A DNA stretch of 63,892 nt, filler included. It is 7 parts of 7 records of this genome, joined end to end, with 100 filler letters (N's around TTAATTAATTAA, not from the genome) between each part and the next. Parts side by side here need not be neighbours in the genome. Positions count along the whole stretch, not along the records: positions 42,523 to 52,957 come from SRR31156797_14295; 6 more parts are not named here. One strand, given 5' to 3'. The stretch's first letter is position 1. Each line of letters opens with the position of its first letter. The notes beneath the pieces were generated by a model that saw only the letters and a list, made by a program, of their open reading frames with translations, was not told where the DNA came from and did not search any database. Positions 1 to 63,892 of this stretch are shown here, one piece after another. The translations under genes were made by a program, and so were the position numbers.

Positions 1-29
1 TCTTTATCGTAGTAAACATTTAATGCCAT
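1..29 (-). CDS. ilvC: Ketol-acid reductoisomerase, 5' fragment at window edge
   Basis: Reverse strand reads MALNVYYDK after an AGGAAC SD, matching the Campylobacterota IlvC N-terminus; only 9 codons are visible. Confidence 0.6.
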
Positions 30-74
30 TTATAGTTCCTCTAGTAAAATTTGTTGGATTATATCGAAAAAAAA

Positions 75-2114
75 TTAAAATTTAGGTAATTCTATTTTAA
101 AACAAGCCCCTAAATAGATTCTGTTCATATGAATGAACTCTTTATTTTGTACACTTAAAATCCCTCCAAGGTTTTTTTCAACTATGTATTTACTCATATA
201 GAGTCCAATACCTGTTCCTTGAGATTTATGTTTTGTTGTAAAGTATGGATCAAACACTTTTAACAAAATATCTTTATCTATACCTTCTGCACTATCTGTA
301 ATCTCTATAATAATAAATTTACTGTTTTCATATAATTCTATTTTTACTATTCTATCTTTTGTATTTCTACTCAAGAAAATATCTTTTGCGTTACTTAGAA
401 TATTGAGAATAACTTGTGATAGTTCATTTGGAAATCCTAAAACTTTCAAATCTTTATTTTTTATATCATAAATTAAATCTATATTATGGTTTTTGTATAT
501 TGCCTTTGTTATTGAACTACTGTTGTTGATTACATCTAAAACATTAAATTCACTTTTTTCTTTGTCTTGAGCAAAGAAACCTCTAAAGTCATTGATAGTT
601 TGGTTTAAAAAATTAACATATTTTTTGATTGCTTCATATGATTTATCAACATCTTCTGATGTAGAAATCTTTAAATCTCTTTGTATTTGCATTGATGTTA
701 CAGTTGTCATAATTGCAGATAATGGTTGTCTCCACTGGTGGGCAATATTTCCAAGCATTTCACCAAGGGCTGCAAATCTTGATTGTTGGATTAGTGCTTT
801 GTCTTTTTCTCTATTGTTTTCAACCTCTCTTTTAATTTTGTCTTCAAGGTGTTCATTTAGTCTTTTTAGAGCTATAGTTTTCTCTTCGATTAAACTCTCT
901 AAGTTTTCATTTAAAGCTTTTAATTCCTTTTGAGTTTTCATCTCTTCAGTGATATTGTTTAATGTCACAATTACAATTGTGTTTTGTTCATCTAATTGTT
1001 TTTTGTTTGCAGTGATTGAGAAATAGTGGTATTGGTTTTGTTTCTTCATCACTACTTTATGTTTTATTTGAGGATTTTTTATAATATATTCAAACCATAA
1101 AATATCATCTTTGTATCTAGTTATTATAAAATCATCATTTAGATTTTCTATATTTTCAAAAAAATCACATATACATAGGTGTTTCTCTTTAAACTCATCA
1201 AAACTATTAAACTCATTGAAAAAATCAATCAATGCTTTGTTTGCATCAATCATATTTTCTCCATTACTTACAATAACAATATTTTTTTGTGAATCTAAAG
1301 TTCCTCTTGTAAACTGCTCTTGTCTTTGAAGTTGTTGAGTGTTTTTATTTATATTTGAAGCAATAGTGATTCCTAAAACAACAGCAAGAAATATAAATAA
1401 AATTATCAGAAAAAACTCAAGTTTTGTATAATAATCTTTTTGGTTGCTTAACTCTTTTTCTATCTTTTCTAATTGAATTGAGCCTTCATATAAAAGTCTA
1501 TTAGCATTTTCACTTATTCTAATAAATACAGATGGAGTATTTTTATAAAACCTTTTGATAGCTCTATTTTGAAGTAAGAAGTTTTCTATATCATTGTTTT
1601 TTCTATATTTTATTTGTTGAATTAAAAGTTCTGTCATTTTCTCTAGCATTTGTTTTAATTCTTTTAATTTTGGAGCTAATTCAATAACTTCTAAAGACAC
1701 ATTATGGTCTTTCTTTATATATTGAATTGTTTTTTCTGAATTGTAGTGACCTTCAATATTCAGCTTTATAACTCTAGTTACTTTCCCACCTTTGTCTAAA
1801 ACTTTTAAACACTTTTCTAAAAAGTTTATTCTTTCATAAACCCTTTTTTTTATCATCTCTAAACTATTTTTATTTGTAACTGTTGTCGCAAGTTCATAAA
1901 AATCTGATTTTATTTTATCAATATCATTTATGATAAATTCACCAATCTCAATTTTTGCTTTTAGATTGTTTGTTTTTTTATCTAAATCCTCATTTAGTTT
2001 TATAAAAAAAGTATGTAGTGAAACTAATATTATTATCCCTACAACAAATGTAAGAATCAGTAAAACAAGGTGTTTTAAGGTTTCATTTGAAGATATCTCG
2101 ATGTTATTACTCAT
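75..2114 (-). CDS. Membrane sensor histidine kinase
   Basis: Two TM segments around a periplasmic domain; H-box EMLGNIAHQWRQPL, N-box NILSNAKD, FDPYFTTK, GTGIGL. Confidence 0.93.
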   Translation of the reverse strand: MSNNIEISSNETLKHLVLLILTFVVGIIILVSLHTFFIKLNEDLDKKTNNLKAKIEIGEFIINDIDKIKSDFYELATTVTNKNSLEMIKKRVYERINFLEKCLKVLDKGGKVTRVIKLNIEGHYNSEKTIQYIKKDHNVSLEVIELAPKLKELKQMLEKMTELLIQQIKYRKNNDIENFLLQNRAIKRFYKNTPSVFIRISENANRLLYEGSIQLEKIEKELSNQKDYYTKLEFFLIILFIFLAVVLGITIASNINKNTQQLQRQEQFTRGTLDSQKNIVIVSNGENMIDANKALIDFFNEFNSFDEFKEKHLCICDFFENIENLNDDFIITRYKDDILWFEYIIKNPQIKHKVVMKKQNQYHYFSITANKKQLDEQNTIVIVTLNNITEEMKTQKELKALNENLESLIEEKTIALKRLNEHLEDKIKREVENNREKDKALIQQSRFAALGEMLGNIAHQWRQPLSAIMTTVTSMQIQRDLKISTSEDVDKSYEAIKKYVNFLNQTINDFRGFFAQDKEKSEFNVLDVINNSSSITKAIYKNHNIDLIYDIKNKDLKVLGFPNELSQVILNILSNAKDIFLSRNTKDRIVKIELYENSKFIIIEITDSAEGIDKDILLKVFDPYFTTKHKSQGTGIGLYMSKYIVEKNLGGILSVQNKEFIHMNRIYLGACFKIELPKF

Positions 2115-2872
2115 TTTGCTAAGCCATATTTCCTCATAATATTTTGACCTCTAGCAGAGGCTGCATACTCCATAAAAGCTCTTGCAATTTTTTTATTTTT
2201 TGAAGATTTTAAAAGTGAAATTATAAGTTTCTTTTTTGGAGCTAATTTTTCATCAATCTTTACAATATCAATATAATTTTTGTTTTCATCCCAAAAGGCA
2301 CTTGCTATCCAATTTATAGTTGTATTGATTTTCCCTTCTATTAATGCTCTGTTTAGATTCCTTGAATCAGTTCCAATTAATACAGAGTTATCATAAGCTT
2401 TTTCAAAAAACTCTTCACCTTTATATTTTGTAAGTATTTTTTTTGTCATTCTTCCAATACTTCCTGTATTTGGACTACATAAAGCTATCTTATAGTTTTC
2501 ATTTATAAAAACATCTAATGATTTAATTTTTTTTGGTTTTCCTTTTTTTACAAAAATTGCTGCTTGATTAAAGCCAATCTCCACCCCATCTAATAATAAT
2601 CCATCTTTTAAATTGTTTTTTCGGTATGATTCACTTCCTGGAAGATAAAGGTCACCTCTTTTTGAATACTTTAAAGAATTATACAAATCTTTTGAAGCAC
2701 CTTGTGAAACATTGATTTTGCAATTATAAAGTTGTTCAATCTCTTTAGCCATTTCTTTTATAGGTTTTACCATTGTGATACCACAATAAAAGAGTAGAGA
2801 AGGTTTATTGGCATATAAATTATTTGAAAAAATAAAAGTTAAGAGTAATGAGAGTATGATTTTATAAAACAA
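2111..2872 (-). CDS. ModA-like periplasmic substrate-binding protein
   Basis: Signal peptide; GASKDL, GDLYLPGS and TGSIG motifs of the molybdate-binding/SBP_bac_11 type; overlaps the kinase start by 4 bp. Confidence 0.8.
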   Translation of the reverse strand: MFYKIILSLLLTFIFSNNLYANKPSLLFYCGITMVKPIKEMAKEIEQLYNCKINVSQGASKDLYNSLKYSKRGDLYLPGSESYRKNNLKDGLLLDGVEIGFNQAAIFVKKGKPKKIKSLDVFINENYKIALCSPNTGSIGRMTKKILTKYKGEEFFEKAYDNSVLIGTDSRNLNRALIEGKINTTINWIASAFWDENKNYIDIVKIDEKLAPKKKLIISLLKSSKNKKIARAFMEYAASARGQNIMRKYGLAK

Positions 2873-2978
2873 TACAATGTCCTTAAGTATTATAAAAGAG
2901 TTAATAATAAAATAATGGAAAAAGTAATCTTATCTAAGATAAAATTAAAAATATATAAATAATAAAAAGGTTTAAAGT

Positions 2979-4829
2979 TTGTTTAATAAACTATTTACAA
3001 AATTATATAAAAATATAAATGAATTTGATGAAGAAGAACTGAAACTTTTAGAAGAGTTTGTAAAAGAAGGTTTTGTTATCAAAAATGAAAACTACGAAAT
3101 AAATTCAAAGTATAGAGTTGGAATTGTAAGAGTAGATAAAAATCGTGCAACTTTATGTGATTTGGGAAATGAACATAAGAATATCAACTTAGATTTTGAG
3201 CACCTTAATGGAGCTTATGATGGAGACTTGGTTTTAGCAAAAAGGGTATTTAATCCTAGAAGTAGAATAAAAGCAAAAGTTCATAAAGTGTTTTCAAATA
3301 ACAAAAAAAGTGAAATTTTAGTTTATGTTAATGACAATGAATTATTAACTGTAAAAGAGTCTATAAAACTTCAAACTAAAGGTAAATTAAACCTAGAAGA
3401 GGGTGAAGTTCTTTTAGTTGATAGTAAAAGCTTTGAAGTTATAAAAAGATTTGGAAATATAAGTGAGCCTAAAGTAGATGAATTAATATCACTATATCTT
3501 TATAAAGAGGATTATCGTATCTCAAAAAAGATTGAAGTTGATGCAAAGATGGATGACACAAATAAAAGGGTAGATTTAAGAGATTTACCTTTTTGTACAA
3601 TTGACCCAAATACTGCAAAAGACCACGATGATGCTATCTATTTTGATTGGCAGGAAAACATTTTATATGTAGCTATTGCAGATGTTTCATATTTTGTAAA
3701 AGAGGGAAGTGAATTAGACCAATTAGCTTATAAAAAATCTACTTCAGCATATCTTCCTTCAAAAGTTTTACCAATGCTTCCAAATGAACTTAGTGAAGAT
3801 ATGTGTTCCTTAAAAGAGGGAGTTGATAGATATTCTTATGTTTTTAAAATCTATTTAGATGTAGAGAAGTTAGAAGTTAAAAAAAGTGAACTGTTTGAAG
3901 CGATAATAAATTCACATAGAAAATTCTCTTATGGAAGAATTGATAGGGTTTTAGATAACAAATTTGATACACATACAAAACAAGAAAAAGATATCTTTGA
4001 TTATCTTCTTCCTTTATATGAGGTTACAAAATCATACAGAAAGAAAAGACTTGAAAAGGGTTATGATTTTAGAAGTAGTGAATATAGATTGAAACTTAAA
4101 AATGGAGAACTTCAAAGTGTAGAGGTTGAAACATCTTCCCCTTCACATCAATTAGTTGAAGAGTGTATGTTATTTGCCAATATTGAAGCTAGTAAAAAAG
4201 TAAATAAAGTTGGGATTTTTAGGATTCACGAAGAACCACCATTTAAAGCCATATCAAAACTTGTGGATGATGTAAATGGATTAGGTGTGAAAGTTAAACT
4301 TAAAAGTGATGTTCATTCAACAATTACTCATATACAAGATAAAGCAAAATATTCAACACTGTCAGAAGAGATTGATGAACTTATTATTCATGCTCAAACA
4401 CAAGCAAAATATAGTTCAAAAAACTTGGGACACTTTGGTTTAGGTTTTAAATCTTATTCACACTTCACAAGTCCAATTAGAAGATATTCAGATTTAGTAT
4501 TACATAGAATGTTAAAAACTAAAAAAACACCAAAAGATATTGATGTAGTTTGTGACCATATCTCTGTACAAGAAAGAAAAATAGACCAAATGGTTTGGGA
4601 TTTTGAAGATAGAAAATATGCAAGATGGGCATCAAAAAATATAGGAAAAGAGTTAAAAGCACAAATAACAGATACAGAAAGAAATATTTGTGTTGTTTAT
4701 GGTGAATATGCTGGAGCAAAAATATATTTAGATAACTACAAAGGGCAAACCCTTTATAGTAAAATTAGAGTTATTATTAAATCAAGTGATTTAATAACTA
4801 AAAAAATAGTAGGGAAAGTCAAATATTAG
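2979..4829 (+). CDS. rnr: Ribonuclease R / RNB-domain exoribonuclease
   Basis: TIDPNTAKDHDDA catalytic motif, VAIADVS, GHFGL, YSHFTSPIRRYSDL. Confidence 0.93.
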   Translation: MFNKLFTKLYKNINEFDEEELKLLEEFVKEGFVIKNENYEINSKYRVGIVRVDKNRATLCDLGNEHKNINLDFEHLNGAYDGDLVLAKRVFNPRSRIKAKVHKVFSNNKKSEILVYVNDNELLTVKESIKLQTKGKLNLEEGEVLLVDSKSFEVIKRFGNISEPKVDELISLYLYKEDYRISKKIEVDAKMDDTNKRVDLRDLPFCTIDPNTAKDHDDAIYFDWQENILYVAIADVSYFVKEGSELDQLAYKKSTSAYLPSKVLPMLPNELSEDMCSLKEGVDRYSYVFKIYLDVEKLEVKKSELFEAIINSHRKFSYGRIDRVLDNKFDTHTKQEKDIFDYLLPLYEVTKSYRKKRLEKGYDFRSSEYRLKLKNGELQSVEVETSSPSHQLVEECMLFANIEASKKVNKVGIFRIHEEPPFKAISKLVDDVNGLGVKVKLKSDVHSTITHIQDKAKYSTLSEEIDELIIHAQTQAKYSSKNLGHFGLGFKSYSHFTSPIRRYSDLVLHRMLKTKKTPKDIDVVCDHISVQERKIDQMVWDFEDRKYARWASKNIGKELKAQITDTERNICVVYGEYAGAKIYLDNYKGQTLYSKIRVIIKSSDLITKKIVGKVKY

Positions 4830-4831
4830 TG

Positions 4832-5170
4832 TTATACACTGATAATTGTTTCTCCTGATTTTATCCATTCACTTAAAAATTCACCAGTGTAGAAGATATC
4901 AATATTACAAGCATTTAAGCCATCTTCTAATTCCATATTTTCTGCACATTTTAAACAAGCAACAACTTTAACTCCATCTTTTATCATTGCTTTTACTTTT
5001 TCTTGTATTTGTTTATCTTTTGCTATAAGTTGTTGACTAGCTCCCCAAACTAAAACTGTTACATCTTCCATCCAACCTTTTAGTTTAGCGTTGTGTGCAT
5101 ATAAAAGTACCATATGCTCAGCTGTTTCTTTATTATCCGTAGTCCATAAGATTTTTGCTTCTTTTTGCAT
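4832..5170 (-). CDS. DsrE-family protein
   Basis: 112 aa; VTVLVWGAS and VVACLKCA motifs. Confidence 0.7.
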   Translation of the reverse strand: MQKEAKILWTTDNKETAEHMVLLYAHNAKLKGWMEDVTVLVWGASQQLIAKDKQIQEKVKAMIKDGVKVVACLKCAENMELEDGLNACNIDIFYTGEFLSEWIKSGETIISV

Positions 5171-5235
5171 AGTTTCTCCTTTTTTATTAGGAAGATTATA
5201 ACACTTAGAACTGTAACTTTAATGAATATTTATAG

Positions 5236-5634
5236 TTAACTACACTTCTCTTTTAAATCTTTTAATTCTAAGTTAAGAGCATTTGATGAGATATAAACTT
5301 CCCAAATACAAACTGCTAAAGAAAAACACATAACAATAAGACTAATGCCAAATATTTTTTTCCCTAAAGGGTAATAACCTAAAAAAAGTGCAAACATAGA
5401 GATAGTACAAAAAAGCATAGACAATGCTCCAAAAAGTTGCATCCATTTAGTAAGTTCAAGTCTTTTTTTCAAGTTTGCAATCTGTCCACTAAACTCTCTC
5501 ATTCCATCTTTTCTTGCTTGACTACTCAAAGCTCTAATCAATTGACCTGTTGTTAAAAATCTATTTGTGTATGCTAATAGAAGTAATGAAATAGCAGGGA
5601 AAAGTAAGGCTGGTGTTGATATTTCAATTTCCAT
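5236..5634 (-). CDS. DUF2721-type membrane protein
   Basis: TPALLFPAISLLLLAYTNRF N-terminus, three TM helices, EVYISSNAL. Confidence 0.75.
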   Translation of the reverse strand: MEIEISTPALLFPAISLLLLAYTNRFLTTGQLIRALSSQARKDGMREFSGQIANLKKRLELTKWMQLFGALSMLFCTISMFALFLGYYPLGKKIFGISLIVMCFSLAVCIWEVYISSNALNLELKDLKEKCS

Positions 5635-5812
5635 TTAAAAAACCTTTTTTGTTTTGTATTTTATCTAAAGTAATATATAAAACTCTTGTTATTAGGCTAT
5701 AGTTTCTAGCCAATATAGAAAAAATAACCTATAAAATTAAACTCTAATAAGTTAAGAAAAGCAATAGTTTGCTAATATATTAAAATTAGAACTATAAATC
5801 AAGGTAATTACA

Positions 5813-7030
5813 ATGAAAATTCTGCACGCTTTAGCACAAAGACCAGGAAAAACAGGAAGTGGAGTTTTTCTTCAACAACTATTTAAAGCGGGAGTAGAAA
5901 AAAATCATCAACAAGCAATTTTAGCAGGTGTTCCTGCAAATGATCAAAATCCTGAAATACAAGGGTTTGATTTGAAAAATTATTATCCAGTTTTATTTGA
6001 ATCAAAACAATTACCTTTTCCTGTAGTAGGGATGAGCGATGTAATGCCTTATAAAAGTACAAAATATAGTGATTTAGATGATACTATGTTTGAAGCCTAT
6101 GAGAAAGAGTTTAAAAAAGTTATTACAAAAGCAGTAGAAGAGTTTAAACCTGATGTAGTAATCTGTAATCATATATGGCTATTAGCTACATTTATTAAAG
6201 ATTTATATCCAAACCTGAAAGTATTAGCACTTTGTCATGGGACAGATTTAAGACAACTTGAAAGAGCTTATCAGTTTGTGCCATTAGCAAAACAGAAAAT
6301 TCCACGGTGCGAATATCTTTGTGCATTAAATTCTGCTCAGGCAGAAGAGATTAAAAACCTTTATGATGTAAAAGAAGAACAAGTTATAGTAAGTGGAAGT
6401 GGATATAACCCTAAAATGTTTTATCCTGTAAAAAGAAAAAAGAATAAAAAAGTTCAAATAACTTATGTTGGGAAATTGTGTAATGCTAAAGGAGTACCAA
6501 ATCTTATAAAAGCAATGGAGCAAGTAAAAGATTATGAAAATATTGAATTAAATCTAATTGGCAATGGAACAGCAAAAGAGAGTGATGATATTATCAAAAA
6601 AATTGTTACTTCAAAGACAAATATTAGATATTTAGGAATGCTTCCTCAAAAAGATTTAGAAAAACTTTTGAGACACAGTGATATATTTGTTCTTCCTTCT
6701 TTTTTTGAAGGGCTTCCTCTTGTAGTTATTGAGGCATTAGCTTCTGGTGCAAAAGTAATTTGTACTGACCTTCCAGGTCTTGATAATTTTCTTGGGGAGA
6801 GTTTAAAAGAATTAGGAGCTATTAGATATATAAATATGCCAAGACTAAGAAATCTTGATACACCTTTTGAAGAGGATGTTGAAAAATTTGAAAAAGATTT
6901 AACTTTAGCAATAGATGAACTTAGCCAAGAAATCATAAATAACTGTGAATATGATATGGAAGAAGTTACTAAACTCCTTGAGGATAAAACTTGGGTTGGG
7001 CTTTTTACAAGATTAGAAAAAATGTTTTAA
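5813..7030 (+). CDS. Glycosyltransferase family 4 (GT-B)
   Basis: CHGTDL, YVGKL..KG, DIFVLPSFFEGLPLVVIEALASG (EX7E). Confidence 0.9.
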   Translation: MKILHALAQRPGKTGSGVFLQQLFKAGVEKNHQQAILAGVPANDQNPEIQGFDLKNYYPVLFESKQLPFPVVGMSDVMPYKSTKYSDLDDTMFEAYEKEFKKVITKAVEEFKPDVVICNHIWLLATFIKDLYPNLKVLALCHGTDLRQLERAYQFVPLAKQKIPRCEYLCALNSAQAEEIKNLYDVKEEQVIVSGSGYNPKMFYPVKRKKNKKVQITYVGKLCNAKGVPNLIKAMEQVKDYENIELNLIGNGTAKESDDIIKKIVTSKTNIRYLGMLPQKDLEKLLRHSDIFVLPSFFEGLPLVVIEALASGAKVICTDLPGLDNFLGESLKELGAIRYINMPRLRNLDTPFEEDVEKFEKDLTLAIDELSQEIINNCEYDMEEVTKLLEDKTWVGLFTRLEKMF

Positions 7031-7056
7031 AAGCAACAATTGGCTAAGATTACATT

Positions 7057-8037
7057 ATGTATAAAAATGAATTTGATAACTTATTAAATCAGAACACTCT
7101 TTTTAATGCCTATATGTTTTATGGGCAATCAAAATATTTAATAGAACATTATACTAATATTGTTGCAAGCAGATTAGGAAGTGCTGATGAGGTAGAAAAA
7201 CTTTATTTTGATGATTATGATTTTAAATATGCAAAAGATAAGTTACTTCAATCTTCGCTTTTTGCTTCAAATAATATACTTATAATAAAACTAGAAAAAA
7301 AATTAAATAAAAAAGAGACTACAGAGTTGATTGAAGCTTGTAGCAAAAATCCAGATTCAAAAGTGATATTTTCTTGTATGGATGACAGTGAATTTAAAAC
7401 TATGGCAGGTTATTTTACAAAAAAATTAAATGCTGTTAGTGTAAGAATGTTTTCACCTTTTCCAAATGAAGCAATTAGAATGATTGAAAATCAAGCAAAA
7501 CAGATAAATCTTAGATACGAAATGTCTGCACTTAGTAATCTATATTTTATGCATAGACAAGACTTAAGTCTTTGTATGAACGATTTAAATAAACTATCAA
7601 TTTTAAATGAGCAAATAACTACAGATTTGATATATAAACACTGTTTTGGAATAGGAGAAGTTAATTTTGAAGACTTCTTACATAAACTTCTTGAAGCACA
7701 AGATATAGAAGCTGATTTAGAACTTCTTTTAGAAGAGGGGATGAATGAGATTTATTTATTAAACCAAATAACATCATTTGTGCAACAACTATTTATGATA
7801 AGTTCTTATGCAAGAGTTTACGGTAGTGCAAATGCAAAAGAGATTTTAGGTTTTGTACCTCCTAAAAATATTTGGGAGAGAAAAAGTAGACTTGCAATCA
7901 ACATTAAACCAGAAAAATTTTCAGAACTTATGGATTATCTATTAAATATTGAGTTAGAGTTCAAAACTTCAAAAATCTCAAATCAAAATTTATATTTACA
8001 AGCTTGCCTTAGGAAAATTTCAGTTTTAATTAGATAA
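7057..8037 (+). CDS. holA: DNA polymerase III delta subunit
   Basis: YMFYG and QSSLF motifs, 326 aa, directly upstream of rpsF as in other Campylobacterota. Confidence 0.85.
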   Translation: MYKNEFDNLLNQNTLFNAYMFYGQSKYLIEHYTNIVASRLGSADEVEKLYFDDYDFKYAKDKLLQSSLFASNNILIIKLEKKLNKKETTELIEACSKNPDSKVIFSCMDDSEFKTMAGYFTKKLNAVSVRMFSPFPNEAIRMIENQAKQINLRYEMSALSNLYFMHRQDLSLCMNDLNKLSILNEQITTDLIYKHCFGIGEVNFEDFLHKLLEAQDIEADLELLLEEGMNEIYLLNQITSFVQQLFMISSYARVYGSANAKEILGFVPPKNIWERKSRLAINIKPEKFSELMDYLLNIELEFKTSKISNQNLYLQACLRKISVLIR

Positions 8038-8057
8038 AATCACAGACTTTACAAAAA

Positions 8058-8100
8058 CCTTGCTGATATTTGTAAAGATACCGGCGAAAACTATAAGGAG
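8058..8100 (+). promoter_or_regulatory. Putative S6:S18-type ribosomal leader upstream of rpsF
   Basis: CCTT (8058-8061) can pair with the AAGG of the SD (8095-8100), and a CCG lies at 8081-8083; structure judged by eye. Confidence 0.4.
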
Positions 8101-8106
8101 AACTTA

Positions 8107-8175
8107 ATGTCAAGAATCAAACATTATGAAACAATGTTTATCTTAAAGCCAACTCTTACTGAAGAAGAGACTGCG
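8107..8175 (+). CDS. rpsF: 30S ribosomal protein S6, 5' fragment
   Basis: MSRIKHYETMFILKPTLTEEETA after an AAGGAG SD; cut by the linker. Confidence 0.9.
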
Positions 8176-8275
8176 NNNNNNNNNNNNNNNNNNNNNNNNN
8201 NNNNNNNNNNNNNNNNNNNTTAATTAATTAANNNNNNNNNNNNNNNNNNNNNNNNNNNNNNNNNNNNNNNNNNNN
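8176..8275. other. Artificial contig linker
   Basis: 44 N + TTAATTAATTAA (stops in all six frames) + 44 N. Confidence 0.99.
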
Positions 8276-10716
8276 CTAAAGATTATGGATTTGATTTTTA
8301 TGATGTTATGTTATTTACCTCAAAAGATTATCTTCAAAACAATAAAACGGTAGTTGATAATTTTACAAAAGCTTCGATTAAAGGCTGGCAATACGCTTTT
8401 GAAAATATTGAAGAGAGTGTTGAGTTGATCTTAAAAAAGTATAATTCTCAAAATAAAACAAAAGAAGCATTAATCTATGAAGCGAATGTTTTAAAAAAAC
8501 TAGCATATCAAAATACGACACAATTAGGAAAAATAGATAAAGAAAAAATAAAACATATCTATAATATTTATACGCTACTAGGATTAACCAAAGATCAAAT
8601 AGACTGGGATGAATTTATTTATGATGGATATTTAACCAATACTGTTGATTTTACGAAAGAGGAGAGATCATGGATCAAAAATAATCCTGAAGTCTCAATA
8701 GCATTAATGCCCGATTTCTCTCCATTTTCATATATAGTCAATGGAGCTTATGTAGGGCTAGAGCACGATCTGCTCTCTCTAATCTCTAAAAAATCAGGAT
8801 TAAACTTTAAAAAGCAGTTTGATATTTGGAACAAGAATCTAACAAAATTTAAAAACAGACAAGTAGATATTATAATAGGTATCTCTCATAATAAAGAGCG
8901 TGAAGATTTTACCCTCTTTACCAGCCCCTATTATAAGATCCCTATTATGATTTTTATTCGCAAAGATTTTGAGAGCTATAAAAACATCAATAGTCTAAAA
9001 GGTAAAAAAGTAGGTATATTAAAAGATGTATTTTTTGTAAAGGATTTAAAAAAGATTGATGGTATTGAATTGATAGTTTTTGAAACATATGAAGAGATTA
9101 CAAATGCATTAGTATTTGGTGAAATTGATGCTCTTATACACAATCTTCCAAATATATATCTTCTTATTAAAAAAAATGCTTACACAAATTTAAAGATAGC
9201 TGAAGAATTTAAGCTTTCTGGTATAGACAAAGAGGATTTACGATTTGGGATAAATAGTGACAAGCCACTACTTAAAAGTATTATCCAAAAATCTTTAGAT
9301 GAGATAACCCCACAAGAGTATGCTCAGTTAACTAATAAGTGGCTAGATATTGATGAAGATAACACAAATAAAAGTATTGCTTTTACAAAAGAGGAAAAAA
9401 ACTATTTTGACCAAAAAGAGTCATTAAAAATATGTGCTGATCCTGATTTTCTTCCATATGAAAAGATTGATGAAAATGGAGTATATCAAGGTATTGGCTC
9501 TGAGATTATGCAAATCATTTCAAAAAGCCTAAATAAGTCTGTAGAGCTTGTCTCTACAACTAATTGGAGTGAATCATTACAAAATATACAAAATGGAAAA
9601 TGTGATATCCTTCCAATGGCTGCTTCTACAATAAGTCGTCAAGATTATCTAAATTTTACAAAGCCTTATATTCAAGACTCTATTGTGGTAGTAACTGAAA
9701 ATAAGCAGTTTTTTATCAATGGTAGTAAGGATCTGTCAAACCGTAAAATTGGTATTGTTAAAGATTACTCTTTTATTGAACAAGTAAAACAAATAAACCC
9801 TAAAATAGAAATAGTAAAAGTAAAAAATATATTAGATGGCTTAGAAAAGGTACAGCAAGGGCAACTATATGGTTATATCGACGCACTTTCAGTTGTTGCA
9901 TATACTATACAAAAGTATAGACTCTTAGATTTAAAAGTTACAGGAAGATTGGAGTTTGATTTAGAATTACGCATAGCTTCAAGAAAAGATCAACCCCATC
10001 TAGCTAGTATTATTTCTAAAGCTTTACAAGAGATTGATAAAGAGCAAATTAATGCTATTAGAGGTAAGTGGGCTACTATTAAGGTTGAGGAGTCTTTTGA
10101 TTATAAGATATTAATCTATATGGTTATAATTTTTTTAGTGATCTTAGCTTTTATGATATATAGACATAATAATATTAAACAGATGAATAAAGAACTTGAA
10201 AAAGTTTCTATTACGGATGCTCTTACAGATATTTATAATAGACGATATTTTAATGAATTATTCCCAAAAGTTATAAACTCTGCAAAAAGAAAAGATGAGT
10301 TAGTATCTTTTCTTATAATGGATATAGATCATTTTAAACAGTATAACGATACATACGGTCATCAAAGAGGGGATAATGTGCTTATAAAGGTTGCAAAAGC
10401 TATAAAAGACTCTTTGCATAGAGCAGATGATTATTGTTTTAGACTAGGTGGTGAAGAGTTTGGAGTTATCTTTAAAGCTGAATCAAAAGAACAAGCAGGA
10501 CAGTTTGCTCATACCATAAGACAAAATATAGAAAATCTTCATATTGAACATCCAGGTAATAGTGCTAGTTCTTATGTAACTGTATCAATGGGATTAGTTT
10601 GTAAAAATGCCAATGAAATAAAAGATGAGGATGAAGTTTATAAACAAGGTGATGATTTACTCTATAAGGCTAAAGAGTCTGGTAGAAATAGAGTTGAGTT
10701 TACAAAAGTAATTTAA
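8276..10716 (+). CDS. Diguanylate cyclase with multiple periplasmic binding domains (5' truncated)
   Basis: Frame is open from the contig edge (KDYGFDFYDVMLFTS, NMT1-like tail); two family-3 SBP domains, a TM helix, DIDHFKQYNDTYGH and RLGGEEF. Confidence 0.92.
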
Positions 10717-10766
10717 AATCAAATAGACTTTTATTAGCTAAATTTTAATACTCCAAAAGCTCTAAA

Positions 10767-10872
10767 TTTTGGAACACGAAGTAGATAATTGATTTTTACG
10801 TGTTCCAAAAAGTGTTCAAAAAGTAAAAACTACAAAGCTCCACAAACTCTAAGGAATTGTTGAACACTTTTT
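10767..10872. repeat. Two abutting perfect inverted repeats built on a GAACAC/GTGTTC core
   Basis: TTTTGGAACACG 10767-10778 / CGTGTTCCAAAA 10799-10810; AAAAAGTGTTCAA 10807-10819 / TTGAACACTTTTT 10860-10872. Confidence 0.8.
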
Positions 10873-10926
10873 AGGATCTATTAAATTTTCTTTTTTTATG
10901 AAATTAAACCACTAAAGCTTTTAGCT

Positions 10927-11091
10927 ATGGAAGAGCTTTGTGAAGATATAAGTAAAAATGACACTTTAGATCAACTATCTCCAGAATGGCATTTTGATAC
11001 TTTAGATAAAAGAGAAAAAAGAGTGCAAAATGGTGAAGCTAAATTGTATAGTTTAGAAGAAGTTAAAGAAGAATACAAAAAATTAAAATAA
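10927..11091 (+). pseudogene. Addiction-module antitoxin component, probably 5' truncated
   Basis: (KLLA)MEELCEDISK..SPEWHFDTLDKREKRVQNGEAK resembles TIGR02574-like antitoxins; stop overlaps the next ATG (TAATG); not in the ORF track. Confidence 0.6.
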
Positions 11092-11255
11092 TGTATATTC
11101 AACTACTTGATGAAGCCAAAAATGACTTATTTAAGGGTAGTAAATTTTATGAATCTCAAAGCCAAAACTTAGGAGATTATTTTTTTGATTCGATCACTTC
11201 AGATATAGAATCTTTGCATATCTATCATGGGATACATGTCAAAGTTTTTTATTAA
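11091..11255 (+). pseudogene. RelE/ParE-family toxin, 3' truncated (54 aa)
   Basis: MYIQLLDEAKNDLFKGSKFYESQSQNLGDYFFDSITSDIESL is a ParE-type N-terminal half; it ends at the stop of the convergent PIN gene. Confidence 0.7.
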
Positions 11256-11730
11256 TTACTTTTCCCACATATTTTTAAAATTTCAGAGTATACATTTTTA
11301 CTTATCCATCGTTTTTTAGAGATCATATCATCAAGAATAGGTTTTACAGAATCTATATAGCCTTTATTTTTTGAAGCTATTATTAAAGAGAGTGTGCGTT
11401 TTACATTTAAGTTTTGAGAAGATGCTATTTTATAACCTATATTTTCATCTATTAAAACAATATCAGAATCTAATTCTTTTGCTAAAACTATAGTTTCTGC
11501 TTCTCCAAGGTCAAGATCTTTTAATAAAATCTCTACAGCTAATCTCTCTTTTACCTCTTTGACAATAAAAAACTCATCATCAATTTCATCAAAACCAAAT
11601 GAATCCTTTGATTTTATTTCATCATAAACTGCTCGTGGAATATAAATATGATCAAAAAGTTTTTTTAATAGATCCATTTGATCAATGAAGCTAAAGAGAT
11701 AATAGGTGTAGTATTAGAAACTACTATCAT
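11252..11730 (-). pseudogene. DUF3368 PIN-domain toxin with a 1-bp frameshift near the 5' end
   Basis: ATG at 11730 gives MIVVSNTTPIISL, but the body (IPRAVYDE, LDLGEAETI, VLIDE) is in another frame; 53 nt separate the two Met codons; could be a sequence error. Confidence 0.75.
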
Positions 11731-11986
11731 CTTTTATTTGTTGTATTGTGTCATTATCAAAATCAAATACAGGGATGTTTTCTTTTTCTAATCTATTTAA
11801 AAATTCTGCTTTATTACACCCTGTAAAAAGTGCAGCTTTTCCCAAGGAAAGTTTCTCTTTTTTATAAAGCATTACAGCTGTATAAAATTTCATATCATCA
11901 GCTAATTGTTCTTTTGTTTCTTTTAAGGATAATAAAATAGAATCATCAATCTCTATTGTTGGTAAAGATACTGTAGCAGTCATCAT
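11714..11986 (-). CDS. UPF0175-family antitoxin
   Basis: AVMLYKKEKLSLGKAA..G...EFL..L motif; overlaps the DUF3368 gene start. Confidence 0.85.
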   Translation of the reverse strand: MMTATVSLPTIEIDDSILLSLKETKEQLADDMKFYTAVMLYKKEKLSLGKAALFTGCNKAEFLNRLEKENIPVFDFDNDTIQQIKDDSSF

Positions 11987-12145
11987 CTTCTCCTATTTGA
12001 TATTTTAATTATACTCTATATTTTAATACTATGAGATACTTTTTTATCTTTTGTAAATAGTATAGCAGATTTAATATAGATACTCTGTTAACAAAATAAG
12101 CATTTTGTTTAATATTTCACAATATATAAAAGACACGAGATAGGA

Positions 12146-13024
12146 TTAAAATCCCCTAAAAACTTTAGGAATAAAAGCATCTTCCCCAACTTCTAGAGCA
12201 TAATCAATTTGATCTATTAAACGTTTCTGATCTTTTGGTAGATTTCCTTCCAAAGCTAAGGCATTACTTGCATGATTTGATCGAAATATGATTTTTGACT
12301 TAGGTTTTAACTTAGATAAAAAAGCTCTTTTCTCTTGTAATATCTCGCTATCTTCTAAATGTTCAAATAAAGCAAAACTAGAATAAAACAGCTCCTTTTG
12401 TGTATCATCGATTCCTAATTGTAATGTGGAGAGATAATTGATATGAACTTGATTGATTAAAGACGCTGTATTATCTATATGATTTTTTGAATACTCTTTT
12501 CCTCCAAGTCCAAGTATTACAGTTGCAGATACTTTTATATTTGCTTCATATGTCATCTCTAAAGATTTAATAATATCATACGAGTTTACACCTTTATTAA
12601 TTTTTTTTAATAGCTCATCATCCCCTGTTTCAATCCCATAATAAAAAAGGTTCAGACCATGCTCTTTTAATACTCTAAGCTCCTCTACTGATTTACTTAA
12701 AATATTTTGTGTACTGGCATAAGTGGAGACTCTTCTTATTTTTGGAAAAGCTTTTTTGATATAGGTTAAAATCTCTAAGAGATACTCTGTTTTTAAAGTA
12801 AGTGCATCCCCATCAGCTAAAAATATTTTTATTGTATGAGGATAATATGATGCTGCTAAATCGATCTCTTTAAATATCTCTTCTAAAGGCTTTATAGAAA
12901 ACTTTTTTGTTTTATACATGCTACAAAAATTACAGTTATTGTAGCTACATCCTTGGGTAACTTGTAAAATAAGATTATTTGCTTCAGCTGGTGGGCGATA
13001 TAAAGGATAAGAATATTGAAGCAT
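12146..13024 (-). CDS. Radical SAM protein
   Basis: YRPPAE, GCSYNNCNFC, FLADGDAL, YGIETG, FRSNHASN. Confidence 0.88.
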   Translation of the reverse strand: MLQYSYPLYRPPAEANNLILQVTQGCSYNNCNFCSMYKTKKFSIKPLEEIFKEIDLAASYYPHTIKIFLADGDALTLKTEYLLEILTYIKKAFPKIRRVSTYASTQNILSKSVEELRVLKEHGLNLFYYGIETGDDELLKKINKGVNSYDIIKSLEMTYEANIKVSATVILGLGGKEYSKNHIDNTASLINQVHINYLSTLQLGIDDTQKELFYSSFALFEHLEDSEILQEKRAFLSKLKPKSKIIFRSNHASNALALEGNLPKDQKRLIDQIDYALEVGEDAFIPKVFRGF

Positions 13025-14286
13025 TACAACTCCGATCCACTTTTAATAATATCCACTCCAAACTTATCTCTTAGTTTTTGCATAGAGTTTGAGAGATTTG
13101 ATAATTTACTATCTTGTTCTTGATTAAATAGATCAAATGTCTTTTGAGAGTTCTCTTGAAAACTTCCAAGGCTAAGACTTAGTTGAGATATAGCATGGCT
13201 TGGGTGAGTATCTACTTTAGGGAATAAATTTATGATCTCATTTTTAAAGTTTTGTTCTGAAAATTCTCTATTGGTATTGATTGTATCATTACTCGTTGCA
13301 CCATATTGATATTTTATTTTTAATCCAAAGGATGTGGGCTTTCGTTTCTCTTTATGGGCAATAAATGAAAGATGTCTACAAAGGATAATAAGTCTTCTTT
13401 TGATCTCTTCTCTATCCATCTCAGGATCAAAGCTTCTTCCAATACCTAGAGACTTTTTATCCTCTCTTGCGCTTATCTTTTCACTATCTAAGCCATTTAC
13501 TCTCTCATAAATTTGTTGTCCAACTTTTCCATGAGAATAAAAAAGCTCCTTATAGTTTTTTATATCTCCAAGTGTATTAATACCATATCCACTTATTTTT
13601 TCTAAAAATGCTTTTCCAATTCCAGGGAAAGATTTTAAAGGTTTATTTTTTATATACTCTTGCACTTTATCAGGAGTTACCATATATACACCATGTGGTT
13701 TAGCATCATTTGTAGCTAATTTTGCGATCCATTTTGTTTTAGCTATTCCAATAGAGATTGGAAGTTTTAACTCCTCAGCAATTTTATCTTTTAGATCTAA
13801 CGCAAACTGATAAACATCTTTATCATCAATCCAACCTGTTACATCTCCAAAAAACTCATCAATAGAAAATTGCTCAATCGATGGTATCTCTTTTTCAAGT
13901 AATAGTTTTAGTTTATGTGAGAGTTGATGGTATAAAGGATAGTTTGGTTTTATCATCTTTAGAGTTGGACATATTTTTAAAGCCCCAGATACACTCATAG
14001 CTGTTTTTACTCCAAGAGCTCTTGCTTCGTAACTTGAAGTGGTAATAATCCCTCTAGGAATCCCATTTTTATCTAAAAAATAATCCTCTTCACTTACATC
14101 ATCCACACTAATTAATGAACTAGCAAAGGCACCGTTTACATTACTATATGTTTTAGTTTGTTTTTTAGAATCAAATATATTAAGATTACTTCTTCCACCT
14201 ACTGCTATTGGAATACCATCTAGTGATGGGTCATCAATTCTATGAGCAGCTGCAAAAAAACAATCTAAGTCCATGTGTAATATCAT
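13024..14286 (-). CDS. dinB: Y-family DNA polymerase IV
   Basis: ILHMDLDCFFA, SYEAR..GV, SIDEFF, AKLA..AKPHG. Confidence 0.92.
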   Translation of the reverse strand: MILHMDLDCFFAAAHRIDDPSLDGIPIAVGGRSNLNIFDSKKQTKTYSNVNGAFASSLISVDDVSEEDYFLDKNGIPRGIITTSSYEARALGVKTAMSVSGALKICPTLKMIKPNYPLYHQLSHKLKLLLEKEIPSIEQFSIDEFFGDVTGWIDDKDVYQFALDLKDKIAEELKLPISIGIAKTKWIAKLATNDAKPHGVYMVTPDKVQEYIKNKPLKSFPGIGKAFLEKISGYGINTLGDIKNYKELFYSHGKVGQQIYERVNGLDSEKISAREDKKSLGIGRSFDPEMDREEIKRRLIILCRHLSFIAHKEKRKPTSFGLKIKYQYGATSNDTINTNREFSEQNFKNEIINLFPKVDTHPSHAISQLSLSLGSFQENSQKTFDLFNQEQDSKLSNLSNSMQKLRDKFGVDIIKSGSEL

Positions 14287-14366
14287 AGTTGTATTATAGC
14301 TAATCTAAATAATTTGGAAGCTTTTTTATGATATTCCTCAATGCCATATATTGTGGACTAATACAT

Positions 14367-14421
14367 CTACTTGAAATAAAATACCATATTGTGTATAATT
14401 ACACAAAGGACAAACAAGTGC
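14367..14421 (+). promoter_or_regulatory. Sigma70 promoter + palindromic operator + SD of the DUF4160/DUF2442 module (copy A of a 55-bp repeat)
   Basis: TTGAAA 14371-14376, 17-bp spacer, TATAAT 14394-14399; TGTGTA-N4-TACACA 14390-14405; AAGGA then GTG at 14418. Confidence 0.8.
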
Positions 14422-14651
14422 CAACAGTATTAAGAATAGATGGATTTAGATTCTTTTTTTTTAGTAATGAACATACACCAGAACACATTCATATAGAAAA
14501 AGGTGATATGTATGTTAGAGTAGAATTAGAAACTTTAAAAATAACTGATAGTCATAATCTTAACTCAAAAGATTTAAAAAAACTGGTTGAACTTGTCAAA
14601 CGTAATAAAGATAAACTCAAAAAGGAATGGGATGAGTATTTTACAAAATAA
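14418..14651 (+). CDS. DUF4160-family protein (DhiT-like toxin component)
   Basis: MPTVLRIDGFRFFFFSNEHTPEHIHIEKG; start moved to GTG 14418 because of the SD. Confidence 0.85.
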   Translation: MPTVLRIDGFRFFFFSNEHTPEHIHIEKGDMYVRVELETLKITDSHNLNSKDLKKLVELVKRNKDKLKKEWDEYFTK

Positions 14652-15000
14652 AGCATTGATAACTTCTGTAGGTTTTGGAGAAAATAAAATGTATATTGAA
14701 CTGAACACTTCTAGAGTTTTAACAGTTCCATATACCTATACTAAAAGATTACAAAATGCCAAACTAGAAGAGTTAAAAAACTATAGACTTATTGCTGGTG
14801 GTGTTGGGATACATTTTGAAGATATTGATGAGGATATATCAGTTGAGGGTATTATTAGAGACTTTGGAAATGAATCTAAAAGGATCAATATTTCAGTACA
14901 AGCTAATCTTTTAGATCAAATTGATCAATATGCTAAAGAACACCACATGAGCCGATCAGCTCTTATACAAAAAGCAACTTCAAAATATATAGCTAGTTGA
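14632..15000 (+). CDS. DUF2442 antitoxin fused to a C-terminal ribbon-helix-helix domain
   Basis: RLQNA..EL.NY.LI.GG.GIHFEDIDEDISVEG (DUF2442), then KRINISVQANLLDQIDQYAKEHHMSRSALIQKA (RHH); start ATG 14632. Confidence 0.8.
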   Translation: MSILQNKALITSVGFGENKMYIELNTSRVLTVPYTYTKRLQNAKLEELKNYRLIAGGVGIHFEDIDEDISVEGIIRDFGNESKRINISVQANLLDQIDQYAKEHHMSRSALIQKATSKYIAS

Positions 15001-15061
15001 TAGAATAAGTTAAAAAGAAGCAACTTAACAGTATATCAGGATCTACCAAAAGGGATAAGGG

Positions 15062-15265
15062 TTGTTGAAACATAAAAAAACAGCTTTTATCATAGTAGGT
15101 CCTAATGGTTCTGGTAAAACTACATTTTCCATCTCACTTATTAAAAATACAAATATCCTTACAAGTATGCATCTCAATGCAGATATAATACTTAAAGCCC
15201 ATGAAAACTCAATTGATCTTGTTAAAATGGATATAGATGATTTATTGATGAAATTAGAGGATTAA
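15062..15265 (+). pseudogene. Truncated zeta-toxin-like P-loop NTPase
   Basis: IIVGPNGSGKTT and LNADII, then ends at 67 aa. Confidence 0.6.
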
Positions 15266-15290
15266 AAGGCAATATGAAATAATTGAGATT

Positions 15291-17711
15291 CTAGTTACTA
15301 TTTATAATAATAGTAAATTTAGCACCATACAACTCTTTATCATCAATTATAAACTTGTCATTTATTACTTCAATAGTTCCTCCCATCCCTTCATTGATAA
15401 GTCTATATGTCATATTCAATCCAAGTCCTGTACCAATAGATTGATGTTTGGTTGTAAAATATGGTTCAAATACTTTATCCATAATATTTTTTGGAATACC
15501 ACCACCGTTATCATAAAAGATCAAATGTAACTTATCTTCAATTTTCATTACTTTAATAAGAATATATTTATCTTCTACTTTTCTTTCTTCAAAAACATCT
15601 TTAGAGTTATTTAGTAAATTAATTAAACACTGATTAAGCTCATTTTGTAATCCAGTAAGATTGAAATTTTCATGAATATCAACAACAAGTTTGATTTCAT
15701 TTGTTTTTATAATACTATCTGTTAAATTTAAAAATGTATTGATCAACTCCTCTATAGTAAAATCTTGTTTTTCACTGTTTCCTTTAATAAAATTTCTAAA
15801 GTCATCAATCGTTTTTGAGAGATACTGAGCATTTTCATTTATAGTATCACATAGATCAAAAAATGCTTTATCTGTTAAAACATCGTGTTCTTTTTGAAGT
15901 TTTAACCCTGTAGCCCCTGTTGATATAACAGACAAAGGCTGTCTCCATTGATGAGCGATATTTCCTATCATTTCACCTAAAGATGCCATTTTCGTCTGTT
16001 TTCTTATAAGTATCTCTTGTTCGTGTTGCATTGTAATATCTTGGATCGTTCCTAATATGATAGGCTTATCTACATTGTTGGTCTTTGTTGTTTTACCCTC
16101 TTCTTGTACCCATTTTATTGTGCCATTATTTAATAGTACCCTATGTTTTATTGAATAATGGCTTTTATTTTTAATTGAATCTTCATAAATACTTTTTACC
16201 TTCTCTCTATCATTTGGGTGAATCAGATCTAAAAATAGTTCATATGAAATTTCTCTCAACTCTTTATCTAATCCAAAAATCTCAAAGAGCTCATCGGAGC
16301 ATACAAATTTATCACTATTAAGATCATAAGACCATGATCCAAGCTTTGCAATTTTATATGCTTCTTTTTTTAAAGCTTCAGCTTGGTATTTATCTGTCAC
16401 ATCTCTAGTAAATGTGACCATACGATATGTATCACCTTCTAAAATATAATTGGCACTTGTTTCAACAGGGTATGTAGTACCATCTTTTCTTTTTAGAGTT
16501 TCTACTGATTCAACATTACCATTTTCTTTTAATCTATTTACATACTCTTCCCATATGTATGATACTTCTGTCGGGCTACTTTGTCTAAAAAAGTTTATTT
16601 GTTGACCAATGATTTCCTTTTTTTGAAACCCTAGTAACTTACACGCTTTTTCATTGATATTAATAAGCTTTCCACTTTCTAGTTCAAAAACAAATATTCC
16701 CTCACTTGAATCTTCAAATATATTTTTATAAAACAACAAATCTTTTGTTTGTTCTTCAATCTTCTCTTTCAATTCTTGTGTAAAACCTTGAATTCTTTGA
16801 CTCATTGAATTAAATGCATCTAATGTTGATTTTGTTTCATCATCATATTTGATTTCTATTGGAGTAAAATCACCATCAATAAGTCTTGAAGATGCTTTTT
16901 CTAAACGATCAAACGGTTCTACAAGTAGTTTAACAATATACTGAGATATAAAAAACAATACAATTATTAATATTACTAGAAGTATAAAAATTTGTTTCAA
17001 AATACTATATGTTGCCTCGGTAATATGATCTTGAGTGATTAATGTACGAATAGATATATCATTTATCTCCAACTTATTTGAGATAACATAAGAATGGTTA
17101 TTGATAATAATAGTATTCTCTACTATACTATTTGTATCTATATCATATGAGTTTGTATTTTGTGAATTGATCAATAGTTTTTTATCATCACTAAAACAGT
17201 AAACCTTGGTATTTGCATCTAAATTATGTTTTTTCATATGATCTTGAATCATTAATATTAGGTCTAATTCAATCTTGACTTTAGCCTCAGGTATATTTAA
17301 ACTTTTTTCTAGATTTATTACAAACTCACCACTTGATTTATTTTTTGAAGAAACATTAAATAAAGTATTGTTTTTAGTATAAAAACTTATTTTATTGATA
17401 TAGGGATGTGCTTTAAAGATATTATCTGTTTTATTTATAAATTGTTTTTGTGCAAGTTGAGAGATCCAAGGTGAAAGATCATATAAAAGCTGCACATCAC
17501 CGTATTGTTCAATATTTATAAGAAAGCTTTTATTATTTTTTAAAATATTCTCTATATCATATGCAATATATTTATTCAACTGCTCAACTTGCTTCTTTTC
17601 AGAATTTTTAGAAATATTGACAAATTTATAATAACTAAACAATGAAATTAAAGTAAATAAGAAAATAAATATTATAAAAATACTGTAGAAGACTTTTTGT
17701 TTTATAAGCAT
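15291..17711 (-). CDS. HAMP/PAS-PAS sensor histidine kinase
   Basis: Two TM segments, HAMP, two PAS/PAC (KRKDGTTYPVE, IHPNDRE), EMIGNIAHQWRQPL, DNGGGI, GTGLGL. Confidence 0.93.
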   Translation of the reverse strand: MLIKQKVFYSIFIIFIFLFTLISLFSYYKFVNISKNSEKKQVEQLNKYIAYDIENILKNNKSFLINIEQYGDVQLLYDLSPWISQLAQKQFINKTDNIFKAHPYINKISFYTKNNTLFNVSSKNKSSGEFVINLEKSLNIPEAKVKIELDLILMIQDHMKKHNLDANTKVYCFSDDKKLLINSQNTNSYDIDTNSIVENTIIINNHSYVISNKLEINDISIRTLITQDHITEATYSILKQIFILLVILIIVLFFISQYIVKLLVEPFDRLEKASSRLIDGDFTPIEIKYDDETKSTLDAFNSMSQRIQGFTQELKEKIEEQTKDLLFYKNIFEDSSEGIFVFELESGKLININEKACKLLGFQKKEIIGQQINFFRQSSPTEVSYIWEEYVNRLKENGNVESVETLKRKDGTTYPVETSANYILEGDTYRMVTFTRDVTDKYQAEALKKEAYKIAKLGSWSYDLNSDKFVCSDELFEIFGLDKELREISYELFLDLIHPNDREKVKSIYEDSIKNKSHYSIKHRVLLNNGTIKWVQEEGKTTKTNNVDKPIILGTIQDITMQHEQEILIRKQTKMASLGEMIGNIAHQWRQPLSVISTGATGLKLQKEHDVLTDKAFFDLCDTINENAQYLSKTIDDFRNFIKGNSEKQDFTIEELINTFLNLTDSIIKTNEIKLVVDIHENFNLTGLQNELNQCLINLLNNSKDVFEERKVEDKYILIKVMKIEDKLHLIFYDNGGGIPKNIMDKVFEPYFTTKHQSIGTGLGLNMTYRLINEGMGGTIEVINDKFIIDDKELYGAKFTIIINSN

Positions 17712-17718
17712 TTTTGAA

Positions 17719-18663
17719 CTACTTGATCATACTGATTAAATCCATATACTCTTGAAGATTCAGGCCAATGTATTTTTTAAGTCTTTTTGAGAAATTACCG
17801 TTTTCTCTATCTAATTTTATAAACTTTTCTATCTCTTTATTTAACTTTGGAGTATTTTTCGAACTTCCCCAAGATAACTTGGTTTTTTCAGCCTGAGCAG
17901 GGAAATATGGTCTTAAAGTATCTTTATATTTATGATCATTAAATATAACTGCAATTACTGAAATTCCATCATTGATACCAACATCTGCATAATCTTTTAC
18001 AATATGATAATAAGAAAGTTTAGAGTTGCTTCTTTGCCCTTTTGGAAACATATATAAATTGACCTTATCTTTAGAAACTTGATACCCTTTAGGAATAGCA
18101 ACACTCCCTTCCACCTCTTTAACATATGTAATAGTATAAGGGATATTTTGTTTTTCAAGTTCTGTTTTCAGTATCTTTGGAAAACTCATATGTTCATAAG
18201 TAAGTACCCTTTGACCTACAAGGTCTTGATACGAAGTTATATTTTTTCCATGCTTTCCATATAATATTTCAACATTCTCTATAAAAGGTGACATATGTAT
18301 CAATGCTTCTCTTTGAGGAGTAACTGTAAAAATATCTGCAGCAAGATCCACTTTATCATAAATATTCTCATTTTGATTCCAATAATCAGAAAAACTTGAT
18401 ACTAATGTTAGCTCTAATTGTAAGCCATGAAGATCTGCAAAATCTTTTACCATTTCATATGTAAAACCAGAATGAGTTTTACTTGTTGTATTATATAAAA
18501 CTTTATTACTAGTCGTTCTTGTGGCAACTTTTAAAACACCTGATTTTTTTATTTCACTCCATTCTCTCGCTTCAAGATCACTTATAAATACACTGCTTAA
18601 CAATAAAATACTCAACAAACCTTTCGATATTTTTGTATAATTTAGTAAAAATAAATGTTTCAT
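17719..18663 (-). CDS. Family-3 periplasmic binding protein (MltF N-terminal-like)
   Basis: Signal peptide, EIKKSGVLKVAT, GFTYEMVKDFA, VDLAA..TVTPQR; 7 bp upstream of the kinase. Confidence 0.75.
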   Translation of the reverse strand: MKHLFLLNYTKISKGLLSILLLSSVFISDLEAREWSEIKKSGVLKVATRTTSNKVLYNTTSKTHSGFTYEMVKDFADLHGLQLELTLVSSFSDYWNQNENIYDKVDLAADIFTVTPQREALIHMSPFIENVEILYGKHGKNITSYQDLVGQRVLTYEHMSFPKILKTELEKQNIPYTITYVKEVEGSVAIPKGYQVSKDKVNLYMFPKGQRSNSKLSYYHIVKDYADVGINDGISVIAVIFNDHKYKDTLRPYFPAQAEKTKLSWGSSKNTPKLNKEIEKFIKLDRENGNFSKRLKKYIGLNLQEYMDLISMIK

Positions 18664-18816
18664 ATTGCTTTAATCCTATTATAATAAATGTTTTTAATAT
18701 AGCCTAATATAAGTTTGTATTATCCAAAATATACTATAAAAATTAATTATAACTGATATCCATTAAGAACACAATTAAAAAAACTAAGCTGGAATGCCCT
18801 ATAACTATTAAATATA

Positions 18817-18871
18817 CTACTTGAAATAAAATATCATATTATGTACAATTACATAAAGGACACACAAGTGC
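18817..18871 (+). repeat. Copy B of the 55-bp promoter/operator/SD repeat
   Basis: 50/55 identical to 14367-14421; TTGAAA-N17-TACAAT, palindrome TATGTA-N4-TACATA, AAGGA, GTG. Confidence 0.85.
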
Positions 18872-18905
18872 ACATAATATCTAGAATAAATAAAAGCCTA
18901 CAAAA

Positions 18906-19358
18906 ATGAAACTATACATAGACGGTGATGCTTTACCAAATCTTTTAAAGCCCATACTCTTACGCGCAATTCAAAAAAACAGTATAGAGACCTATGTAGT
19001 TTCTAACAAAAAAATATCTCTTGGAGATGATAAAGGTATCAATTATATCATTGTAGAAGCGGGTGCTGATGAGGCTGATAATAAAATAGTGGAGATGTTA
19101 GATCCAAATGATTTGGTTATTACAGCGGATATTCCATTAGCCGATAGAACTATCTCAAAAGATGCTCATGCGATTGATCATAGGGGTGAGACATATACTG
19201 TTGATAATATCAAACAATATTTAGCTATAAGAGATTTGATGGAAAGTATCAGAGAATCTGGAGAAGTTACCAAAGGACCTAGTCCTTTTACAACAAAAGA
19301 TGGTGGAAATTTTGCAAATGCACTCAACAATTTTTTGCAAAAACATAATAAAGGATAA
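18906..19358 (+). CDS. YaiI/YqxD (UPF0178) family protein
   Basis: LYIDGDA, GADEAD..I, DLVITADIPLA. Confidence 0.88.
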   Translation: MKLYIDGDALPNLLKPILLRAIQKNSIETYVVSNKKISLGDDKGINYIIVEAGADEADNKIVEMLDPNDLVITADIPLADRTISKDAHAIDHRGETYTVDNIKQYLAIRDLMESIRESGEVTKGPSPFTTKDGGNFANALNNFLQKHNKG

Positions 19359-19362
19359 AAAT

Positions 19363-19554
19363 ATGGATGGACAAAAACGAATAAATATAAAACCAGGACT
19401 TAATGTAAATATTGTTTTAAAACAAGACCAACGGAGTGGGAAACTTACACAAGGTATTGTAAAAAATATACTTACAAACTCACCAACTCATCCACATGGT
19501 ATCAAAGTAAGACTAACAAGTGGAGCAGTAGGAAGAGTCAAAGAGATTTTATAA
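19363..19554 (+). CDS. YwbE (DUF2196) family protein
   Basis: IVLKQDQRSGKLTQG.V..ILTNSPTHPHGIKVRL..G.VGRV; start ATG 19363 after AAGGA. Confidence 0.88.
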   Translation: MDGQKRINIKPGLNVNIVLKQDQRSGKLTQGIVKNILTNSPTHPHGIKVRLTSGAVGRVKEIL

Positions 19555-19561
19555 CTACCTA

Positions 19562-21253
19562 TTACGAGGAGCAACTTATATGAGAAACTCCTGCTATATC
19601 AAATAACTCCTGGGGTTTTTTCTTATAATACTTTTCTTCGATCTCAAATGATTGCTCTGCATAAGGATCTGTCATAATATCTTGTAACTCTTTTACAAGT
19701 GAATAATCTCCATTATTGGCTTTTTGATAGGCTGGGACTAGTATCCACTCTCTAAGGCTATATTTTGGATTGGTTTTTTTCATCTCAGTGGAGAGCTTAT
19801 CTTCTTCTTCTAAAGTTGAGATATCTAAAGATGATCTCCATTTTTCAAGCCACTTTGACCATCTATTTTGTAAATCTTCATTCAATGTACCATGATCATA
19901 AAAGCTTTTTTCTAAAAGAGTTATATCTTTTGGAAGATTGGATAGCTCCCGAAAGAAAATAGTATAATCCACATGAGTTTCTATCATAAGTATAATAAGT
20001 TCTTTAAAAAGCTCAGTATTAAAACTTTGCACCCCAAGTTTTTTTGCCCACATCTTGTCTAATTTTTCTTTCATTTGCTTACTAAAATCATCTCTTATCT
20101 CTTCTAAGTTTTTAAGAGCAAGTTGATCATTTTCAAGTAAAGGAGCTAAAGAGAGACAAAACATATCAAAATTTATCTCAGCAGCAACAGGTTGGTTTAA
20201 AAATGAGAAATGATTTCCTCCACCAGTCCAAGGTTGATATCTTGGATCAAACATATCTATAAACCCAAATGGTCCATAATCAAGAGTAAAGCCTCCAACA
20301 GCACAATTATCACTATTAAAATTTCCTTGACAATACCCTACTCGAATCCAATCTGATACAAGACTTGTAAAACGATCTCGAAATTCTGTGGCTACAAGAA
20401 GTACTTTTTCTTTTAGAGATAAGCTTTTTTCAATACACTCACTATATTCACGATCAATAAGATGTAAAAAAAGTATTTCAAGCTCTTGTAAAGCTTCAGG
20501 GTGTTCTTTTTTTCTTGCACGTCTACCAAAAAGCTCTAACTGCCCTATTCTGATAAATGATGGGGCTACTCTTGTAGAGATGGCTACTCTCTCAGAGATC
20601 ATCACTTCAGGATCTTTTGAATAAGAGCCATTTGTAAACCATGGTCTTTGTACTCTCTGGGAGCTTGATGTATACAAACTAAGTGACCTTGATGTAGGAA
20701 CTCCAAGAGCATACATGTGCTCCTGAGCTAAAAACTCACGAACACTTGATCGTAAAACTGCTCGACCATCAGCTCCACGACAATATGGTGTTTTCCCACC
20801 ACCTTTTAACTGCATCTCCCATCTTTTACCATTGAAAACTCCTTCAAAAATAGAGATAGCCCGACCATCACCGTATCCATTTCCTGTTTGAAAAGGGCAT
20901 TGATCATAATACTCTGTTCCATAAATAGACAGAGCATATCCACAAGCCCATCCAAGCTTTCTCATAGGCTTCGGAAGATTTGAAGTATCACCACTAAACA
21001 TTTTGATAAACTCTTGGGAAGTAGCCAAACTATCACTCAAACCAAGCTCTTGAAAAAAAGTTTTACTATGGGTTATATAGGTAGGATTTTCTACAGGAGT
21101 TGGGAGTACGAGTACATAATGTCCATTAAACACTTGTCTTGGCTGATAATCTATCCCATCATTACTTGACATGGGATCAGGAGTCAAAAAATTTACTAAT
21201 GAATAATCAGCATGTTTAGCCAATTGTTTCAGTGAATATACTTTATTCATCAT
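19562..21253 (-). CDS. selO: SelO/YdiU-family protein adenylyltransferase
   Basis: [48 protein letters not shown]-terminal CSS; exact start uncertain. Confidence 0.9.
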
Positions 21254-21512
21254 GTTCATGCTCATCAAGTAGCTTTATAATATTATCATACACTTCTTTG
21301 GCTTGCTCATCTGTGATTTTATTCTCTTCTATAGCTAATAATATATTTTGAAGCTCCACTAAAAATGATTCCATATCTCGTATCGCTTCTTTTTCATCCT
21401 CACTGATAGAGCCATCTTCTAAAGCTTCATTTAGCTCTTCTAAATAGGCTTCAGATTCTGGAAGCATCGTATCAGTAATTACTTGTTTTAGATCAGATTT
21501 TATTTGTGTCAT
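21243..21512 (-). CDS. Acidic helical hypothetical protein
   Basis: 89-aa ORF with host-like codon use, overlapping the selO start. Confidence 0.7.
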
Positions 21513-21632
21513 TTATTACTCTTTGTTTTTTTGGTATTTTAATAAAGTGTTGATCAAATTCTATTGAATATATTGATCTAGTTTTTTTGAATATAGTTTT
21601 AAAAGAAATTGAACTTTTGCTATACTAATCAA

Positions 21633-21845
21633 ATGAAAAACAATTCCTTAAAAAATATCCTTATCATATCATCCGCACTTATTGCTATTATGGTGGTCTC
21701 TACTATTATAGTACTTGGTTTTAATTCTCTTATGGGATATAGTACAGATGTAGAAAATGATGATGTGGCTACCTCTATTGCAGCAGTTGCCTTTGGGATA
21801 GGTGTGGTTTGGAAATTACTCTATGATAGATTGGAAAATAGATGA
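21633..21845 (+). CDS. Small two-TM hypothetical protein
   Basis: Two hydrophobic helices; start ATG 21633. Confidence 0.6.
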   Translation: MKNNSLKNILIISSALIAIMVVSTIIVLGFNSLMGYSTDVENDDVATSIAAVAFGIGVVWKLLYDRLENR

Positions 21846-22012
21846 GTGGACTTCTTATAATACTTGGATCATTTATACTCGCTATGCTTGTACGTAAAAT
21901 AGCCATGATGAAAAATGAGTGTATGATGGCTAAGTTTTTACCACAACTTATTATGTTAATTGGTGGATTATATGGTGGATATATTTTTATAGCTCAAAAC
22001 TGGCAGCTTTAA
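21842..22012 (+). CDS. Small two-TM hypothetical protein (56 aa, not in the ORF track)
   Basis: MSGLLIILGSFILAMLVRK...LIMLIGGLYGGYIFIAQNWQL; ATGA overlap with the upstream gene. Confidence 0.55.
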   Translation: MSGLLIILGSFILAMLVRKIAMMKNECMMAKFLPQLIMLIGGLYGGYIFIAQNWQL

Positions 22013-22081
22013 AAGTAAAGAAAAAAACTAAGTTTAAACTAAAATAGAGTGTAGTATCATTATTAAAATAAAGGATTGAAA

Positions 22082-22387
22082 ATGAATATTAATAGTAGTA
22101 CATCATCAATATATTCACATGAAAGTCTCCTAAATTCAAGTGCACACAATATTGCCAACTCAAATACTGACAACTTTGAGCGAACTAGCACGAAAATGAT
22201 GGAAGATGGAGTCAATGGTGTAGCACCAGTTCATAATCAAATAGAAAATAACTATACTGAAAGTAACACTGATCTTGCAAAAGAGATGACAAATCAAATA
22301 GTATCATACAATGTTGTTGGTGCAAATGTAATAAGCCTTCAAACACAAGATGAGATAAGTGGAACTCTATTAGATATCAAAGCATAA
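22082..22387 (+). CDS. Short flagellar basal-body rod-like protein
   Basis: SAHNIANSNT N-terminal and SNTDLAKEM...LLDI C-terminal rod/hook motifs. Confidence 0.8.
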   Translation: MNINSSTSSIYSHESLLNSSAHNIANSNTDNFERTSTKMMEDGVNGVAPVHNQIENNYTESNTDLAKEMTNQIVSYNVVGANVISLQTQDEISGTLLDIKA

Positions 22388-22406
22388 CTATAGACTTATA
22401 TCTTCT

Positions 22407-22805
22407 CTATGCTTCAAAATTTGCAAAAGCACTTTCAACACTAGGAATCGTCTTATAATGTGTTTGTGTAAGTCTTACATTTTTAGTTTTTAGATCACAA
22501 ATTGCTATTCTAAAATTTGAGCCCATAAAAGGCTCTACCACACAGATAATTTTATCCTTAATCTGTCTTGTAACATGAACTGTACCTTGAAGTGCTGTAA
22601 AAAAATATTTTGGATAACTAAGTGGTGTTATCTCAACAACTTGAATACCCTCTTTATTTTCTAGAGTTTGAGCGATATCCATTGCTTCATCATAACTTTC
22701 AAATTGAATACACCAGTCATCAAATTTTTTATTAAAATGTTGGAGATCTTCATCTAAAAATCCACCTGCTAATGATTGTACAGCAAAAATAGACACGTAA
22801 AACAC
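22407..22805 (-). CDS. Hypothetical protein
   Basis: 132-aa ORF with no recognised motif. Confidence 0.65.
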   Translation of the reverse strand: MFYVSIFAVQSLAGGFLDEDLQHFNKKFDDWCIQFESYDEAMDIAQTLENKEGIQVVEITPLSYPKYFFTALQGTVHVTRQIKDKIICVVEPFMGSNFRIAICDLKTKNVRLTQTHYKTIPSVESAFANFEA

Positions 22806-22884
22806 CTTATATATGTAGTTTTAAATATATATTATACCTTACATGCTCTTATGAAAAGTAACAATTAAGTCTTATAATAAAACT

Positions 22885-23214
22885 CTATTTAAATGTCTCA
22901 ATATCAACAAGTTCAATCCCAATACAATCTTTTTTAAATAGCTTTCTTGTATTCGCATCATCTTCTGCTAAAGAGACTAAATCCGCGAAGTCATTTTTAG
23001 AAGCTTCAAACTGATAAAGCTCTTTTTGGGTCTCTAATTTGATTTTACAATCATTATGTTTGAGATTAAAATCGATATTTCTAATCCCTTTTGCAAACTC
23101 ACTTTTTATCATCTTTGCTACTTTTTCATTTTCTAGTAACTTCTCAAGTGTTATCTCTAAGTTAAAGTCATTTTTACATAGTATTTTATATGTTACCAAG
23201 ATCTTGCCTTCCAT
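22885..23214 (-). CDS. Hypothetical protein
   Basis: 109-aa ORF with a GGAGG SD. Confidence 0.7.
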   Translation of the reverse strand: MEGKILVTYKILCKNDFNLEITLEKLLENEKVAKMIKSEFAKGIRNIDFNLKHNDCKIKLETQKELYQFEASKNDFADLVSLAEDDANTRKLFKKDCIGIELVDIETFK

Positions 23215-23236
23215 TTTGATATATCCTCCAAATAAT

Positions 23237-24580
23237 TTATTTTACGATAGGTTTAACGTTTTCGTTGATAATGTTGAAAACATGTTGTTTCTTTTTTTCT
23301 ATCCAGCCAGTTGTTTGATCATTATATATTATAATATTTGCACTATCTTTGTCTTTAAAAGGTCTGATCGCTCTACCTATAATCTGCTGCATTCTTGCAG
23401 TGTCTTCAAAAGGTGGATAAGCGGGACTTGCACAAAATACATTTCTAATAGAGGGGATATCTGTACCCTCCCCTAAAAGTTTTGAAGTTCCTATCAAGAT
23501 ATAATCTGTCACTATATTTTCTGATAATTGGGTAAAGATCTCATTTCTGCATTTTGCTTTTGTATCAGCATCAATATAGAGTATCTTATACTCTTTTGAT
23601 AGCTCCTCTTTTATTTTTTGTCCCAATTCTAATGTATTTACTAAAATTACTGATCTATTTTCACCATATTGTTTTTTCTCACTTACAAGGGTGTTTTTAA
23701 TATCTTTTAAAATACTCTCTTGTCTTTTTTTATTTTTATCAATATTTTTTTTAAGCATTCCAAGTTTGATATTAAAATCCAAAGATTGAAGATAAGGCTG
23801 GTCGATATTGATCCTATGATTTGTATTTTTAAAATATATTGTAGGACGCACTAAAAACTTATCTCTATACAGTTCATCAATCTCTATTCTACTCAATTCA
23901 TCCCCTACAAGATCAAAGAGTCGTTTTTCATTTTGAGTATTGTTTCTATATGGAGTTGCTGTAAGTCCATGTTTATACATAGCAGGGATTTGAGATACAA
24001 CATTATAATAAACTTCCGCACTTGCTTTATGCATCTCATCACAAAGGATCATGGAGTATTTATCTTCTATTATTTGCTCTAAAGTTGCATCATTATTTAA
24101 AGATTGCCACGTAGTGATTAAAATAGGTGCTCCAAACTCTTTTTTTGATCCACTTAGCTCCCCTATCAACTTTGGATCAATATCTAAAATCGACTGAAAT
24201 CTTTTTTTTGTTTGTTTTACAAGATCAGATTTTGGGACGATAAAAAGAGTTCTTATATTTCTTTTTGCTATCAAATACGCTGCTATATTTGTTTTTCCTG
24301 CACCTGTTGGAGCATAGATATATCCAGTAAGTGTGGTTCGTGTAAACATATCCACGCATTTTTGCTGAAATTCTCTGGGGGCAAAGCCTTTAAGTTTTAT
24401 AGAGTCTTGATCTTCTATTATTTTACAATTATCCCTTTGGGGTACATTTACATTCCAGTGAATATCTTTGCAAATATCTTTGAACTTACTCAAAAGCTCT
24501 AGAACCTTTCCATAAGGGAAAAGCTTTTGTTTTTCTCCATCTATTAAGGTTATTTGACTTCCTATGATCAATTGCATCAT
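23237..24580 (-). CDS. SF2 DExH helicase (SSL2/UvsW-like)
   Basis: PREFQ, APTGAGKT, CDEMH, GLTATP, EGTDIP, QIIGRAIR. Confidence 0.9.
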   Translation of the reverse strand: MMQLIIGSQITLIDGEKQKLFPYGKVLELLSKFKDICKDIHWNVNVPQRDNCKIIEDQDSIKLKGFAPREFQQKCVDMFTRTTLTGYIYAPTGAGKTNIAAYLIAKRNIRTLFIVPKSDLVKQTKKRFQSILDIDPKLIGELSGSKKEFGAPILITTWQSLNNDATLEQIIEDKYSMILCDEMHKASAEVYYNVVSQIPAMYKHGLTATPYRNNTQNEKRLFDLVGDELSRIEIDELYRDKFLVRPTIYFKNTNHRINIDQPYLQSLDFNIKLGMLKKNIDKNKKRQESILKDIKNTLVSEKKQYGENRSVILVNTLELGQKIKEELSKEYKILYIDADTKAKCRNEIFTQLSENIVTDYILIGTSKLLGEGTDIPSIRNVFCASPAYPPFEDTARMQQIIGRAIRPFKDKDSANIIIYNDQTTGWIEKKKQHVFNIINENVKPIVK

Positions 24581-24665
24581 TTACTCCGTTTATATAGTAA
24601 GAGTATTGTACACAAAATCGAAAGAAAGGGTTAAAAACATGACAAATTGCAATAAAATTGAGGTT

Positions 24666-24971
24666 TTACCCTTTAAAAAGAACATAAATAACCTCAGCTT
24701 GAATCAAAGCAACAATAAAAAACTTAATCAAAAACTCCATTTTTTTAATCTTATGTCGAAAAAGAATCATGGCACTAAAAGCCCCTATAGTTCCACCTAA
24801 AAAAGTGATAATAAAAAGATTTTTTTCAGATACTCTTCTTGGGTTTGATTTTAAAGTTTTAATCGCTAAATACTTATCAACTCCATATACCATAAAAGTA
24901 ATACTATTTATAATAATTAAGTAGATCCATATAGCATCTGGAACTTGCTCAATACTTGTAAAAATAGGCAT
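24666..24971 (-). CDS. DUF1294 membrane protein
   Basis: YGVDK.LA...RRVSEKNL...GG..GA...FRHKIKK.EF. Confidence 0.85.
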   Translation of the reverse strand: MPIFTSIEQVPDAIWIYLIIINSITFMVYGVDKYLAIKTLKSNPRRVSEKNLFIITFLGGTIGAFSAMILFRHKIKKMEFLIKFFIVALIQAEVIYVLFKG

Positions 24972-24972
24972 C

Positions 24973-25689
24973 TTATAGCTCTAACTCAATTGGTACTATA
25001 CAATCACTTCCACTATATGCCGGTGAATTTACTTTATTATCCACAGGGTATGCTTCAATCTTCTCACTTTCACAAGGTTTTAATAAAGACTTTAAAAGAT
25101 CAATATCTTCGATACTACTATCAAGCCAGATCTTTTGTGACTCTTCATCTAATATGACAGGCATCCTCTCATGAATCTCTTCCATCACTTCATTTGGTGT
25201 GGTTGTAATAATTGCAGTTGAGAGAATCTCATCAGCAAATAAAGCATCTTTTGGAGTCCAAAGATCCCAAATACCTGCTAGCATAAAATACTCATCTTCT
25301 GTTGGTTTTATATAGTATGGTATCTTTCCATCCTCTGTGATCTTCCACTCATAAAATCCATTTATTGGGATAACACAACGCTGTTTTCTAAAGGGGTGTT
25401 TAAAAGTTGGCTTTGATTCAATTGTTTCTGCCCTTGCATTTATGGGAGCACTAAAATTGATATCTTTTGCCCAGTGGGGTAATAATCCCCATCGTGCTTT
25501 TAAAAGTTTTTTAGGATCTCCAGTGATTAATGTAACTATAGGTGAAGTTAGAAAAAGATTATAGAGCTGTTTTGTTTGCTCAGGCAATACCCCATCATAA
25601 GAGATATGGTCTTCAATATCTCCATGATAAAGTTTTTGCATATCATCTATAAATGATATTTGATCATGAAAATCGATTCGTCCACACAT
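24973..25689 (-). CDS. SRAP / SOS response-associated peptidase (abasic-site processing)
   Basis: N-terminal MCGR, WGL.P.W, INARAET, GFYEW, IHERMPVIL. Confidence 0.92.
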   Translation of the reverse strand: MCGRIDFHDQISFIDDMQKLYHGDIEDHISYDGVLPEQTKQLYNLFLTSPIVTLITGDPKKLLKARWGLLPHWAKDINFSAPINARAETIESKPTFKHPFRKQRCVIPINGFYEWKITEDGKIPYYIKPTEDEYFMLAGIWDLWTPKDALFADEILSTAIITTTPNEVMEEIHERMPVILDEESQKIWLDSSIEDIDLLKSLLKPCESEKIEAYPVDNKVNSPAYSGSDCIVPIELEL

Positions 25690-25699
25690 ATAATAAAAC

Positions 25700-26236
25700 C
25701 TACAATAGCTCTAAGATATCTTTTTCTATTGTTTTAGGTTCAGTACTTGGAGCATATCTTTTGATAACTTTTCCATCTCTACCAACTAAAAACTTTGTAA
25801 AGTTCCATTTTATCAGATCGGTGCCCATAATACCACTAGAGTTTGCTTTAAGGTACGTATATAAAGGATGGGTATTTACTCCATTTACATCTATTTTGCT
25901 AAACATATCAAATTTTACTCCAAAGGTTAAAGAGCAAAACTCTTTTATCTGCTCTTCTGTTCCAGGCTCTTGTGATAAAAACTGATTACAAGGAAACCCT
26001 AATACGGATAAACCTTTTGTATGATATTTTTCATGAAGCTTTTCTAAACCCTCATATTGATAGGTAAAGCCACACTTACTTGCTACATTGACTATCAGCA
26101 TCACATCCCCTTTATATTGGGATAGTTTCACTACTTTCCCATCTATATCTTTTACCTCAATATCATAAATACTTGTCACCTTTTCTCCAAAGAGAAAACT
26201 GCTAAGAAGCAATATACTATAAATCACTTTTATCAT
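25700..26236 (-). CDS. Glutathione peroxidase family, with signal peptide
   Basis: VNVASKCG, LGFPCNQF..QEPG, KWNFTKFLV. Confidence 0.93.
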   Translation of the reverse strand: MIKVIYSILLLSSFLFGEKVTSIYDIEVKDIDGKVVKLSQYKGDVMLIVNVASKCGFTYQYEGLEKLHEKYHTKGLSVLGFPCNQFLSQEPGTEEQIKEFCSLTFGVKFDMFSKIDVNGVNTHPLYTYLKANSSGIMGTDLIKWNFTKFLVGRDGKVIKRYAPSTEPKTIEKDILELL

Positions 26237-26295
26237 CTTTTATGGTTTATGTTTATATCGATCAATCTTATAGCTTTTTTACTAAAATATCTCTT

Positions 26296-26412
26296 TTACT
26301 TTAAATCTTTATCAAAAGGTAATTTCTCTTTTTCTACATCTCTTTGTTTTATAAAAGGATATAATACTGCAATTGAAATAACAATCAATAAAAACCCAAT
26401 AAGCTCTACCAT
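26296..26412 (-). CDS. 38-aa single-TM small protein (not in the ORF track)
   Basis: MVELIGFLLIVISIAVLYPFIKQRDVEKEKLPFDKDLK preceded by AAGGTG. Confidence 0.45.
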   Translation of the reverse strand: MVELIGFLLIVISIAVLYPFIKQRDVEKEKLPFDKDLK

Positions 26413-26556
26413 CACAACACCTTTGTATTAATATTTTTCAAATCATAGCAGATAAAAGGGGGTTTTTTTTAAAATATGGCAATTTGCAATTTATAATGCT
26501 ATTCTGATGCTATTAATATAAGTTATAATTATGCTATCTAAAAAAAAGGGTACACT

Positions 26557-26895
26557 ATGCTTATTGATATTTTTACGGACTATATCCGTAATAAAAAAGA
26601 TTTACGAGACTACATCGAACTTAGAAAAAATATAAACGAAAGAGGCGAATTTAATAATTCACAACTTCTCCAAATTCAAGAAAATTTAGAAAGACTTAAA
26701 AATGAAAATTTTGAGATCTATACAAAAATGTATGAGATTTTAGAAGAGGTGTATGCCCAAGATGAAGGAAACTATATTGAATACCCTTTAAATTTTGCTA
26801 GACTTATGCTTCAAGTGTTTAAGAACCAATCTCCCCAAGAGATATATAATAGCTATAAAGATGTTTTAATGCATAAATACCAAACAGTGTATTAA
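26557..26895 (+). CDS. Hypothetical protein
   Basis: 112-aa helical ORF with AAGGG SD and an upstream TATAAT. Confidence 0.7.
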   Translation: MLIDIFTDYIRNKKDLRDYIELRKNINERGEFNNSQLLQIQENLERLKNENFEIYTKMYEILEEVYAQDEGNYIEYPLNFARLMLQVFKNQSPQEIYNSYKDVLMHKYQTVY

Positions 26896-26961
26896 CATTT
26901 AATCTCTTACATAAATATTATATAAGTATCGATATAGTCTAATCTATTAAAAACTCTTAAT

Positions 26962-27061
26962 NNNNNNNNNNNNNNNNNNNNNNNNNNNNNNNNNNNNNNN
27001 NNNNNTTAATTAATTAANNNNNNNNNNNNNNNNNNNNNNNNNNNNNNNNNNNNNNNNNNNN
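26962..27061. other. Artificial contig linker
   Basis: N44-TTAATTAATTAA-N44; abrupt AT-rich to GC-rich switch. Confidence 0.99.
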
Positions 27062-28194
27062 CCCTTGATGGACATGATCTTGTCCATGGCCATATTCATC
27101 TTGGCCACGGTCACATCGCCGGTCTTCATGCGGGCGTCCAGCATATGGGCGTTGTCGTCCACGATGGCCAGCTGCTTGGGCACCACCCTGAATTTGGTGC
27201 TGAACTTCCGGGGCAGCAATCCGAAGTAGCCGCAGTGGGCCAGCAGGATATGGTTCTCCGGATCGTCCACGATCTCGGGGAAGGAGGGGATCTTCTCATG
27301 CTTCAACGCCGCCTGCCCCATCATAAAGGGGTAGATATTGGTCATGAACAGGGGGGCCCCGATGGAGTTGTAGAGCAGGTACTTGCTGGTCAATGTCTGG
27401 GTGTCCCCCTCGCAGACCCACAGGATCCCCGTCTCCTCCAGCAGCCTGTCCCAGGCCATACAGGGGGTGGTATTGCAGTAGTGGGACTCGTTGAGACAGT
27501 TGGAACCGATACCGATGATATCGTCCGAGTCGATCTCGTCCTTCACGGCCATGTAGAACTTGGCCGCGTTGATGCCCCGGATTTTCTCAAATCCTTCTGC
27601 ACGGGGATAGTCCCAGGTCTCCCAGACCTTCTCCGCGTCGGCATCGCTGATCTTCGCCGCCTTCTCGCCCAGGGCCTTCAGGCTGCGCCGCTCGATGGTG
27701 GTGCCGAAGCGGTTTCTGATGGTGTCGTCGCTCTCCTTCTCCCACCAGTAAAAGGATTTGAAAATCTCGGGCTGGAATCCCTCTCCCGGATTGTCCTGGA
27801 AGATCAGGAACCTGGAGACGGACATCTTTCTGACGGTACCGAGGATCTTGCAGATGGTCCTGGACTCCTCGAGGCTGTAGGGAGCCACGGTCCTGATGCC
27901 CTTGCCCTTGAGGAAGTTGCTTATCTCCCAGTCCCACATGGAAACGGTCGCGAACTCGGAGGTGATGATCAGGATGGGCTTGTCTATGGCCCTGATCTGC
28001 TCCACCGAACGGTAGGCCTCGCCCAGGATCTCAGGGAAGACCACCGCCTCGCACTCGGGCAGGGCCTGGCCCAGGGGCTGTTCGTCCAGGAACTCGGCAC
28101 CGTCGGCCAGAAGGTGTTTCAGATGCTCCAGCTGGGGGGTAAAACGTTCGGTTCTCTCTTTATTAAAATAAACCGGTACCAGTCTTGCTTTCAT
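27062..28194 (-). CDS. L-fucose/L-arabinose isomerase-like protein (3' truncated)
   Basis: GIGSNCL, WVCEGD and LLAHCG motifs; last gene of a sugar operon. Confidence 0.6.
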
Positions 28195-28304
28195 AATTCT
28201 TTACTCCAATATAATGTTGATTCCCCGAGGCTGCCGGGTATCGGAAAAATAACCCGGCAGCCCCTGGAGCAGCCCCTCTTTCAATGCGCGTCTTGAAAGA
28301 GACC

Positions 28305-29267
28305 CTACTCGGAATCCTTTTTCGCATAGAACGCAACGGCCAGGATCAGGATCAGGCCCTTCAGGAACATCTGGATATAGGGGTTGATATCCAGGAGGTT
28401 CATGAAGTTGGAGAAGATGGTCAGGATAAGAACCCCGCCGATCGCCCCTAAAAGCCGTCCCTCGCCGCCGGCCAGGGACACCCCTCCGATTACCGCGGAG
28501 GTGATGGTGTCCAGCTCGTAGCCCTGCCCTGTGGTCGGTCCGCCGCCTCCCATTCTGGATGAGAGGAAGAGGGACGCCAGTCCCACCAGGGCGCCGCCCA
28601 GAAGGTAGGCGCTCATCTTGATCCGGACCACGGGGATGCCCGAGATGCCGGCGATGTAGTCATCCGACCCGGTGGCGTACAGGTGGTTGCCGAAGCGGTG
28701 CTTCTTAAGCAGAGCTGCCATGACAAGGAATATCAGCAGGAAGTAGAAGAAGCACACCGGTATGCCCCCGACCTTGGCGGAAGCCAGGAAGCGGAAGCTC
28801 TTGGGGATGCCCCCTATGGGCCGCTTGGTATAGAAGAAGATCATTCCCTGCAGCAGGCTCGAGGTCGCCAGGGTCGCCATAAACGCGGGTATGCGAAGCT
28901 TCACCGCCAGGAAACCGTTGAGCAGTCCGATCAGGACGCCCGTGGCCAGTATGATCAGAGAGACCAGCAGGGGATTGATATCAGGCATATCCTTGAAGAG
29001 GCCCGCCGCCATGGTTGTCAGCAGCGACACCGCCGCTCCCATGGACATGTCGATGTTTCCCGAGATCATGATCACCGACTGTCCCAGGGTGGCGATGGCC
29101 AGTCCTATGGGCGTGATCAGGAAGACGTTTCTCAGGTTACGGCTCGTCAGAAAGATGGGCGACGAGGCGGCGCTGGCGACCAGCAGCAGAAAGAGGATCA
29201 GCCAGACGAAGCGCCCGGGCTTCACCAGCTCTCTGGGTGTCAGGGCGTTAAGGGATATCGTTTTCAT
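28305..29267 (-). CDS. Sugar ABC transporter permease (CUT2)
   Basis: GNIDMSMG, IPAFMATL, GYELDTITSAVIGGVSL.GG. Confidence 0.92.
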   Translation of the reverse strand: MKTISLNALTPRELVKPGRFVWLILFLLLVASAASSPIFLTSRNLRNVFLITPIGLAIATLGQSVIMISGNIDMSMGAAVSLLTTMAAGLFKDMPDINPLLVSLIILATGVLIGLLNGFLAVKLRIPAFMATLATSSLLQGMIFFYTKRPIGGIPKSFRFLASAKVGGIPVCFFYFLLIFLVMAALLKKHRFGNHLYATGSDDYIAGISGIPVVRIKMSAYLLGGALVGLASLFLSSRMGGGGPTTGQGYELDTITSAVIGGVSLAGGEGRLLGAIGGVLILTIFSNFMNLLDINPYIQMFLKGLILILAVAFYAKKDSE

Positions 29268-30796
29268 CAGGCGTTCTCCTTTCCGTGCAGGCTGTACTCA
29301 TGGCCTACCGCCAGAGACAGGACATGCTCTTCCGTTGTTTTCCCGGCCGCCTGGTCGACGACACCCGCCGTACGGCCCTGGTTCATGACCAGGATCCGGT
29401 CGGACATGCCGATGACCTCGGGCAGCTCGGAGGAAACCATGATCACCGACGAACCGGCCTCGCAGAGCTCCCGCAGGATCTTGTAGATCTCATGCTTGGC
29501 TCCCACGTCGATCCCCCGGGTGGGCTCCACGATGCAGAAGACCCTGGGATTGGTCAGCAGGGCGCGGGCCAGAAGGACCTTCTGCTGGTTTCCGCCGGAC
29601 AGATTCCGGATCTGCTCCTCCAGGGAAGAGGTCTTGGTCTTCAGCTTCTTATTCTCGCCGTCAGCCGCGTCCCGCTCGTTTTTGCGGTTGATCAGGCCCC
29701 TACTCATATAGGCCTTCAGGTTGGCGATGGTGGTGTTCTCCTTGATGGTCATGGGGGCGATGATCCCCTCTTTCTTACGATCCGAGGGGATGTAGTAGAA
29801 GCCGTTGGCTATGGCCTCCCTCATGGAGGCGTTTGCGATGGAGCGTCCCTCAAACAGAAGCTCCCCCTCATCCTTGCCCAGAAGCCCCATCAGGGCCTTG
29901 ACCACGTCCGAGCGGCCCGAGCCGACCATACCTGCCAGCCCGAGGACCTCGCCCTTTCTCAGGGTGAAGCTGATGTCCTCGATCCTTCCGCCGCAGCTCA
30001 TATTCCTGACCTCCAGGAGGATGTCTTTCGTGGGATCGCCCGGCTCGGGATAGATGTCGTCTATGTCGCGGCCCACCATCTTCTTCACCAGAAGGTCCTT
30101 GGTCATGTTGGACAGGTCGTCCGTATGGGTAACCTCGCCGTCCTTGAGGACCGTTACCCGGTCGGCGATCTCGAAGATCTCTTCCAGCATATGGGATATA
30201 TAGATGACCGTTACGCCCTGCTCTTTCAGGGAACGGATAATTTCAAAAAGTTTTGTCAGCTCTTTGTCCGTCAGGGGCGCGGAGGGCTCGTCCATGATCA
30301 GGACCCGGGCGGTAACCGAAAGGGCCTTGGCGATCTCCACAAGCTGCTGCTCCACAACGCTGAGCTCGGATACCTTGCGGTCGATATCCATTTCGACTCC
30401 CATCCTTTCGAAGATCTCAAGGGTCTTCTTCCGGGCCAGAGCCTGATTCTTGAAGCCGCCGAATCCCGAGGGCTCCCTGTTCAGAAACACGTTGGACACC
30501 ACATCCAAATGTCCGATCAGGCTGAACTCCTGAAAGATAATGGAGATACCCATCAGCTGGGCTTCATGGGGATTCCTGATGGCGACGTTCTCGCCGTTGT
30601 AAACGATCTGTCCGGCGCTGGGCTGATAGACCCCGCAGAGGATCTTCATCAGGGTGGACTTTCCCGCTCCGTTCTCACCGACCAGGGCGTGCACTTCGCC
30701 CTTGCGGAAACTCATATCCACCTCATTCAGAGCCTTCACTCCCGGAAAACTCTTGCTGATCTTTCTGAACTCCAGTAACGGCTTTGTATCGGCCAT
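29267..30796 (-). CDS. Sugar ABC transporter ATPase (two ABC domains)
   Basis: GENGAGKST, IMDEPS, LSGGNQQK; start placed at ATG 30796 (MADTKPLLE). Confidence 0.93.
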   Translation of the reverse strand: MADTKPLLEFRKISKSFPGVKALNEVDMSFRKGEVHALVGENGAGKSTLMKILCGVYQPSAGQIVYNGENVAIRNPHEAQLMGISIIFQEFSLIGHLDVVSNVFLNREPSGFGGFKNQALARKKTLEIFERMGVEMDIDRKVSELSVVEQQLVEIAKALSVTARVLIMDEPSAPLTDKELTKLFEIIRSLKEQGVTVIYISHMLEEIFEIADRVTVLKDGEVTHTDDLSNMTKDLLVKKMVGRDIDDIYPEPGDPTKDILLEVRNMSCGGRIEDISFTLRKGEVLGLAGMVGSGRSDVVKALMGLLGKDEGELLFEGRSIANASMREAIANGFYYIPSDRKKEGIIAPMTIKENTTIANLKAYMSRGLINRKNERDAADGENKKLKTKTSSLEEQIRNLSGGNQQKVLLARALLTNPRVFCIVEPTRGIDVGAKHEIYKILRELCEAGSSVIMVSSELPEVIGMSDRILVMNQGRTAGVVDQAAGKTTEEHVLSLAVGHEYSLHGKENA

Positions 30797-30860
30797 AACA
30801 ACACTTCCTTTTTTTCTATAGGGCCGGCGCCCCGGGGCGCCGGCCGGAATAAAACACGAA

Positions 30861-31877
30861 TCAGTCAATCTGGGGCAGGTACTCAGCGGGAATCTGGTCA
30901 TCGCCCAGCCACCACCAGTCGGACTTGTCCATATCCACAAACTGTCTGATCTTATCGAAGTCGTAGGTATCGGGATCCTTGTAGATGGTCTTGGGTATGG
31001 TCCCGCCCTTGACGACCTTCAGTCCTTCCTGAAGGGCCCATGCGGCCTGCAGCGTGGAATAGGGTTCGATATAACCGGGGACGTTGTTGGAAACCAGGAA
31101 CTTGGCGTATCCGTTCAGATGGTCGCCGGTGGAGGGAACCAGGGTCCGTCCGGCTTCCTTCATGGCCTCGAGAGCGGGGAAGGACATCAGACCGGAGTCG
31201 GCCCAGATACCGTCGATCCGGGGATAGGCCTGCATAAAGCTCTGCATGATTTCCTTACCCTTGGGGATGGACCAGCCGGTGTACTGGGTGTCGAGGATCT
31301 CGATTCCGGGGTACCTGGCGAAGACCTCCTGGGCCCCTTCCAGACGAAGCTCAACCGACATCTGACCGGCGATGCCGCTCATCATAACGATCTTTCCCGT
31401 TTCGCCCATCATATCGATCAGGGCCTCGGCGTAGTGGGCGCCCAGCTTCTTCATATCCTGGCCCACATAGGCGGTGATATTGTCGGTGGGGACGGTTCCG
31501 TCGAAGATGATGACGGGAATGCCGGTCTCGTAGGCTTCCTCGACGGCGGGAACGATGGCCGCGCCGATGGAGGGCTGGACGATCAGAAGATCGACGCCCT
31601 TGGTCAGCAGGTCGCTGATATCGGAGGCCTGTTTTTCGGGCTTCTCATCGGCATTGGTGAAATATACCTTGGAAATCTCGGGGTGTTTGGCGACCTCGGC
31701 GTCGAAATTGGCCTTGAGGAACATTCTCCAGGAATTCCCCATTCCGGCGCAGCTGAAACCGACGACGATGTCTTCGGTCTTGGGCTGGACCTCGGCGTCC
31801 TGCTGCCCTTCGGCAAAGGCGGAAACAGACAGAACGACTGCCAACATAACCAGACCCAGTACTCTTAAACTCTTCAT
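30861..31877 (-). CDS. Sugar ABC transporter substrate-binding protein
   Basis: Spirochaete-style signal ending FAEGQQD; KQASDI.DL..KGVD, GIPVIIFD. Confidence 0.9.
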   Translation of the reverse strand: MKSLRVLGLVMLAVVLSVSAFAEGQQDAEVQPKTEDIVVGFSCAGMGNSWRMFLKANFDAEVAKHPEISKVYFTNADEKPEKQASDISDLLTKGVDLLIVQPSIGAAIVPAVEEAYETGIPVIIFDGTVPTDNITAYVGQDMKKLGAHYAEALIDMMGETGKIVMMSGIAGQMSVELRLEGAQEVFARYPGIEILDTQYTGWSIPKGKEIMQSFMQAYPRIDGIWADSGLMSFPALEAMKEAGRTLVPSTGDHLNGYAKFLVSNNVPGYIEPYSTLQAAWALQEGLKVVKGGTIPKTIYKDPDTYDFDKIRQFVDMDKSDWWWLGDDQIPAEYLPQID

Positions 31878-31976
31878 ATGATTCTCCTTCATTTTCCGGC
31901 CGGGCGAAGGCTGACAAGACCTCCCCGGGCGGCCGGGACACGACCCCTGCGATGCCTGAAAGGCAAGGCGCAGGAC

Positions 31977-32951
31977 CTATTTCTTCCTGTTTGACAGGTA
32001 AAGCGCGACGACGATGACCAGTCCGCGGATGATCAGCTGGCTCTCCAGCGGCAGACTGGCCAGAAGCACCAGGTTCGTGATCATCAGCATGATGAATCCG
32101 CCGATGACCGTTCCGGCTATGGTTCCGGTTCCCCCTCCGATCACCGCGCCGCCCAGAACGGCGTAGGCGATGGAGTCCAGGTCGTAACCGTTGCCCACCC
32201 AGTTGTCCGAGATGCCCGTGTATCCTCCCAGCAGGATGCCCACGAGGGCGGCCGCGGTGGAACAGATGACGTAGGCGATGATGATCTCCCTGTGGGTCCT
32301 GACTCCGCTCAGGTCCGCCACGCGGGAGTTGTTGCCGATAACATAGAGGCGCCTTCCGTATCCCGAACGTCCCAGCAGGACGGAGTAAACCGCAGCCAGC
32401 AAAAGGAATACCAGAAACAGATTAGGGAATATGCCCAGGCTGTTGCCCGTACAGAAAACCTTCAGGGCCTCGGGGATGGAACCGCGGGGCATGCCGTTGG
32501 TCCAGATCAGACGCAGTCCGTTGATGATGATGGAGACTCCCAGGGTGGCGATAAAAGGAGGAACGTTCCTCTTGGTCACCAGAAGCCCGTTGAGCAGCCC
32601 CACGAGAGCTCCCATGAGAAGGCAGAGCAGCATGACGGGAAAGATCAGGGAACCCGATGTCATATAGGTGGCGGCGATTACATTGGATGTGGAAATTACG
32701 GAGCCCACTGACAGATCGAGACCGCCCGATATGATCACGAAGGTCTGCCCCATGGCGGCGATGGCGACCATGGAGTAGTTCCGTCCCACATTCAGCAGGT
32801 TTCCGGGGCTGAAGAAGTTCACGCCCAGGGTCAGATTGATGGCGATGGCTATCAGGATGATGATTCCCAGCGCACCGTAAAGGCCCAGAGGAACGGGGCC
32901 CCGCTTGATGCGGTTCAGAAAAGACAGCTCACCCGTATTCGTAATATTCAC
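31977..32951 (-). CDS. Sugar ABC transporter permease (CUT2)
   Basis: GGLDLSVG, VPPFIATLG, GYDLDSIA..VLGG. Confidence 0.92.
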   Translation of the reverse strand: MNITNTGELSFLNRIKRGPVPLGLYGALGIIILIAIAINLTLGVNFFSPGNLLNVGRNYSMVAIAAMGQTFVIISGGLDLSVGSVISTSNVIAATYMTSGSLIFPVMLLCLLMGALVGLLNGLLVTKRNVPPFIATLGVSIIINGLRLIWTNGMPRGSIPEALKVFCTGNSLGIFPNLFLVFLLLAAVYSVLLGRSGYGRRLYVIGNNSRVADLSGVRTHREIIIAYVICSTAAALVGILLGGYTGISDNWVGNGYDLDSIAYAVLGGAVIGGGTGTIAGTVIGGFIMLMITNLVLLASLPLESQLIIRGLVIVVALYLSNRKK

Positions 32952-33023
32952 GTGTTTGTCCTTTTTTATTTTTGTGGAGTGAAAACCCGGGAGCCGGCCG
33001 CTCCCGGGAACGTAAAACAGCGT

Positions 33024-34187
33024 TTAAACGGTGACTTCCTGACCCTTCTCAGCGGATTCCAGACCGGCTTCCAGAATCTGCATCTCCTTCAGGCCGTCAT
33101 AGAAGTTGGGGCGGATCTCGCTGCCCGTTCTCACGGCTTCGCAGAAATCCACGACGGCGTGTACGAACTCATGCTCGTAACCGATGACGTGTCCGGGGGG
33201 CCACCAGGCGGCGATGTAGTCATGCTCGCCGGCCTCGGTAGCCAGAATGGTTCTGAATCCCTGCTCTCCGGCGGGATCTTCCCGGTTGAAGTACTTCAGC
33301 TCGTTCATCCGCTCCAGATCGAAGATCAGGCTTCCCTTGCTTCCGTAGATCTCGAAGTAGTTGTAGTTCTTTCTTCCGGGGGCGAAACGGGTGGTCTCGA
33401 AGGATCCCAGGGCTCCGTTCTCGAATTTGCAGATCATAAAGGCGGCGTCCTCTACGGTGACCTCGCCCTTCTCGCTTCCTGCGGACTTGCCGCTGAAGGT
33501 TCCGGAGGCCACTTCATCGGGGAGGGTTCTTTCCTTGATAAAGTTGGTGGTCATACAGCTTACGGACTTGATGTCGCCCACAAGATAGCGGGCCAGGTCG
33601 ACGGAGTGGGAGTTCAGGTCGCCCTGGGGGCCCATTCCGGCAGTTTCCTTCTTCAGGTGCCAGGTCAGGGGGAACTCGGGATCCACGATCCAGTCCTGCA
33701 GGTAGGCGCCTCTCCAGTGGAAGATCTGTCCGATCTTCCCCTCGTCGATCATCTTCTTGGCCAGACGAACGGCGGGACAGCGGCGGTAGTTATGGTTCAC
33801 ATAGTGGGTCACTTTGGAGTTCTGAACGATCTCGTAGAGTTCCTGGGCCTGCTTGGCGTTCATGGCCATGGGTTTTTCCAGGAAGACATGCTTGCCCGCC
33901 TGTACGGCGGCCTTGGCGATCTCGAAGTGAAGGTGCTGGGGTACGGAGATGTCTACCACATCCACATCATCCCGCTGGATAACCTTTTTCCAATCTGTCT
34001 CGATCTCTTCCCAGCCCCAGCGCTCCGCGAATTCCTGCAGGGGCTCTCTGTGCCGCCCGCAGACGACCTTCAGCCTGGGGGCCAGCTCCATATCGAAGAA
34101 CAGGGGGGCCTTTTTCCAGGCGTTGCTATGGGCCTTGCCCATAAACTTATAACCGATCATGGCTATATTCAGTGTTTTCTTGCTCAT
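33024..34187 (-). CDS. Gfo/Idh/MocA oxidoreductase
   Basis: IGYKFMGKAH, GKHVFLEKP, NYRR.PA, GDLNSHSVD. Confidence 0.92.
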   Translation of the reverse strand: MSKKTLNIAMIGYKFMGKAHSNAWKKAPLFFDMELAPRLKVVCGRHREPLQEFAERWGWEEIETDWKKVIQRDDVDVVDISVPQHLHFEIAKAAVQAGKHVFLEKPMAMNAKQAQELYEIVQNSKVTHYVNHNYRRCPAVRLAKKMIDEGKIGQIFHWRGAYLQDWIVDPEFPLTWHLKKETAGMGPQGDLNSHSVDLARYLVGDIKSVSCMTTNFIKERTLPDEVASGTFSGKSAGSEKGEVTVEDAAFMICKFENGALGSFETTRFAPGRKNYNYFEIYGSKGSLIFDLERMNELKYFNREDPAGEQGFRTILATEAGEHDYIAAWWPPGHVIGYEHEFVHAVVDFCEAVRTGSEIRPNFYDGLKEMQILEAGLESAEKGQEVTV

Positions 34188-34241
34188 ATCCTCATCCTTT
34201 TGGCTTCGGGAACGGGGCGGCTGGGCCCCGGACCTCCTTTT

Positions 34242-35120
34242 TCAGCCGATCTCCTTTACGATTCTCTTGAGCTCGGCTACGGACGCGGCCACGGCCTTGT
34301 CCTCGTCATCGTCGGCCCAGTCGTTTCTGTAGTCCTCGTGGAGGTAGTCGATCTCCATGGCCAGGAATCCCTTGTAGTCCACCTCCTTGAGCATCCTGGC
34401 AAGAGCCATATTGTCTACCAGTCCGCCGCCGGTGGGGGTACAGGCGAAGAAGTGCCAGCTGCCCACGCCGCAGTTCGCCTGGGGCTTGAGGTCCTTGATA
34501 TGGGTAGAGAAAACATAGGGGGCCAGCTTTTTCATGCCCTCGACGGGATCGTCCAGAACTCTCATGAAGTTGCCGGTGTCGAAGTTGATACCGAAGTGGG
34601 GAGAGTTGACCTGATGGATCAGTCTCAGCATCTCGTCGGAGTTATAGTCGATGTGGTTCTCATCGGCGATCTTGATGCCCTTGGATTCGGCGTCGGGCAT
34701 GGCGTTCTGAAACATTCTGGTCAGGATGTCCAGCTGCTTTTCATGATCTCCGAAGCGGAACATCAGGGAGGAACCGCAGACGCGCATAACGTCGGCGCCG
34801 ATGGCTTCGGCGTACTCCATGTTCTTCATCATGTCGTCCCAGGCGGCCTCGTTGGCACCGCCTTCCAGTCCGTCGGGATGTCCCCAGGCCCAGACGCGGT
34901 CCATCTTGTACTCATCCAGAAGCCCTTTGATTTCGCTCAGATAGGACTTTTCGAAACTGGGTACGAAGCATGATTCCAGGGAAACGCCGTCAACGCCCAG
35001 CTCGGCCGCTCTCTTGATAAACCACTCCAGGGTGATGTTCTTGGAGGGGGCCTTCTGATCGTCATAGACCTCTCCGAATAGTCTGTGAAAGCAGTAGCTG
35101 TCGATTCCTATTTTCATCAT
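34242..35120 (-). CDS. Sugar-phosphate isomerase/epimerase (xylose isomerase-like TIM barrel)
   Basis: ENH, FDTGN, THIKD and LAMEID metal ligands; start MMKIG at 35120 after AAGGAG. Confidence 0.88.
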   Translation of the reverse strand: MMKIGIDSYCFHRLFGEVYDDQKAPSKNITLEWFIKRAAELGVDGVSLESCFVPSFEKSYLSEIKGLLDEYKMDRVWAWGHPDGLEGGANEAAWDDMMKNMEYAEAIGADVMRVCGSSLMFRFGDHEKQLDILTRMFQNAMPDAESKGIKIADENHIDYNSDEMLRLIHQVNSPHFGINFDTGNFMRVLDDPVEGMKKLAPYVFSTHIKDLKPQANCGVGSWHFFACTPTGGGLVDNMALARMLKEVDYKGFLAMEIDYLHEDYRNDWADDDEDKAVAASVAELKRIVKEIG

Positions 35121-35154
35121 AGTAGATAACTCCTTTGATTTGATTACAAAAAGT

Positions 35155-35221
35155 CTAAATCGTTTCAGCAATAAACCTAAAACGTTTTAGACAATAGTAG
35201 CACGGATCAGGGAGTTGTCAA
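35155..35221 (-). promoter_or_regulatory. Sigma70 promoter with tandem LacI-type operators
   Basis: TTGACA (35216-35221) and TGnTACTAT (35194-35202) on the minus strand; perfect palindrome CTAAAACGTTTTAG 35177-35190 and imperfect CTAAATCGTTTCAG 35155-35168. Confidence 0.75.
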
Positions 35222-35229
35222 GTGAAAAC

Positions 35230-36179
35230 TTATAAAGTTTCGCGCAAAAGAACTTCGGGACGGATATAGGAGCGGATGCAGCGCTCGCCGTCCTCTATCT
35301 GACGGAAGAGAAGGGAGGCCAGAGCGCGTCCGACCTCGCGGAGTTTGGCATCCACAGTGGTCAGGCCGGGGTAGACGGCCCGGGAGATATCCGTATTGTC
35401 ATATCCGATAATGGACAGGTCCTCGGGAATGCGGATCCCCTGCTCCATGGCGTATTTCATGGCGCCGGCGGCGACGAAGTCGTTACAGCAGAAGATCACA
35501 TCGGGCCTGTCCGGAGTGCTGAGAAGATGGGAAGCCCCGTCGTAACCGCTCTGAATGGTGAAGTCGCAATAGTATTCCCTGCCCTCTTCCAGTGTAACGC
35601 CGTGATGAGCCAGGCGGTCTACGAAACCGTCGCGCCGGCAGCGGGCATCGAAATGGTCCTGGGGACCGTGAATTACAGAAATTTTATTAAACCCTTTATC
35701 CACAACAAGATCTGCCACAAGGGATCCTCCGTAATCATGCTCCACCATCAGATAACTCATGGCGTCATCGGTGATGCAGGGATTGAGGATCACATGGGGA
35801 TAGTCCTTGAGATAGGGCATGAACAGATAGCTCTTTATATACTGGGGGAGGATGATGATGCCGTCGTTGGACTTGTCCCGGCAGCGGGTGCGGAAGAACT
35901 GCTCCAGATCGGAATCGCTCCAGGTCTTCACCTCGAGATGGTAGTTGTAGTTCCGCTTCTGCGCCTCTACCAGAACCCCCATCATAAAGTTGTAGAAGAA
36001 GGTGCTCTCCTTGACCAGGTCGGCGTACTTGGTGTTGTTGATCAGCACCATCAGGATGGTCTGGCTCTTGCCGGTGATCAGGGTCTGACCGCCCCTGTTG
36101 GCCACATAGTGCAGCTTCTCGGCGCACTCGAGCACCCTTTCCCGGGTCTTCTCATTGACGCTCTTTCCGTTGAGAGCCA
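35230..36179 (-). CDS. LacI-family transcriptional regulator (5' truncated)
   Basis: ALNGKSVNEKTRERVLECA..L.Y..N HTH/hinge; IFCCND, IPEDLSIIGYD, LTTV. Confidence 0.92.
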
Positions 36180-36279
36180 NNNNNNNNNNNNNNNNNNNNN
36201 NNNNNNNNNNNNNNNNNNNNNNNTTAATTAATTAANNNNNNNNNNNNNNNNNNNNNNNNNNNNNNNNNNNNNNNNNNNN
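36180..36279. other. Artificial contig linker
   Basis: N44-TTAATTAATTAA-N44. Confidence 0.99.
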
Positions 36280-36505
36280 AGAGTATGTTAAATTAGCTAA
36301 AAAAGAAGCAGAAGAAGGAAAAATTGCTATTAGAAACGTAAGAAAAGACATCAACAACAAATTCAGAAAACTTGAAAAAGATTCTGATATTACTCAAGAT
36401 GACTTAAAAGCTTATGAAGCTGATACTCAAAAAATGACTGATAAATTCATCAAAGCAGTAGATGAATTATATGCTAAAAAAGAAAAAGAGATTACAACTG
36501 TATAA
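36280..36505 (+). CDS. frr: Ribosome recycling factor, 3' fragment
   Basis: EYVKLAKKEAEEGKIAIRNVRKD...TDKFIKAVDE...KEKEI; precedes uppS. Confidence 0.92.
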
Positions 36506-36510
36506 TTTAT

Positions 36511-36540
36511 AAAGCTGGTGACTTTGTTACCAGCTTTTTT
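36511..36540 (+). terminator. Intrinsic terminator after frr
   Basis: AAAGCTGGTGAC-ttt-GTTACCAGCTTT followed by a T run. Confidence 0.8.
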
Positions 36541-36799
36541 TGTTCTCATAAGAAAATCAAGCTTTTGATTTAAAAAAATATTACTCTTTTTTTAAGTTAG
36601 GATTAAGACAAAGTAGCTAAGATATATGTTATCTGCGAATTAACTGTCGAATTTTCAGCTACTTATGTAGAAAAAAATAATTAATTATGGTACAATGTTG
36701 GTTGTAAATTAAGGAAATTATAAACATGAGAGTTATGAGATTTCGGCTTATTTTTAAATTTTATGTAAGCTGAAAGCTTTTTTTAATAGAAAATAGATA

Positions 36800-37516
36800 T
36801 TGAAGGTGATGGAATTGTCAAACAAAGATTTTCCGCAACATATTGCCATAATAATGGATGGAAACGGAAGATGGGCAAAAAAGCAAGGGAAACCAAGACT
36901 TTTTGGTCATAAAGCAGGGGCGGATACTGTAAGAAGAATACTAACAGAAGCGGGAAACCTGGGGGTAAAACACTTAACTCTTTATGCCTTTTCAACAGAG
37001 AATTGGAAAAGATCTGATCTTGAAGTTAGTGGTTTAATGAGATTGTTAAAACAGTATCTTAAAGGTGAGAAAAAAGAGCTTATGAAGAAAAATGTAAGAC
37101 TTAAATTTTTAGGTCGAAGAGATAAGATTTCATCGGAATTACTGAAGGTAATGGATGAAACGGTGGAATATCTAAGTGAGAATACGGGAATTACTTTGAA
37201 TATTGCATTAAATTACGGAGGAAGACCTGAGATTGTTGATGCCGTTAATGAGTTAATAAAGTCAGGAAAAGATGAAATATCTGAAGAGGATATTCAGGAA
37301 CACCTTTATGGAGGTCTTGAACTTCCTGATCCAGAACTAATCATAAGAACAAGTGGTGAGTTTAGAGTTAGTAATTTTTTACTATGGCAATGCGCCTATT
37401 CGGAGTTTTATATAACAGAGACTTATTGGCCGGATTTTTCTGAAGAGGAGTTTAGAGGAGCTATTGATCAATATATGGGAAGAGATAGAAGGTTTGGTGG
37501 AGTAAAAAATGTTTAA
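36800..37516 (+). CDS. uppS: Undecaprenyl diphosphate synthase
   Basis: HIAIIMDGNGRWA, YAFSTENW, IRTSGE.R.SNFLLWQ; start may be ATG 36809. Confidence 0.95.
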   Translation: MKVMELSNKDFPQHIAIIMDGNGRWAKKQGKPRLFGHKAGADTVRRILTEAGNLGVKHLTLYAFSTENWKRSDLEVSGLMRLLKQYLKGEKKELMKKNVRLKFLGRRDKISSELLKVMDETVEYLSENTGITLNIALNYGGRPEIVDAVNELIKSGKDEISEEDIQEHLYGGLELPDPELIIRTSGEFRVSNFLLWQCAYSEFYITETYWPDFSEEEFRGAIDQYMGRDRRFGGVKNV

Positions 37517-38333
37517 CAGATTTATTGTTGCAATAATATTAGTACCATTAACAATACTTATTTTTCTATATGGTGATTTATCTTTACTTATTTTAACTAA
37601 TGTTATAATAGGGACAGCGATGTTTGAAGTGTATAAAATGTTTAAAAATAAGGGAAAAGAGCTAAGTATTCCGGTAGGAATGCTTTGGGGAATACTTATT
37701 CCAAATGTCTGGTACCTATCATCTAAGGGAATGCTTCCGGTTAATATAACTGGCGGAATTTCAGTAGTAGCAATTATAGCGATATTATCTTACAGAGTTA
37801 TTAGGAATAAAGTTGAAAAAGCAAGTGAATATATAATGTATACTGCACTTGGTGTGCTGTATGTTTCATTTATGTTTTCACATATTATAGGAATAAAGTT
37901 TTTACCGAATGGAAATAAATGGGTAATAACAATACAGGTTCTGGTTTGGATATCAGATACATTTGCATATCTTGTAGGTATGAGAATAGGTAGAAAATTT
38001 TTCAAACGTGGATTGAGTATGGTTAGTCCTAAAAAATCAATAGAAGGTTCTATCGGATCTTTTGTTTTTACAATTATAATGATGTTTATACTTCGTTTCA
38101 CATTATTTAGAAATATAGAAATTGCTTTAGTGCATGTATTTATTATACCTGTACTTGTGTCTATTGTTGGTCAAATGGGAGATTTATCTGAATCTGTATT
38201 TAAGAGAGAGTTCGACGTTAAAGATTCAAGTAGACTTTTAGGAGATCATGGTGGAGTACTTGATAGGTTTGATAGTTTAATATTTGCCTTTCCAATTATG
38301 TATTATTATTTAAAATTCTTTATCGTATCATAA
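37509..38333 (+). CDS. cdsA: Phosphatidate cytidylyltransferase
   Basis: SDTFAY, SPKKSIEG, GDLSES.FKR..VKDS...HGGVLDRFDS. Confidence 0.95.
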   Translation: MFNRFIVAIILVPLTILIFLYGDLSLLILTNVIIGTAMFEVYKMFKNKGKELSIPVGMLWGILIPNVWYLSSKGMLPVNITGGISVVAIIAILSYRVIRNKVEKASEYIMYTALGVLYVSFMFSHIIGIKFLPNGNKWVITIQVLVWISDTFAYLVGMRIGRKFFKRGLSMVSPKKSIEGSIGSFVFTIIMMFILRFTLFRNIEIALVHVFIIPVLVSIVGQMGDLSESVFKREFDVKDSSRLLGDHGGVLDRFDSLIFAFPIMYYYLKFFIVS

Positions 38334-38522
38334 AAATTTATAAGGGTTTGGTAAGCCGTAAAATTAAAACTATAAAAAAATGACAGCTTAAATCGCTGTC
38401 TATCTTTTTTGTATTAGGGAAATTATAAATTTGTAACTTTTTAAAAGCCGGGTTTAATTTTAGATTATTATGATGTCAAAGGCTTTTTTATACAACAGAA
38501 GTTTCGAAGGAGATGTAAAATT

Positions 38523-39668
38523 ATGAAAAAAATATCTATACTTGGTTCAACTGGTAGTATAGGAACAAGTGCTCTGGATATAGTTAGAAATGTTAATGAT
38601 TTTGAAGTAACTGCTTTAACTGCACATAAAAATCATGAACTGTTGATTAAACAAATAAAGGAGTTTAAACCAAAATATGCCTCTATTGGTAGTGAAGAGG
38701 GATATAAATTCGTAAAAGCTGCTTGTCCTGAAGTAGAGTTATTTATGGGAAATGAAGGTCTAAAAGAGATTGGTAAAATTAATGATACCGATGTTGTACT
38801 AACGGCAGTAAGTGGTGCTGTGGGAATTGAAGCAACAATTGAAGCAATAAAGCTTGAAAAAAGAATTGCTCTTGCAAATAAGGAAACAATGGTTGCAGGA
38901 GGTTATTTAATAAATAATATGCTTAAAGATTATAATGCAGAGATTATTCCTGTAGACAGTGAGCATTCGGCACTCTTTCAATCACTTCTAAGCGGAAAAG
39001 ATAAAGAGATAGAAAAACTTATCTTAACAGGAAGTGGTGGAACATTTAGAGGTTATTCTCTTGAGCAATTGAAAGAGGTTAAACTGGAACAGGCTTTGAA
39101 ACATCCTAATTGGTCAATGGGGAAAAAGATTACAATAGATTCGTCAAGTTTATGTAATAAAGGATTGGAAGTTATAGAAGCACATCATCTTTTTAATATA
39201 GATTATGATGATATAGAAGTGGTTATACATCCACAAAGTATAATTCACTCTATGGTAGAGTTCTGTGACGGTAGTGTAATTGCTCAAATGGGTGTTCCTG
39301 ATATGAAGATACCGATTCAATATGCTTTTACTTATCCATATAGGGAAACGAATAAGATAATAGAAAGAATGGATTTTAAAAAATTCAGTAATTTAACTTT
39401 TGAAGAACCTGATCACTCTGTATTCAAAGGTCTTGAACTGGCTTATAGAGCCGGACGAGCCGGGCAGTCTATGCCTATAGTATTTAATGCGGCGAATGAG
39501 GAGGCAGTAGACTTATTACTTAATAAAAAAATTCAGTTTTTAGATATCTATAAAATAATCGATAAAGAGATGTCGGAACATAAAATCACAGAGGCAACAA
39601 ATCTTGATGTGATTAAAGCAGTTGATTCTGAAGTACGTGCAAGAATCAGGAGGGAGTATCAGGTATAA
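38523..39668 (+). CDS. dxr: 1-deoxy-D-xylulose 5-phosphate reductoisomerase
   Basis: [32 protein letters not shown]. Confidence 0.96.
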
Positions 39669-39670
39669 TC

Positions 39671-40450
39671 ATGGCAAAGAGTAAAAAAGAGAAACAGTTG
39701 AAGAAGATAAAATCATTTTTTAGCTTACATGAAACTATACAGATATATTTTTATCCACTTTATCTATTAATAATATACTTAATGATGAAAGAAAAGATGT
39801 TGCTACCATCGATTAAATATGTAACATTAAATATCTTTACGCGATTAAATTTAATATATTTTCCAATAATACTAATAGCAGCGGCTTTGATACTATATTT
39901 TTTAGACAAAAAATTTACGGGATTTTTCTTAAAGAAAAAAGAGAGTACTTTTTATATAGTATGGGGAAAACTGGGATATACACTTGGAAAAGGTGATATA
40001 CTAGCAGCAATTCTTTCAGTTATAATTATTTGTAGAGTAGTTTTGGAACAAGCAGATGAATTAACGATTTTATTAAACTTCTGTTTAATATCATCTGTAT
40101 TTGCCGGTTTTTTTGTTAATTTAATTAAACCTTTTTTAACAAGAAAAAGACCAAATGCAGAACTTGAAAATATGAAAATATTTCAATTTAAAACAGCGTT
40201 TAAAGAAAAAAAGTTTCTAAAACATAAATATCTCAGTATGCCGTCAGGACATACAACATCAATTTTTGCAACAATGTTGCCACTTGCTTTTTATTTTAAT
40301 AATCCGGCATTTTTTTTAATAGGTATTTTTATTGCTATAGCAAGAGTGATAGCGACTAAACATTGGAGTAGTGATGTATTCTTGGGTGCAGCATTAGGTA
40401 GCTCAATAGGATATTATTTTTACGAATACTTTTTACAATACATTTCATAA
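39671..40450 (+). CDS. PAP2-family membrane phosphatase
   Basis: K......RP, PSGH and R.....HW.SD motifs; multiple TM helices. Confidence 0.88.
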   Translation: MAKSKKEKQLKKIKSFFSLHETIQIYFYPLYLLIIYLMMKEKMLLPSIKYVTLNIFTRLNLIYFPIILIAAALILYFLDKKFTGFFLKKKESTFYIVWGKLGYTLGKGDILAAILSVIIICRVVLEQADELTILLNFCLISSVFAGFFVNLIKPFLTRKRPNAELENMKIFQFKTAFKEKKFLKHKYLSMPSGHTTSIFATMLPLAFYFNNPAFFLIGIFIAIARVIATKHWSSDVFLGAALGSSIGYYFYEYFLQYIS

Positions 40451-40464
40451 ATTACGGAGGAAAC

Positions 40465-41148
40465 ATGGGAAAACTTATAGTAATTGAGGGAACAGATAGT
40501 AGTGGTAAGCAAACACACACTGAGAAACTGTACCTGAAGTTAGAAAAAGATGAATTGAAAATAAAAAAAATATCATTTCCAAATTATGATAGTCCTGCAT
40601 CAGAGCCTGTAAAGATGTACCTTGCCGGTGAATTTGGAAAAGAAGCAGGAAAAACTAACCCTTATCCGGTTTCAACAATGTATGCAATAGATAGATATGC
40701 TTCATTTAAAACAGAATGGGAAGAGTTTTATAGTAATAGTGGCGTGATTTTATCAGATAGATACACAACATCAAATATGGTGCATCAGGCGTCAAAAATA
40801 GATGATCAAAATGAGAAAGATAAATATTTAGATTGGTTAGTTGACCTGGAGTATCGTAAAATGGGACTACCGGAACCTGATATGGTAATCTTTCTAAATA
40901 TGCCAACGGACATGGCTTATGAGCTTATGAAGGAGCGTAAAAATAAGATTACCGGCAATGATGAGAAAGATATTCATGAGAGTGATAAAGAGTATATGAG
41001 AGCTTCATATAATAATGCATGTTATGTAGCTGAAAAGTATAAGTGGTATGAAGTTAAGTGTGTAGAAAACGGGAAATTAAAAACTCTGGATGAGATAAAT
41101 GATGAGATATATAATGCAGTAAAAGAGATGATTGGAGATGACAAATGA
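40465..41148 (+). CDS. tmk: Thymidylate kinase
   Basis: IEGTDSSGKQT P-loop, SDRYTTS. Confidence 0.9.
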   Translation: MGKLIVIEGTDSSGKQTHTEKLYLKLEKDELKIKKISFPNYDSPASEPVKMYLAGEFGKEAGKTNPYPVSTMYAIDRYASFKTEWEEFYSNSGVILSDRYTTSNMVHQASKIDDQNEKDKYLDWLVDLEYRKMGLPEPDMVIFLNMPTDMAYELMKERKNKITGNDEKDIHESDKEYMRASYNNACYVAEKYKWYEVKCVENGKLKTLDEINDEIYNAVKEMIGDDK

Positions 41149-42158
41149 ATATATTAATAACACTAATTATACTGAGTATAATTATATTCATTCATGAATT
41201 AGGACACTTCTTAACAGCTAAAATGTTTAAGATGCCCGTAAGTGAATTTGCAATGGGGATGGGTCCAAAGTTAGCAAGTTATAAATCAAAAGAAACATTG
41301 TACAGTATAAGAGGAATCCCAATGGGAGGATTTGTAAATATAGAGGGAATGGATATAGATAACCCTGTAGAGCATGGTTTTAATACTAAACCTGCGTGGC
41401 AAAGATTTATTGTCCTTTTTGCCGGAGTATTTATGAATTTTTTATTAGCACTAGTAATCGTAGTTCCATTTACAATGATGGTTGGAAAAGTAGTGCCAAA
41501 TGAAAGTGCAGTAATTGGTTTTTTAGATGAAAAAGCTCCATCGGCAAAATATCTAATGCTTGGAGATGAAATCCTGGAGATGGATGGACAGGCAATTACA
41601 TCATGGAAAGATGTAGCATCAACTGAACAAAAAGATGAAGATTTAAATATTAGAGTACTTAGAGATGGTGAAGAACTTACTTTTGATGTTAAACTAACAT
41701 ATTCAGAAGATAGAGAAAGATATCTAATAGGAATTAATCAAGAGTTTAAAATAGAAAAATATAAAGGGGCTGAAGGGTTTAAAGCTGGTATGAATGCTTA
41801 CTTCGGTGTATTTACTCAAATATTTAAAGGCTTTAAAATGATGATAACTGGTCAGGTTAAGGCCGATCAAATAGCAGGTCCTGTTGGATTGGTAAGAATC
41901 GTTGATAGTTTCGCAAAAGAAGGAATTATGAGTCTGGTTGGTTTAACTGCATTATTATCAGTAAATATCGGAATATTCAACCTATTCCCACTTCCAGCAC
42001 TTGATGGCGGAAGAATAATATTTGTTCTGTTAGAATTATTTGGTATGGAAGTTAATAAAAAAACAGAAGAAAAAATTCATACAGTTGGGATAATTATTTT
42101 AATCGGCTTATTTGTATTGATAACCGGAAATGATTTGAAAAATTTGTTTATAAAATAA
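41145..42158 (+). CDS. rseP: Site-2 intramembrane protease (M50, PDZ)
   Basis: HELGH, AGVFMN, NLFPLPALDGG. Confidence 0.93.
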   Translation: MNILITLIILSIIIFIHELGHFLTAKMFKMPVSEFAMGMGPKLASYKSKETLYSIRGIPMGGFVNIEGMDIDNPVEHGFNTKPAWQRFIVLFAGVFMNFLLALVIVVPFTMMVGKVVPNESAVIGFLDEKAPSAKYLMLGDEILEMDGQAITSWKDVASTEQKDEDLNIRVLRDGEELTFDVKLTYSEDRERYLIGINQEFKIEKYKGAEGFKAGMNAYFGVFTQIFKGFKMMITGQVKADQIAGPVGLVRIVDSFAKEGIMSLVGLTALLSVNIGIFNLFPLPALDGGRIIFVLLELFGMEVNKKTEEKIHTVGIIILIGLFVLITGNDLKNLFIK

Positions 42159-42164
42159 GTTTTT

Positions 42165-42194
42165 AAGAGATGCGATTTTATTTGCATCTCTTTT
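42165..42194 (+). terminator. Intrinsic terminator after rseP
   Basis: AAGAGATGC...GCATCTCTT then a T run. Confidence 0.75.
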
Positions 42195-42422
42195 TATATA
42201 TTGGGAAAAATATACTGAAGATTTTAGAAAGAGTTTCGGTTAGTTTTAATTTTTTTTGAGACGAAGGCTTTTCTTATATTTAACAATTATAAAAAGAGTT
42301 GTAGCTGAGACTTTTTTAATATATAATTATTAAGGAGCGTTATTTTAGAGAAAATAAATAGAATATGTATATAAACAAAAATAATTTCTATTTATATATA
42401 AGTTTTAGTTTCTTATTGATAC

Positions 42423-42522
42423 NNNNNNNNNNNNNNNNNNNNNNNNNNNNNNNNNNNNNNNNNNNNTTAATTAATTAANNNNNNNNNNNNNNNNNNNNNN
42501 NNNNNNNNNNNNNNNNNNNNNN
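42423..42522. other. Artificial contig linker
   Basis: N44-TTAATTAATTAA-N44. Confidence 0.99.
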
Positions 42523-42727
42523 CGGAAAGAAACAGATAGCGATCCGTGCTCAGGGACTCTTCAACGGCCTTGATGGATTTTTCCCGGCCCACAAACAAAG
42601 GCAGAAGCATGTCCGTAAAAATAACGACATCCCTGACAGGCATCATGGGAAGTGTCGTGGGGATATCATTGAGATTCCCCTCTTTCTCTATTATTTCGAT
42701 AAGGTCATCCATATCGGTCTCTGCCAT
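42523..42727 (-). CDS. lon: Lon protease, 5' fragment
   Basis: LPMMPVRDVVIF..MLLPLFVGREKSIKAVE (Lon N-domain). Confidence 0.88.
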
Positions 42728-43054
42728 TTGAACTCCTTTTAGTTACTCTTTGATTACGTTGACACTTACAATAAATCATTTTTCCTGGTTTACAATGTCA
42801 CTTTCGCTTTTTTTTATCACAAAAGCCCCTTCCCCCAGGGCGAACGCATGTACATTATTGGATCATATGATTTCAGCATGCTATGCGGCACAAGGTAAAC
42901 GCTACCCCAAGTATCAGCCAACCTAACCAACCGTAAATCTTGGGATCAATACTCCTGCCAGAGTTACATGCGTTTACCCGATCCCTTTCCCCGACTTGAC
43001 TTCAAACGGGGAAAAAACTATGAAAGGGGATATGACCTTACCAAGGAGAAAAGA

Positions 43055-43831
43055 ATGTCCATACCCATAAGCGTAAACCTGATCGTCTTTTTTACAGGCG
43101 CCTGCATCGGAAGTTTTTTGAATGTCTGCATTTACAGGATCCCCCTCCACCGATCCATCATCTACCCGGGATCCGCATGTCCCAACTGCAAAAAGGCCCT
43201 GCCCTTTTACCTGAACATCCCCATTGTCAGTTATCTCCTGCTCAGGGGAGCGTGCAGATTCTGCCGGACCCCCATCTCGCTTCGCTACCCCGCAGTGGAA
43301 GCCCTGACAGGCTTTCTGGCCCTGGCCCTGGTGCTGAAATTCGGCCTGACCCTGACGACCCTCTTCTGGTTCACCTTTACCGCCACCCTTGTGGTAATCT
43401 CCTTCATCGACATCGATTTCCAGATCATCCCGGACACCATCTCCCTTCCCGGCATCGTGGTATTTGCCTCAGCGGCATGGTTTGTCCCGGAAACCCGTTT
43501 TATGGATACGGTGATCGGCATCCTGGCCGGGGGCGGCATCCTCTACATGGTCGCGCTTGCTTACTACATGCTCAGAAAAGAGGAAGGCATGGGAGGGGGC
43601 GACATCAAGCTCCTTGCTATGATCGGCGGGGCTGTGGGCTGGAAAGGCGTCTTCTTTACCCTGTTTGTCGGCTCGCTTCTCGGAACCATAGGAGGAATTG
43701 TGATCATGATACTTACTAGGCTTGCGGATATCAAACTAAAAATACCCTTTGGTCCCTTCCTTTCAGCGGCAGCCGTACTCTACATTTTTTTTGGAAACAC
43801 CCTGATCCGCTGGTACCTCGGAATTTTATGA
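43055..43831 (+). CDS. pilD: Type IV prepilin peptidase
   Basis: GSFLNVCIYRIP, two CxxC, IDIDFQIIPD, GMGGGDIKL, PFGPFL; start ATG 43055 after AAGGAG. Confidence 0.93.
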   Translation: MSIPISVNLIVFFTGACIGSFLNVCIYRIPLHRSIIYPGSACPNCKKALPFYLNIPIVSYLLLRGACRFCRTPISLRYPAVEALTGFLALALVLKFGLTLTTLFWFTFTATLVVISFIDIDFQIIPDTISLPGIVVFASAAWFVPETRFMDTVIGILAGGGILYMVALAYYMLRKEEGMGGGDIKLLAMIGGAVGWKGVFFTLFVGSLLGTIGGIVIMILTRLADIKLKIPFGPFLSAAAVLYIFFGNTLIRWYLGIL

Positions 43832-43868
43832 GGCCGCCGGTTGGAACAGGACAAAACCTGCTCAGCGG

Positions 43869-44327
43869 TTACGAATAACACACCTCTATAACCATGCTTC
43901 CCTTTGTGGTCGCGAACGGAAGGGCAAGCACCGTCCCCCCATCGACATGGTCAATGGTATGATCCTTACCAGTCCTGACTTCGTCCAGCTTCACCCGGAC
44001 GGTCTTTCCCATCTCGGTCATCTTGGTTGTCACGTGACCCGATATCATATTACTGATCTCGCCCACGGCATCGTTGATCTCTTCATCCATTTCCGTCATC
44101 TCCTCACCAAACATGGCGGAGACAATCCCGAGTATGCTCTTCTCAGTAAAGCTCACAGAGGCCGATCCGGTGATATCTCCTGAGATTGAAAGGGTTCCTG
44201 AGATATCCCCCCTGGCCCGGACATCCCTTTTCACGTAAGGAGAACCGGGTCTTACCTTCACAGAGGCCGTCGTATCAAGGATGTAGAGGGTTCCCTCGAT
44301 AAACGGATTAACCATTGCTGCGTCCAT
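43869..44327 (-). CDS. cheX: Chemotaxis phosphatase CheX
   Basis: VNPFI, DAVGEISNMISG (ExxN). Confidence 0.9.
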   Translation of the reverse strand: MDAAMVNPFIEGTLYILDTTASVKVRPGSPYVKRDVRARGDISGTLSISGDITGSASVSFTEKSILGIVSAMFGEEMTEMDEEINDAVGEISNMISGHVTTKMTEMGKTVRVKLDEVRTGKDHTIDHVDGGTVLALPFATTKGSMVIEVCYS

Positions 44328-44630
44328 ATCAACTCCTTTGTTTCATGCATTGTAAGCCCATTTTACGGGCTGTGCAACCCATTATTTGCAAAAAATGCCA
44401 ATAAATACTTGACACCATCTTTCCAAGCACGTAACGTAACGCAAAAAAGCCGGTATTCGGCTCCAATACTGTATTTCAGCACAATTTGGAATTTTTAACC
44501 CGTTACAAGTTATATAGTAAACAAGAACTCAAGTAACCAGACTAGAGAAAAGTTGACACTGATAAGCTGCTTTGCTTAACTATTTATATAATTTTGGTAA
44601 CCTGCTAATGAAAAAAAGGAGTAATGAACG

Positions 44631-44900
44631 ATGAACAAAGGTGATTTAATCAACAAGGTAGCGGAAGTACTTAACAGCAAAAAAGATGCCCAGGCTGCCG
44701 TAGACTGCATTCTTTCCACTGTTACCGATGCACTTGCAGAGAAAGAGTCTGTAACCCTCGTAGGTTTCGGAACATTCAAAACAGCCGAAAGAAAAGCACG
44801 AAAGGGAAGAAACCCCCAGACAGGCAACGAGATCGACATTCCGGCCAGGAACGTACCCAAGTTTATTCCCGGCAAAGCCCTGAAAGACGCTGTGAAGTAA
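44631..44900 (+). CDS. hup: HU DNA-binding protein
   Basis: MNKGDLI, GFGTF, GRNPQTG, PKF.PGKALK. Confidence 0.95.
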
Positions 44901-44994
44901 GCTTCCTGCATTTTGAGTACAACCAGATTCAGGCAGCACTGTGTCCAGCCGCATGCTGCCTGAAGATCATCCATCCGTAGAACACCCGGTAACC

Positions 44995-45756
44995 ATGACC
45001 CATACCATTGAAAAAATATTCAACCCGTCCGTTGGGGTGGAAATCGTCTTCAACCTGAGTTCCCTGACCCCCTCTTCCATGCCGTCCATCATCTACGATG
45101 TGGACCACGCCCGGAAGCAGATCGTTATTGCCCAGTCGCTGATTCCGATCAAACCGGCCACGGTTCCGAAAGAGGTTCACCTGACAACCCTCGTCAAGGA
45201 TAAAAAGGGCAACAAACGGGTGGGGATCAAGTGCAAACCGGTCAAATTCGACAACAATTACAGGCTGTCAAGCAACAATGCGGTCAGTGCCATCACCGTT
45301 GAATACGAACCCGGCATCATCGACACCAACATTCGGGCGGGATATCGGCTCCCCCTGACAAAAAAGCACAAGATCAAGGCAAAGCTGAACCACAAGGGGA
45401 TCAACTACACCTCCGGGAAAGAATTCTTTATCCTGGACATCTCCCTGAGCGGCGTTGGCATTGTCATCCCCAAAACCATCAACAAGGGCAAACGCAACCC
45501 CCTGACCCGGATAGAACGTGGAGAACACGCAAAGATAGGCATCATCTTCATCAATGAAGAAGACGCAAATAAGAACATCACCATCCCCTCCATCATCCAG
45601 ATCGCTCGGGTCAACACCAACTACAGCGAAACAAGAATCCTTGCGGGCACGAAATTTGTGGGACTCAAGCCCGTAATAGAAGAAGAACTCAACAGATTCA
45701 TCCACAAGGCACAGATGGAAGACCTGCAACGCCTCAGCGGGCTTGGCGAGGCCTGA
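44995..45756 (+). CDS. PilZ-domain c-di-GMP-binding protein
   Basis: RAGYR (RxxxR) and DISLSG (DxSxxG); start uncertain. Confidence 0.75.
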   Translation: MTHTIEKIFNPSVGVEIVFNLSSLTPSSMPSIIYDVDHARKQIVIAQSLIPIKPATVPKEVHLTTLVKDKKGNKRVGIKCKPVKFDNNYRLSSNNAVSAITVEYEPGIIDTNIRAGYRLPLTKKHKIKAKLNHKGINYTSGKEFFILDISLSGVGIVIPKTINKGKRNPLTRIERGEHAKIGIIFINEEDANKNITIPSIIQIARVNTNYSETRILAGTKFVGLKPVIEEELNRFIHKAQMEDLQRLSGLGEA

Positions 45757-47172
45757 TCACAGGGTTGTAAGGTAGACATCCAGCCACTCCAGAATCGCTT
45801 CCTGCTCCCCGTCAAGTCCTCCCTTCTCCCTGATGGCGTCGATCTCCCCCCGGGCGGAATCACAGGTCAGCTTCACATCGTTGCGATATCCGCGCACAGG
45901 ATCGGCAGAAACAGAGGAACGGAGCCGGTCCAGATACTCGCCATGCTCCGCAAGAACCCGGGACGTCGCCTGGCCCGGAAAATTCCTGGCCACGATCCGT
46001 TGGGCAAGGTCCTTCACCCGGGAAGATGAGATCCCGCTGCATACCCCCATCTTATCCTCAGCGGATGCCTGATGAAACACCCCCATATCCACCTTATCCT
46101 GCCTTGAGAAAAACCCGGTTTGATAGAGGGAGGCATCAAGATCAAGATCCGGCACAAACGGGTATTTAAAGTCCCGGTGGTGGATCACCAGTCTCTGAAA
46201 TTCATCCGGATTACCCTGGATCAAAGCGAGATTGGCTTCACACCGGTTTCGCTGCTCCAGGGTCAGACGGTCCCAGAACCGGTCCAGGGGCGGAAGCACG
46301 ATTTTTGCCTCACCATAGCGTTTTCGAATAACGAAGGGGCCGTTCCCGGCATCGGGATCAAAGGGAAGAATCTCGGCATTGTCGAGCCGTAGCCAGAGAC
46401 TCTGGTTGGAGTAGGCTGTTGAATGCCCCAGACTGACCACCGGCGCCATGAACATGAGATCGCCGCCAAACGAAACAGAGACCATGATACAGACCCGGTG
46501 CCTGCCGAACACCGATTGAAATTTTTCATCGATCGCCTCAATCCTTGCCTGATCCTTTCGCTTGTCGAAAAAATCGAGACAGTAGCTCCACATAATCGTC
46601 TCTTCAGCGAGGCGCCTGGCGAGCTCGAGGGTGGCCTCCACATCGGTCATGGCATCATGGGCCCTGCCCGATTGAACCAGGTTGTTTTCCTGGCTTATCA
46701 ACTCGAGCTTCATGGAGGGCTTGCCATCCCGCTCCGGCCATCGCACCGGGCCGGGCTTAAAAACCCGGTAAAGGGTCGCGATGGGAAGCAGATCCATACG
46801 GCCGCAGCCGTTGGCATACTGGTGGGAATAAGGATCCAACAGATTCCTGTAAAAGGCGAATCGCAGGAATTCGTCATCAAACCCGAGGGTGTTGTAACCG
46901 ATACTGATGGTTCCGGGCGTATTGACAATCCCGTGAATGACGGTCATCGCCTCGTATTCGCAGAGGCCGGATGCCAGATCATCCATGGTGAGCCGATGAG
47001 TAATAAAGGCTCCGGGGGAGGGAACGATATCGGGACGAAGGGACACCGTGACGGAATAGCGGTCAATCTCGTTCAGCGCCATGTCCGTCCGGATGGCGGC
47101 AAAGGTCAGCACCTGATCAAAGGCCGGGCTGAGCCCACTTGTCTCGATGTCGTAAAAAAGAAGTGTCTTCAT
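45757..47172 (-). CDS. sbcB: Exodeoxyribonuclease I
   Basis: FYDIETSG, GYN..FDDEF.R..FYRNL.DPY, AHDAM.DV (DEDDh). Confidence 0.88.
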   Translation of the reverse strand: MKTLLFYDIETSGLSPAFDQVLTFAAIRTDMALNEIDRYSVTVSLRPDIVPSPGAFITHRLTMDDLASGLCEYEAMTVIHGIVNTPGTISIGYNTLGFDDEFLRFAFYRNLLDPYSHQYANGCGRMDLLPIATLYRVFKPGPVRWPERDGKPSMKLELISQENNLVQSGRAHDAMTDVEATLELARRLAEETIMWSYCLDFFDKRKDQARIEAIDEKFQSVFGRHRVCIMVSVSFGGDLMFMAPVVSLGHSTAYSNQSLWLRLDNAEILPFDPDAGNGPFVIRKRYGEAKIVLPPLDRFWDRLTLEQRNRCEANLALIQGNPDEFQRLVIHHRDFKYPFVPDLDLDASLYQTGFFSRQDKVDMGVFHQASAEDKMGVCSGISSSRVKDLAQRIVARNFPGQATSRVLAEHGEYLDRLRSSVSADPVRGYRNDVKLTCDSARGEIDAIREKGGLDGEQEAILEWLDVYLTTL

Positions 47173-47177
47173 AAATT

Positions 47178-47216
47178 AAAAAAAGGGACCGGGCATGAGA
47201 ATGCCCGTCCCTTTTT
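47178..47216 (-). terminator. Intrinsic terminator after rpsI
   Basis: GGGACGGGCAT/ATGCCCGGTCCC stem with a T run on the minus strand. Confidence 0.75.
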
Positions 47217-47239
47217 CCAAAACAGATAACAAGAGATCT

Positions 47240-47635
47240 CTATCTCTTTGAGAACTGAAAACGGGCCCGTGCACCCTTCTGACCGTATTTTTTACGCTCT
47301 TTGACCCGGGCGTCCCTGGTAAGGCAGCCGGCTTTCTTGAGCACGCCCCTCAGCTCGGGATCCGCAAGGACGAGAGCCTTGGTGATACCGTGCCTGACAG
47401 CTCCGGCCTGTCCCATGATACCGCCGCCAAGGACAGTCACGTTGATATCGAAGGCATCCTTTTTGTCAGTGAGCTCCAGGGGAAGTTCAAGGGCTTCCCG
47501 GGCAGTATTCAGGACAAAGTACTCATCGAGTGCCTTGTTGTTGACTGTGATTTTACCGGTTCCGGGCGTGATCCATGTTTTTGCCACGGAACATTTTCTC
47601 TTACCAGTAGCGTAGTAGATATTTTCGTTTTCCAT
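47240..47635 (-). CDS. rpsI: 30S ribosomal protein S9
   Basis: YATGKRK, GGG..GQAGA, ERKKYG, QFSKR. Confidence 0.97.
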
Positions 47636-47661
47636 AAAGTATTTCCAGTCCCTTTTATAGA

Positions 47662-48105
47662 CTAAATTTCAAGCGTCTCAGGCTGCTGAGCGGCATGGGG
47701 ATGCTCTGCACCAGCATAGACGTACAATTTGTTGTTAAGCTTTCTACCGAGCCTGTTCTTGGGAAGCATTCCCCGTACAGCCTTGCGAACCAGCTCTTCG
47801 GGTTTCTTTTCCAGCATCTCTTTTGCAGTGGTGGCCTTCAGGCTTCCGGTGTATCCGGAGTGACGGTAGTAAGTCTTCTGATCCCACTTGTTCCCAGTAA
47901 GTTTAATTTTGTCTGCATTGACCACGATAACCCAATCCCCGGTGTCTGCGTGGGGGGTAAACAGAGGATTGTGCTTACCTCTGATCCGTGCAGCAACTTC
48001 TGAGGCAAGCCTGCCAAGGACTTTGTCTTTGGCATCGACCACGCACCAGTTCTCTTTGTTGTCAGCTCTTTTCGCGCTATATGTATATTTTTTCAATTTT
48101 CTCAC
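47662..48105 (-). CDS. rplM: 50S ribosomal protein L13
   Basis: VDA..VLGRLA, GKH.P.FTPH.DTGD, GMLPKN, HPHAAQ. Confidence 0.97.
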
Positions 48106-48168
48106 GCTCCTGTTCGTAAAATAATTTGAAACAACTACTCCATTATCATAAAAATGTCAAGTGCTATT

Positions 48169-48576
48169 TTAAAGTTCAATCTTCTTGCCGACCCCTGCCC
48201 GGGCGTCGGATTTACCGTTTTTCCCGGTCTCCAGGGCCATCTTCCGGGAAGTCTTGCAGGTAACCTCGGCATTCAGAATGCCGCCGTTTTCGACAATAAG
48301 ATCCTTGCACTCCACCTTTCCGGCACAACTTCCCGTTGAAAGGATGATCAACTCCTTGGAGGCATAGATATCCCCCTCAAAACTGCCGCCGATGGTCATA
48401 CTCGTGACCCTGGCATCCGAGTGGACGTCGCCGTCTTCAGCAATGATGACCGTTTCCCCCTCGATGGCACCCCTGAGGCTCCCCTTGATGATCAGCTTTC
48501 CGCGGCTCACGATCGAGCCGTCGATCTTCAGTTCCCTGTCTATGATCGACAGGTTCATTCGCTCCTTTTTTCCCAC
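48169..48576 (-). CDS. Bactofilin (polymer-forming cytoskeletal protein)
   Basis: SII....IDG.I...G.L.I.G...G.I beta-helix repeats through LIVENGGILN. Confidence 0.88.
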   Translation of the reverse strand: MGKKERMNLSIIDRELKIDGSIVSRGKLIIKGSLRGAIEGETVIIAEDGDVHSDARVTSMTIGGSFEGDIYASKELIILSTGSCAGKVECKDLIVENGGILNAEVTCKTSRKMALETGKNGKSDARAGVGKKIEL

Positions 48577-48577
48577 G

Positions 48578-50089
48578 TTATTTCTCCTGACCTGTAGAAG
48601 GTTTTAAATCGATGTACAGCCTGCCAACCTCGGTATCTCCCTGGGTTGTCACCACATAGTAGTGCCTGCCCTTTTGATGCATGGAGTAGCGTTTCATCAA
48701 AACATCTTTACTTGTATCCACGACATAGCCCCGGTCCTCGCCGGTGTTGACGCTTGGATTACCCACAAACCCCTTGAAGTTGACCGTGAAATCCGAAGGG
48801 TCTTCTCCCGGGGTGACAATATCCTCAATCTCAAAGGTATCCCCGACGACCAGTTCCACATGTTCGTTATTCCCCACCTCCAGGCGCCTGGAGTTAATCT
48901 TGATCCTGTAAACCATGGGGGCGTCCTTTTCAACGAACTCCGACACAATGGGCCGGTCTCCCGGGACTGCCGTCTCAGACTTGAAATCAAGATACACGCT
49001 TCCGCATGGATAGAAATCTTTTTTTCCGACGATCCTTGTTTCCTGTTCAACCCTGACCTTTCTTCCCATATCGTTGAGCCTGCTGCCAAGCCCGACGATA
49101 TCAACGCTCAATCCCCGCTCGTAGTTGACCTCCATATCCAGGACCTCCACAGTGTCATTGGGCTGGACCTGGAGATGCTGGCCCTTCATGACAACCACGG
49201 GAACGGAGCCGTTCACCGAAATGATCATATATTTGAGCTCCGGCTTTTTAAGGTCCACCCCCGGGGTCTCGGGCACGATGTTGAGCAGCTCCATGAATCC
49301 GTTGATGGCGTAGATGTGCTGGCGAACCTTCTGTTCCAGGGGAAGCGCCTTGGCACTCTCGACGCCGAAGGCGGGAATCTTTGCCTTATAAAGCGCATAA
49401 TAGGTGGCGGATTTCCGCTGTTCCTGATGAATGGAATCCTTTTCCCGGGTCATATGGTTGTTGAAATGAAAAAAATGATCCGGATTCCTGATATGGGCAT
49501 TTATCTTGCGAATCACCGCCTTGGCCATGGCCTCAAGATCAATGACTTCACCGGTTTTCGGAGATTCGAACGTCCTGGCGTCGGCAATGATGGACTGGCC
49601 GAACCGGGAGGGATTTCTCATGGAATCTTCCCATTTTTCACTGTATATCCCGGATCCTTCATGGAGGTTCAACAGGCAGTCGCTCTCATGAATCAGCTGC
49701 TTGAGCACCTTGACCACCTTTGCCTCATAATTGGCAACATGATCATCTGCGAATTTACGATTCATATCCTCGTTCACCTTCCGCTTCTGCTGGAGAATGG
49801 AAGGGAAATTGGCCCGGGGCACGACAATGAGGTTTCCGGTTTCAAGTGAAAAATCAGCATAAAGATCCGCGGCCAGAAAGCCTCCGGGCTCATCCCCCTG
49901 GATACCGCCGATAAGCAGCAGGGTTTTTCCGGGTTTTGCGCCGTAAACCCTGTAGACATGAAGCTCGTTGTCGCTGCCTTCGTAAAACACGGTGTGGGTG
50001 GTTTGGGCATCCGCCGGCCCGAAGACCAAGCAACACCCCAGAACACCGGCCACCATGATCAGGCAATATTTAAAACAGAGGTTCATCAT
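48578..50089 (-). CDS. M99/M14-like peptidoglycan carboxypeptidase, Csd4/Pgp1-like
   Basis: Signal peptide; GGIQGDEPGG (Gln-type Zn motif), DMNRKF, LNLHEGSG, FGQSII, FGVES; beta-rich C-terminal domains. Confidence 0.82.
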   Translation of the reverse strand: MMNLCFKYCLIMVAGVLGCCLVFGPADAQTTHTVFYEGSDNELHVYRVYGAKPGKTLLLIGGIQGDEPGGFLAADLYADFSLETGNLIVVPRANFPSILQQKRKVNEDMNRKFADDHVANYEAKVVKVLKQLIHESDCLLNLHEGSGIYSEKWEDSMRNPSRFGQSIIADARTFESPKTGEVIDLEAMAKAVIRKINAHIRNPDHFFHFNNHMTREKDSIHQEQRKSATYYALYKAKIPAFGVESAKALPLEQKVRQHIYAINGFMELLNIVPETPGVDLKKPELKYMIISVNGSVPVVVMKGQHLQVQPNDTVEVLDMEVNYERGLSVDIVGLGSRLNDMGRKVRVEQETRIVGKKDFYPCGSVYLDFKSETAVPGDRPIVSEFVEKDAPMVYRIKINSRRLEVGNNEHVELVVGDTFEIEDIVTPGEDPSDFTVNFKGFVGNPSVNTGEDRGYVVDTSKDVLMKRYSMHQKGRHYYVVTTQGDTEVGRLYIDLKPSTGQEK

Positions 50090-51024
50090 TATCCCTTTGA
50101 TTGTGCGAGAGCCATATCCCGCTGGAACATCAAGCCACCTTCTTCGTCATAGACAAACACGGTGGCGGTTTTAAAGGAGTCGGGCGCAAACTGCGTCTTC
50201 ACCCTGAAATTGACGGGTTTGAAATGGGCGATGGAAAAGTATTGCCCCTTCCTGTGAACAGCGGGTTTCCCCTTGTCCATGGCGACCGAGGGAACCACCA
50301 GCCAGTCATTGCCGGCCCCGGTATCGGACTTGAGAATGACATAGATATAGCCGGAAATATTGCTCGAACCAACGGCTATGTTCCTGATATCAAAGCGCAC
50401 AAGCAAATCACCATTATTACCGTCCCGAATCACCTTGAGCCCCTCGACACCGATCTTTTTCGGCTGATTTTTCACCACTTTGGCAGCCGGCTCGGCCTTC
50501 TTTTTCTCCACCTTGGGCTGGGACTTGGGCTTGGGCCGGCTATTTTTCTGCTTCTTTGCCGGTTCCGGCTTGACCGCTGTCACCTTGCTGCCGGGCTTAA
50601 CCTTGGCCACGGGGGCGGCACTCTTTTTCACCGGGGCTTTACCGTCATTCCCGGCAGGTTTCTTCGCCTGGGCCCCAAAAGCAGCAAGACCCGCATCTTT
50701 GCCGGACAACACCAGGCGGGCCATGAGAATCTCCTTCTCGCTGACAAGCTGTTGCACCCGCTTCTCCTGGGCGGCAAGACGCCGGGTCAACTCTGACTGT
50801 TCAGCCCCGGACCGTGTGTAAAAATAGGCAAACGCGCCTGCGGTTGCTGTTGAAAAAAACGTCAGTATCACCAGGAGCCTGACAAGGGGCTTGATCCAGG
50901 CAGCCGAAGCGATCTCCCCTATTTCATTGATGAAGTAGAGCTCTGTCTTGATCTTTCTTTTGGCCGGAACCGGCCGAGAGTGAGCCTTTAGTTCTTTTTC
51001 CAGCTCTCTCGATATATCTTCCAT
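50089..51024 (-). CDS. Bitopic membrane protein with coiled coil, K/P/A-rich linker and C-terminal beta domain
   Basis: Single TM near residues 45-68, coiled coil, low-complexity linker; overlaps both neighbours. Confidence 0.75.
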   Translation of the reverse strand: MEDISRELEKELKAHSRPVPAKRKIKTELYFINEIGEIASAAWIKPLVRLLVILTFFSTATAGAFAYFYTRSGAEQSELTRRLAAQEKRVQQLVSEKEILMARLVLSGKDAGLAAFGAQAKKPAGNDGKAPVKKSAAPVAKVKPGSKVTAVKPEPAKKQKNSRPKPKSQPKVEKKKAEPAAKVVKNQPKKIGVEGLKVIRDGNNGDLLVRFDIRNIAVGSSNISGYIYVILKSDTGAGNDWLVVPSVAMDKGKPAVHRKGQYFSIAHFKPVNFRVKTQFAPDSFKTATVFVYDEEGGLMFQRDMALAQSKG

Positions 51025-52331
51025 ACCCCCTCCTCTTGAATCAACACTAACGTTTTCACTCCCTTCTCCTTGAAATGGTCCGCCCGATAATCCTGGAGAA
51101 ATGAGACAACACTCCGGTTTTTCCCCTTTTCTATCTTAAAGCTGCTTCCAACCACCCGAATGGTGCCGTATCTCCGGGCAAGCCTGCGCTTTCTTGCAAC
51201 CCACCGGCTTTTGTTCATCCCGTCGGAAAAGAACTTTTTAGAATAAAACCCGGCATAGGTTTTCATATCCTTTGAAGACCAGGCAGCAAGCCAGCCATCC
51301 ACGGACTTCTGCAGGGAGCTACCGAGGCTCACATCCCGATAGAGCCCCTTGGCGGCGGAGGCGATCAGACCGGTATCGACGGATTTCCCCTTGGGAAAGG
51401 CCTGAAACAGGTCCCCTGTAATGCGGTAGGCATCATCGATTTTTTTGACAAAAAGCTTTCGTTTTCCAAGGGCGACCCGCCGTTCTTCAAGCGTAACCCC
51501 CATGTCGAAGAACAGGACAAAAACGTTCTTTTCCCTGTAAATTCCGGGGGAATCAATGGAGATCCGAAAGTCAAGGTCTTCCCCGGCCGCCTGATTTCTC
51601 AACTTCCACCACTGATTCCACCATTGGATATTCGGAAGATAACCGGGATCATACAGGGAGAGATACTCCTGGTATGTCCCTTCTTCAATGGCCCGGCCCC
51701 AGGTGGACACAAGAGAAAGCAGGGCCCGGCGCTCCCGGTCGATTGTGTCAGGCGCCGCATAGGAGATACTGTCCACCATGACCACCGGTGTAGCCCCGGT
51801 GGAGATATGCTCGGCAAGCCGAAGGATATCCTTGTCTTTCATGGCCACGCAGCCGTTGGAATCCATGGGTTTCAATTTCTTATTGGTTCCGTGGAGCCAG
51901 ATGGCATTTCCGTTCTTTCCCTCCTGCCGGTCCATAAGATTGGGGTAGTCCGTGGGAAACGCCTTTTTACCGTAGACCGGGGAAAGATAGCGGTCCTCAT
52001 ACTCATCGGTCAGGAAATAGACCCCTTCCGGTGTTTTTTTATCCCCGGACTTGAATTTATTTCCCGCGGCGGCGCCGGTGGAGCACGGCACCCTGAAACG
52101 CTCATACACCCCTTCGCTGTTTGACGAATAAAGGAATACCTGCTGGGAACTCTTTTCCACCAGAACGGCATTGATATTCATGGGTAAAAGAACCAGGGCA
52201 TCGGGCCATTGGGCCGCATCACCAGGCTTATCCACTGCTGCAAACGCCGTATTTGCAGTATTGTCACCCCCAAGCAACACTCCGACCAGAACAAGGCAGA
52301 TCCCTGCCGCTCTTCCAAAACACGACTTCAA
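50988..52331 (-). CDS. YkuD L,D-trans/carboxypeptidase with two NTF2-like domains, Csd6/Pgp2-like
   Basis: Signal peptide; GDKKTPEGVY, AIWLHG...SNGCV (catalytic His/Cys); two W..AW...Y..FY repeats. Confidence 0.85.
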   Translation of the reverse strand: MKSCFGRAAGICLVLVGVLLGGDNTANTAFAAVDKPGDAAQWPDALVLLPMNINAVLVEKSSQQVFLYSSNSEGVYERFRVPCSTGAAAGNKFKSGDKKTPEGVYFLTDEYEDRYLSPVYGKKAFPTDYPNLMDRQEGKNGNAIWLHGTNKKLKPMDSNGCVAMKDKDILRLAEHISTGATPVVMVDSISYAAPDTIDRERRALLSLVSTWGRAIEEGTYQEYLSLYDPGYLPNIQWWNQWWKLRNQAAGEDLDFRISIDSPGIYREKNVFVLFFDMGVTLEERRVALGKRKLFVKKIDDAYRITGDLFQAFPKGKSVDTGLIASAAKGLYRDVSLGSSLQKSVDGWLAAWSSKDMKTYAGFYSKKFFSDGMNKSRWVARKRRLARRYGTIRVVGSSFKIEKGKNRSVVSFLQDYRADHFKEKGVKTLVLIQEEGVWKIYRESWKKN

Positions 52332-52334
52332 TTC

Positions 52335-52957
52335 TTAAAACAACTCCATCTGATAGTTAATGCCAAGATGTTCGTAGGCTTCGGCCGAAGCCTTGCGACC
52401 GGCCGAGGTGCGCATCACCATACCGATCTTAAGCAGGTAGGGCTCGACCACATCCACCAGGGTATCTGTCTCCTCCTGGAGGGTTGCCGACACCGCCTCG
52501 ATGCCCACGGGGCCGCCCCTGTAAAATTCGATAATTGTCTTCAGATAGTTCCGGTCCAGCACGGTGAGCCCCTTGGAATCGATACCTTCAAGATTCAGGG
52601 CCGCCTCCACGCTCTTCCGGGTGACCTCCCCCCCGGAACGAACCATGGAGTAGTCACGGACACGTTTCAGGAGCCGGTTGGCAATCCTGGGAGTTCCCCT
52701 GGACCGCCTGGCCAGTTCAAGGGCGGCGGTATCGTCCATGGTAATCCCCAACAGCGAGCCCGACCGCTTGACAATGGTGACAAGCTCTTCATCGGTGTAA
52801 AAATCCAGGCTCCTGAAAATGCCGAACCGGTCCCGCAGGGGGGATGAAAGCAGCCCCACCCGGGTGGTCGCCCCCACAAGGACGAACCGCTTCAGCTGGT
52901 AGCGGTGGCTCCTGGCATGGAGCCCCGTGTCAAAGACAAAATCCACGGCAAAATCCT
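52335..52957 (-). CDS. ruvB: Holliday junction helicase RuvB, 3' part
   Basis: [42 protein letters not shown]. Confidence 0.96.
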
Positions 52958-53057
52958 NNNNNNNNNNNNNNNNNNNNNNNNNNNNNNNNNNNNNNNNNNN
53001 NTTAATTAATTAANNNNNNNNNNNNNNNNNNNNNNNNNNNNNNNNNNNNNNNNNNNN
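52958..53057. other. Artificial contig linker
   Basis: N44-TTAATTAATTAA-N44. Confidence 0.99.
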
Positions 53058-53671
53058 AACCGGTCGCAAAGGCAATTGAAGCGGGTATTCCGGTAATCGT
53101 CCTGGACCGTCGCGTCCTTGGAGATAAGTTCACCTGCTTCATCGGCGCCGACAACAGGATGATCGGTAAAGCAGCAGGACAGTGGATCGTCGAAAAACTC
53201 GGAGGCAAAGGAAAAGTCATCGAACTCAAGGGCCTGATGACTTCAACCCCGGGACAGGATCGTCATACGGGATTCCGTGATGCCATCAAGGATTCCGAAA
53301 TCGAAATCATTTTCGAAGCCGACATGAAATGGCTCGAACCCGACGCCCGGAAGGAAATGGAATCCGCCCTCGCCCGCTTTAATGAAATCGACCTCGTCTA
53401 CGCCCACAACGATCCCGGCGCCCACGGCGCCTACCTTGCTGCAGCAGCCGCAGATCGCGCGAAGGACATCATGTTCGTAGGCATCGACGCTCTCCCGCAC
53501 GAAGGCATCATGTACGTCAAGCAGGGGGCTCTGGACGCAACCTTCCTCTACCCGACAGGCGGAGCAAAGGCTATCGAAACCGCCCTCGAAATCCTCGCAG
53601 GAAACCAGGTCCCCAAAGAAATAACCCTCGGCTCCCGCTCCTTCACAAAAGAAAACGTGAAAATGAAATAA
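53058..53671 (+). CDS. Ribose-type sugar-binding protein (5' truncated)
   Basis: AGIPVIVLDR, FIGADN, VYAHND, VGIDA. Confidence 0.88.
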
Positions 53672-53820
53672 AGTTTATTAGGATCTTGGGATACGTTACT
53701 GGCTTTTCTTATGCGATTTTTTCGCACGATGGTGACTCACCTGGATTCTAATGACGCTTCTGAACCAGATAAAACGATAATGAAGTGGCCATGTGCAACG
53801 ATCAAATTAACTCATCTATC

Positions 53821-53923
53821 AGTCCCTGAAAGGGACGACGGACCGTAGCCCAGGGCCAGACCGCCGCAGGCGGTTGCAGCCCTGGGTAGGTAGCCAACAA
53901 AAAGAAAGCCCTGAAAGGGCGAC
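53821..53923. repeat. REP/MITE-like structured palindromic element
   Basis: Terminal hairpins GTCCCT-GAA-AGGGAC and GCCCT-GAA-AGGGC flank a nested CCCAGGGC..ACCGCC-GCA-GGCGGT..GCCCTGGG stem. Confidence 0.7.
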
Positions 53924-54022
53924 GCAAAAGAAAACTCATGGTGATTGACTTGCCAGTATTGGGAATTGGGGATGATACCTCTGTAAAATAATACGGGGTA
54001 TGCAAATAGGGGCGAGGTAACT

Positions 54023-54640
54023 ATGTCTTCAATTCCCGACATCAATGAGGTCCCCGATCTTGAAACACTGACCCACGTATCACAATCACTGGCTGTTCTG
54101 GATGCGATCATGATGCCTGAATGGGAATATCGATATTTCTCGTTCAACGCCGCATGGAATCCTGATCTGAACCATCAGCTCGCATCGATGAGAGATGGTC
54201 AGGGTGATGAATTATTCCTTCTGTTTACACCTGCTGGAGCTGCCGGCAAGGTTCTATCGAAGTCCGAACAGATTGATGATGTGGAAACTGTCCTCGCCTC
54301 TGTTCCGGACACCATTGATGGTTTCAAAGAAGAGCCTGCGTTCATGCTGTGCGATATGACGTTTTGCTTCTGGCGAACAAGGGTGGACAGTTCCTGGTCC
54401 GTTTCTCCTGGTGGACGGGATAACTATCCATTGTTGGGTTATTTCATGAATGACTATCGAATCTATCATTCCTGGGCCCGGGAATATTACGAAGTAGAAA
54501 TAGATGAGGCTGCAGTGCAGAAGGTATTTCAGGATCACGAACTCACACGGGAAACGATCGCAACACTCAACCCGGACGTCATGCTGGATACACTGAAGGC
54601 AGATATCGCTGAAATCTTCGGCAGGGATTATTTCATCTGA
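54023..54640 (+). CDS. Hypothetical protein
   Basis: 205 aa with GAGG SD; LAVLDAI..PEWEYRYFSF...MRDGQGD looks like a conserved uncharacterised family. Confidence 0.75.
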   Translation: MSSIPDINEVPDLETLTHVSQSLAVLDAIMMPEWEYRYFSFNAAWNPDLNHQLASMRDGQGDELFLLFTPAGAAGKVLSKSEQIDDVETVLASVPDTIDGFKEEPAFMLCDMTFCFWRTRVDSSWSVSPGGRDNYPLLGYFMNDYRIYHSWAREYYEVEIDEAAVQKVFQDHELTRETIATLNPDVMLDTLKADIAEIFGRDYFI

Positions 54641-54672
54641 TTATGTGAATTTTTGATTTACGAGAAGATCTT

Positions 54673-55083
54673 ATGGGTCATTCCATCTTAGTCGTAAAAA
54701 ACAAAAACGTTATTCTATTTGAATTCGATTTTCTTGTTCTGATTGGATTGATGATACGTGAAGTCAACTCCAATTCACAGAACTATCCTGATCTGGTCTG
54801 GTATGTCGAAGACTGGGAAAAACAATTCTGTGCAGGTGTTGGTTGTTCTAATCTCGCGACAGACGAGTTTGCCGCATCTGCAGTAATAAGAAAACAATTC
54901 CTGGATTTACTGACAATGATAGACCAAATGCTGCTGAAACGTGGACCCAGAACTCCCATAGCAGAGATCGAGCCCTTCTTCAAAGACTCCGGTTGCGAGT
55001 TTGAAGATGATGCGTATTGTGAGAACGATGATGTGCATTATGTGATCCTGAAAATTCGCACTTTGTTCGAAGATGAAAATTGA
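54673..55083 (+). CDS. Acidic hypothetical protein
   Basis: 136-aa ORF co-oriented with the upstream gene; lower GC than flanks. Confidence 0.6.
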   Translation: MGHSILVVKNKNVILFEFDFLVLIGLMIREVNSNSQNYPDLVWYVEDWEKQFCAGVGCSNLATDEFAASAVIRKQFLDLLTMIDQMLLKRGPRTPIAEIEPFFKDSGCEFEDDAYCENDDVHYVILKIRTLFEDEN

Positions 55084-56187
55084 CAACGGCTCTCACGAAC
55101 TCGAAGGAATAATTTAGGGGGCATCACTGTTCTGAATTACCCTGTACTAAATCCGGAGTGAAAATTCCAACCTCCATCCTGTCGTCTACATGATCTGTAT
55201 AATCTGCGGACCCGCTTCTGGCTCATATAGAGTGCACCAATCTCAAAGGTTTTCAGATAAACAGTACCCCTTTTCGCCCCCAGCGAAGCGAACCTTGTCG
55301 TGCATTTTGTGGTTACTTTTCTTCCGTCTACCCCATAGGTGCTGGCTCCTCGCACCAGCCTGCTTCTTTCTGTTTCTACCGTAACATCCTCCCCCTCAAT
55401 CACTTCCTCTATCCCAAACCTTTCTTTTTCTTTTTTTGAGAGAACGGTCGGCATGTTCTTAAGGTGAAGGACATGCAGATGACATGATCAGGAGAAAAAC
55501 AATGAACCATGTTGCAATCATCATTATCATGGCAATGCGGGACATCCGCGCCAGAATGACGCGATCATTCCATGCCGCCGGCCAGGAGGGTATTCTCGCT
55601 GCAAAGAGTAGACGGGCGATTCATCTTTGGAAATCATTCGTATCTCGCGCCAGGAGGTGCACGCGAAGTGCGACAGCCAATTCTCTGTATCCCCCGATCC
55701 GCGGACCCCCGGCTTCGCCGCAAAAGATCAAGATGGATATGGATTAGTACATCCGAGAGAATCTAGGCTTCCGGTCCCTGTTAACCTCATGACCCTGCTG
55801 GATTGCTTTGACAACCCAGCAGAAAAAATAACAACAACGCGATTCGGCACTCGCTTAAGTGCCACCATGAGCAAGGCAGAGGCCGGAAGCCAAAAGCCGA
55901 AAACAAACGAAAAAGCAGATAACCAAAGTTGACGATCGGGAGAAGACAAAAACCTGCCTGCTCCAGAAGTTCGCAGGCACCAACAACAAAAGAGTACCGA
56001 GGTAGCATCAGGAGGCGTACAGCACGCAAACATGCAGATGCCCTCGGTTTGCGCGCATTTTCAATATGGAGCCATTTCTTGGCTCAGTCTTAACGAACTC
56101 TTCCCTTGAGATAGAGTTTCGTTTTTCGTATGATAACACACTGAGTCGTTGTGGATGAAGAAGCAGAATATAACCGGGGAGGAAGCC

Positions 56188-57531
56188 ATGCCCACTGATA
56201 ATTCAGAAAACGATAGCCGCAAGATGGACCGAAGAGAATTCTGCCGCGCCGCCGGATTCGGTATCGGTGGGTTAATCCTCGGCAGCGCATTCTCAGGCAC
56301 AAACGCACGAGCAGATCAACTCGGAAGTCTTCCCTTGCCGACAGTCACCGGCACATCCACTGAACTCTGCCTGAACAGCAGAGCGTCTCAACACTCTGGA
56401 CTCACCGGAACTGCAACCCCCGAGCAAATGGCAAACATCCTGTGGGCCGCCGGGAAAGCTCCCTACATCGGCACCCATCGAGACATACGGGTCGCCACTC
56501 CGGACGGCACATACACATACGACCCCGCAACACACAGTCTGGTCCCGTACTCCAGCGCAACAGGCTCAAATGCTATACGTATCACCTACGATCGCGAACT
56601 CGACTTCGACGCCGGCGTATCCTACATGCCCGCGCTGCTCGCATCCGTCTCCCTCTGGAACGGTACATCAAACCAGATGGCAAGCTGCCCCATCGGCTCA
56701 GGTCTGAGCTTCGGCCTGCGAGGCGTAACCGGACTCAATACCGAACTCGTCGCTGTCTCTTCCGATGGATCTCTTCCTGATCCCGCAACCGATGGCGGAC
56801 TCAACCTCGAACAGGCCATCGCAAAACTCCAGCTCTGCAAGGAATTCTGGATGGGCGCGGACCTCACGCAGGCGCAGCTATCGCAGATTCTCTGGGGCGG
56901 GTACGGCTGCACACCCCACACCGTCTATGGCGGCTACGCAGGACTGACGGTCCCATCCTCCTGGGGCAAGTACGTCCTGACCGAACGGATCTACGTTGTA
57001 CAGGACCGCGTCTGGAGATACGTCAACCGCCAGAACGGCGACCTCAACACCTGCGACCACCGCCTGGAACTGGTACACGATGCCGACGTTCGCCCGGGCC
57101 TGCGACAACTCCTGCCGGACATGCCCGAAGCGCCGTGCTATATCCTTCTCGGCTTGACCGCAGAAGGCCTCAACGACTGGTACTCCCGGATCGAAACCGG
57201 ATTCGTCGCAGGAAGCATGCTCGTGCAGGCATCCTCAATCGGCCTCGCATGCGATTTCAAAACCCAGCTATCCTCTACGCAGCAAACCGACCTGCAGCAA
57301 CTGATCCAGACCCCGACTGAAGATTTCGCCCACGCCGTCGTCGCAGTAGGCCGAAGACTCGCCGACATCAACAGCGATGGTGAAGTCGACCTCGCCGACC
57401 TCGAAGAACTCAGCGACTGCACACAGGGACCTGTCATCCCCGCAGATCCAGCGTGCACCCCCGCCGACCTCAACGCAGACGGAAACGTAGACCTGAAGGA
57501 TTTCAGTAAATTCCAGCAGGTATACAAGTAA
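56188..57531 (+). CDS. Tat-exported tandem nitroreductase-fold protein with C-terminal dockerin-like domain
   Basis: MDRREFC twin-arginine signal; two L..ILWAA/GG regions, TVPSS, IETGFVAGSMLVQASSIGL; ADINSDGEVDLAD and ADLNADGNVDLKD; start ATG 56188 after GGAGG. Confidence 0.72.
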   Translation: MPTDNSENDSRKMDRREFCRAAGFGIGGLILGSAFSGTNARADQLGSLPLPTVTGTSTELCLNSRASQHSGLTGTATPEQMANILWAAGKAPYIGTHRDIRVATPDGTYTYDPATHSLVPYSSATGSNAIRITYDRELDFDAGVSYMPALLASVSLWNGTSNQMASCPIGSGLSFGLRGVTGLNTELVAVSSDGSLPDPATDGGLNLEQAIAKLQLCKEFWMGADLTQAQLSQILWGGYGCTPHTVYGGYAGLTVPSSWGKYVLTERIYVVQDRVWRYVNRQNGDLNTCDHRLELVHDADVRPGLRQLLPDMPEAPCYILLGLTAEGLNDWYSRIETGFVAGSMLVQASSIGLACDFKTQLSSTQQTDLQQLIQTPTEDFAHAVVAVGRRLADINSDGEVDLADLEELSDCTQGPVIPADPACTPADLNADGNVDLKDFSKFQQVYK

Positions 57532-57736
57532 TGAAGCAAGACAGGTTTGCATGAATGCATTCCCAATTGCAGATGTAGCGTTTGAATGCAGGATTGACAG
57601 TAACCCGTACCGAAAGCTTCCAGCTGCGGTCTCATGGAGCCGCAAGGATCATCCAGCGACAGTAGTATTCGAAATACTCTGGTAAGTACTTTCGAAGCTA
57701 CAAAAAAAGACCGGTATCAAACCGTGTCATATGTGG

Positions 57737-57928
57737 TTATCGCGGTTTCTTAAAGAGCAGAACAATATCCCGAGTTGCCCCATACGCCTGGTTGGTATCC
57801 AGCGCCGAGGTAAGCTCCCAGCCATCGCGCCCAAGCTCGTTCATCTTTTCGATGAGCTGTTCTTCGTCAAACTTGCCGCCCATAAATCCGCCCGTCCCGA
57901 GCTTGATCGATTTGTATTCCCACTTCAT
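57737..57928 (-). CDS. DUF4177-type small protein
   Basis: MKWEYK...MNELGRDGWEL...LLFKKP. Confidence 0.85.
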   Translation of the reverse strand: MKWEYKSIKLGTGGFMGGKFDEEQLIEKMNELGRDGWELTSALDTNQAYGATRDIVLLFKKPR

Positions 57929-58074
57929 GCAACATGCTCCTGAAAAAGGTGTGAGGCTTCACACAAAAAACGTGAACACATTGTAAATCTCTTAACCGGC
58001 AAATAGCAAGATTGGTTTCAGTTAACCACCACCAGAAAGGCGCACAAAAAAACCTCCGGAAAACCAGAGGCGAA

Positions 58075-58101
58075 AGCGGGTGATGAGATTCGAACTCACG
58101 A
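58075..58101 (-). tRNA. tRNA 3' fragment, probably tRNA-Gly
   Basis: Minus strand TCGTGAG-TTCGAAT-CTCAT-CACCCGC-T is a T-arm plus acceptor strand; the anticodon is lost in the linker; a terminator-like hairpin follows at 58046-58070. Confidence 0.75.
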
Positions 58102-58201
58102 NNNNNNNNNNNNNNNNNNNNNNNNNNNNNNNNNNNNNNNNNNNNTTAATTAATTAANNNNNNNNNNNNNNNNNNNNNNNNNNNNNNNNNNNNNNNNNNN
58201 N
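58102..58201. other. Artificial contig linker
   Basis: N44-TTAATTAATTAA-N44. Confidence 0.99.
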
Positions 58202-58799
58202 CGTGCTGGTCGGCATCAACCTGCTGCGCGAAGGCCTCGACATCCCCGAATGCGCCCTGGTCTGCATCCTGGATGCCGACAAGGAAGGTTTCCTGCGTTC
58301 GAAAACAAGTTTGGTTCAGACCATCGGCCGGGCCTCGCGCAACGTCGGCGGCCGGGTTCTTCTGTACGCCGATCACATGACCGACTCGCTCGATTACGCC
58401 CTTGGCGAAACCGCCCGGCGGCGCGAACGCCAGCAGGCCTATAACGAGGAACACGGCATCACCCCGGAAACGGTCAAGAACCGCATCTCCGATGTGTTGG
58501 ATTCCGTCTACGAGCAGGACCACTATACGGTCGATACCGGCGTTTCCGGCGACAAACACCTGATCGGCCATAACCTGAAGGCGCACCTGGCCGAGCTCGA
58601 CAAACGCATGCGAGCGGCCGCCGGCGACCTGGAATTCGAAGAAGCGGCCCGTCTGCGCGACGAGATACGTCGGCTCGAAGCAACCGATCTGGGCCTCGAC
58701 AAGGCCGGCGCCGCGCCGCGCGCCGCGGCTGCCGCCGGCTGGAAAGCCGACACCCGCAAGAAGCACAAGAAAAAACGCAAGATGCGGCTCGGGATGTAG
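58202..58799 (+). CDS. uvrB: Excinuclease ABC subunit B, 3' part
   Basis: [38 protein letters not shown] domain [13 protein letters not shown]. Confidence 0.96.
58739..58799 (+). repeat. Left copy of a 61-bp direct repeat (uvrB 3' end)
   Basis: 57/61 identical to 60863-60923. Confidence 0.9.
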
Positions 58800-60862
58800 G
58801 AGCAAATTGCGCGGTTTACTGAATTACAAATCGAACCCTTCGTTCTTTTCAATCGCAGATACTATCTTGACCACTTCTTGGCTTACCTCATGAAGCTTCA
58901 TATTTCGAGCCAAGGAAAGCGCCCCAAATGAAACATCAAATTCATTTTTCGACCAATCTGAGAGCTTGGAAATTACGTGCTTTCCTGGGCAAATATTTCT
59001 TCGACCCTCGAAACTCTTCCAACTCGACTCCACAATTTTTCTTGCTTTTTTGTTAGCCGTTGAAGACCCCTTTTTTTCTACGGCATTAATTTCATTAGAT
59101 ATGCTGTCAAATACATCATTTTTTGTTTCTTCGAATATTCGATCTATTTGTTTTATTATTTCATTTTTATCCGGTTTTTCTTTAGATGTTCTTTCAGAAA
59201 TATAACGATGTATTGCATCTGGCTCCAATATATAATTCTCTATTTCTTTCCGACTCCAAATATGCGTTTCAAGCCCATGTTCCTTTGACTCTTTTTTTAT
59301 TTTTTCATGGTCTGCGTCTGACCTGTAATCTGAATCTAGAATGCAGTAGGGACAAAGTGCCATATCCCCGGCTTTTCGTAGAGCTATAGCCGCACCGATC
59401 GCACGACGCCAATTTCCGAACCCTTCAATCGGAAAGCTGGGAAGTGATCCAATTGAGATTTGGGATTCAGGGAATACTATTCTATGGAAAGAATCTAAGA
59501 AATTAAGGTCATCACCTTCAATAATAATGCACTTTTTTGCAGCCCATAGTCTTGTAAGCTGGATGTTATGTACGCCTCCAATATTATTTATGACACTTTG
59601 AACTGTCGGTATTTTTTCCGCAAAATTCGATTTATCACTGTTTTTATCAACAATTAAAACGCTTTCTGGATTTACTTCTGAAAGAATTTCAAGGGAATGG
59701 GTAGCAATCATGGATTGGCCAAAGTGCCCCGCTACCACTCGCACGAGCTTCCGCTGAAGATCTGCATGCAAATATACATCCGGTTCATCTAGAACAATTG
59801 TCGATCTTTGATTGCATCTCGCTAAAAACCAACACGTTTGGAGCCATGCCTGTAAACCGTGGCCGACCCAACCAATCTCTGCCACGAATGGACCATCCCG
59901 CACCCAAAGATTAATCTCCCGAGGATTCTCGTTTAATATCTCCAGTCGGTCGATGCGCAAATGCGGCCACATCGATTCTGCTAACCGGGTAAATGCGACG
60001 TAACGCGAAGGATTTATTACCTCTCCATACTCTCCGAATTCTTCCTCAACTTCCTCGTAGGACTCATAAAAATAGTGGAGTTGGTTCCTAAAATGGTGTG
60101 GTGCCAAATTCGTACTTAGGTTCGCTCTCACATAATCCTCTTGAAGTACTCGCTCTCTGATATTTAGCCGCCCTACCGGTGGCAAAACGTTGATTTCATC
60201 GGCTTCGAAAATCTTTGCTTTTGCTCTCGATATAATAAGACCACCAGAAGGATCACGTAATACTGCAAAGATTTCTTCCTCTTTCGAATTGAGAAATATC
60301 TGAACAGTTTTTTTGTCAGAGAATTTTGCAGTGATGATTGCTGGTGGGTCGCCATACTGATGGCACAGATTTCGGTACTCAAAGTCGATTCCCCGTAGTG
60401 ATGGAGAAACCCCTATACCGGCATACGGGACATCAAGCCAATCAGGTGCCGCACGGAAATTTAGTCGGGACGACTTAGAAACAACTAAAGATATTAAAGT
60501 CAGCGCCTCAACAATAGTTGTTTTTCCAGCATTGTTTTTTCCAACGATAATTGTCTCGTCTCTAAATGGAACAACATGCTCTGAAAATCCTCGATAATTT
60601 TGAAGCTTGATCTCAATTATCATCGCCCCACCCCCTCGTACTCGCCAAACGAGCGATGGGTATTTTTTATCAATAAATAGAATCCATCAAGCCGTATTAA
60701 TTCTGTCGCTAAACGGCTCGCGAGCTAGTTGACGATAATTGGCAGTAGCTCATCCTCGTCTCCTCCCACACCAGTCGTTTCTAACGCTTGTCGGCCAATG
60801 TGTCGGATCCTGCGGGCGTTAGCAGGTGCACAGGATAGGCTCAGGCTGACCGCGGCGGCCGA
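58800..60862. mobile_element. AT-rich islet inserted at the uvrB 3' end (no integrase inside)
   Basis: Sharp GC drop right after the uvrB stop; bounded by the direct repeat. Confidence 0.65.
58824..60623 (-). CDS. OLD-family ATP-dependent nuclease (ABC ATPase + TOPRIM)
   Basis: GKNNAGKT Walker A, IVLDEPDVYLH Walker B/D-loop, IATHS H-loop, IIEG and ILDSD TOPRIM motifs, EIENY. Confidence 0.85.
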   Translation of the reverse strand: MIIEIKLQNYRGFSEHVVPFRDETIIVGKNNAGKTTIVEALTLISLVVSKSSRLNFRAAPDWLDVPYAGIGVSPSLRGIDFEYRNLCHQYGDPPAIITAKFSDKKTVQIFLNSKEEEIFAVLRDPSGGLIISRAKAKIFEADEINVLPPVGRLNIRERVLQEDYVRANLSTNLAPHHFRNQLHYFYESYEEVEEEFGEYGEVINPSRYVAFTRLAESMWPHLRIDRLEILNENPREINLWVRDGPFVAEIGWVGHGLQAWLQTCWFLARCNQRSTIVLDEPDVYLHADLQRKLVRVVAGHFGQSMIATHSLEILSEVNPESVLIVDKNSDKSNFAEKIPTVQSVINNIGGVHNIQLTRLWAAKKCIIIEGDDLNFLDSFHRIVFPESQISIGSLPSFPIEGFGNWRRAIGAAIALRKAGDMALCPYCILDSDYRSDADHEKIKKESKEHGLETHIWSRKEIENYILEPDAIHRYISERTSKEKPDKNEIIKQIDRIFEETKNDVFDSISNEINAVEKKGSSTANKKARKIVESSWKSFEGRRNICPGKHVISKLSDWSKNEFDVSFGALSLARNMKLHEVSQEVVKIVSAIEKNEGFDL

Positions 60863-60923
60863 CTGGAAAGCCGACACTCGCAAGAAGCACAAAAAGAAGC
60901 GCAAGATGCGGCTCGGGATGTAG
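60863..60923 (+). repeat. Right copy of the 61-bp direct repeat (orphan uvrB 3' end)
   Basis: Encodes the same [19 protein letters not shown]-stop with four synonymous differences. Confidence 0.9.
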
Positions 60924-61015
60924 TCGCCCTCGTCCTTTCATGTCAGCCGTTGAGCCATACCCACAACGGGAGTATGGTTTTTGTCGCGGGTCGTCATTTA
61001 ATGGATGGATGAGCC

Positions 61016-61516
61016 ATGAACACCGGAAACGACGACGCGTCCTGCCCGAAACTGGTCGATGAATTCTCGCTCGGCGAAAAGGTCCTGATGCAGGGCGGCC
61101 TGTACGGTGCCATCGCGGTCGGCGGCTATGGCATATACCGGGCCGAGCCGCTCTGGGCCTGGGTCTATCTGGTCTTTAGCGTGATCGGGTTCCTCGGGCC
61201 AGTGGTGGGTTTCCTTTGCGCCCGCTGCCCTTACCCCTACGCCCGCAAGACCTGCCTGTTCGCGCCATACCGGGTGGTGCCGCTGCTTTATGCCCACAAA
61301 TCCGCGCCGCTGCGCCTCTGGCAGAAGGTCGTGCTAATCGCCTTTTTCGCCGCCGTCCTGCTGATCCCGCTGCCGTGGCTGTGGGCGCAACCGCCGCTGC
61401 TTGCTTTGTTCCTGATTTTGGCCGTGCCGACCTATGGCGCCGTCCTGCTGCACTACTGCCCGCGCTGCCGCAACCGCGCCTGCCCCTTCAACCGGGCGCC
61501 CAGCCCGGCCGCTTGA
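61016..61516 (+). CDS. Cys-motif four-TM membrane protein
   Basis: Hydrophobic helices with CARCPY..C and CPRCRN.ACP motifs. Confidence 0.7.
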   Translation: MNTGNDDASCPKLVDEFSLGEKVLMQGGLYGAIAVGGYGIYRAEPLWAWVYLVFSVIGFLGPVVGFLCARCPYPYARKTCLFAPYRVVPLLYAHKSAPLRLWQKVVLIAFFAAVLLIPLPWLWAQPPLLALFLILAVPTYGAVLLHYCPRCRNRACPFNRAPSPAA

Positions 61517-61528
61517 CGGGGTCGCCGA

Positions 61529-62914
61529 TCAGTTCAGGAACCCGGTGGCCCGCGGCAGCCACAGAGCGAGATCCGGAAAGGCCAGGATCAGCCCCATGCC
61601 GACCAGTTGCAGCAACACGAAGGGGATGATGCCGCGATAAAGATGCATCATGTCCAAGGGCGCCGGCAGGATGCCGCGCATGCAAAAAAGCGTGAATCCG
61701 AACGGCGGCGTCAGGAAAGACGTCTGCAGGTTGACCGCCAGCAGGACCACGAACCAGCTCATAAACACCACCGGCAGGTTGGAACCGATATGATCGGTAA
61801 AATCGAGGCCGGCCAGCAGCGGCCCGAAGACGGGTAATACGATCAGGCTGATTTCGATCCAGTCGAAGAAAAAACCCAACAGGAAAACCATCGCCAGCAC
61901 CGAGATCAGGATCTCCCACGGCGTGTCCAGCCCGGCCGCCGCCATTACCTCCTTGACCAGGTCGTCACCGCCCAACGAGCGGAAAACATAGGCGAACAGG
62001 GTCGCCCCGCAAAACAGCAGGAAGACCATGGCGTTGGTCAACCCGGCTGATTCGATGATCTCGCGGATCGTCCGATTGTCGAGCTTGCCGCGCGCCGCCG
62101 CCAGCAGCAGCGCCCCGAACGAGCCGACGCCCGCCGCTTCCGTCGGCGTCGCCCAGCCGCCGAAGATCGATCCCAGGACCAGCACCACAAGGAAGATCGG
62201 CGGGAAGAAGCTTTTCAGGATCATCGCGACGAACTCGCCGAACCCACTGGGGCCGACGTCGGCCGGCAGGGCCGGCGCGTACTGCGGCCGCAAGGCCGAC
62301 AGGGTGCCGATATAGGCGAGGTAGAGGACCGCCAGCACCAGCCCCGGAATCAAGGCGGCGGCGAACAGCGCGCCGACCGACACCGTCAGCAGATCGCCCA
62401 TGACGACCAGCATGATCGACGGTGGGATCAGGATGCCGAGCGTGCCTGCGGACGCAATCGTGCCGGCCGCCAGTTCGCCCTTGTAACCGCGCTCCAGCAT
62501 CGCCGGCATGGCGATCAGAGTCAGCATGATGACAGAAGCGCCGACGATGCCCGTCGTCGCCGCCATGATCGTGCCCATCACCGTCACCGACATCGCCAGC
62601 CCGCCGGGCACGCGCCGGGTCAGCACCTGCAAACAGTACAGAAGCTCGTGTGCGATGCCGCTGCGTTCCAGCGCCGTGCCCATGAAAATGAACATCGGGA
62701 TGGCGACCAGCACCGGGTTGGAAGCCACCCCGCCCCAGATCCGCGGCAACAGATTGAAAAACTGGATCGGCAGGAAAACGTCCAACGTTATGCCGACAAC
62801 GCCGAACAGGATGCCGATGCCGCCCAGCACGAAACCGACCGGGAAGCCGCAGAACAAGGCAACGCCCAATACCGCGAACATGATCAGCGCCAGGTGATGG
62901 GCGAACCATTCCAT
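61529..62914 (-). CDS. dctM: TRAP transporter large permease
   Basis: LVAIPMFIFMG, GTLGILIPPSI, ATPTEAAG, TSFLTPPFG. Confidence 0.93.
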   Translation of the reverse strand: MEWFAHHLALIMFAVLGVALFCGFPVGFVLGGIGILFGVVGITLDVFLPIQFFNLLPRIWGGVASNPVLVAIPMFIFMGTALERSGIAHELLYCLQVLTRRVPGGLAMSVTVMGTIMAATTGIVGASVIMLTLIAMPAMLERGYKGELAAGTIASAGTLGILIPPSIMLVVMGDLLTVSVGALFAAALIPGLVLAVLYLAYIGTLSALRPQYAPALPADVGPSGFGEFVAMILKSFFPPIFLVVLVLGSIFGGWATPTEAAGVGSFGALLLAAARGKLDNRTIREIIESAGLTNAMVFLLFCGATLFAYVFRSLGGDDLVKEVMAAAGLDTPWEILISVLAMVFLLGFFFDWIEISLIVLPVFGPLLAGLDFTDHIGSNLPVVFMSWFVVLLAVNLQTSFLTPPFGFTLFCMRGILPAPLDMMHLYRGIIPFVLLQLVGMGLILAFPDLALWLPRATGFLN

Positions 62915-62917
62915 GGC

Positions 62918-63490
62918 CTACTCCGCGGCCCGGCTCTTGACGCCGGCAAAGGCGCTGCGTTGACGCAGGCTTTCCGGGCCGAAGAGGAAGACGAGCGATC
63001 TGAGAAGGACGGAAAAGACGGCGGCAAGCAGCAGCAGAAATCCGATCGCCAGTACGCCTTTGGCGATGAAGCGGTACGGCAGGCCGGAGGCGGAAACCGA
63101 TGCCTCGTTCTTGATCCAGGCAATCCAGGCATAGTCGACGCCGAAATAGAGCGCCACCAGGCAATAGGGCAGCGCGAAAGCGAAACACCCGAATATCTCC
63201 AGCCAGGCATGGGTGCGCAGGCCCGCCCCCCTGAGCGCGACGTCGATGCGCACATGGGCGTTCCTGACATAGGCCATGCCCAGCCAGAACGAGAAAATGG
63301 CGGTATGCAGGTGCCATTCCAGCTCCTGCAGGCGGGTCGAGCCGAAACCGGGAAGCTGGTAGCCGAACTTGCGGCTGACTACGTCGAAACAGATGACGCC
63401 GGTGCAGATGATAAAAATCCAGCCGGCGGCGAGTGCAGTTCGCTCGATGACCCAATCGATCGCGTCACTCGCCGCCAGCATCCGGTGCAT
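62918..63490 (-). CDS. dctQ: TRAP transporter small permease
   Basis: Four TM helices, LQELEWHL, HVRIDV. Confidence 0.9.
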   Translation of the reverse strand: MHRMLAASDAIDWVIERTALAAGWIFIICTGVICFDVVSRKFGYQLPGFGSTRLQELEWHLHTAIFSFWLGMAYVRNAHVRIDVALRGAGLRTHAWLEIFGCFAFALPYCLVALYFGVDYAWIAWIKNEASVSASGLPYRFIAKGVLAIGFLLLLAAVFSVLLRSLVFLFGPESLRQRSAFAGVKSRAAE

Positions 63491-63534
63491 GTTAGTCAGT
63501 TCCTATCGCCGGCCCCTTGGTCGGGGCACGTATG

Positions 63535-63892
63535 CTATTTCAGATAGGCGTGGTCCTTCCAAACCTTGTAGTCGGCGCGGAAGGCCGCATAGGAATCATA
63601 CACCTTTTTGAAGCTCGGGTTTTTGGCCCTTTCCTCGGCGACGACCTCGTTCCAGGCTTTCTCGAAGGTGTCCAGCATCGACTGCGGCCAGACCTTGATC
63701 TGGACGCCGGCGGCCTTCATTTCGTTCAGAGCCTTGCCCTGGATCGCCTCGCCCAGCGAGATGCCTTCGCGCAACTGGTCGGCGCAGGACAGTTCAAGCG
63801 CCGCCTTGTGCTTTTCGGCCAGGCCGTTCCACTTGTCGAGGTTGACGTAGACATCGAACAAAGTCGCCTGCTGATGCCAGCCGGGGAAGTAG
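63535..63892 (-). CDS. dctP: TRAP substrate-binding protein, 3' part
   Basis: YFPGWHQ, VN.DKW..L, FKKVYDS; upstream of dctQM; cut at the window edge. Confidence 0.88.
   Translation of the reverse strand, partial: YFPGWHQQATLFDVYVNLDKWNGLAEKHKAALELSCADQLREGISLGEAIQGKALNEMKAAGVQIKVWPQSMLDTFEKAWNEVVAEERAKNPSFKKVYDSYAAFRADYKVWKDHAYLK

What the first reader, a model, noticed from the sequence alone, without database searches (positions are those of the whole stretch)
48169..52331. Helicobacter/Campylobacter-type cell-shape toolkit condensed into one operon in a Desulfobacterales-like genome
Seen: directly after ruvB (3-bp gap) are a YkuD + 2xNTF2-like peptidase, a bitopic protein (37-bp overlap), a GIQGDEPGG carboxypeptidase (1-bp overlap) and a bactofilin (1-bp gap). 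Known: in H. pylori and C. jejuni, Csd6/Pgp2 (YkuD+NTF2) trims tetra- to tripeptides, Csd4/Pgp1 (Gln-containing Zn motif) trims tri- to dipeptides, and the bactofilin CcmA organises curvature; there the genes are split over several loci. Inference: a self-contained module for sequential peptidoglycan trimming plus a cytoskeletal anchor outside Campylobacterota. It may control curvature or locally remodel the wall. I am not aware of it being described in this group, but cannot search.
Basis: partly seen in the sequence, partly recalled or inferred. Interest (0 to 1): 0.75.

Follow-up and report, generated by a model that had tools for sequence, protein, structure and literature searches.

The report
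Wall-trimming enzymes plus bactofilin operon
A sulfate-reducer-type genome fragment carries a tightly packed four-gene set: two cell-wall peptide-trimming enzymes known from curved and helical bacteria, an uncharacterised membrane-spanning protein and a cytoskeletal bactofilin, which may show how such enzymes are positioned in the cell.

Summary
On the minus strand, right after a truncated ruvB, lie four genes:
- a YkuD protein with two NTF2-like domains
- a single-pass membrane protein with no known family
- a Peptidase_M99 carboxypeptidase with the Csd4 QxxE...H metal motif
- a bactofilin

The order ykuD, bitopic gene, M99, bactofilin is kept in all 80 Desulfobacterales genomes fetched. Every gap is explained by a contig end except one locus that lacks ykuD. 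The four-gene core survives where the flanking genes change.

The enzymes' identities are solid. However:
- The closest solved relative of the YkuD protein is Bdellovibrio Bd1075, not Csd6 or Pgp2.
- Pgp1/Csd4 homologues in delta-proteobacteria were reported in 2012.
- pgp1–pgp2 adjacency in Desulfococcus oleovorans was reported in 2014.

I found three features in no paper:
- the co-operonic bactofilin
- the second NTF2-like domain
- the membrane protein, predicted as a cytoplasmic β-hairpin, a transmembrane helix, a coiled coil, a Lys/Ala/Pro-rich linker and an Ig-like β-sandwich; this resembles LmdC and Csd5 in layout but not in its C-terminal domain

Physical coupling and a role in curvature remain inferred. 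Verdict: a new variant of a known kind, of moderate interest.

The parts
52335..52957 (-). ruvB, 3' part. It is cut by the end of the sequence piece. Its stop lies 3 nt before the ykuD start.
   Evidence: Pfam AAA_lid_4, RuvB_C and RuvB_N. NCBIfam RuvB models match residues 131-328 of 330. The N spacer starts at 52958.
50988..52331 (-). Predicted periplasmic LD-carboxypeptidase of the Bd1075/Pgp2/Csd6 kind (447 aa): signal-like N-terminus, YkuD domain, then two NTF2-like domains.
   Evidence: Pfam YkuD and Cds6_C. PDB 7o21 E 1.7e-42, 6xj6 1.8e-18, 4xzz 4.5e-15. H147 and C161 are invariant in 32 sequences. Hydropathy.
51780..52169 (-). YkuD catalytic domain (residues 55-184) with His147 and Cys161.
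   Evidence: The catalytic residues of Bd1075 (His141, Cys156) are taken from PMC8938487.
51408..51731 (-). Extra, middle NTF2-like domain (residues about 201-308). The solved relatives lack it.
   Evidence: hhalign of the middle region against the C-terminal region: 96.9%, E 1.6e-10. No Pfam match on its own.
51006..51314 (-). C-terminal NTF2-like domain (residues 340-442). It keeps the equivalents of Bd1075 Tyr274 (Y415) and Trp303 (W444).
   Evidence: Pfam Cds6_C, 67.3 bits. Alignment to 7o21. Y415 is invariant and W444 is at least 90% conserved in A4.
50988..51024 (-). 37-nt overlap of ykuD and the bitopic gene. It encodes the end of the NTF2 domain in one frame and the first 12 residues (MEDISRELEKEL) of the bitopic protein in another.
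   Evidence: The same 37-nt overlap occurs in 61 of 69 loci that hold both genes.
50089..51024 (-). Bitopic membrane protein of an unnamed family (311 aa), proposed as the adaptor between the bactofilin and the periplasmic enzymes or the wall.
   Evidence: No Pfam or NCBIfam family. AlphaFold2 model, mean pLDDT 78. 1298 representative clusters at E <= 0.001.
50893..51024 (-). Predicted cytoplasmic N-terminal region (residues 1-44): a short helix at 6-15 and a β-hairpin at 30-32/38-40 just before the membrane helix. Gly36 is invariant or nearly so.
50701..50892 (-). One long helix (residues 44-108): the transmembrane segment (about 45-70) followed by a coiled-coil-like stretch with the conserved EKExLMARLV.
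50458..50700 (-). Low-confidence, variable linker rich in Lys, Ala and Pro (residues 109-189; 22 Lys in 81).
50107..50457 (-). C-terminal β-sandwich domain (residues 190-306, pLDDT above 90) with the conserved GQYFSI..FK motif. It is Ig-like and is neither SH3 nor M23.
48578..50089 (-). Predicted periplasmic DL-carboxypeptidase of the Csd4/Pgp1 (Peptidase M99) family (503 aa).
   Evidence: Pfam Peptidase_M99, 152.5 bits. PDB 4q6m E 3.9e-35. Foldseek top hit Csd4 4wck, E 7.6e-25.
49274..49927 (-). M99 catalytic domain (residues 55-272) with Q64, E67 and H143 (QxxE...H), R103, N110, R111 and E244.
   Evidence: Alignment to Csd4. All are invariant in A1. Residue roles come from PMC4220969.
48590..49237 (-). 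Two β-rich C-terminal domains of the M99 protein (residues about 285-500).
   Evidence: AlphaFold2 secondary structure. No Pfam hit on this part of the window protein. Pfam Peptidase_M99_C reaches its cut-off in the L079 relative only (27.4 bits, cut-off 27).
48169..48576 (-). Bactofilin (135 aa): a 9-residue N-terminal tail, the β-helix domain at 10-105, a variable tail, and a conserved C-terminal ...IEL.
   Evidence: Pfam Bactofilin, 74.5 bits. PDB 6ria and 2n3d, E about 1e-3. Alignment A3. No hydrophobic segment.

Best explanation
The four genes form one conserved, probably co-translated module for trimming peptidoglycan stem peptides.

The proposed sequence of events is:
1. The secreted YkuD protein with two NTF2-like domains removes the terminal D-Ala of tetrapeptides (LD-carboxypeptidase, as in Bd1075, Pgp2 and Csd6).
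2. The secreted M99 enzyme then removes meso-DAP from the resulting tripeptides (DL-carboxypeptidase, as in Csd4 and Pgp1).
3. The cytoplasmic bactofilin polymer is tied to the envelope by the bitopic protein. I propose that the cytoplasmic β-hairpin region of this protein binds the bactofilin, as LmdC's does. Its periplasmic β-sandwich would hold the enzymes or the wall, so that trimming is confined to a zone and cell shape (curvature) or local wall properties are set.

Shown here: the gene identities, the catalytic residues, the predicted topology and the conserved gene order.
Inferred: the enzyme activities, every protein contact, the localisation and the effect on shape.
For: Enzymes:
- Pfam YkuD plus Cds6_C, and Peptidase_M99.
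- The YkuD protein is closest to three characterised LD-carboxypeptidases: 7o21 E 1.7e-42, 6xj6 1.8e-18, 4xzz 4.5e-15. It reaches only 32 bits against a cut-off of 365 on NCBIfam LdtF/DpaA.
- H147 and C161 are invariant in 32 sequences.
- The M99 protein shares GIQGDEPGGF with Csd4. Q64, E67, H143, R103, N110, R111 and E244 are invariant in 20 sequences. They map to Csd4 Gln46, Glu49, His128, Arg86, Asn93, Arg94 and Glu222.
- Pgp2 makes the substrate for Pgp1 (title and text of PMC3961634).

Module:
- Among the 80 best of 437 related genomes, the bactofilin follows M99 in 78. The other 2 contigs end within 57 bp.
- The bitopic gene precedes M99 in 77. The other 3 contigs end within 111 bp.
- ykuD precedes the bitopic gene in 69. 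Ten contigs end, and one locus (L069) truly lacks it.
- Junctions are tight: the 37-nt overlap occurs in 61 of 69 loci, and the median bitopic-to-M99 gap is 2 nt.
- The core persists where ruvB and/or rplM are absent although the contig has room (L055, L068, L070, L077, L079, L080). The neighbours inspected there are unrelated genes.

Adaptor:
- One internal hydrophobic segment.
- The AlphaFold2 model shows a β-hairpin, a 65-residue helix, a disordered linker and a confident β-sandwich. The hairpin glycine and the C-terminal motif are conserved across a family with 19% mean column identity.
- One homologue carries a LysM domain and others carry two β-sandwich copies. This fits a periplasmic, wall-facing C-terminus.

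Precedents:
- LmdC binds BacA through a cytoplasmic β-hairpin.
- Csd5 recruits CcmA to the envelope.
- Bd1075 needs its NTF2 domain to reach one cell face.
Against: - No contact between any two of the four proteins has been shown here.
- Gene order in this order of bacteria is conserved well beyond the module. The whole eight-gene run from ruvB to sbcB is kept in 47 of 80 loci, so part of the adjacency reflects relatedness.
- Only the 80 best of 437 matching genomes could be seen, and all are Desulfobacterales.
- One locus (L069) has the other three genes without ykuD.
- The conserved N-terminal MEDISRELE of the bitopic protein lies in the 37-nt dual-coding overlap. Its conservation is therefore not independent evidence of a binding motif.
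- The β-sandwich has no specific structural relative (best Foldseek E 2.2e-3).
- The M99 model is poor in its catalytic half (mean pLDDT 65.6).
- Csd4 His126 is Asn141 here.
- Promoter-like and terminator-like sites are no more frequent than in shuffled sequence, so the operon structure rests on spacing alone.
- No morphology data were available. From recall only, the genera that carry the cluster include oval and straight forms as well as curved ones.
Confidence: 0.55

Rival explanations
1. The two enzymes perform general, unlocalised stem-peptide trimming, for example to control the pool of cross-linking donors or for turnover. The bactofilin and the bitopic protein do something else. On this reading the cluster is inherited synteny within one bacterial order, not a functional unit.
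For: The flanking housekeeping genes (ruvB, rplM, rpsI, sbcB) are also in conserved order in 47 of 80 loci. All loci seen are from one order. One locus lacks ykuD yet keeps the rest. The Pgp2 paper states that pgp2-type genes are not restricted to curved bacteria.
Against: The four-gene core is retained where ruvB and/or rplM are absent with room on the contig (L055, L068, L070, L077, L079, L080), and the neighbours inspected there are unrelated. Gene junctions are overlapping or a few nucleotides apart. The bitopic family was found only in this context. Precedents link bactofilins to wall hydrolases through bitopic proteins.
Confidence: 0.25
2. The bitopic protein is a regulator or stabiliser of the peptidases, as Csd7 is for Csd1, or a wall-binding anchor for the bactofilin only. 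It would not be a positioning adaptor for the enzymes.
For: The protein has no enzymatic domain. One homologue has a LysM wall-binding domain. Csd7 and Csd5 show that non-enzymatic membrane proteins in such systems can act by stabilisation or wall binding.
Against: Nothing tested here distinguishes this reading from the adaptor model. Both need the same first contact with the bactofilin.
Confidence: 0.12
3. The YkuD protein is a cross-linking LD-transpeptidase, or a lipoprotein-attaching or -detaching enzyme, rather than a carboxypeptidase.
For: It has the YkuD fold with His and Cys. There is a weak NCBIfam match to LdtF/DpaA (32 bits).
Against: That NCBIfam match is far below its cut-off of 365. 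The three best solved relatives are all LD-carboxypeptidases with the same YkuD-plus-NTF2 layout. The residue after Gly-Cys-Val is Ala, as in Pgp2. That LD-transpeptidases carry Arg or Asn at this position is recalled, not tested.
Confidence: 0.05

Closest known systems
Bd1075 of Bdellovibrio bacteriovorus (PDB 7O21), an LD-carboxypeptidase that makes vibrioid curvature
   Same: It is the best solved relative, matching in both the YkuD domain and the NTF2 domain (E 1.7e-42). The catalytic His and Cys are kept, as are the NTF2 pocket Tyr (Y415) and the C-terminal Trp (W444) that Bd1075 needs for targeting.
   Different: The window protein has a second NTF2-like domain inserted between the two. 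It sits in an operon with an M99 enzyme, a bitopic protein and a bactofilin. The passages of the Bd1075 paper that I read mention no such gene neighbours.
Csd6 (H. pylori) and Pgp2 (C. jejuni) LD-carboxypeptidases
   Same: YkuD plus a C-terminal NTF2-like domain (Pfam Cds6_C). PDB matches 6xj6 and 4xzz.
   Different: They are more distant than Bd1075. They have a single NTF2 domain, and in C. jejuni the gene is at a separate locus from pgp1.
Csd4 (H. pylori) and Pgp1 (C. jejuni) DL-carboxypeptidases, Peptidase M99
   Same: The catalytic domain matches (152.5 bits), with an identical GIQGDEPGGF stretch, the QxxE...H metal motif, both key Arg residues and the general-base Glu. Csd4 is the top structural match over 485 alignment columns.
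   Different: The C-terminal 224 residues match no Pfam model. Csd4 His126 is Asn here. The protein is about 65 residues longer than Csd4.
The pgp1–pgp2 gene neighbourhood reported for Desulfococcus oleovorans, Nitratiruptor, Nautilia and Persephonella (Frirdich et al. 2014, PMC3961634)
   Same: It is the same pair of enzyme genes in immediate neighbourhood in a Desulfobacterales member. A MAG labelled Desulfosudis oleivorans is locus L073 and shows the full four-gene order. That this name is the current one for Desulfococcus oleovorans is recalled, not checked.
   Different: The passage I read names only the two enzyme genes. It mentions neither the bitopic gene between them nor the bactofilin after them.
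BacA–LmdC module (Hyphomonas neptunium, Rhodospirillum rubrum; Pöhl et al. 2024, PMC10945521)
   Same: A bactofilin gene lies next to a gene for a bitopic protein with a short cytoplasmic N-terminus carrying a β-hairpin, a transmembrane helix and a periplasmic coiled coil. The hairpin is the bactofilin-binding site in LmdC. The same N-terminal layout is predicted here.
   Different: LmdC ends in an M23 endopeptidase domain. The window protein ends in a non-enzymatic β-sandwich, and the hydrolases are separate secreted proteins. Sequence homology to LmdC was not tested.
CcmA–Csd5 complex of H. pylori
   Same: A non-enzymatic transmembrane protein recruits a bactofilin to the envelope, and it belongs to the same shape network as Csd4.
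   Different: Csd5 carries an SH3 domain. The window protein has an Ig-like β-sandwich and no SH3 match. In the papers read, csd4, csd5 and csd6 are treated as separate loci.

Membership tests
LD-carboxypeptidases of the Csd6/Pgp2/Bd1075 kind | YkuD catalytic domain with the catalytic His and Cys | tested here: met
   Pfam YkuD, 75 bits. H147 and C161 align with Bd1075 His141 and Cys156 and are invariant in 32 sequences.
LD-carboxypeptidases of the Csd6/Pgp2/Bd1075 kind | C-terminal NTF2-like domain following the YkuD domain | tested here: met
   Pfam Cds6_C, 67.3 bits against a cut-off of 27. The second matched stretch to 7o21 covers residues 340-445. An additional middle NTF2-like domain is a departure from the family.
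LD-carboxypeptidases of the Csd6/Pgp2/Bd1075 kind | Cleaves tetrapeptide to tripeptide and does not form cross-links | not testable with these tools
   Needs an enzyme assay on sacculi or muropeptides.
Peptidase M99 (Csd4/Pgp1) | M99 catalytic domain with the QxxE...H metal motif | tested here: met
   Pfam, 152.5 bits. Q64, E67 and H143 align to Csd4 Gln46, Glu49 and His128 and are invariant in A1.
Peptidase M99 (Csd4/Pgp1) | Substrate and catalytic residues Arg86, Arg94 and Glu222 of Csd4 | tested here: met
   R103, R111 and E244 are aligned and invariant. Csd4 His126 is Asn141 here.
Peptidase M99 (Csd4/Pgp1) | Three-domain architecture with a C-terminal Ig-like domain | tested here: inconclusive
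   The Foldseek alignment to Csd4 spans 485 columns, but TM-scores are 0.36/0.43 and the model is weak. There is no Pfam hit on residues 280-503 of the window protein. Of 5 distant relatives scanned, Peptidase_M99_C reaches its cut-off in 1 (L079, 27.4 bits), is below it in 2, and is absent in 2.
Peptidase M99 (Csd4/Pgp1) | Cleaves tripeptide to dipeptide | not testable with these tools
   Needs an enzyme assay.
Bactofilin | Bactofilin (DUF583) β-helix domain flanked by short tails | tested here: met
   Pfam, 74.5 bits against 27.9, residues 10-105. Weak matches to the Thermus bactofilin and BacA structures.
Bactofilin | Orthology to CcmA specifically | not tested
   No CcmA sequence was available from a tool, and no CcmA chain matched in the PDB search.
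Csd5 | Transmembrane protein with a C-terminal SH3 domain | tested here: not met
   The protein has a single transmembrane segment. Its C-terminal domain is a β-sandwich whose best structural matches are ApaG-like and Fn3-like. None of 36 family members has an SH3 family among the 25 most frequent Pfam matches at E <= 1.
LmdC-like bitopic bactofilin partners | Short cytoplasmic N-terminus with a conserved β-hairpin, a transmembrane helix and a periplasmic coiled coil | tested here: met
   Tested at the level of prediction only. AlphaFold2 gives strands at 30-32 and 38-40 and a helix at 44-108. Gly36 is invariant in 36 sequences and at least 90% conserved in 45.
LmdC-like bitopic bactofilin partners | C-terminal M23 peptidase domain | tested here: not met
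   No Pfam family in the window protein. None of the 36 members has M23 among its listed matches.
LmdC-like bitopic bactofilin partners | Direct binding of the cytoplasmic region to the bactofilin | not testable with these tools
   Needs a binding assay.

The most novel reading that the evidence does not exclude
The operon encodes a complete physical chain from a cytoplasmic bactofilin filament to two periplasmic stem-peptide carboxypeptidases. The link would be a new family of bitopic adaptors: an LmdC-like β-hairpin inside the cell and an Ig-like domain outside. The duplicated NTF2 domain of the LD-carboxypeptidase would serve as the docking site. If so, this is the first mechanism for placing Bd1075/Csd6/Csd4-type trimming enzymes on one side of a cell. 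The Bd1075 paper states that this question has no known mechanistic basis. It may also represent the compact ancestral form of the scattered Helicobacter/Campylobacter shape system.
Probability: 0.3. Interest if true: 0.75.

Novelty: new variant of a known kind. Interest (0 to 1): 0.55.

Why it matters
How a cytoplasmic bactofilin directs changes to the wall in the periplasm is still debated (introduction of PMC9507126). How trimming enzymes such as Bd1075 reach one cell face is also unknown.

Here the suspected players are written next to each other in one conserved operon: the filament, a membrane-spanning link and both trimming enzymes. The membrane protein belongs to a large uncharacterised family, with 1298 representative clusters. 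That gives a small, defined set of proteins with which the coupling can be tested directly.

It also shows that the wall-trimming part of the 'helical shape' toolkit is a standard feature of an abundant group of marine sulfate reducers, not a speciality of gut pathogens.

Tried and rejected
- **Complex prediction.** I ran the bactofilin against residues 1-45 of the bitopic protein. The verdict was 'no answer' (score 0.00, the controls were not run, and the tool did not use my alignments). This is no evidence either way.
- **Naming the bitopic protein.**
  - Pfam and NCBIfam gave nothing.
  - Pfam at E <= 1 on all 36 aligned members gave only scattered sub-threshold hits; the most frequent, DUF4577, appeared in 4 of 36.
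  - The Atlas feature search gave only unnamed Thermodesulfobacteriota clusters and a weak DUF6776 lead (score 0.81). One search did not bear that lead out.
  - An Atlas search with residues 1-110 among named clusters gave no usable hit.
  - Foldseek against the PDB gave no match at E <= 0.001.
- **Fused forms.** A search for longer (642-2000 aa) relatives of the bitopic protein found none. The tool itself rates this as weak evidence.
- **Sub-domain Pfam scans.** The M99 C-terminal 224 residues and the middle NTF2-like domain scanned alone gave nothing.
- **Promoter and terminator scan.** Counts were no different from shuffled sequence.
- **Bactofilin tail versus bitopic N-terminus.** I compared by eye the bactofilin C-terminal IEL tail with the bitopic N-terminal motif across alignments A2 and A3. 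There was no clean co-variation, so I dropped it.
- **Taxa of distant bitopic-family members.** The cluster look-up did not complete because the database was switched off. I did not pursue it.
- **Morphology of the named genera.** One literature search returned only Vibrio and Bdellovibrio papers.
- **Table S1 of Frirdich 2012** (species with Pgp1 homologues) is an old .doc file and could not be read.
- **Not checked.** Of the 437 matching genomes, 357 were not returned. The gene order outside Desulfobacterales (for example in Nautilia, Nitratiruptor, Persephonella and Bdellovibrio) is therefore unchecked.

Full report
**What is in the sequence**

The window is not one genome stretch. It is seven pieces joined by paired 44-N spacers, with G+C ranging from 25% to 60%. 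The finding lies in the piece 42523-52957.

On the minus strand of that piece, the ORF listing gives these genes in order:
- ruvB, 52335-52946. It runs on to the end of the piece and is therefore truncated.
- A 447-aa ORF, 50988-52331, TTG start, 3 nt after the ruvB stop.
- A 311-aa ORF, 50089-51024, overlapping the previous ORF by 37 nt.
- A 503-aa ORF, 48578-50089, overlapping by 1 nt.
- A 135-aa ORF, 48169-48576, after a 1-nt gap.
- rplM, rpsI and an exonuclease I gene.

Further on the same piece are a PilZ-like ORF, HU, CheX and a prepilin peptidase.

**The YkuD protein**

Pfam finds YkuD (residues 55-184, 75 bits) and the Cds6_C NTF2-like domain (340-442, 67.3 bits). NCBIfam gives only a far sub-threshold match to LdtF/DpaA (32 bits against 365).

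Against the PDB, the best relative is 7o21 (E 1.7e-42), matched in both domains. Next come Pgp2 (6xj6, 1.8e-18) and Csd6 (4xzz, 4.5e-15).

The paper that reports 7O21 (PMC8938487; passages read) identifies it as Bd1075 of Bdellovibrio bacteriovorus. Bd1075 is an LD-carboxypeptidase that makes vibrioid curvature. It is targeted to the convex face by its NTF2 domain, for which Tyr274 and Trp303 are needed.

Using the printed alignment and the chain offset fixed by the catalytic His, the residues map as follows:
- His141 and Cys156 of Bd1075 correspond to H147 and C161.
- Tyr274 corresponds to Y415.
- Trp303 corresponds to W444.

H147, C161 and Y415 are invariant, and W444 is at least 90% conserved, in 32 aligned Desulfobacterales sequences.

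The stretch between the two domains matches no Pfam model. Its profile aligns to the profile of the C-terminal NTF2-like domain with 96.9% probability (E 1.6e-10, 107 columns).

**The M99 protein**

Pfam Peptidase_M99 scores 152.5 bits over residues 55-272. The best PDB relatives are Csd4 entries (4q6m at 3.9e-35, 4wck at 5.8e-35), matching in the catalytic domain only.

The stretch GIQGDEPGGF is identical in both proteins. With the residue roles from the Csd4 structure paper (PMC4220969; passages), the mapping is:
- The metal ligands Gln46, Glu49 and His128 map to Q64, E67 and H143.
- Arg86, Asn93 and Arg94 map to R103, N110 and R111.
- The general base Glu222 maps to E244.

All of these are invariant in a 20-sequence alignment. 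Csd4 His126 is Asn141 here.

The AlphaFold2 model is mediocre (mean pLDDT 65.6). It is worst in the catalytic half and better in the two β-rich C-terminal domains. Foldseek still puts Csd4 first (E 7.6e-25, 485 columns), but with low TM-scores.

The C-terminal 224 residues hit no Pfam model. Among 5 more distant relatives, Peptidase_M99_C reaches its cut-off in one (L079, 27.4 bits), is sub-threshold in two and is absent in two. The three-domain likeness to Csd4 is therefore probable but not established.

**The bactofilin**

Pfam Bactofilin scores 74.5 bits over residues 10-105. There are weak PDB matches to the Thermus bactofilin and to BacA.

The protein has no hydrophobic segment and only nine residues ahead of the β-helix. 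Across 36 relatives the extreme C-terminus ends in a conserved ...IEL after a variable tail. Orthology to CcmA was not tested.

**The bitopic protein**

This protein has no Pfam or NCBIfam family. A hydropathy scan finds one internal hydrophobic segment at about residues 47-68.

AlphaFold2 with a 36-sequence alignment (mean pLDDT 78) predicts:
- a short helix at 6-15
- a β-hairpin at 30-32 and 38-40
- one long helix at 44-108, comprising the membrane segment and a coiled-coil-like stretch
- a low-confidence linker at 109-189, rich in Lys, Ala and Pro (22 Lys in 81)
- a confident β-sandwich at 190-306

Foldseek finds no PDB match at E <= 0.001. The best matches are generic Ig-like folds such as ApaG, the Fn3-like domains of GH3 enzymes and SoxZ.

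The family is large:
- 326 proteins in the word-based search. Every named one is 'hypothetical' except one JGI record labelled GroES, and every organism label is a Desulfobacter-type or delta-proteobacterial MAG or a generic Proteobacteria/Pseudomonadota MAG.
- 1298 representative clusters at E <= 0.001 in the exhaustive search, of which 931 are at 1e-10 and 468 at 1e-30.

Across 45 diverse members (19% mean column identity), four elements are conserved:
- the N-terminal MEDxxRxLEK
- the hairpin (consensus WxLLxVxDxG, Gly36)
- EKExLMARLV
- GQYFSI..FK

Some members carry two copies of the β-sandwich, and one carries a LysM domain. This fits a periplasmic, wall-facing C-terminus.

One caution applies. 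The first 12 residues are encoded within the 37-nt overlap with ykuD, so their conservation may come from dual coding.

**Is it a unit?**

A scan of one genome per species with the M99 alignment found 437 genomes with a relative. The best 80 were returned, and all are Desulfobacterales. I translated all ORFs of these loci and searched them with the window's eight proteins. The results were:
- The bactofilin follows M99 in 78 of 80 loci. The other 2 contigs end within 57 bp.
- The bitopic gene precedes M99 in 77 of 80. The other 3 contigs end within 111 bp.
- ykuD precedes the bitopic gene in 69 of 80. Ten contigs end, and one locus, L069, truly lacks it.
- The 37-nt overlap recurs in 61 of 69 loci.
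- The commonest bitopic-to-M99 spacing is a 4-nt overlap (20 of 77).

The whole run from ruvB to sbcB is kept in 47 of 80 loci, so general synteny is high in this order of bacteria. However, ruvB and/or rplM are absent although the contig has room in L055, L068, L070, L077, L079 and L080, while the four-gene core stays. The neighbours I inspected there are unrelated genes. Identity to the window's proteins falls to 51% (M99), 34% (YkuD), 33% (bactofilin) and 23% (bitopic). This is good evidence for a functional module and for translational coupling.

Promoter-like and terminator-like sites are no more frequent than in shuffled sequence.

**What is already known**

- Frirdich et al. 2012 (PMC3310789; passages) and Sycuro et al. 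2012 (PMC3310797; passages) reported Pgp1/Csd4 homologues in epsilon- and delta-proteobacteria of curved or helical shape.
- Frirdich et al. 2014 (PMC3961634; passages) found Pgp2 through STRING. Part of the clue was that pgp1 and pgp2 are immediate neighbours in Nitratiruptor, Nautilia, Persephonella and the delta-proteobacterium Desulfococcus oleovorans. A MAG labelled Desulfosudis oleivorans is my locus L073. That this is the current name of that species is recalled, not checked.
- Bd1075 extended the LD-carboxypeptidase shape role to Bdellovibrio in 2022.

The presence and pairing of the two enzymes in this group are therefore not new.

I found no paper that places a bactofilin or this bitopic protein in the cluster. 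Three searches bear on this:
- Bactofilin with Csd4, Csd6 and Desulfo-: none of the 10 papers listed holds a Desulfo- term.
- Bactofilin with Desulfo-: 4 papers, none on cell shape by their titles.
- M99, Pgp1, Csd4, bactofilin, synteny and gene cluster: 1 paper, a review-type article on H. pylori biofilm.

These searches cover only the open-access library. Table S1 of the 2012 paper could not be read.

**How it most likely works**

The two enzymes would act in sequence in the periplasm, tetrapeptide to tripeptide and then to dipeptide, as shown for Pgp2 and then Pgp1.

The bitopic protein has the N-terminal layout of LmdC. LmdC is a bitopic M23 peptidase whose gene lies next to bactofilin genes in many species, and whose cytoplasmic β-hairpin binds BacA (PMC10945521; passages and section 13). 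The bitopic protein also has the role-topology of Csd5, which recruits CcmA to the envelope (PMC9507126; passages). Its C-terminal domain is neither M23 nor SH3.

I therefore propose that it links the bactofilin polymer to the periplasmic enzymes or to the wall, so that trimming is local. The extra NTF2-like domain is a candidate docking surface. All contacts, the localisation and any effect on curvature are inferred.

From recall only, the genera that carry the cluster include oval and straight forms as well as curved ones, so a strict link to curvature is doubtful.

**Verdict**

This is a new variant of a known kind of system: the two published shape-enzyme families, here fused into one conserved operon with a bactofilin and a new adaptor-like family.

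Noticed in passing
window 1-63892 (N runs at 8176-8275, 26962-27061, 36180-36279, 42423-42522, 52958-53057, 58102-58201): The window is seven separate pieces joined by paired 44-N spacers. G+C ranges from about 25% to 60% between pieces. Statements about 'the genome' therefore hold only for the piece 42523-52957.
   Followed up: partly
window 50988-51024; loci L001-L080: The 37-nt out-of-frame overlap between ykuD and the bitopic gene is kept in 61 of 69 loci. It encodes the conserved end of the NTF2 domain (including W444) and the conserved MEDISRELEKEL start of the next protein at the same time.
   Followed up: partly
window 48169-48190 (bactofilin C-terminus); alignment A3: After a variable tail, most of the 36 aligned bactofilins end in a conserved ...K-x-IEL. 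This looks like a short docking motif. It is missing or changed in the most distant loci (L018, L055, L069, L073, L079, L080).
   Followed up: partly
L069:5313-5830: This one Desulfobacterales MAG keeps ruvB, the bitopic gene, M99 and the bactofilin but has only about 500 bp where ykuD should be. No ykuD homologue was found in the 15-kb locus.
   Followed up: partly
L063, L068-L071, L073, L074, L076, L077, L079, L080 (M99 ORFs of 600-721 aa): In the more distant clade the M99 ORF runs roughly 40-130 residues beyond the point where the window protein ends. The one Pfam hit on that extension, in L070, is a sub-threshold phage-tail match (18.1 bits, cut-off 23).
   Followed up: partly
proteins P0282, P0373 (two β-sandwich copies) and P0360 (LysM at 162-205): Relatives of the bitopic protein exist with a duplicated C-terminal domain or with an inserted LysM peptidoglycan-binding domain.
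   Followed up: partly
window 42968-45756: The same piece carries a prepilin peptidase (A24), a CheX phosphatase, HU and a 271-aa ORF with a sub-threshold PilZ match. These are motility- or signalling-type neighbours with no evident link to the module.
   Followed up: no
proteins P0045, P0064: Two full-length M99 homologues are labelled 'sulfur carrier protein ThiS' by one source. This is probably an annotation error, or it may reflect a β-grasp-like middle domain.
   Followed up: no
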